From a virus (Duplodnaviria > Caudoviricetes): a DNA stretch of 27,612 nt. A program made the position numbers and the translations under genes. Every line of letters begins with the position of its first letter. Positions within the stretch are counted from its first letter, which is position 1. Below the pieces are notes generated by a model, which was not told the origin of the DNA, did no database searches, and saw only the letters and a program-made list of their open reading frames with translations. Shown one piece after another: positions 1-27,612 of this stretch. The stretch covers positions 1 to 27,612 of IMG/VR virus record IMGVR_UViG_3300005512_000265; one strand, written 5' to 3'.

Positions 1-1
1 T

Positions 2-1225
2 ATCATTAAGACACCTGCTTACAGAGATAAAGAAGCTAAAGGTTCCTACAGATTATATACAGCAGGATCACCTGAGGCTGGTCGAGGGACGACTCCCACA
101 ATAGCACACCTATCTGAGATTGCGTTCTGGCAGCATGATGAAAAGATCCTTGCAGGTTTATTCCAAGGTATCTCTCAAGCTGATGGTACTGAGGTAATCC
201 TTGAAAGTACTGCTAATGGTGCTCAGGGTGAGTTCTACAGATTGTGGAGAGGTGCTGTTGCTGGTGAGAATGAATACTTACCTATATTCCTCCCTTGGTA
301 TTGGACTAATGAATACCGTAGGAAAGCTCCTGAAGGTATGGAGTTAACTACAGAAGAAGATAATCTTAAAGAGAAGTTTGGTCTTGATGATGATCAACTG
401 TATTGGAGAAGGTTAAAGATTGCTGAGAGTGGGGAACTTAAGTTCAAACAAGAATACCCCTCAACAGCAGATGAAGCATTTGTTGTTTCAGGTTCTAATG
501 TATTTGATATTGATAAACTAGATAGTCTTATTCCAGAAGCACCTTTGTCTACACGGGTATGGGATACATACTCTAAGATGTTTGATGATGGTAAGGAAGG
601 TAAGTTACAACTTTGGAGTTACCCTAAGTTTGATAAACCTTATGTTATTGCTGCTGATGTAAGTTTAGGTGTTGGTCAGGATTACAGTACTGCTGTTGTC
701 TTAGATCAAGATTATAAAGTGATTGCATTGTACAGGGATAATAGAATTGATCCTAGCACCTATGGTGAATTATTATTTTACTTAGGTAGATATTTCAATA
801 ATGCATTCTTATGTGTTGAGTCTAACTCTATGGGTATTGCTACCCTACAGAAACTAGAGTCTATGAATTATGTCAACATGTATAAACAAACTAAGATTGC
901 TAATGTGTCTAATGAAGAGGGTGTGCGTCTAGGGTTTAGAACCACAGTCAGCACTAAGCCTGTCATCATTGGTAATCTAAAAAGATTAATTGCTGATGAG
1001 GCAATAAACATCCCATCAAATATTATGATACAAGAGTTAAAAGATTACATTTCTACAGATACAGGTAAAACAGAAGCATCCCCAGGAACACATGATGATA
1101 CAGTCATGGCGTTAGCTATGGGGTGTGAAGTATTACGGACCCACTACGATAAGCTTGTCTTAAACAGAATGTCTTGGAAAGATAGAGTTGGTGAGTGGGA
1201 ACAGGATAACACAGCATGGTTATAG
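2..1225 (+). CDS. terL: Terminase large subunit (5'-truncated by window edge)
   Basis: Frame is open from base 2 (IIKTPAYRDKEAKGSYRLYTAG...). Walker-B-like IAHLSE and coupling motif ESTANG lie upstream of the track's start at 242. C-terminal RNase H-like nuclease motifs IAADVSLGVGQDYS, VESNSMG, HDDTVMALAM. Precedes portal. Confidence 0.95.
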   Translation: MIKTPAYRDKEAKGSYRLYTAGSPEAGRGTTPTIAHLSEIAFWQHDEKILAGLFQGISQADGTEVILESTANGAQGEFYRLWRGAVAGENEYLPIFLPWYWTNEYRRKAPEGMELTTEEDNLKEKFGLDDDQLYWRRLKIAESGELKFKQEYPSTADEAFVVSGSNVFDIDKLDSLIPEAPLSTRVWDTYSKMFDDGKEGKLQLWSYPKFDKPYVIAADVSLGVGQDYSTAVVLDQDYKVIALYRDNRIDPSTYGELLFYLGRYFNNAFLCVESNSMGIATLQKLESMNYVNMYKQTKIANVSNEEGVRLGFRTTVSTKPVIIGNLKRLIADEAINIPSNIMIQELKDYISTDTGKTEASPGTHDDTVMALAMGCEVLRTHYDKLVLNRMSWKDRVGEWEQDNTAWL

Positions 1226-1234
1226 TGATATAAT
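1206..1234 (+). promoter_or_regulatory. Sigma70-type extended -10 promoter
   Basis: TG-A-TATAAT at 1226-1234 is a perfect TGnTATAAT directly after the terL stop. ATAACA (4/6 match to TTGACA) at 1206-1211 with 17-bp spacing. Predicted start ~1241. Confidence 0.6.
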
Positions 1235-1240
1235 AATGCT

Positions 1241-1424
1241 ACCAATCTTCCGTTTGTCCTCAACTAGTCTGGTATAGCTAGTGGAAGAAACTATACCACT
1301 TTACTTTAGGTCTTATAAGAGTGTCTTGACGTACCAGCCTTAAAATTGTTATGTCTAGACAGATACGTTAGTATTAAACATTACGTATTCCTGCTGCCAT
1401 ATCAAGGCACTCTTATAGGACTTA
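1241..1424 (+). ncRNA. Candidate structured ncRNA / 5' leader (pseudoknot-capable module plus long stem)
   Basis: Pairings read by hand: 1246-1251/1283-1288, 1263-1267/1278-1282, 1270-1277/1291-1298, and a 23-bp stem 1307-1329/1402-1424 with three G-U pairs. Family not recognised. Confidence 0.5.
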
Positions 1425-1452
1425 CATATAGATAGATAGATAGGAAGATAGA

Positions 1453-1590
1453 ATGTCTCGATTTATACAACCACAGCCTGAGAAAAAGGCTAAGAAAGAA
1501 AAGCCAAGGGAGATGCCCAAGGTAGGAAATTATTCCTCAGAAGATCTTCGTAATGGGAGTAAGATCCCAACGAAAGGGGGTTATCAATAG
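1453..1590 (+). CDS. Small basic hypothetical protein (45 aa), not in ORF track
   Basis: MSRFIQPQPEKKAKKEKPREMPKVGNYSSEDLRNGSKIPTKGGYQ*. AGGA upstream. Stop overlaps the portal GTG (TAGTG), indicating translational coupling. Confidence 0.7.
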   Translation: MSRFIQPQPEKKAKKEKPREMPKVGNYSSEDLRNGSKIPTKGGYQ

Positions 1591-3731
1591 TGGCTAAATA
1601 TTATGGTTATAAAGAAAAAGTAACAGATGAGCAGCTAATTAATTTAGTTGAATCTGGTGTACAGAACTCTGTAGGAGATTGGTTAAACTCCTCTGATCTA
1701 GCGTATGAGCGTATCCGTAGTACTTACGAATATGCAGGAGTACCTGTAGGTCATCTCGCCCCACAAGGTGTATCCAGTATTGTTGATACATCAACTACAG
1801 AAACAGTAGAAGCTTTTTCAGCGATTCTATCTGATCTCTTCTTAAACAACCAACGGTTAGCCCGTTTTGTCCCATACAATGATTCTCCCGGAGCATATAA
1901 GAGTGCTAAGGATGCATCACTACTTGTTAACTATTGTCTATTCAAACAGAACAATGGGTGGGAGATTCTAGAGTCATGGATGAAATGTGCATTACTCTGG
2001 AAGAATGGGATTATCCGTTGGGACTATGTAGAAGATTATGAGTATATCTTTGAAGAGTATGAAAAGATTACTCAACCCCGTCTTGATGAAATCTTATCAG
2101 AAGATGATGTAGAGATTGTAGGTGATCTCCAATTTGAGAATGATATTGATACTCAAGGGGAGTCTGAATTAGTTTATGTAGATGTACGTCTACGTAGAAA
2201 AATAAATAAATCTAAAGTTAAGCTAGAACTTATCCCACCAGAATCTTTCCGTATTTCTAGGGAAGCATCAAGTATTGAGAATTCTGAGTTTGTTGGATTA
2301 CAATCAACATACACTCGTTCAGAGATGCGTAAGATGTGGCCTGAAATGTCAGAGTCTTTATCTGAAGATGATTGGAATGCATTAGGTTCTGAGAATTGGA
2401 ATGGGACTAGTCGTTACTCTGAAGACATTGCTGCAAGGAAACTTGTCACAGGGCAAGAATACTGGCAAGGGTCTACGAATATTGATCTGACACCCCTAGA
2501 AGCAAATAGGGAAGTAACAGTTACTGAGTGTTGGTTACATGTTGATCGTGATGGGGATGGTATTGCTGAACTAAAACGATTCATTATTGCAGGTACTCAT
2601 GTCCTTCTTGAAGAAGATGTAGATATGATCCCTCTAGCATCTTTGTCTCCAATTAACATTCCATTTGAATTTTATGGTTTGTCTATTGCTGACTTTACTC
2701 GTTCGTCTACGTTAGCATCCACAGCTATCCTTCGTGGGTTTGTTGAGAATACATATCTAACAAACTACTCACCTAAGCTAGCTGATCCTAATGTTGTAGA
2801 CTTCAGTGCATTACAAAATATGAAACCTAAGCAGATCATTCCTACGAATGGTAACCCTGCTGGTGCTGTATCTGCAATGGTTCCTGAGACTATGAGTACT
2901 AGTACTGTACCTCTCTTAGAACATCTACAGATGATCAAGGAACAGGCTACAGGTATGTCTAAGGCTGCTCAAGGTCTTAACGATACTCTGTACGTATCAG
3001 GTAACTCTGAACAAAAATTAGCAGCAGTACAATCCGCATCCCAGAAACGTATTCAACAGATTGCTAGACGGTTTGCTGAGACAGGGTTTAAACGTCTTTG
3101 TCTTGGTGTCTACCACACAATGCGTAGGTGCATGAATGAAAAGATTTCTTGTAAGATTGCCCATTCATTCTCTGATATCAACCCATCAGATCTCCCACGT
3201 AATCTAGAGTGTGAGATCTTTGTAGATATCGGTGAGAACTCTAATCTCAACAAGATTCAAAAACTCAAATCATTAGGTCAAGAAATACTACCTGCGTTGA
3301 AAGCTCAAGGTATAGGTATGATGGTCAGACCTGAGGCTCCTGCATCTCTAGCTACTCAGTTAGTTGAAGCAATGGGTATGGATTCAAATGATTTCTTTGT
3401 GGATTACACAGAGGATGAGTTTAAAGAGAAAGCTGCTCAAGAGATTCAGAAACAGAATCAACAAGCACAACAAGCTAAGGAAATGGAGTTAGCTAAAGCA
3501 CAAGCTGATATAGGATTACAACAAGCAAATGTGTCTTACACACAAGCACAAGCTCGTAACACAATGGATGATAATGCTCGTCAGATGGCTGTAGCTATTG
3601 ATAAACATTTCCAAGAGTGGGCAGATCTAAACATCAAATCTGTCAAAGAGGGTGCTCAATTAGATGAACATCCCCAATTTGAAACTATCCTAGAAATGGT
3701 TAAAAACATTATGGGTACACAAGGACAATAA
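1590..3731 (+). CDS. Portal protein (P22/SU10-like podovirus type)
   Basis: 713 aa after terminase. Motifs KCALLWKNGIIRW, ELIPPESFRI, ECWLHVDRDGDGIAE, PFEFYGLSIAD, IARRFAETG, and a Q/A-rich coiled-coil C-terminal barrel. Confidence 0.9.
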   Translation: MAKYYGYKEKVTDEQLINLVESGVQNSVGDWLNSSDLAYERIRSTYEYAGVPVGHLAPQGVSSIVDTSTTETVEAFSAILSDLFLNNQRLARFVPYNDSPGAYKSAKDASLLVNYCLFKQNNGWEILESWMKCALLWKNGIIRWDYVEDYEYIFEEYEKITQPRLDEILSEDDVEIVGDLQFENDIDTQGESELVYVDVRLRRKINKSKVKLELIPPESFRISREASSIENSEFVGLQSTYTRSEMRKMWPEMSESLSEDDWNALGSENWNGTSRYSEDIAARKLVTGQEYWQGSTNIDLTPLEANREVTVTECWLHVDRDGDGIAELKRFIIAGTHVLLEEDVDMIPLASLSPINIPFEFYGLSIADFTRSSTLASTAILRGFVENTYLTNYSPKLADPNVVDFSALQNMKPKQIIPTNGNPAGAVSAMVPETMSTSTVPLLEHLQMIKEQATGMSKAAQGLNDTLYVSGNSEQKLAAVQSASQKRIQQIARRFAETGFKRLCLGVYHTMRRCMNEKISCKIAHSFSDINPSDLPRNLECEIFVDIGENSNLNKIQKLKSLGQEILPALKAQGIGMMVRPEAPASLATQLVEAMGMDSNDFFVDYTEDEFKEKAAQEIQKQNQQAQQAKEMELAKAQADIGLQQANVSYTQAQARNTMDDNARQMAVAIDKHFQEWADLNIKSVKEGAQLDEHPQFETILEMVKNIMGTQGQ

Positions 3732-4036
3732 TGGATAAGTATAGAAAGGCAGGTGAGAAGAACCTGAGTAATAAAATGCATCCTGATATGTTGGCAAAGG
3801 AAGCGTTGATTAATGCTTCTTTTGCTAGTCAGGAACGTGACCAATTCTTTGATGATGCATATGGTGAGTTGTTAGTAACTTACTTTATGCATTGGTTAAA
3901 GACTGATCCACATGAGACTAAGACTCGTGAGTTTATTTATAACTCTGCTCTTGCTCTTGGGGATGTGCGTAAGAAGCTAGTGGAATATGAAACCCTAGGA
4001 AAGAATGTACAATTTATGGAGGACAACAATGCGTAA
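3731..4036 (+). CDS. Hypothetical head-module protein (101 aa)
   Basis: TAATG overlap with portal, AGGA RBS, helical composition. Lies between portal and scaffold. Confidence 0.75.
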   Translation: MDKYRKAGEKNLSNKMHPDMLAKEALINASFASQERDQFFDDAYGELLVTYFMHWLKTDPHETKTREFIYNSALALGDVRKKLVEYETLGKNVQFMEDNNA

Positions 4037-4268
4037 TATTGATTACACGCAAGTATTAGAAAATATCGAAAGTATGATTAATGTATTAGAGTATGACTCA
4101 ATGCGTAGCCCCGGAAAGGCTAAAATTAATTCAGAGACACTTGTAAACTTGTACAATCTACAAGATCGGTATCAATCAAAAACAGTAGTAGCACCTGCTG
4201 TGAAGAAAGAAGCAGTAGTAGATGCTCCTGTTAAAAAGCCTGTAAGTAAAACTACAGCAACCAAATAA
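4029..4268 (+). CDS. Hypothetical protein (79 aa; start revised from 4005)
   Basis: GGAGG at 4018-4022 precedes ATG 4029 (MRNIDYTQ...). K/P/A/V-rich tail. Confidence 0.7.
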   Translation: MRNIDYTQVLENIESMINVLEYDSMRSPGKAKINSETLVNLYNLQDRYQSKTVVAPAVKKEAVVDAPVKKPVSKTTATK

Positions 4269-4283
4269 TTGAGGAATTAGTTT

Positions 4284-5369
4284 ATGAATACTGAAGCAAA
4301 CGAATCTCTACCCACGGATGACATTCCCGCTGAAGTTAATAATGGTCCAACTGAACAAGAACTCTTGGATGCCGTTCTAGAACAATCACAGTTCATTGAA
4401 GAATCGCTACCCGATGAAGAAGTTCCTGAAGTTGACCCGTCTGAATCAGATGAAGAAGACCCAGAAGAATCTGATGAAGTCGTGAATGGAGAAGATGAAG
4501 AAGCTGAATATGAAGATGATGAAACAGAAGATGAGGATGCTACGGCTACCCAAGATGCTACTGTTTATGAATTGGATGATTTAGACTTAGATGCACAAGT
4601 CATTGTCAAAATTGATGGTGAAGAACAAGCTGTATCTTTTAGTGATCTTATCAAAGGTTACTCTACTGAACAATCTCTTTCTAACAAGGGTCGTGAACTC
4701 GGTGAAGCACGTAAAGAGTTAGAAGCAGAACGTGAAGCTCAACTTGCAGAAATCAATAAGATTGGTCAAGCAAGTGCAGCAGTTCTACTTTCTGAGGAAC
4801 AGCAATTCGCTAAACAGTACCATGATTTCGAGGCTAAGATTCAAGAAGCTCGTGATAATGGTGATACATACGAATTGTCTGAATTAAAAGACAAACGTGA
4901 ACAAGCTCAACAAAGCTACTGGAATGCTCGTAAGAAGCGTGAAGGTATCATCGCACAAATGGAAGAACAACAATCTGCTGTTTATGAACAGCAATGGGTT
5001 GAAGCTCTTGATCACTTTAACAATTCTATTACACAATATGTCCCCGGATTCGATGAGAATCTCGCAGGGGAGATCCGTCAGTTTGCTCTAGAGGAAGGAA
5101 TTCCTGAAGAGTTTATTGATACCGTAGTAGATCCTGTTATGGTTAAGTTTGTGAATGATTATAGGTTACTTAAGCAAGGTGTCTCTAAAGGAGAAGCTAA
5201 ACGCAAATCCGCACCTGCTAAGAAGTTACCTGTAAAGAAAGCTAAGAGTACTGTTAAAAAGAAAGCTGATCAAGAAGCTATGATTAAGGCAAGGGCATTC
5301 AAAGAGGATGCTAACCCTGAAGATCAAATGGCTTTTCTTAAACAACTTGCTTCCCGATCTTTAGGTTAA
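4284..5369 (+). CDS. Capsid scaffolding protein
   Basis: Very acidic N-terminus, VKIDGEEQAVSFSDLIKGYS motif, coiled-coil middle, basic C-terminus. Immediately upstream of capsid gene. GAGG RBS. Confidence 0.85.
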   Translation: MNTEANESLPTDDIPAEVNNGPTEQELLDAVLEQSQFIEESLPDEEVPEVDPSESDEEDPEESDEVVNGEDEEAEYEDDETEDEDATATQDATVYELDDLDLDAQVIVKIDGEEQAVSFSDLIKGYSTEQSLSNKGRELGEARKELEAEREAQLAEINKIGQASAAVLLSEEQQFAKQYHDFEAKIQEARDNGDTYELSELKDKREQAQQSYWNARKKREGIIAQMEEQQSAVYEQQWVEALDHFNNSITQYVPGFDENLAGEIRQFALEEGIPEEFIDTVVDPVMVKFVNDYRLLKQGVSKGEAKRKSAPAKKLPVKKAKSTVKKKADQEAMIKARAFKEDANPEDQMAFLKQLASRSLG

Positions 5370-5408
5370 ACACAAATATAATATTTCTTTTATCGGAGAA
5401 TAATAAAA

Positions 5409-6521
5409 ATGGCAATTGTTGCAGGTCGTGGTGTATCCACAGGTCGTGCTCAGGCAGACGTAACTTCAGGTCGTAATAACGCAGACGTATCTCAGCGTGA
5501 AGACTTGGCAAATTTCATTACTATGATTACTCGTGAAGAGACTCCTTTTATCTCTTCTATTGGCAAAGCTAAAGCGACAGCTATCTACCACGAATGGCAG
5601 ACAGATGAACTTGCTGCTCCCGGAAACTCTCGCCTTGCAGAAGGTACAGATTTCGATTCAAGCAGTGTTACTGTTGGTCCACATCGTACTCGTCTGGGTA
5701 ACTACACTCAGATCAACGGTAAGCAACTCGCAGTATCAGGCACTCGTCGTGCTGTAGATCAAGCAGGTGTTGCTGATGAATACGCATACCAACTCAAGAA
5801 GCGTGGTACTGAACTACGTCGTGATGTTGAGTTTGATGTTGTTCATGGCTACAATGTTGCATCTGCTTCTGGTACTCGTACTATGGGTGGATACCAAGCA
5901 TTCATTAACTCTGCTGACACAGTAAACTATGTTGGTGAGTTTGAAGCTCCATCAGCAGGTACTACTGGTGCAGGAACAGATAACGCAGGTACAGCGGTCC
6001 CTCGTTCATCTATCAACGGATCTACTACTGCTCCTGATCGTGCTGCTCTTGCACTTTCAGACATCGATGCAGTTATGCAGAAGATCTATGAAGAAGGTGG
6101 TAAGGCATCACGTATCATGTTGTCTCCAAAGCTTCGTCGTGATTTCTCAGACTTGATCCAAGCTGAGTCTAATGTTCGTCGTAATGTCGATGAGTCAGGT
6201 AAGCTTCGCCAGTCAGTCGACGTATACATGTCAGACTTTGGTGATCTCATGGTAGTTCCTAACTACATCATGGGTCTTTCAAATAACGTAGCATTTACTG
6301 GTGACGACAATGTTGCTCACTCAGGTGCTGGTGTTACTGACGTAGCTGACTTTGCTGCATTGATCTATGATCCAATGTGGTTCAACATCGCTACACTACG
6401 TCCTCTCACAGAAGTTGATGTAGGCCAAAAGGGTGACTCTACTGTCGGTATGATGGTTGAAGAGACTACTCTTGAAGTACGTAACCCTAAGGGTTGTGGT
6501 GCTATCTACGGTCTTGAGTAA
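5409..6521 (+). CDS. Major capsid protein (SU10/DUF5309-like)
   Basis: REDLANFITMITREETPFISSIGK, HEWQTDEL, RLGNYTQI, YQLKKRGTELRRDVE, VDVYMSDFG, TLEVRNPKG. GGAG RBS and followed by a terminator. Confidence 0.92.
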   Translation: MAIVAGRGVSTGRAQADVTSGRNNADVSQREDLANFITMITREETPFISSIGKAKATAIYHEWQTDELAAPGNSRLAEGTDFDSSSVTVGPHRTRLGNYTQINGKQLAVSGTRRAVDQAGVADEYAYQLKKRGTELRRDVEFDVVHGYNVASASGTRTMGGYQAFINSADTVNYVGEFEAPSAGTTGAGTDNAGTAVPRSSINGSTTAPDRAALALSDIDAVMQKIYEEGGKASRIMLSPKLRRDFSDLIQAESNVRRNVDESGKLRQSVDVYMSDFGDLMVVPNYIMGLSNNVAFTGDDNVAHSGAGVTDVADFAALIYDPMWFNIATLRPLTEVDVGQKGDSTVGMMVEETTLEVRNPKGCGAIYGLE

Positions 6522-6530
6522 GACTGCATA

Positions 6531-6567
6531 AGGAAGGGGGAAATTTGTCCCCCTTTCTTTTTATTTT
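6531..6567 (+). terminator. Rho-independent terminator after capsid gene
   Basis: Stem AGGAAGGGGGA (6531-6541) / TCCCCCTTTCT (6548-6558), 6-nt loop, then a T-rich tract. Confidence 0.85.
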
Positions 6568-6590
6568 AAATTATTTGGGAGTAATAATTT

Positions 6591-6791
6591 ATGCTAGTAA
6601 TTAAAAGCGAAAGCACAGGTGTTATCTACCCTGCTGATAACTGTTCTTGGAAACAAGCAGCATCAGCTAGTGGTAATGGCTATACAATTAACACAGCGAA
6701 TTTTTATGGTACAGGTAGTGCAGTAAGTATTGCTAATCCTGTATTAGGTTTTATCGGCAAGTCAGGTCGATTTGTTAAGATTTCAGATTAA
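6591..6791 (+). CDS. Small hypothetical virion protein (66 aa)
   Basis: GGAG RBS, beta-rich composition, directly after capsid gene. Decoration role possible but unsupported. Confidence 0.65.
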   Translation: MLVIKSESTGVIYPADNCSWKQAASASGNGYTINTANFYGTGSAVSIANPVLGFIGKSGRFVKISD

Positions 6792-6799
6792 GGATTTAT

Positions 6800-7132
6800 A
6801 TGGCTAAGTGGAAAGTAGGGGATAAGACGAATCCCGGATCACTTCAAGGTACATTTGAGTATGAAGCAGGTTCTGCTACAGGTGAGTCTGTATGGACTGT
6901 TCAGCAAGATGAAAAGCCTTTTATTGAACAAGCTAAATTAGATAGGGAAGCAGGTGCTAAAAAAGGTGCAGGCTATAAAAAGTTTGCTACGATTCCAGAC
7001 ATTGTAGCCATTGATATCCTTAATAAATACGGTATTGATATTCACGATCCTGATACAATGAGAGATCAAACTAAAATGAATAAATTTAAACAAATTATTA
7101 AAAGTGAATATAAATATCTTTTATCATATTAG
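6800..7132 (+). CDS. Hypothetical protein (110 aa)
   Basis: AAGGA RBS. KKFATIPDIVAI...IIKSEYKYL resembles small proteins found between capsid and adaptor in podoviruses. Confidence 0.7.
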   Translation: MAKWKVGDKTNPGSLQGTFEYEAGSATGESVWTVQQDEKPFIEQAKLDREAGAKKGAGYKKFATIPDIVAIDILNKYGIDIHDPDTMRDQTKMNKFKQIIKSEYKYLLSY

Positions 7133-7143
7133 GAGACTAAAAC

Positions 7144-7905
7144 ATGGCAACTCCACTATTTGATGCATTAGTAGTTAAGGTTCGCAATTGGGCAAACCGA
7201 GATAGTGATGTTTTAAGTGATAGCCTAATAACTGATTTTTTAGATTATTCAGCAGACTACTGTTATCATAAGTTAAGAATTCCACCTTTAGAATATACTT
7301 ATCAATATCCTATTATTGATAGTTTAACAGAAGATGAAACTTCTTTAGTAGTGCCTCCAGATTTCTCAGAGTTAATTTCTTTTTCTGTAGTTGATTCTAA
7401 TAACGACAGATATGTTTTTAACAAATCTTTACCTCAAGCTGAATTTAATAATTCATTTGTAATTAAACCAAATTATTCATTTTCGTTTAAAGGTAATGAA
7501 ATACAATTTTATCCAAAAGCTGAAGTTGGTAATATTTATGAATTACATTATTATCGACGTTTACCTGATTTAGATGCAACTTATGTTGTTAATCAAACAA
7601 ATATTACATTAGGTAACTGTACTGTAGCTTCTGCGGAAGATGAAGGGGCAGTAGAATTTCCTGAAAGTTCTGGCACTTATTATACTGGAAATGAAGTATA
7701 TAACTGGCTAAGAGATGAGAATGAAAGAGTTCTCCTTTGGGGAGCATTTGCTCATGCTTTAGATTATTTAGGCGAAGATGAACGAGCTATGAAGTTTTTT
7801 CAAAAACAAGAATTTGCAGTTCAAGAACTTAATGGTGAAGATAAATTAAGAAAAGCAAAAGGTGCTAGTAATACAGTAACTTTTGAAGTTTCACAGTTAT
7901 TATAA
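7144..7905 (+). CDS. Head-tail adaptor protein
   Basis: VRNWANRDSD, LRIPPLE, FYP, ELHYYRRLPDL, NWLRDENERVLLWGA motifs. Position matches the SU10-type adaptor. Confidence 0.75.
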   Translation: MATPLFDALVVKVRNWANRDSDVLSDSLITDFLDYSADYCYHKLRIPPLEYTYQYPIIDSLTEDETSLVVPPDFSELISFSVVDSNNDRYVFNKSLPQAEFNNSFVIKPNYSFSFKGNEIQFYPKAEVGNIYELHYYRRLPDLDATYVVNQTNITLGNCTVASAEDEGAVEFPESSGTYYTGNEVYNWLRDENERVLLWGAFAHALDYLGEDERAMKFFQKQEFAVQELNGEDKLRKAKGASNTVTFEVSQLL

Positions 7906-7915
7906 GGATAATTAA

Positions 7916-9832
7916 ATGGCTATTGAATACACTTCTCAGGAAGCTGGTTTAGTAAATAAAAAGGCAGAAGGTGGTGCGTATGTCAATGAGTCAGAAGCTG
8001 AATATGCAATTGCTCGTACTGCTGCAAATGATGCTGCTGAATCTGCGGCAGATGCTGAAGCAGCCCAATTAGCTGCAGAAGCAGCACAAGCGGCAGCTGA
8101 ACTTGCTGAAACAAATGCTGAAACTGCAGAAACAAACGCAGAAACTGCTGAGACTAATGCGGCCTCAAGTGCCACCTCAGCGGCTTCTAGTGCGTCTGCG
8201 GCATCTACATCAGCAACAAATGCGGCAACTAGCGAAACAAACGCCGCTACTAGTGAAACTAATGCAGCTACCTCAGAATCTAATGCAGCTACCAGTGAAA
8301 CTAATGCAGCTACTAGCGAAACAAATGCAGCAGCATCTGCTTTAGCAGCTTCTAGTTCAGCGACAGATGCAGCTACAGCTGAAACTGCAGCCGAAGCAGC
8401 TCAATTAGCCGCTGAAACTGCTGAAACAAATGCAGAGGCTAGTGCAACAGCAGCTGCTTTAAGCGAATCTAATGCAGCTACTTCAGAGTCCAATGCAGCT
8501 ACTTCAGAGTCTAATGCAGCTACCTCAGAATCCAATGCGGCTACAAGTGCTAGTAATGCTTCTGCATCAGCTACAGCAGCAGCAACTTCTGAAACTAATG
8601 CGGCTACATCTGAAACAAATGCAGCATCATCAGAAACATCTGCACTAGCAGCACAAACAGCCGCTGAGAGCGCAAGAGATGCAACGCTTGCGGCTTATGA
8701 TAGTTTTGATGATCGTTATTTAGGTGCTAAAGCATCTGATCCTTCTGTAGACAACGATGGTAATGCGTTAGTTGCAGGAGCATTATACTTTAATTCAACT
8801 GATGAAACAATGAAGTTGTACACTGGTACAAACTGGGTAGCAGCTTACGTATCAGCAGATGGAACACTTCTTGTTGCTAATAATTTATCAGATTTAAATA
8901 ATGTTTCTTCAGCGTTAATTAATTTAGGATTAAGCCCATCTGATGATGTAGAATTTAACTCAGTTCAATTATCAGGTGGAACAGGAACTCAAGGTACTTT
9001 ATCTTGGAATACTGATGAAGAAACATTAGATCTAATTCAAAATGGATCTACTCTTCAATTAGGCCAAGAAGTACAACTACATGTAACACTTCATGGTAGT
9101 GCTGCTAATATTAATAATGGTGAAGCTGTAGCTGCTGTAGGTTCAATAGGTGGTTCCGGTAAAATTCTTGTATGTAAAGCATCTTTATCTGAATATAATA
9201 CTTGTACAGGTGGCAGTTTTACAGAGATTCCTGCTAAGTATGTTATTGGTGTAGCTACTGAAGATATTACAAACAATGGTGCTGTAACTAGTTTTGGTAA
9301 AATTAATGATGTTCCCGGAGCAAGTTATACTCAAGGTTCAGTATATTATGTTGATACATCAACTGGTGGATTAACATTAACAGAACCTACATCAGGTCTT
9401 TTAATGCCTATTGCATTTGCCATTAACAGTGATACTTTAATGGTTAGAACAACACCTATTAATGAATTAGATATTTCAAAAGGTGTTGATGCTTATGCCT
9501 GGGGTGATCATTCATTAGTAGGATATGTAGATACAACTTCAACAAATGGATCAGCTGAAATTCCTGTAGGGACAGAAGCACAACGTGATGTATCTCCATC
9601 TGCAGGTTATTTTAGATTTAATACAGACACTACTCAGTTTGAAGGTTATAATGGAACAGAGTGGGGTGCTATAGCAGGTGGTGGATCATCTGTTATTTTA
9701 GAAAATGCTATTGTTATTAGTGAAGAATATTTGATTACTGATGGTTATAATGGAGTCAGTGGTGGTCCTGTAGTCGTAGAAACTGGAGGATCTGTTACAG
9801 TTCCTACTGGTAGTATTTGGACAATTATTTAA
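7916..9832 (+). CDS. Proximal tail fibre with Ala-rich heptad coiled-coil shaft
   Basis: ETNAATS-type heptads, then FDDRYLGAK...DNDGNALVAGALYFNS, ANNLSDLNN, RFNT...FEGYNGTEW and C-terminal SGGPVVV...GSIWTII modules. Confidence 0.85.
   Translation: MAIEYTSQEAGLVNKKAEGGAYVNESEAEYAIARTAANDAAESAADAEAAQLAAEAAQAAAELAETNAETAETNAETAETNAASSATSAASSASAASTSATNAATSETNAATSETNAATSESNAATSETNAATSETNAAASALAASSSATDAATAETAAEAAQLAAETAETNAEASATAAALSESNAATSESNAATSESNAATSESNAATSASNASASATAAATSETNAATSETNAASSETSALAAQTAAESARDATLAAYDSFDDRYLGAKASDPSVDNDGNALVAGALYFNSTDETMKLYTGTNWVAAYVSADGTLLVANNLSDLNNVSSALINLGLSPSDDVEFNSVQLSGGTGTQGTLSWNTDEETLDLIQNGSTLQLGQEVQLHVTLHGSAANINNGEAVAAVGSIGGSGKILVCKASLSEYNTCTGGSFTEIPAKYVIGVATEDITNNGAVTSFGKINDVPGASYTQGSVYYVDTSTGGLTLTEPTSGLLMPIAFAINSDTLMVRTTPINELDISKGVDAYAWGDHSLVGYVDTTSTNGSAEIPVGTEAQRDVSPSAGYFRFNTDTTQFEGYNGTEWGAIAGGGSSVILENAIVISEEYLITDGYNGVSGGPVVVETGGSVTVPTGSIWTII
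8101..8640 (+). repeat. Imperfect 21-bp tandem repeats encoding 7-aa heptads
   Basis: Near-identical copies AATGCAGCTACYTCAGARTCY at 8471-8533, with similar units at ~8220-8330 and ~8575-8640. Confidence 0.85.
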
Positions 9833-9840
9833 GGGTTAAT

Positions 9841-10347
9841 ATGAGTAAGTTTAAAATTCAAGGTAATGCTAGTGGCACTGGTACAGTGACCGTTACTGCT
9901 CCTAATACAAATACAGACTACACTATTACGCTTCCTGCTGACAATGGAAATCTTCTTTTAGATACTGCACTATCTTCTACAGTGCAACCATATGATGCAG
10001 ATACTGCAAAAACAGATGTAGCGCAAACATACACAGCTTCTCAAAGAGGTACTGTTGTACCAGATAATGATTTATCTTTTGATATGAATGCAGGTAATAA
10101 CTTTTCTTGTACTCCTGCTTCTACTGGTACAATTACTTTTACTAATATTACTGCAGGACAATCAGGTAATATTTATTTAGATAATTCTGCAGGAGTAGTT
10201 ATATCTGCTGCTGCAACTACTTACATGGATCCTGCTTCTTTAACAACTATTAATACTGCAGGTAAATATTGGTTGTCTTATTATTGTGCTGATGGAACAA
10301 ATGTTATTGTTTCAGCAACAGGGGCTACTACTTCAACGGGGGTATAA
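9841..10347 (+). CDS. Tail fibre connector-like protein (168 aa; start revised from 9817)
   Basis: MSKFKIQGNASGTGTVTVTAP... N-terminus typical of fibre subunits. ATG 9841 avoids overlap with the upstream gene. C-terminal beta domain. Confidence 0.7.
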   Translation: MSKFKIQGNASGTGTVTVTAPNTNTDYTITLPADNGNLLLDTALSSTVQPYDADTAKTDVAQTYTASQRGTVVPDNDLSFDMNAGNNFSCTPASTGTITFTNITAGQSGNIYLDNSAGVVISAAATTYMDPASLTTINTAGKYWLSYYCADGTNVIVSATGATTSTGV

Positions 10348-13300
10348 ATGGCTATTATTCAAGGAAATGCAGTTCCAAAAGGAGCTAGTGGTTTCTACCC
10401 CAAGACCATTGACCAGTCTTTGCGATTTGAAGATGGTGATAGTCCTTATCTGAGGTGGACTCCGGCTTCCGCAGGAGATAGGCGGTTATTCACACTAAGT
10501 TGTTGGGTTAAGCGTGGAAACATCGGTTTAGGTTCTGGAGATAATGGCGGAATTTTTGTAAACGCTAGAAATGGTGATTTTCACACTGATCTTAGTTTTG
10601 ATCCAAGTGATAGATTAAAATTTAGACACCAGATTGATACAGGTAACTGGCTAACTATATCAACACAGAAGTTTAGAGATACTTCTTCTTGGTATCACAT
10701 TGTACTTGTGTATGACTCAGCCAATGCCACAGCCTCTAACCGTGTAAAAATGTATGTCAACGGGGTACAAATTACCGCATTTGACACTGCTGAGTATATT
10801 GATCAGAACCGTGAGTCTTTCTGGAACACTGGTGGCTCATATCCAATGGATATTGGCGGTATGGGAACTGCTTATAGTTTTGATGGCTACCTAGCCGAAG
10901 TCCACTTCACAGACGGTACAGCCTACGATGCCGATGACTTTGGTGAACTGAAGTCAGGTATCTGGGTTCCGAAAGCTGATATCTCTACAACAGTCACCTA
11001 CGGCACAAACGGATTCTACCTAGACTTTGCAGACAGTGCGGCTATCGGTGATGATGAGTCTGGCAACACAAATGACTGGACAGTCAACAACCTAGTTGCA
11101 AGTGATGTAGTCCCTGACTCGCCTACGAATAACTTTGCGGTGTTGAATAATCTTGCTGTCGGAGGGAATTTTTCTGAAGGTAATCTTAAACATCATTCAG
11201 CTACATCTGTTTATCGTAATGCATTAAGTACACTTGGCGTATCTTCTGGCAAATGGTACGCAGAGTTTTACGTTAATCAGCGTACTTATGAAACACGAGT
11301 AATGACTGGTGTAGCATTAGTTGATAAACACAGCTATACAACACAACTAGGGGCAGACGATTACTCTTGGGGTTTACTATACAGTTACACAAATTCTGTT
11401 ATTTATAAAATACACAATGGAGTTGACACGCCTTTAACAAGCACTGGCGATCTAAATGTTGGCGATGTTGTGATGGTTGCCCTAGATTTAGACAACAATA
11501 AGTTATGGTTCGGTGAAAATGGAACTTGGCTAGATTCTGGTGATCCGGCTGGCAATTCAAATGAAATTTTTACAATAGATTCAGGAACTTATGTCATCGG
11601 CAATGCTAACTACGATGAAGGGACACAAACAGCCAACTTCGGCCAAGACTCCACATTCGCAGGTAACACCACAGCAGGTGGCAACTCTGACGCTAACGGC
11701 ATCGGAGACTTCAAGTACGCACCGCCATCGGGTTATCTAGCACTCTGCACATCCAACCTACCAGACCCTGCTATTGACCCTGCACAGGAAGCCACAGCAG
11801 ACCAATACTTCAACGTCTACACCTACACAGGTAACGGTGCATCGCAGTTGATTGGCGATGTGGTGCGGGAGATTCCTGATACTTATCCGATCAGCCAGAG
11901 CTTGCGGTTTGAGGATGGGGACAGTGCTTATCTGAATAAGACACTTGGCTCCGGTGATTCAACTGAATGGACTTGGAGTGCTTGGGTTAAGCGTGGGAAT
12001 CTTGGTACTCAGTGGATATACGTTGCAGGGCCAAATTCTGGAACTAATATTAGCGCAATCAATTTTAATTCTACTGACACATTAAGAGTATACAATAAAG
12101 GTGCTTATTTTACTACAACTGCCACTTTTAAAGATCCATCTGCGTGGTATCACATTGTAGTGGAATTTGACTCTGATAACGCAACAAATGCAGACAGAGT
12201 TAAAATCTACGTTAATGGTGTCAGGCAAGACGGCACAATGACAGGCACAATGGCGGCGTCACATATCAATGATGCTCAACCTCATTATCTTGGGTATTAC
12301 CCATTTGTTGCAGGTTACTATGACGGCTACATGGCTGAAGTCCACTTTACCGATGGCACAGCCTACGATGCAGACACATTCGGTGTGTTTGACGCTGACG
12401 GTCTGTGGCGGCCTATTGAGCCAACAGTCACCTATGGAACCAACGGCTTCCACTTAGACTTTGCTGACTCAGCAGACATCGGTGACGACAACTCAGGCAA
12501 CACAAACGACTTCACGGTCAATAACCTTGTGGCCTCTGACGTTGTTATCGATACTCCTACGAACTCATTCGCAACATTTGATTCATCTTCTTTACAAGGC
12601 GGAGCAGTCACACTTTCCGAAGGCAATAGTTACTATTACAAATCTACCACTGGTTGGGCAGGAGCAAGACAGCTAGTAAGCACTGCCCTGCCGTCAACAG
12701 GAAAATGGTATTACGAACTTATTGTCGTTGGCGGGTCGTCACCAACAACATTTGTTGGCTTAGCTACTAGGGATGCCCCAACAACTTATGCCGCTAATAG
12801 CGAAAGCTATATGTTTTATTCGCAAAATGGCAATTATTACTCATCCAGTACAAACGCCTCATACGGTACGTCTTGGGGTAATGCAGGGAACAGAGTCATT
12901 GGAATTGCATATGATGCTGATAATGCAACCCTTGAGTTCTTCATAAACAATTCAAGTCAAGGAACTGTTAGCGTTAGCGGAGGACATACAGGAAAACTGT
13001 ATCCTGTTGTTTATGCGTACACTAGCACTGAGCAGGGTTTTCTTAATTTTGGGCAAGACGGCACGGGAGCAGGGACTTATACTGGATCACAAGATTTTGC
13101 CAACTACGAAGGTGCGACAGATGGCAACGGTGAAGGCGAGTTTTTCTACGCACCGCCTACTGGCTTCTTGGCACTCTGTGAAAACAACCTCATCCAGTAC
13201 GATGATAACCCACTAGAAAGCCCTGACTTTGTGTGGATTAAAACTAGAAGTGCGATAGTAGACCATCGTATTTTCGATTCAGTGCGAGGTGTTAATAATT

Positions 13301-14172
13301 CAATTAGATCGAATACAACTAGCGCAGAAGCAACAGAATATAATTCGTTGACTAGCTTCAACAAAAACGGATTTACTATCGGGGACCACGCAAGCGTCAA
13401 TACTTCTGGGTCAACGTATGTAGGTTGGAACTGGAAAGCCGGTAGCACTGCATCAACCATAGCGGTTGGCGCATATTCAACCGGCCCAGATGTTCCTTCA
13501 ATAGCATCCACAGTGTCTGCGAATACCGATGCAGGGTTTAGTATTGTTTCGTATACAGGTAACGGCACAGCAGGAGCTACTGTAGGTCACGGACTTGATA
13601 GTGCGCCTGAGTTGATTATTGGAAAAAGCCGTGATAGTTCGACTAGTTGGCAGGTTTATCATGAAGCCACAGGCGCAACAAAATTGTTGACATTAAACCT
13701 CGCAGATGGGGCGGCAACAAATAGCACTGCTTGGAACAACACAGAGCCAACATCTACTGTGTTTACACTAGGCACTGGCACAAGAATGAACGCTTCTGGT
13801 GATGACAATATTGCCTACTGCTTCCACAGCGTTGACGGATACAGCAAGGTAGGTGGATACACCGGCAATAATCTTCTTGATGGCCCGTTTGTGTACACAG
13901 GTTTCAGGCCGAAATGGGTTATGTTTAAAAATGCAGGTATTGCAGGTGATAATTGGGATATCAGGGATGCTGAAAGAAGTCCGTTTAACGATGTAGATGA
14001 TCGCATATACGCAAGCCTAGACAGTGCTGAAGGCGTAGATAGCGCAGCAGATGTAGACTTCTTGTCCAACGGCTTCAAGATTAGAACCAATGCAGATGCT
14101 CTTAACGAAAGTTCAACCTACATCTACTTAGCTTTCGCAGAACAACCATTCAAGTATTCAAACGCAAGGTAA
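10348..14172 (+). CDS. Large receptor-binding/tail protein with two (ConA/LamG-like + SPRY-like) units and a C-terminal beta-repeat domain
   Basis: Duplicated SLRFEDGDS, WVKRGN, WYHIV, DGY.AEVHFTDG, YGTNGF.LDF, GKWY.E, NFGQD, PP.G.LALC..NL motifs. C-terminal PDFVWIKTR, GFSIVSYTGNG, GFRPKWVMFK, YIYLAFAEQPFKYSNAR. Confidence 0.85.
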   Translation: MAIIQGNAVPKGASGFYPKTIDQSLRFEDGDSPYLRWTPASAGDRRLFTLSCWVKRGNIGLGSGDNGGIFVNARNGDFHTDLSFDPSDRLKFRHQIDTGNWLTISTQKFRDTSSWYHIVLVYDSANATASNRVKMYVNGVQITAFDTAEYIDQNRESFWNTGGSYPMDIGGMGTAYSFDGYLAEVHFTDGTAYDADDFGELKSGIWVPKADISTTVTYGTNGFYLDFADSAAIGDDESGNTNDWTVNNLVASDVVPDSPTNNFAVLNNLAVGGNFSEGNLKHHSATSVYRNALSTLGVSSGKWYAEFYVNQRTYETRVMTGVALVDKHSYTTQLGADDYSWGLLYSYTNSVIYKIHNGVDTPLTSTGDLNVGDVVMVALDLDNNKLWFGENGTWLDSGDPAGNSNEIFTIDSGTYVIGNANYDEGTQTANFGQDSTFAGNTTAGGNSDANGIGDFKYAPPSGYLALCTSNLPDPAIDPAQEATADQYFNVYTYTGNGASQLIGDVVREIPDTYPISQSLRFEDGDSAYLNKTLGSGDSTEWTWSAWVKRGNLGTQWIYVAGPNSGTNISAINFNSTDTLRVYNKGAYFTTTATFKDPSAWYHIVVEFDSDNATNADRVKIYVNGVRQDGTMTGTMAASHINDAQPHYLGYYPFVAGYYDGYMAEVHFTDGTAYDADTFGVFDADGLWRPIEPTVTYGTNGFHLDFADSADIGDDNSGNTNDFTVNNLVASDVVIDTPTNSFATFDSSSLQGGAVTLSEGNSYYYKSTTGWAGARQLVSTALPSTGKWYYELIVVGGSSPTTFVGLATRDAPTTYAANSESYMFYSQNGNYYSSSTNASYGTSWGNAGNRVIGIAYDADNATLEFFINNSSQGTVSVSGGHTGKLYPVVYAYTSTEQGFLNFGQDGTGAGTYTGSQDFANYEGATDGNGEGEFFYAPPTGFLALCENNLIQYDDNPLESPDFVWIKTRSAIVDHRIFDSVRGVNNSIRSNTTSAEATEYNSLTSFNKNGFTIGDHASVNTSGSTYVGWNWKAGSTASTIAVGAYSTGPDVPSIASTVSANTDAGFSIVSYTGNGTAGATVGHGLDSAPELIIGKSRDSSTSWQVYHEATGATKLLTLNLADGAATNSTAWNNTEPTSTVFTLGTGTRMNASGDDNIAYCFHSVDGYSKVGGYTGNNLLDGPFVYTGFRPKWVMFKNAGIAGDNWDIRDAERSPFNDVDDRIYASLDSAEGVDSAADVDFLSNGFKIRTNADALNESSTYIYLAFAEQPFKYSNAR

Positions 14173-14203
14173 TAACCTAATGTTTTATAGGAGATATTAA
14201 TTT

Positions 14204-14755
14204 ATGTGGACTTACCAAGGTAAAGCCATTAAGATCGGAAGATCATGGACTGATGCCAATGGAGTCCAGCATCCTGTTCAATGGAATAAATGGAGTGAAG
14301 AGGAGAAAGTTGCTAAGGGGTTGGTTTGGAACCAATCCCTGCAGCCTATTCCTTTTGACAATAGATTTTATTGGAGTGCTGGGAATCCTAAAGCATTAGA
14401 AGATATTCCTGAAGTAGATGAAGAAAGTAACCCCGTATTAGATACAGATGGGAACCAAATCATTACTAAAGGTCTTAAGTCTATTGCTATTGCTCAAACT
14501 AAAACAACAGCAGGATCACTTTTAACACCTACTGATTGGTATGTAGTTCGTAAATCTGAAACAGATACAGCTATTCCTGCAGATATAATTACATATCGAG
14601 CAGCTGTTCGTACTGCTTCAGAAACTATTGAAACAGCAATTACAAATGCAAATACTTTAGAAGAGTTTATAAATCTTTATAATACTCCAGTAGATGCTGA
14701 AGGTAATATAACAGGTAAAGCACCTATACATAATTGGCCAGAGCCTTTGGAGTAA
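14204..14755 (+). CDS. Tail fibre-associated/assembly chaperone-like protein
   Basis: LLTPTDWYVVRKSE...YRAAVRT...WP resembles the tail assembly chaperone fold also seen at 25167. AGGAG RBS. Confidence 0.65.
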   Translation: MWTYQGKAIKIGRSWTDANGVQHPVQWNKWSEEEKVAKGLVWNQSLQPIPFDNRFYWSAGNPKALEDIPEVDEESNPVLDTDGNQIITKGLKSIAIAQTKTTAGSLLTPTDWYVVRKSETDTAIPADIITYRAAVRTASETIETAITNANTLEEFINLYNTPVDAEGNITGKAPIHNWPEPLE

Positions 14756-14758
14756 CCT

Positions 14759-14998
14759 ATGAGTGGACAAATTAGAGTCGATATCATTACTAATGAAGAC
14801 GGCACTAATGGGCCAACTATAGGCTCTACTGGTGCTTTAACATTACCTTCAGGAACAACAGCTGAACAACCAACACCAGTAGCAGGAATGATTCGATTTA
14901 ATACAGAAACAGGTAGTATTGAAGTGTATAATGGTACTGCTTGGGGTGCTGTTGCTGGATCTGGTGGTGTATCAGAATTTTTATTAATAGGAGCTTAA
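14759..14998 (+). CDS. Small fibre connector protein (79 aa)
   Basis: LTLPSGTTAEQP...GMIRFNTETGSIEVYNGTAW is homologous to a module near the C-terminus of 7916-9832. Ends FLLIGA. Confidence 0.7.
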   Translation: MSGQIRVDIITNEDGTNGPTIGSTGALTLPSGTTAEQPTPVAGMIRFNTETGSIEVYNGTAWGAVAGSGGVSEFLLIGA

Positions 14999-14999
14999 G

Positions 15000-15329
15000 A
15001 TGGCAACAACTTATAAAGTTCTTGGACAATCGGCTCCAAGCGCAACAACAGCAACCGATGTATACACTGTACCTGTTTCAACTGAGGCAGTAGTATCAAC
15101 AATCTTTATATGTAATCGTGGTTCTACAGCAGCTACATACCGCATTTCAGTACGACCTAACGGTGCGACACAGGCAGATCAACACTATTTAGCATACGAT
15201 GCTGTAATTCTTGGTAATGATTCTGTAGCGATTACAGTTGGTACGACAATGGATGCAGCAGACGTTATTACTGTGTACGCAAGCACAGCTAACCTCTCGT
15301 TTAATGTATTCGGATCGGAGCTTAGTTAA
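15000..15329 (+). CDS. Small beta-sandwich virion protein (109 aa)
   Basis: MATTYKVLGQSAP...ICNRG...LSFNVFGSELS. AGGAG RBS. TAATG coupling to the next gene. Confidence 0.75.
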   Translation: MATTYKVLGQSAPSATTATDVYTVPVSTEAVVSTIFICNRGSTAATYRISVRPNGATQADQHYLAYDAVILGNDSVAITVGTTMDAADVITVYASTANLSFNVFGSELS

Positions 15330-16231
15330 TGTCTATATCACGACTTGTACCTGATCTTTACTTAGAGTCAGGTGTTTCTACAATGCCTATGGCTTCTGGT
15401 GGAACTGAGGTTACATCAGGTGGATACAAGTACCACACGTTTACTAGCACAGCTGACTTCATTGTAACTAGAGCAGGCTTGTTTGAAATCCTTGCTGTTG
15501 GCGCAGGCGGAGCAGGTGGTTCAAACCTAAGCTCTGGCCGTGGTGGAGGTGGGGGTGCAGGGCAAGCACTTAATGAAACAATTTATTTAAGCGCAGGCAC
15601 TCACACAGTAACGATTGGTGCAGGTGGTGTTCACGATGTTTCAACAAACAGTGATAGCCCTTTTGGAAACAACACCACTATTGGAACCTTAGTTTCACTA
15701 GGTGGTGGAGCAGGACAAAACCGTCCGGGTGCTACATCACTTGCAGGTAGAGCAGGCGCAGGAGCTTGTGGTGGAGGCGGTGCTACATCAGCCGCATATG
15801 AAACCTACGGCGGCTATGGGTTCTTTGGCTACAACGGTGGAGAAGGCGTAGCAGGTAACGCTGAATACTCTGCCGGAGGCGGCGGAGGCGGAATGGGTTC
15901 CGCAGGTGCTAATGGACAGTCAGAAGGTAGCCGTATTGGTGGTGATGGTGGAGATGGTATTTCCACTTATGACACTTGGTTATCAGCTACATCTACAGGC
16001 GTTGATGAGTCAGGTACACGTTACATTTGTGGCGGAGGTGGTGGTGCAGGCCATGTCCAAGCCGGAGATGGTGGCTTAGGCGGAGGTGGTGACGGTACTA
16101 ATGATTCAGGGACTCCAACCGCAGGGACTGCCAACACTGGATCAGGCGGCGGTGGAGCAGGTTCTACCTCAACATCAAACGCAGGCGCAAGTGGCGGTTC
16201 CGGTTTAGTAATAATAAGGTACGCAGTATGA
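15329..16231 (+). CDS. Glycine-rich domain tail protein 1
   Basis: GGT...YKYHTFT...ILAVGAGGAGG...ANTGSGGGG...GGSGLVIIRY architecture. Confidence 0.85.
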   Translation: MSISRLVPDLYLESGVSTMPMASGGTEVTSGGYKYHTFTSTADFIVTRAGLFEILAVGAGGAGGSNLSSGRGGGGGAGQALNETIYLSAGTHTVTIGAGGVHDVSTNSDSPFGNNTTIGTLVSLGGGAGQNRPGATSLAGRAGAGACGGGGATSAAYETYGGYGFFGYNGGEGVAGNAEYSAGGGGGGMGSAGANGQSEGSRIGGDGGDGISTYDTWLSATSTGVDESGTRYICGGGGGAGHVQAGDGGLGGGGDGTNDSGTPTAGTANTGSGGGGAGSTSTSNAGASGGSGLVIIRYAV

Positions 16232-17100
16232 GTATTTCTAATCTAACTCAAGCACCCGGCCCCGGTTTTGCTGAAGCCTCTGGCGGTACTGAAGTAATTT
16301 CTGGTGATTACAAAATTCATACATTTAATTCTTCCGGTACATTTACTGTAACTAAAGCCGGTTTATTTGAATACGTCATCGTAGGTGGTGGTGGAGGCGG
16401 TGGAGGTTCTACCGTAGGATCTGGTGGTGGTGCAGGAGGCTATCGTTCTTCTGTTCCCGGAGAAAATTCTGGCGCATTATCTGACCCTGAACCTGCTGTT
16501 TATCTAGCCGCAGGCAATTACACAATTACTATTGGTAATGGTGGAGCAGGAACTAATACTGGATCTACTTTAGCAACACAAGGCGGGACTACATCGTTTG
16601 GAAACATTTCTGTAGATGGCGGTGGTGCAGGTCATTCTTATGCAAACGGTAACGGTGGCAACGGCGGTTGTGGCGGTGGTGCATCAGCCTATAACAGTGG
16701 CTCTTTTGATGGCGGTATAGGCACATTTCAACACGGATTTGATGGTGGCGATGCTCAAGCTAACGGTGGTTATAACTACTCTCAAGCAGGCGGAGGCGGA
16801 GCAGGAGAAGTAGGCACCAGTGTTACCGGAGCAGGTACTAAAGGTGGTGATGGTGGAGATGGTATTCAGTCATCTATTACTGGTACAGCCACATACTACG
16901 CAGGTGGTGGCGGAGGTGCAGGCTACTTTGGTCAACAAGTTGGACTTGGAGGCCAAGGAGGCGGAGGAGACGGTGGAAACGATAGTGCTACCGCAGGAGA
17001 TAATGGTACAGCTAACACTGGCGGTGGCGGTGGTGGTGGCTATGGAGCTACTGGCGGTCAAGGCGGCTCAGGCGTTGTAATCATAAGGTATTTAATATAA
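16228..17100 (+). CDS. Glycine-rich domain tail protein 2
   Basis: Paralogue of 15329 (YKIHTF, ANTGGGGGG, GGSGVVIIRY). ATGA overlap. Confidence 0.85.
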   Translation: MSISNLTQAPGPGFAEASGGTEVISGDYKIHTFNSSGTFTVTKAGLFEYVIVGGGGGGGGSTVGSGGGAGGYRSSVPGENSGALSDPEPAVYLAAGNYTITIGNGGAGTNTGSTLATQGGTTSFGNISVDGGGAGHSYANGNGGNGGCGGGASAYNSGSFDGGIGTFQHGFDGGDAQANGGYNYSQAGGGGAGEVGTSVTGAGTKGGDGGDGIQSSITGTATYYAGGGGGAGYFGQQVGLGGQGGGGDGGNDSATAGDNGTANTGGGGGGGYGATGGQGGSGVVIIRYLI

Positions 17101-18833
17101 TGGCAATTTCAGGTTTAAGTTCCAACACTAAAAACAATGCCGGTCTAAAGTGTGAAATCCTTGTTATCGGCGGTGGTGGCGCAGGTGGTAATGGAGGTGG
17201 CGGAGGCGGCGGCGCAGGTGGTTTTTCTCAACAAACTATTTCTTTACCTATAGGAAATACGTCAATAGTAATCGGAGCAGGGGCTACTGCTGTAGATGAT
17301 GGCGATATTTCTTTACTAAACTTAATCGGCTCTGCGTCTGTTTGTGGCCCAGTTACTGCTGTGGGCGGTGGCTGCGGTGGTTCTCGCTCCGCAGGAGCTA
17401 ACAACCCAGAAAACCGTGGTTTTGATGGTGGATCTGGAGGCGGTACATCAAAAGATTCGTATGCAAAACCTGCGGGGCAGCCAATCATTACTGGGCAGGG
17501 CAACGCCGGTGGAGATGCCGCAGTACAGAACACTACCTCTATTGGTGGATCCGGTGGTGGTGGAGCAGGTGCTGTTGGAGGCCAAGGAAACTCTTCCGAA
17601 CAAGCAGGTGATGGTGGTGCGGGGTCAAACACTTATTCAACGTGGGCAACAGCAACCTCTACTGGTGATAGTGGATATTACGCAGGCGGTGGAGGTGGAA
17701 GCACCAACAGTTCAACAGCAGGTGTCAATGGAGATGGCGGTGCAGGCGGTGGGGGTGATGGTGCTTTAAATAACTTAGCCGCACAAGCCGGAACAGCGAA
17801 CACTGGTGGAGGCGGAGGCGCAGGTGCTTTCTCAACAAACACTATTGGCGGTAACGGCGGTTCAGGCATAGTTATTGTCCGTTACCAATCAGACACACAA
17901 ATTGCAACAGGCGGTACAGTCACATCATCTGGTGGTTATTACTACCACACCTTTACTGGTACAGGAACTTTTGAAGTACCTGCGTATGCAACAGTGCCAC
18001 GGGTAGTTGTGGGTGAAGCAGGAACAGGATCAGGCGGTACTGAAGTTACATCCGGTGGATATAAATACCATACGTTTACAAACTCAGGTACGTTCACTGT
18101 ATCAAAGGCAGGGTTATTTGAATTGTTGCTAGTTGGCGGTGGTGGTTCCGGTGGTGTTGGTATTGGTGGCGGTGGCGGAGCAGGGGGTGTTTTTCAAGGA
18201 AATGCATACCTTCCTCAAGGAAATACTACTGTTGTTATTGGCGCAGGAGGCGCATCAGTTACAGGCTATCCGATAACAGGGTTAATGGGCGGTGTAACGT
18301 CTGTAGGTGATTATGTGACAATTGGCGGTGGAGGAGGCGGAGCACTTGCTGGATCTGCATCTACTGATGATCGCCGAGGTGGTGATGGAGGCTCCGGCGG
18401 AGGTCACGGTGCTTACGACTACGCTAGTTCAAATGGTACTGCGTTAATTCCTAGCCACGGTAATGACGGTGAGGCTCATGTTTCTGGTACAACCGCAGGT
18501 GGCGGTGGTGGTGCAGGGGAAGCAGGTGGCACTGACGGTACAGGTTATGGTGGCGATGGTACTGCCACATACGACACATGGCTGTCTGCAACATCACAGG
18601 GCGTAGATGAGTCAGGTACTCGCTACATTGGTGGTGGTGGCGCAGGCGGCAACAGTACGACAGCAGGCGCAATACCCGGCGGGTTAGGCGGAGGCGGTGC
18701 GAATGGCTATAACACCACTCATTATGACGGTACTGCAAACACTGGAGGTGGTGGTGGTGGCACTCGCAATTTTGATCCATACGACTCCGGCGCAGGCGGT
18801 TCAGGCATCGTAATTATTAGGTATCAAGTTTAA
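17100..18833 (+). CDS. Glycine-rich domain tail protein 3 (two tandem domains)
   Basis: Two GGSGIVI.RY-terminated domains. TAATG overlap. Confidence 0.85.
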   Translation: MAISGLSSNTKNNAGLKCEILVIGGGGAGGNGGGGGGGAGGFSQQTISLPIGNTSIVIGAGATAVDDGDISLLNLIGSASVCGPVTAVGGGCGGSRSAGANNPENRGFDGGSGGGTSKDSYAKPAGQPIITGQGNAGGDAAVQNTTSIGGSGGGGAGAVGGQGNSSEQAGDGGAGSNTYSTWATATSTGDSGYYAGGGGGSTNSSTAGVNGDGGAGGGGDGALNNLAAQAGTANTGGGGGAGAFSTNTIGGNGGSGIVIVRYQSDTQIATGGTVTSSGGYYYHTFTGTGTFEVPAYATVPRVVVGEAGTGSGGTEVTSGGYKYHTFTNSGTFTVSKAGLFELLLVGGGGSGGVGIGGGGGAGGVFQGNAYLPQGNTTVVIGAGGASVTGYPITGLMGGVTSVGDYVTIGGGGGGALAGSASTDDRRGGDGGSGGGHGAYDYASSNGTALIPSHGNDGEAHVSGTTAGGGGGAGEAGGTDGTGYGGDGTATYDTWLSATSQGVDESGTRYIGGGGAGGNSTTAGAIPGGLGGGGANGYNTTHYDGTANTGGGGGGTRNFDPYDSGAGGSGIVIIRYQV

Positions 18834-18851
18834 TCAAAGGAGATTAAATTA

Positions 18852-19232
18852 ATGGCACACTTTGCAGAAATAGATGCAAACAACAAAGTAAAAAGAGTAA
18901 TCGTTGTATCTAACAGCGATTGTGGTGGCGGAGATTATCCTGCTTCTGATCCTATCGGTGCGGCATTTTGCAACAATTTGTTAGGTGGAACTTGGAAGCA
19001 GACTTCATACAACTCAAACTTTCGTAAGCGTTACGCAGGTAAAGGATTTGAGTTTGATGCGACTAATGATTGCTTCTGGCCTCCACAGCCTTACGCTTCA
19101 TGGTCAAAGAACACTACTACTCTTGAGTGGGAAGCTCCGATTGCTAAACCAGAAGGTGATTATGTTTGGAATGAAGAAGCATACCAAGCAGATAACACTA
19201 CAGGTTGGGAAGCACTGGAAGTGGTTGAATAA
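18852..19232 (+). CDS. Partner/chaperone-like protein of glycine-rich tail proteins
   Basis: MAHFAEID...WKQTSYN..FRKRYAG...PPQPYASW...WEAP, a sequence type commonly adjacent to glycine-rich fibre genes. AGGAG RBS. Confidence 0.7.
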   Translation: MAHFAEIDANNKVKRVIVVSNSDCGGGDYPASDPIGAAFCNNLLGGTWKQTSYNSNFRKRYAGKGFEFDATNDCFWPPQPYASWSKNTTTLEWEAPIAKPEGDYVWNEEAYQADNTTGWEALEVVE

Positions 19233-19234
19233 CA

Positions 19235-19489
19235 ATGGATATACAGAGCATCTTTAATATGATCTCTGGGGCTTTATTGTTGCTCGGAGGGTGGTTCCTA
19301 CGTATTATGTGGGACACCCTTATGAACCTTCAAGCACAAGATAGAGAATTAGCGGACAAAGTTGCTCGTATTGAAGTATTAGTAGCAGGTGAGTACGTTA
19401 AAAAAGAAGACTTTGATCGAGTTATAGAAAGACTCTTTGATAAGCTAGATCATATTGAACTTAAAATTGATAGTAAAGCGGATAAATAA
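19235..19489 (+). CDS. Single-TM plus coiled-coil membrane protein (holin/antiholin candidate)
   Basis: N-terminal hydrophobic helix (IFNMISGALLLLGGWFL) followed by a heptad-rich charged region. Confidence 0.6.
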   Translation: MDIQSIFNMISGALLLLGGWFLRIMWDTLMNLQAQDRELADKVARIEVLVAGEYVKKEDFDRVIERLFDKLDHIELKIDSKADK

Positions 19490-19498
19490 GGAAGTATA

Positions 19499-19948
19499 AT
19501 GATCTTTGAAGCTATCGCTGCTATTAAGATAGCTAATGAAGCTATTGGAGCAATTAAAGAGTTTGCAGGACATGTGGAATCCGTCGGACAGATGGGTAAA
19601 GATTTAACTAAACTAGCAGACGCCAAAGATGAATTGCAGAAGTCAGCAGCAGATGGCGACATGGAAGCTTTTTGGGCTTTAGAAAATATTAAGAAACATG
19701 AAGCAGAAGTTAAACAAATGTTTATCTACAGTGGTAGGCCGGGATTATGGGATGACTACTGTAACTTTATTTCAAATAGAAAGAAACTAAGAGAAAATGC
19801 TAGAAAGCGAGAAGAAGCTAAGAAAGCCCGTAGAAAAAAACTTATTAAAGAATGGAGTATTGGCATTGGGGTCACCCTTGCTGCTCTTTCTGCTATTGGG
19901 TTATGTGTTTACATTTTATATTGGATCATAACAACTAAGGGGAAATAG
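19499..19948 (+). CDS. Hypothetical membrane protein (C-terminal TM)
   Basis: Helical N-terminus, basic linker, hydrophobic IGIGVTLAALSAIGLCVYILYWII. AAGGA RBS. Confidence 0.7.
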   Translation: MIFEAIAAIKIANEAIGAIKEFAGHVESVGQMGKDLTKLADAKDELQKSAADGDMEAFWALENIKKHEAEVKQMFIYSGRPGLWDDYCNFISNRKKLRENARKREEAKKARRKKLIKEWSIGIGVTLAALSAIGLCVYILYWIITTKGK

Positions 19949-19949
19949 T

Positions 19950-20132
19950 ATGTGGTTATTATTTGCCATATTAATACAATCTGATGGTTACGCAGTGTTT
20001 CCTCAAGGTCCATTTATGACTATGGATGATTGTTTTAAAGCTAGAGAATACTTTATTGAAACAGCACCTAAGCCTAAAATGAACTATGAAGCAGTCTGTA
20101 TACAAACAAATATAAAAGGTAATCAATCATGA
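19950..20132 (+). CDS. Small hypothetical protein with hydrophobic N-terminus and two Cys (60 aa)
   Basis: Tightly packed, ATGA overlap with the next gene. Confidence 0.6.
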   Translation: MWLLFAILIQSDGYAVFPQGPFMTMDDCFKAREYFIETAPKPKMNYEAVCIQTNIKGNQS

Positions 20133-20443
20133 CTGACTTAGAAAAGTATGACTTAAATGGTGATGGAGTTCTTGATAAGCAAGAGCGTAATATCATGTTG
20201 GAAGATATGCGTAGACGCATGGAAGACGCAGATGCCCAAAGGGATAGTATTCGTAAGATGGCTTGGTTTGCTCTTATTGGTTTGCTACTGTATCCATTTG
20301 GTATCTTTCTTGCTGATGCCTTTGCTATGGGTACAGCCGCACAGTTAATTGCGGATATAGCACCAACATACTTTGCTTCTATTGCTGTGTTAGTCTCTGC
20401 ATTCTTTGGTGCTTCAGCTATTGCAGGAAAGAAAAATGCTTAA
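20129..20443 (+). CDS. EF-hand-containing two-TM membrane protein
   Basis: Canonical 12-residue loop DLNGDGVLDKQE followed by two hydrophobic helices. Confidence 0.7.
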   Translation: MTDLEKYDLNGDGVLDKQERNIMLEDMRRRMEDADAQRDSIRKMAWFALIGLLLYPFGIFLADAFAMGTAAQLIADIAPTYFASIAVLVSAFFGASAIAGKKNA

Positions 20444-20513
20444 AGTTAGTGATATTCAACTGATAGCTATCTGTAGTCTGTTATCATTCTGCACAGCATT
20501 GGTGGTAGGATAA
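20436..20513 (+). CDS. Putative 25-aa hydrophobic peptide, not in ORF track
   Basis: MLKVSDIQLIAICSLLSFCTALVVG*. Fills the gap exactly, overlapping the upstream stop, with TAATG coupling downstream. Confidence 0.45.
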   Translation: MLKVSDIQLIAICSLLSFCTALVVG

Positions 20514-20887
20514 TGTTAAATCTACTAATCGGTCCTGCAATGGACTTAGCTAAAGAATTTATCAAGGGTAAGGCTGAGGAAAAGAAGGCTATTCAGGAGC
20601 GTAAAATTAATGCAATTCAAAATGATGCTGATTGGGAAGCTAAGATGGCTAATGCAACAGCTAACTCTTGGAAAGATGAATTCTGGTCTATCATTCTTGC
20701 TTTGCCTATTGCAGCGGTGGCCTATTCGGTTGCTATTGATGATGTTGCTATTATTGAGCGTGTCAAGGCTGCTTTTGAAGTACTAAACAATTTACCAGAA
20801 TGGTATCAATATTTATTATTTATTGCAGTATCAGCCAGCTTTGGTTTAAAATCTGCAGACAAACTTATGGGAATGAAAAAGAAATGA
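20513..20887 (+). CDS. Holin-like membrane protein
   Basis: SWKDEFWSIILALP...LPEWYQYLLFIAVSASFG with basic C-terminus. Resembles the GTA 3TM-holin type. Close to the endolysin. Confidence 0.6.
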   Translation: MLNLLIGPAMDLAKEFIKGKAEEKKAIQERKINAIQNDADWEAKMANATANSWKDEFWSIILALPIAAVAYSVAIDDVAIIERVKAAFEVLNNLPEWYQYLLFIAVSASFGLKSADKLMGMKKK

Positions 20888-21033
20888 AGAAAAAAGCAGT
20901 ATACAAATACATGGGTGGCCCAGTAGGTAAAGGACCGTTAGCAGGTAACAAAGGTAAGTTTGCACCATGTGCAGGTTGTCCATTTCCAGCTAAATGTAGT
21001 GCAGCAGGGAAGTGTTTAAAAGGTAGTGCATAA
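20884..21033 (+). CDS. Small basic Cys4 protein (49 aa; start revised from 20800)
   Basis: MKKKAVYKYMGGPVGKGPLAGNKGKFAPCAGCPFPAKCSAAGKCLKGSA*. ATGA and TAATG overlaps on either side. Confidence 0.65.
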   Translation: MKKKAVYKYMGGPVGKGPLAGNKGKFAPCAGCPFPAKCSAAGKCLKGSA

Positions 21034-21170
21034 TGGCTACTCCAAATAACAAATCATTATACAATAGAGTAAAGGCTGAAGCTAAGAAAAAGTTTAAGGT
21101 TTGGCCTAGTGCTTATGCTAGTGGGTGGTTGGTTAAAGAGTATAAAAAGCGTGGGGGTACTTACTCGTGA
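21033..21170 (+). CDS. Small basic protein (45 aa), not in ORF track; DUF5872-like N-terminal half
   Basis: MATPNNKSLYNRVKAEAKKKFKVWPSAYASGWLVKEYKKRGGTYS*. TAATG and GTGA overlaps. Confidence 0.75.
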   Translation: MATPNNKSLYNRVKAEAKKKFKVWPSAYASGWLVKEYKKRGGTYS

Positions 21171-21418
21171 GTAAACCTCGTGGAGGACTAACTCAATGGT
21201 TTAATGAGGAGTGGATTGATCTTAAGACAGGTAAAGCATGTGGGCGTAAGTCTGCTAAGGGAGGGAGTAAACGACCCTACCCTTCCTGTCGCCCTAAAGC
21301 TGTAGCTCAAAAAATGACTGCGGCTGAAAAGAAAAGATCTATCCGTAAAAAGAAAGGACCACTAGCAATCAAACATGATGTAACTGCATCAGGTAAAAGA
21401 AGGAATAAAGAATCATGA
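21167..21418 (+). CDS. Small basic protein (83 aa); DUF5872-like C-terminal half
   Basis: GGLTQWFNEEWIDLKTGKACGR...YPSCRPK. GTG start overlapping the upstream TGA. Confidence 0.7.
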   Translation: MSKPRGGLTQWFNEEWIDLKTGKACGRKSAKGGSKRPYPSCRPKAVAQKMTAAEKKRSIRKKKGPLAIKHDVTASGKRRNKES

Positions 21419-21912
21419 ATAAAGGTTTTGAAGCTGCAGTGGAATTAATTCTTAAGCATGAAGGTGGTTATGTAAATCACCCTAATGATCCCGGTGGAGA
21501 AACTAAGTATGGTATTGCTAAACGTTCTTATCCTGATGTAGAGATTAAAAAGTTATCTGAAAGTGATGCTAAACGTATCTACAAAGAAGACTTTTGGGAT
21601 AAGATACGTGGTGATCAAATGCACCCTGCAGTAGCTCTTATGGTCTTTGATACAGCTGTTAATATGGGTATTAGTCGAGCAGGTAAGTTCCTACAAGAAG
21701 TAGTCAATGCTAACCCTATAGATGGTATTATTGGATCAGGTACTCTAGCCAATGTAAATAATGCTTGTGAAAATGCTGTAGAGTTTGTTTTAGAATCTTA
21801 TGCTAATAAGCGTTTAGACTTTTATAAGAGACTATCAACCTTTGAAACATTTGGTAAAGGTTGGACTCGTCGTGTAGAAGAAACACTAGAAGCTGCTAAG
21901 GAATTAGTATGA
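21415..21912 (+). CDS. Endolysin, glycoside hydrolase family 108 with C-terminal peptidoglycan-binding region
   Basis: HEGGYVNHPNDPGGETKYGI signature, FDTAVNMG, DGIIG..T, FGKGWTRRV. Confidence 0.92.
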   Translation: MNKGFEAAVELILKHEGGYVNHPNDPGGETKYGIAKRSYPDVEIKKLSESDAKRIYKEDFWDKIRGDQMHPAVALMVFDTAVNMGISRAGKFLQEVVNANPIDGIIGSGTLANVNNACENAVEFVLESYANKRLDFYKRLSTFETFGKGWTRRVEETLEAAKELV

Positions 21913-22196
21913 GTAGAGAGAAAGATCCACGGCTAGCTAGAGTTGGTGTTAGTGGGTACAATAAACCTAAACGTACCCCTAACCATCCCACTAAGTCACA
22001 TGTAGTTGTGGCTAAGTCTGGCGATAAAGTAAAGACTATACGGTTTGGGCAACAAGGTGTGTCAGGATCTCCAAAAAAATCTGGAGAGTCTAAGTCATAC
22101 CGTAATCGTCGTAAATCATTTAAAGCAAGACATGCAAAAAACATTGCCCGTGGACCACTTAGTGCTGCATACTGGGCTAATAAAGTTAAATGGTAA
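21909..22196 (+). CDS. Highly basic hypothetical protein (95 aa)
   Basis: KPKRTPNHPTKSHVV...IRFGQQG...RKSFKARH...SAAYWANKVKW. ATGA overlap. Confidence 0.75.
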   Translation: MSREKDPRLARVGVSGYNKPKRTPNHPTKSHVVVAKSGDKVKTIRFGQQGVSGSPKKSGESKSYRNRRKSFKARHAKNIARGPLSAAYWANKVKW

Positions 22197-22225
22197 TGTA
22201 ACCATGCACTTAATGGGAGTTATAT

Positions 22226-23779
22226 ATGGCATATAAAACAACACCAGAGATTAACTTTGCATCTATTGGTCTTATTACAGATGTACCTTCTCATGCTATT
22301 CCTCAAGGTGCATGGAGTGATTGTCTTAATATACGAATTAAAGATGGAAGTGTACAAGGTGTAAGAAATTTTTCTCAATCATTTCAAGTACACCCTGATT
22401 ATCCTAATGGAGTTGTTGTAGCTTTAACTCAATGGACACCAGCAGGATCTAATTTTTTAAATGTTGCTTATATTATTAAAGATACAAGTGATAATAATCG
22501 TGGCCGAGTATTTGTTTATAATACAGAAACTGAAGCTAATGAAGAAATTACAAATGCTAATGCTGATGCTTACTTTATTGTAGATGAGGATTACCCTCCA
22601 CAAATATTTGTATTTAATGGAATTCTTATTGTCAATCCAGCAACAGGTATCCCTCAATGGATTTCAGCAGGACCAGAAACAGCAGGTAACTTAGCTGATT
22701 TACCTAATTGGCTTGAATATGCAGGAAGTGTTAAAGCTGTTTGTCGTATTCTTAGACCTTATAAAAATAGATTAATAGCAATGTCTTTTGTTAATTCAAA
22801 TAATACAGAAGATGATTTTACAGATGATACTTACAGTCCTATTGATTTAGCTTTTTCTTCTAATATTACTACATTAGATACTCTTACTGGAGTAGAATGG
22901 CAAGCCTCAACTACTAATACAGCAGGTGATGCTTTCTTAAGTCAAACCCCCGGTGCTATTATTGATGGTGGTCAGTTAGGTGAATTCTTTATAGCTTATA
23001 AAACAGATGCTGTTGTTAGAATTTATGAAACAGGTGATTCATTTGTTTTAGGATTTGATTCAATATTTGAAGATGATGGTATATACTCTACAAGATGTTT
23101 TGCTAATATTGGAAATGCACAACATTTAGTTATTGGTAATTATGGTGTATACGTCCATGATGGTCAATCTCAAAAACAAGATATTGCTAAAGGTAAGTTT
23201 CAAGATTTAATGTACTTATTAGTTGATAGTAATAATAAAAATAAATCATTTGTATTTCAACAAACAAGGGAAAAAGAAGTTTGGTTTTGTTTTAAAGAAA
23301 CAGGATCATCTACTAATGGTTGTAGTAAAGCTTTTGTTTATAATTACGAAAATAATACAGTACACATTAGAACTCTTCCTGATATTACTGATTTACATGA
23401 AGCAGAAATTTATGGATCATTAATTATTTTAGCAGCTCATAATTCTAATTATGTTTATGAGTTAGGTAATACATTAATTGCAGATGGTTATTTTATTCGT
23501 ACAGCAGATTCATTAGAACTTAGCCCTTTAGTAAAAGATATTAATGCTGTTTATATTGAAGGTAAAGGTCAAATGCTTGTTTCATTAGTAGCAAGTGATA
23601 CTATTAATGAAGTAATTGATTTTGATACTTATGATAAAACATTTACACCATCAACTGGTTACAAACTAGATATCAGACAAGCAGGTAGATACTTTAATCT
23701 TCGTGTTAAAATGAACAGTACTAATAACCCTGAACTTACTACAATGCAGTTTAATATCCGTACACCTAGTGGGAGATAA
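22226..23779 (+). CDS. Tail nozzle / tail tubular protein (beta-propeller-like)
   Basis: GLITDVPSHAIPQGAWSDCLNIR N-terminus and GRYFNLRV C-terminus typical of podovirus nozzle/stabilisation proteins. Beta-rich. Synteny. Confidence 0.7.
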   Translation: MAYKTTPEINFASIGLITDVPSHAIPQGAWSDCLNIRIKDGSVQGVRNFSQSFQVHPDYPNGVVVALTQWTPAGSNFLNVAYIIKDTSDNNRGRVFVYNTETEANEEITNANADAYFIVDEDYPPQIFVFNGILIVNPATGIPQWISAGPETAGNLADLPNWLEYAGSVKAVCRILRPYKNRLIAMSFVNSNNTEDDFTDDTYSPIDLAFSSNITTLDTLTGVEWQASTTNTAGDAFLSQTPGAIIDGGQLGEFFIAYKTDAVVRIYETGDSFVLGFDSIFEDDGIYSTRCFANIGNAQHLVIGNYGVYVHDGQSQKQDIAKGKFQDLMYLLVDSNNKNKSFVFQQTREKEVWFCFKETGSSTNGCSKAFVYNYENNTVHIRTLPDITDLHEAEIYGSLIILAAHNSNYVYELGNTLIADGYFIRTADSLELSPLVKDINAVYIEGKGQMLVSLVASDTINEVIDFDTYDKTFTPSTGYKLDIRQAGRYFNLRVKMNSTNNPELTTMQFNIRTPSGR

Positions 23780-23781
23780 TA

Positions 23782-25170
23782 ATGGCTATTATTTCAGAAA
23801 CAGAATTACAAAGACGACTTAGAGCATTAGAAAAACAATCAGGAGCTAGTACGTCTTATGTAGGTACTACTGATCCTACTGGTTCTGGTTTTACTGCAGG
23901 TAATAGTTGGTATAATACTACAACAAATAACCTATGGTTGTTTGATGGCACACGTTGGGATCCTTCTTTTAGTGATCTTAATTTAAGGTATGCAGATACT
24001 GTTGTAAACTTAGATGAATCTAATATGGTATCTAGCCAATTAGATGTAACAGGTTTTAGTGAATACCCATTCTCTGTAGATGGTGTTGAAAAAGCTTGGA
24101 GGGGTATTTTCTTTGGACCCCCTTCAGGTTCAAGTGACCCAACAGATTACGAATGGACTTTATTAGCTGATACTGAATATGATTTAACTTTTGATAGATA
24201 CTATACAGAAGATCCTGGGATTCTTACAGAAATTGGAGATCCAGATAATCCGGGAACAGATGTCACTTGGGTAGAAGCAACTTCAGGTATATCTAATAAC
24301 GCTTATTGGATTGCTGAACGTTATACTAAAGATGGTTTTACTTCTAGTTGGAAAGTATTTCCTGTTCAAGCCAAACCTTCTGGTGTGCCTTTTGTTAAGT
24401 ACGAAAGGTTAGGTGTTAATCAACCTGTATTAGGAAGTGAAGAGTGGATTGAAGATGCTATTTTAGCTGTCTCTGCTTTTACTGGAAAGGTATACACTAA
24501 CCAAAAAGAATTTGGGTATAGTACCGTAGTAGTAATTGATTATGCTGATGGAACATTAAGCGGTAGATACACACAAGTTGGTGGTGTAGATACTTGGGTT
24601 GCTCCCGGAGAATTTATTGCAGGTGATTTAATTGTTGATGGAACAATAGCTAGTGATAAAATTCAAGCTAATGCTATTACTGCTACTAAAATAGATGTTG
24701 ATGATCTTAGTGCTATTTCTGCTAACTTAGGTACTATACAAGTTGACACTGCTAATATTGCTAATGCTGCTATTACAAATGCTAAGTTAGAAAATGCTGC
24801 TATTACTAATGCAAAAATTGGAAACTTAGAAGTAGACACAATTAAAATAGCTAACAATGCTATTACTGCAATTGATTTTACTCAACAAGGTACTTCAGAT
24901 TTAACTTTAAATTTTAATATTCCAGATAGTACTGGAGGAAATTATGAAGTTTTCTTTATTGCTAGTTTAGTTCAGAGTTATTTTTCAACTATTAGTTTTT
25001 CAGTTGATGGAGTTGTGCGTTGGCAAGAAATTCCTAGAGATGGTACATTAGCAACAAGAGGGTGGTCACAATCTTTATCTGCTAACTCTAATCACTCTAT
25101 TAGAATTTGGTCATCTGATAGTAGAAATAGTAACAATTCATCTATTATTGCATTTGCGAGAAAGAAATGA
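23782..25170 (+). CDS. Tail needle / tip fibre-like protein
   Basis: Short N-terminal coiled coil (ELQRRLRALEK), SSDPTDYEWT, IVDGTIASDKI...LSAISANLG and AAITNAK repeats typical of straight fibre domains. Confidence 0.7.
   Translation: MAIISETELQRRLRALEKQSGASTSYVGTTDPTGSGFTAGNSWYNTTTNNLWLFDGTRWDPSFSDLNLRYADTVVNLDESNMVSSQLDVTGFSEYPFSVDGVEKAWRGIFFGPPSGSSDPTDYEWTLLADTEYDLTFDRYYTEDPGILTEIGDPDNPGTDVTWVEATSGISNNAYWIAERYTKDGFTSSWKVFPVQAKPSGVPFVKYERLGVNQPVLGSEEWIEDAILAVSAFTGKVYTNQKEFGYSTVVVIDYADGTLSGRYTQVGGVDTWVAPGEFIAGDLIVDGTIASDKIQANAITATKIDVDDLSAISANLGTIQVDTANIANAAITNAKLENAAITNAKIGNLEVDTIKIANNAITAIDFTQQGTSDLTLNFNIPDSTGGNYEVFFIASLVQSYFSTISFSVDGVVRWQEIPRDGTLATRGWSQSLSANSNHSIRIWSSDSRNSNNSSIIAFARKK
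24751..24870 (+). repeat. 30-bp (10-aa) imperfect coding repeat
   Basis: ANIANAAITN AKLENAAITN AKIGNLEVDT IKIANNAITA. AATGCTGCTATTAC occurs twice, 30 bp apart. Confidence 0.7.
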
Positions 25171-25595
25171 GCACACCATACGTAATTTATGAAACTCAAT
25201 CTGGTAAAGTAATAGGTAATGGTTACACTTCTAACGTAACTTCTTTATCAAACTATAATACAGAAACACAAGCTGTTTTGTTTATTGAAGACAACACTGA
25301 TTGGGATGAATGTTATGTTGATTTATCAACATTAACATTAGTAAAAATAAATAAAAGACCTTCTTATTACCATACATTAAATATGGAAACAAAACAGTGG
25401 GAAGTTGATCCTGTATTATCTGCAAGACATATTAGATTAGAACGTGATAGGCTTCTTCAAGACACTGATTGGACTCAAAATTCAGATGTACCTGAAGCTA
25501 CAAAAAGTTTATATACAACATATAGACAACAATTAAGAGATATTACAGATCAAGAAAGTTTTCCTGAAAGTGTAACTTGGCCTGTTGCTCCCTAA
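25167..25595 (+). CDS. Tail fibre assembly chaperone
   Basis: IRLERDRLLQDTDWTQNSDVP...YRQQLRDITDQ..FP..VTWPVAP signature. Confidence 0.85.
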   Translation: MSTPYVIYETQSGKVIGNGYTSNVTSLSNYNTETQAVLFIEDNTDWDECYVDLSTLTLVKINKRPSYYHTLNMETKQWEVDPVLSARHIRLERDRLLQDTDWTQNSDVPEATKSLYTTYRQQLRDITDQESFPESVTWPVAP

Positions 25596-25609
25596 ATAAA
25601 TGAGGATTT

Positions 25610-26026
25610 ATGATTAAAGTATTATCACAAGAAGAGCTAGCAATAAGGTGGCATGAGATAAAACCCTTTATAGATAAAGCTATTGAACATGGCATAGAAG
25701 AAACTACTTCTATGGATATGTTTAAAGGAGCTATGAATAATACTTACTATTGTATAGAAGTTATTCACAATGATATTACAGTATCTTATGCAATGCTTCG
25801 TGTTAATCACTTTGAACAACATTCTCAATTACAAATTGTTACAGCTACTGCAGCTTCAGAAGACAAGTGGGAAGAGTATGCTAAAGAGTCTCTAGAGTAT
25901 GCAGAACAAACAGCTAAACAAATAGGTTGTAAATATGTATCAGTTTGGGGAAGACCGGGATGGATAAAAAAATTAAAAACATTTGGGTACTCACATACCT
26001 ATACTGTTATGACTAAGGAAGTTTAA
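25610..26026 (+). CDS. Acyltransferase (GNAT)-like virion assembly protein
   Basis: AKQIGCKYVSVWGRPGWIKKLKTFGY motif. Position before internal proteins, analogous to T7 gp13. Fold is inferred. Confidence 0.55.
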   Translation: MIKVLSQEELAIRWHEIKPFIDKAIEHGIEETTSMDMFKGAMNNTYYCIEVIHNDITVSYAMLRVNHFEQHSQLQIVTATAASEDKWEEYAKESLEYAEQTAKQIGCKYVSVWGRPGWIKKLKTFGYSHTYTVMTKEV

Positions 26027-26740
26027 ATGAAAATTAATGAAACTATGTTTGATACAAATGATCAATTTAATGATTATTTGAATATTACAGTAGAGACTGG
26101 CTGTGATTCTCTTAATAAAAAACTAAACAGTCATATTTGTTATAAAGGTGGTGGCTCTCAAACTACAACTTCTGGTATTGATGAAGAGTTTAAACCTGAT
26201 GTTTTAGATATGTTAAGTGATGCAAAGAGGTTGTATGACACTGGCCAGCTTGGAAGAGTTGCTGGTCTGACAGAAGAAATGCGTCGAGGTATTGCAGCTG
26301 GAACATCAGCTGGACGTAATCAACAATCACTTGCAGGAACAATGCAAGATATTGCTCAAGCACCTGTAGATCTTTCAGGTATGCGTACTGCAGCATCTCA
26401 AGAAGCTATGAATACTTTAGGTATAACTCGTGATGCAGCAGGTGCTCGTGGAGCTTTAGGTGGTTCTCGTCAAGCTATTAATGAATCTAGCATAGCCAAT
26501 CAACTTGCAGCTAACTTTGCTAATATCGATCAACAAGCTCAACAGCAACAAATGCAAAACCTTCAGACAGCTATTGGTGGGCAAGGTGCAGCTTATCAAA
26601 CACTATCTGATGTTGGTGCTTCTACTCAAGATTATTCTCAAGCCCAAGCAGATGCTCCTTATACAGCACTTGCTCAACGTGTAGGTATGTTTACTGGACT
26701 AGCTCCAAAACAAACAACTACAACTGGCGGAGGTAAGTAA
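26027..26740 (+). CDS. Internal virion / DNA ejection protein
   Basis: Q/A/G-rich helical protein with KGGGSQTTTS, GALGGSRQAI and C-terminal TTTTGGGK. Synteny. Confidence 0.7.
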   Translation: MKINETMFDTNDQFNDYLNITVETGCDSLNKKLNSHICYKGGGSQTTTSGIDEEFKPDVLDMLSDAKRLYDTGQLGRVAGLTEEMRRGIAAGTSAGRNQQSLAGTMQDIAQAPVDLSGMRTAASQEAMNTLGITRDAAGARGALGGSRQAINESSIANQLAANFANIDQQAQQQQMQNLQTAIGGQGAAYQTLSDVGASTQDYSQAQADAPYTALAQRVGMFTGLAPKQTTTTGGGK

Positions 26741-27612
26741 TGAGTTTAAGGGATGTTTATGGTAGAAAGCGTAAAAAAATGCTTGTACCTAAAATTCAAG
26801 AAATCCCTACTCCTACTCCTACTAATGTAGATTTTTCAGATCCATTACTTACTATGGCTGGAACTTTAGCAGGTCGAGCTGCTGGGACTGCAGTAGGCGG
26901 TCCGGTAGGTGGGGAAATTGGAGCATCATTAGGTGGTCAAATTGCAGGTAAAGGAACTGTTGACTTAGAAAAAACAGCTTTAGATTCTGCTAGTGGTGCA
27001 GGAGGGCAAGCTTTAACTGGGTCTACGACTGATTTTTTATCTAAACAAAAAGGTGCTATAGCATCTGCAAATGCTTTAGATATTAATCCAATAAGCCAAC
27101 AAGCTCAAATGTTAGGTGAAGCTGGTTCTGAATTTGCTCCCGGTGCATTTGATTCTGAATTAGAAAAAGAAAAAAGACGTAGATTTGGATTTTTTTCTGA
27201 AGGTGGGAAGGTAGAAGTTGATGATGCATATTGTATCTTAAACCCAAATGACCCTAGATGTTTAAATAGAATTTCTGGTAACTCTTATGAAGTTGGCCCT
27301 ACTCCAATTTCAGGTATTCAACCTTCATCTGGCCCTTACATGAATACAGCTTGGGGTCTTTATTCATATGGTCAAAACGCTCCTTTCTTTGCTCCCGGCA
27401 AAATAGCAGCAGATGTTATTGGCGGTGCAATGCTTGATACTCAAATGGATAAAATAACAAAATCATTTGATGCATTAGATACCTTAAGCGAAACTGTATC
27501 TGATAACGAAGGTAATGTGTCTCAGTCTATGAGTGAAGAAGATGTTGATTCTATGGATAACAGTTACAGCATTGGGGGTAAAATAAAGAATATGAAAAAT
27601 ATTAAAAAGATA
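26740..27612 (+). CDS. Internal virion / ejection protein (3'-truncated), not in ORF track
   Basis: ATG at 26740 (TAATG overlap), open for 291 codons to the window end: MSLRDVYGRKRKK...AAGTAVGGPVGGEIGASLGG (glycine-zipper-like). Confidence 0.75.
   Translation, partial: MSLRDVYGRKRKKMLVPKIQEIPTPTPTNVDFSDPLLTMAGTLAGRAAGTAVGGPVGGEIGASLGGQIAGKGTVDLEKTALDSASGAGGQALTGSTTDFLSKQKGAIASANALDINPISQQAQMLGEAGSEFAPGAFDSELEKEKRRRFGFFSEGGKVEVDDAYCILNPNDPRCLNRISGNSYEVGPTPISGIQPSSGPYMNTAWGLYSYGQNAPFFAPGKIAADVIGGAMLDTQMDKITKSFDALDTLSETVSDNEGNVSQSMSEEDVDSMDNSYSIGGKIKNMKNIKKI

Follow-up and report, generated by a model that had tools for sequence, protein, structure and literature searches.

The described RNAs that come closest to the element reported here are the xrRNAs, which a review of the group lists only from eukaryotic RNA viruses. 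The dianthovirus xrRNA is 43–44 nt long; its stem P1 is a helpful but dispensable folding intermediate, and it is the pseudoknot state that blocks the nuclease (10.1101/262683). The ring formed by xrRNAs measures 15–16 nt (PMC8374639), and a flavivirus xrRNA blocks the bacterial RNase J1 in vitro (PMC5760640). Among phage RNAs, the nearest are the pseudoknot in the leader of T4 gene 32, together with the GP32-associated candidates of Fremin et al. (PMC10690425), and the HDV-like theta ribozymes of gut phages (PMC10879173).

The element lies between the terminase and portal genes of the window, by which we mean the whole 27,612-nt stretch of DNA analysed. With the dianthovirus and luteovirus xrRNAs (SCNMV; 10.1101/262683, PMC8374639) it shares a length of about 45–50 nt and the succession of P1, an internal loop, P2 and a loop paired with the 3′ tail, as well as a weak and dispensable P1, a predicted closed loop near 15 nt and, in many members, a position after a stop codon. 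In the SCNMV-type xrRNA, however, L2 is bipartite and its L2B hairpin makes contact with L1, whereas the phage element lacks L2B, has a pseudoknot helix of 5–9 bp rather than 3–4 bp, has a one-sided internal loop with a conserved GUCCUC on its 5′ side and belongs to a DNA phage of bacteria; the likeness is drawn from sequence. The class 1 xrRNA of flaviviruses (PMC8374639, PMC5760640) also combines a P1 with a hairpin that pairs, through its loop, with the segment immediately 3′ of P1, and its ring of 15–16 nt compares with a predicted closed loop of 12–18 nt in the phage element. The flavivirus RNA blocks RNase J1 in vitro. Where it has a three-way junction with a P2 helix the phage element has a bulge of 9–12 nt with no covarying helix, and neither a conserved pairing of the 5′ end nor a base triple was seen in the phage element, the bases 5′ of stem A not being conserved. 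Like the gene 32 pseudoknot it is a small intergenic pseudoknot in phage mRNA, but the gene downstream of it varies, as does its distance from the start codon, and it has an additional stem A and an invariant bulge. Like the theta ribozymes it is small, pseudoknotted, phage-encoded and intergenic and has a UCCUC-like run, yet it forms one pseudoknot and not a nested double one and offers no P3 or J4/2 position; no tRNA, or tmRNA, was found in the window.

A structured RNA family between terL and portal

The window covers the late region of a marine podophage, with the head and tail genes on the same strand as terL (Table 1). The only close cultured relative of this phage is Roseobacter phage CRP-7, in which the late genes occupy about 40 kb on one strand. 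CRP-7 is a 58-kb podovirus that infects RCA roseobacters and encodes a T7-like RNA polymerase (PMC6918029), an enzyme that 16 of 25 related records, among them five of the six near-complete ones, were found to encode.

Table 1. Features of the window around the pseudoknot element, numbered from the first nucleotide of the window
Feature	Position	Strand	Evidence and remarks
terL (terminase large subunit), 3′ part; gene runs off the 5′ end of the window	2–1225	+	PHROG 2, E 1.6e-23; 60% identity to CRP-7 TerL
Extended −10-like TGnTATAAT, TGATATAAT	1226–1234	+	Scan; probably incidental
Stem A (P1)	5′ strand 1246–1251; partner 1283–1288	+	4–8 bp in 49/49 distinct cores (descriptor requires stem A); covaries; missing in variant L117
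Bulge with invariant core GUCCUC (1256–1261), then mostly A	1252–1262	+	9–12 nt across cores
Stem B (P2), 1263–1267/1278–1282; pyrimidine loop L1, 1268–1269; stem C 5′ strand, 1270–1277	1263–1282	+	
Stem A 3′ strand and A-rich linker, forming pseudoknot loop 3	1283–1290	+	6–11 nt; 86% purine; last base A in 41/49
Stem C 3′ strand	1291–1298	+	52/55 model hits form at least 6 bp
Second hairpin: 23-bp stem, 5 × 5 internal loop CGUAC (1330–1334)/CMAUA (1397–1401), 4-bp stem, variable top	1307–1424	+	z −6.46
GAUA repeats, then ribosome-binding site GGAAGA of the small ORF	1427–1448	+	Can pair with 1244–1257 in the window clade
Basic 45-aa ORF directly 5′ of portal, function not assigned	1453–1590	+	ORF call; similar ORFs in many relatives
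Portal gene, first of the head genes	1590–3731	+	PHROG 1216, E 4e-89; 56% identity to CRP-7 portal
Scaffold gene	4284	+	Late gene, downstream of portal
Major head gene	5409	+	Late gene, downstream of portal

Stems A, B and C lie exactly at the coordinates proposed in the initial annotation, which had read B+C as an H-type pseudoknot and A+B as an alternative bulged hairpin, and both structures are borne out by the relatives. The strands follow each other in the order A-B-C-B′-A′-C′; in the window the pseudoknot loops are of 2, 0 and 8 nt, and B and C together make 13 coaxial bp. Taken by itself in the window, the nested hairpin A+B is unremarkable relative to shuffles (z −0.82). The three-stem pattern has a descriptor score of 38, which 0 of 1000 shuffles reached (maximum 30) when window positions 1226–1330 were shuffled with GTCCTCA held fixed. 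In a plain MAFFT alignment of 53 sequences all three stems covary, with double changes at 18 of 18 pairs, and 74.3% of the cells are paired against 57.0% in shuffles (0/500) and 41–52% in slid controls; this alignment was not fitted to the structure, and kinship among the sequences can inflate the double-change counts. For that reason an independent test of stem C was added with model R1, which was built without the pseudoknot pairs: of its 55 distinct hits, 52 have a stem C of at least 6 bp, a length that only 19.9% of swapped tails attain. Thus, the hairpin A+B and the pseudoknot B+C are both made of covarying pairs, and the element is a real, conserved family of structured phage RNA.

Across 49 distinct cores, which are 45–54 nt long, stem A has 4–8 bp, the bulge 9–12 nt, stem B 3–6 bp and stem C 5–9 bp, so that B+C amounts to 9–14 coaxial bp; the loop of B is of 7–11 nt, of which 5–9 nt are paired in C. 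L1 has 0–3 nt (77 of its 85 bases are pyrimidines), L2 has 0 nt in 48 of the 49 cores, and the purine-rich loop 3 has 6–11 nt. The stems themselves are interchangeable in sequence, as illustrated by stem B, for which there are 31 distinct 5′ strands among the 49 cores and for which 11–14% of strand swaps preserve the stem. Internal wobble pairs are biased towards the plus strand, with 24 G-U against 5 A-C under the mirrored model. The only invariant bases are those of GUCCUC in the bulge, a feature that the first reading had missed along with the second structured element (Table 1): the six columns are unchanged in all 53 aligned sequences, for whose selection GUCCUC served as the anchor, and are invariant again in the model-search alignments, where the anchor was not required. 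In the 53-sequence alignment and the 49 cores, neither the stems B and C nor the loops yielded an invariant base, and the core showed no tertiary partner that is invariant. Two departures from this plan are seen among the relatives: the CRP-7 clade has a longer bulge and C-to-U variants of GUCCUC, and in variant L117 GUCCUC stands directly 5′ of B+C, with a four-A loop and stem A absent. The closed loop, counted as the 3′ strands of B and A plus the linker plus 2, has a mode of 15 nt (22/49), is of 15–16 nt in 29 of 49 cores and ranges from 12 to 18 nt. The lengths of A and B add up to 10–11 bp in 35 of 49 cores and are anticorrelated (rho −0.53, a figure that includes kinship).

The proposal that these pairings form a balanced two-state switch fares less well. 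Adding stem A to hairpin B brings a median gain of 2.0 kcal/mol after the bulge penalty, as compared with about 13 kcal/mol of stacking for stem C, before loop costs. Because stem A adds so little, and because one lineage (L117) lacks it, a balanced switch is unlikely; moreover, no family-wide expression platform was found. Covariation reads the same whether A and C coexist or exclude each other. If they do exclude each other, B+C should win once it has been transcribed, in which case A would be an early folding intermediate or a latch, and a sequential path from A+B to B+C is plausible.

Distribution, genomic position and novelty

Relatives were gathered by searches with the portal and terminase and scored with a pairing descriptor anchored on the bulge. 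With a strict descriptor the element is found downstream of terL in 125 of 171 loci with more than 900 nt of downstream DNA, and most of the 46 misses are variants or cases in which the element lies beyond the fetched flank. When the 168 loci that hold the full terL-portal interval, all from CRP-7-like marine podophages, were collapsed to 101 distinct TerL sequences, a looser descriptor detected the element in 92 of these lineages. Eight of the nine lineages without it form one clade, nested in a group that otherwise carries the element, and in the two records of this clade that were inspected the genes abut; the ninth, L198, has a different hairpin at the same place. A search of three complete genomes of the negative clade with model R1 gave no match. 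Since R1 misses the CRP-7 and L117 variants, such a search is by itself no proof of absence, and the loss in this clade rests on the descriptor and the model together. The existence of this clade implies that the element is dispensable.

Records searched whole hold at most one strong copy, and the element was found only inside the terL-portal interval. Blind pattern scans point to a restriction of the element to the CRP-7-like family: among the matches listed for viral contigs 8 of 120 scored at least 30, all eight beside terL or portal, and among those listed for metagenomes 6 of 118 did so, five with terL hits and the sixth on a short contig where, by eye, it follows the end of the family's post-terL gene. 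An early idea, that the element is tied to the 3′ end of terL, was overturned by accessory genes inserted between the two; such genes lie 5′ of the element in some clades and 3′ of it in others. It follows the stop codons of several genes: terL, a gene of about 147 aa, gp60 of CRP-7 and an unrelated gene of 184 aa. From the stop codon to the core there are 8–15 nt in 50 of the 81 contexts, and as many as 239 nt in others; many members start 0–5 nt after the stop codon. The next start codon, 5–302 nt downstream, belongs to several unrelated genes. Two assembled RNA contigs (X1 and X4) cover the element; they come from eight of 16 listed RNA runs, and the runs contained 5–15% of the sequence words. 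Two MAG contigs carry it as well; they could be phage sequence binned in error and identify no host, and CRP-7 is the only carrier whose host is known. One of these MAGs has an RNase J hit, which is not counted as evidence.

The initial annotation did not recognise the family, and neither does Rfam 15, which gives 0 hits in the window at the gathering score; at E values up to 10 there are only sub-threshold hairpin hits, outside the pseudoknot, and over the element in nine other loci there is no match. Comparison of the interval with cultured phages by blastn returned only short chance matches in the small ORF. No description of such an element was found in the literature, in a coverage made up mostly of papers open without subscription. 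The motif was not found in supplement files 3–6 of PMC10690425, whose alignment archives could hold it, and the accessible text of the Minerva preprint and of PMC12629253 does not mention the element. Thus, the RNA family is apparently undescribed as well as absent from Rfam. As the group is a widespread marine one, with a cultured member in CRP-7 and natural variants by the dozen, which include L117, lacking stem A, and the clade from which the element is absent, the RNA is directly testable with 50-nt transcripts.

What the element may do in the late mRNA

We tentatively favour, as a possibility that falls well short of being established, an account in which the element is a barrier to 5′-end-dependent RNA decay, such that the portal-scaffold-capsid part of the message would outlast the terminase part. 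The T7-like polymerase of the phage would transcribe through the element within a long late mRNA; hairpin A+B would form first during transcription and would then yield to, or be latched by, the stronger B+C; and, after a cut upstream, the pseudoknot would halt either RNase J or the scanning of RNase E, GUCCUC lying at the newly made 5′ end or being occupied by a factor. The element would then be a functional counterpart of the plant-virus xrRNAs, though not one of their family. Consistent with this account are the covarying stems, the plus-strand G-U bias and the constant position between terL and portal, after the stops of unrelated genes. The order of the strands (P1, internal loop, P2, loop plus 3′ tail) is that of the dianthovirus xrRNA, in the phage element too A is weak and can be missing (L117), and the modal closed loop of 15 nt compares with the xrRNA ring of 15–16 nt, although a loop of about this size may simply follow from one helical turn, given how constant the summed length of A and B is. 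H-type pseudoknots of 8–15 coaxial bp impede RNase E scanning in E. coli in a manner graded by size (PMC9943677), and B+C falls within this range. However, a pseudoknot of 11 bp is only a modest obstacle to RNase E, and the composition of the obstacle matters little (PMC9943677); a purely mechanical block leaves the six invariant bases unexplained. Rhodobacter has both RNase E and RNase J, but RNase J processes few transcripts of R. sphaeroides (PMC8625941). The clade of eight lineages, moreover, does without the element. A more specific version, that the element is a true phage xrRNA, seems unlikely: here a convergent, ring-forming pseudoknot would pass from A+B to B+C as a 5′-3′ nuclease of the host eats into stem A, with GUCCUC threaded through the ring, and would leave a stable 5′ end on the head-gene mRNA. 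If the decay barrier is real, it would provide a phage example showing that structure-based blocks to 5′ decay also evolved in viruses that infect bacteria, would explain how one long late transcript gives little terminase and much head protein, and would offer a compact mRNA stabiliser for use in bacteria.

The invariant loop argues for a partner that reads sequence, and for this reason a protein-binding operator has to be weighed against the decay barrier. In such an operator, which we consider somewhat doubtful, the pseudoknot would display GUCCUC to a phage or host protein (a terminase subunit, the portal or the product of the small basic ORF) and tune translation or the output of the packaging genes, much like the leader pseudoknot of T4 gene 32. 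Stems that can be freely exchanged but carry unchanging single-stranded bases are the expected mark of a partner that reads sequence, the second hairpin likewise has an invariant internal loop, the basic 45-aa ORF follows in many lineages, and T4 gp32 binds a pseudoknot upstream (PMC10690425). Against this stands the variety of the surroundings: the next start is at no set distance and opens unrelated genes, the upstream gene varies too, and apart from the terL-portal frame there is no constant neighbour.

The same loop could be the catalytic strand of a small self-cleaving ribozyme of a new class, by which the late mRNA would be split into its terminase and head parts. We regard this as improbable, even though the size, the pseudoknot, the invariant bases and the intergenic position are like those of small ribozymes and UCCUC(A/G) resembles the L3 loop of HDV. 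Phages do carry minimal HDV-like ribozymes (PMC10879173). The conserved bases, however, lie on one strand only, and the strand order is not that of a nested double pseudoknot. There is no hammerhead core and no Rfam ribozyme hit, and no HDV-type P1/P3/L3 match overlaps the element; the descriptor for the latter was our own, and its sole partial match lies outside the element. Were the element a ribozyme or a protein operator, it would still be a new class built around a six-base invariant loop.

GUCCUC also resembles an anti-Shine-Dalgarno sequence, and in a translational switch, an idea close to that of the initial annotation and attractive in the window clade, C would displace A, and the freed 5′ strand with GUCCUC would pair with the next ribosome-binding site and turn the gene off, possibly triggered by a ribosome ending at the upstream stop. 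In the window, positions 1244–1257 do pair with 1435–1449 in the MFE fold (−15.3 kcal/mol, the best of 31 start regions in the window), but an unrelated gene of the window scores −14.8. In the L007/L015 clade the two partners have changed in a matching way, all common bulge variants could still pair with G or U by wobble, the stop-to-core distance lies mostly in a narrow range, and a permutation across 24 lineage clusters gives p 0.019. Against these, neither of the paired Wilcoxon tests that used swapped partners as the control reached significance (p 0.11 and 0.26), in many lineages the own site is no better a partner than the sites of others (4 of the 76 pairs were left out because their start calls were doubtful), and the stop can be as distant as noted above. 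No conserved pairing partner of GUCCUC was found in terL or portal codons, the best site being present in 31 of 158 (20%). Because the pairing signal across the 24 clusters is marginal, we hold such a switch to be as improbable as self-cleavage.

A transcription signal or 3′-end cap, that is, a pause, termination or antitermination site for the phage or host polymerase, or a structure protecting the 3′ end of the terminase transcript, is quite improbable. RNA antiterminators do exist within long operons (put, EAR), the element sits just after stop codons, and the phages bring a polymerase of their own (in 16 of 25 records). Yet a U-tract follows only 21 of 49 cores, no terminator was called at this place, and a polymerase-bearing member of the negative clade (G003) lacks the element. 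A free, trans-acting small RNA, be it a seed-presenting regulator, a decoy for host defence or a packaging-motor RNA that multimerises through stem C, is very improbable: the fold is self-contained, exposes an invariant sequence and in one clade is joined to a long hairpin, but it has no conserved promoter or terminator of its own, is present in single copy and finds no complement of GUCCUCA in the window.

Several other readings were rejected. The element had been described as promoter-proximal, on account of a perfect TGnTATAAT. The sequence does match, but at one site only, where 3.2 are expected in shuffles, and the match is not conserved: TG with a −10 occurs in 1 of 69 distinct upstream regions (a 5/6 −10 hexamer in 15 of 69), the nearest relatives have TA instead of TG, and so does a relative whose TerL is 100% identical. 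With members that start within 5 nt of a stop codon and a T7-like polymerase in the family, a leader next to a sigma-70 promoter was set aside, and the match is probably incidental. The same count of U-tracts, in an AT-rich background, disposes of an intrinsic terminator. Pseudoknots for stop readthrough or frameshifting have a fixed short spacing from the stop and an open frame beyond it; here the spacing is 8–239 nt and, in the window, the TAG of terL is immediately followed by TGA. In riboswitches with an H-type pseudoknot aptamer, the bases that line the ligand pocket in the core are conserved and an expression platform adjoins a single gene family; here B, C and the loops lack invariant bases, the downstream genes are unrelated and the platform is weak.

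The second hairpin, the repeats and neighbouring genes

Downstream of the pseudoknot, the long hairpin of Table 1 is a second RNA without earlier description, accessory to the pseudoknot. It is found in 33 of 101 lineages, which form one clade and all carry the pseudoknot as well. In 23 sequences, chosen for having both stems, 91.8% of the cells are paired, 17 of 18 pairs show double changes and 0 of 500 shuffles does as well; the CGUAC/CMAUA internal loop is invariant, and the top of the hairpin is freely variable. Further copies are found, for example, at L047:2256-2328, L097:2156-2227 and L141:3129-3201, and the clade with the hairpin is the one whose terL-portal interval does not contain the gene of about 147 aa. 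In L007 (1111–1180) and L014 (after 2252) the place of this hairpin is taken by another long one, of about 17 bp and with a large top, and the close relatives L008 and L015 have none there. Short extra hairpins are seen between the pseudoknot and the long hairpin in L001 (after 1878), L004 (after 2188), L030 (after 1758) and L086 (after 3212).

In 66 of 101 lineages, tandem GAUA/GAUU/GUUA repeats (1427–1443 in the window) precede the ribosome-binding site of whichever gene comes next, the small ORF or portal. Neither of two simple explanations holds for them. As a repeated late promoter, GATWGATAG has exact copies in the window only at 1431–1443 and 0–5 scattered copies per genome, on both strands; and as stops in all three frames the repeats fail in L024 and L112, though they often do provide stops in several frames.

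The small ORF that follows gave no match in PHROG and Pfam searches; in relatives it encodes 45–60 aa, is rich in Lys, starts with MSRF... or MRYNE... and has a PK.G.Y..DL core. The gene of about 147 aa follows terL in 56 of 101 lineages (e.g., L007:612-1052 and L081:3241-3705) and is relocated far away in the complete genomes of the window clade (G001:C1 ~15035-15415; G002:C1 ~6846-7166). It has no PHROG or Pfam match, and none of its Atlas neighbours has a name, the KGG and DUF5681 leads among them being weak; that it is a small terminase-like gene is a guess. In L073, a gene inserted 3′ of the pseudoknot in the terL-portal slot reads by eye like a periplasmic binding lipoprotein of an ABC transporter. 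A terminator-like hairpin with a U-tract lies at 6522–6590 of the window, 3′ of the major head gene, and similar ones are seen in G002, G003, G008 and G011. In the CRP-7 record (L347, 35552–38170) ribonucleotide reductase is annotated as two pieces that flank a hypothetical gene, with structured spacers that look like a self-splicing intron. Lastly, L420 (G002:C1 ~59400-60000) has tandem repeats of about 20 nt that contain GCTCC, in a gene-free stretch near the end of the record.
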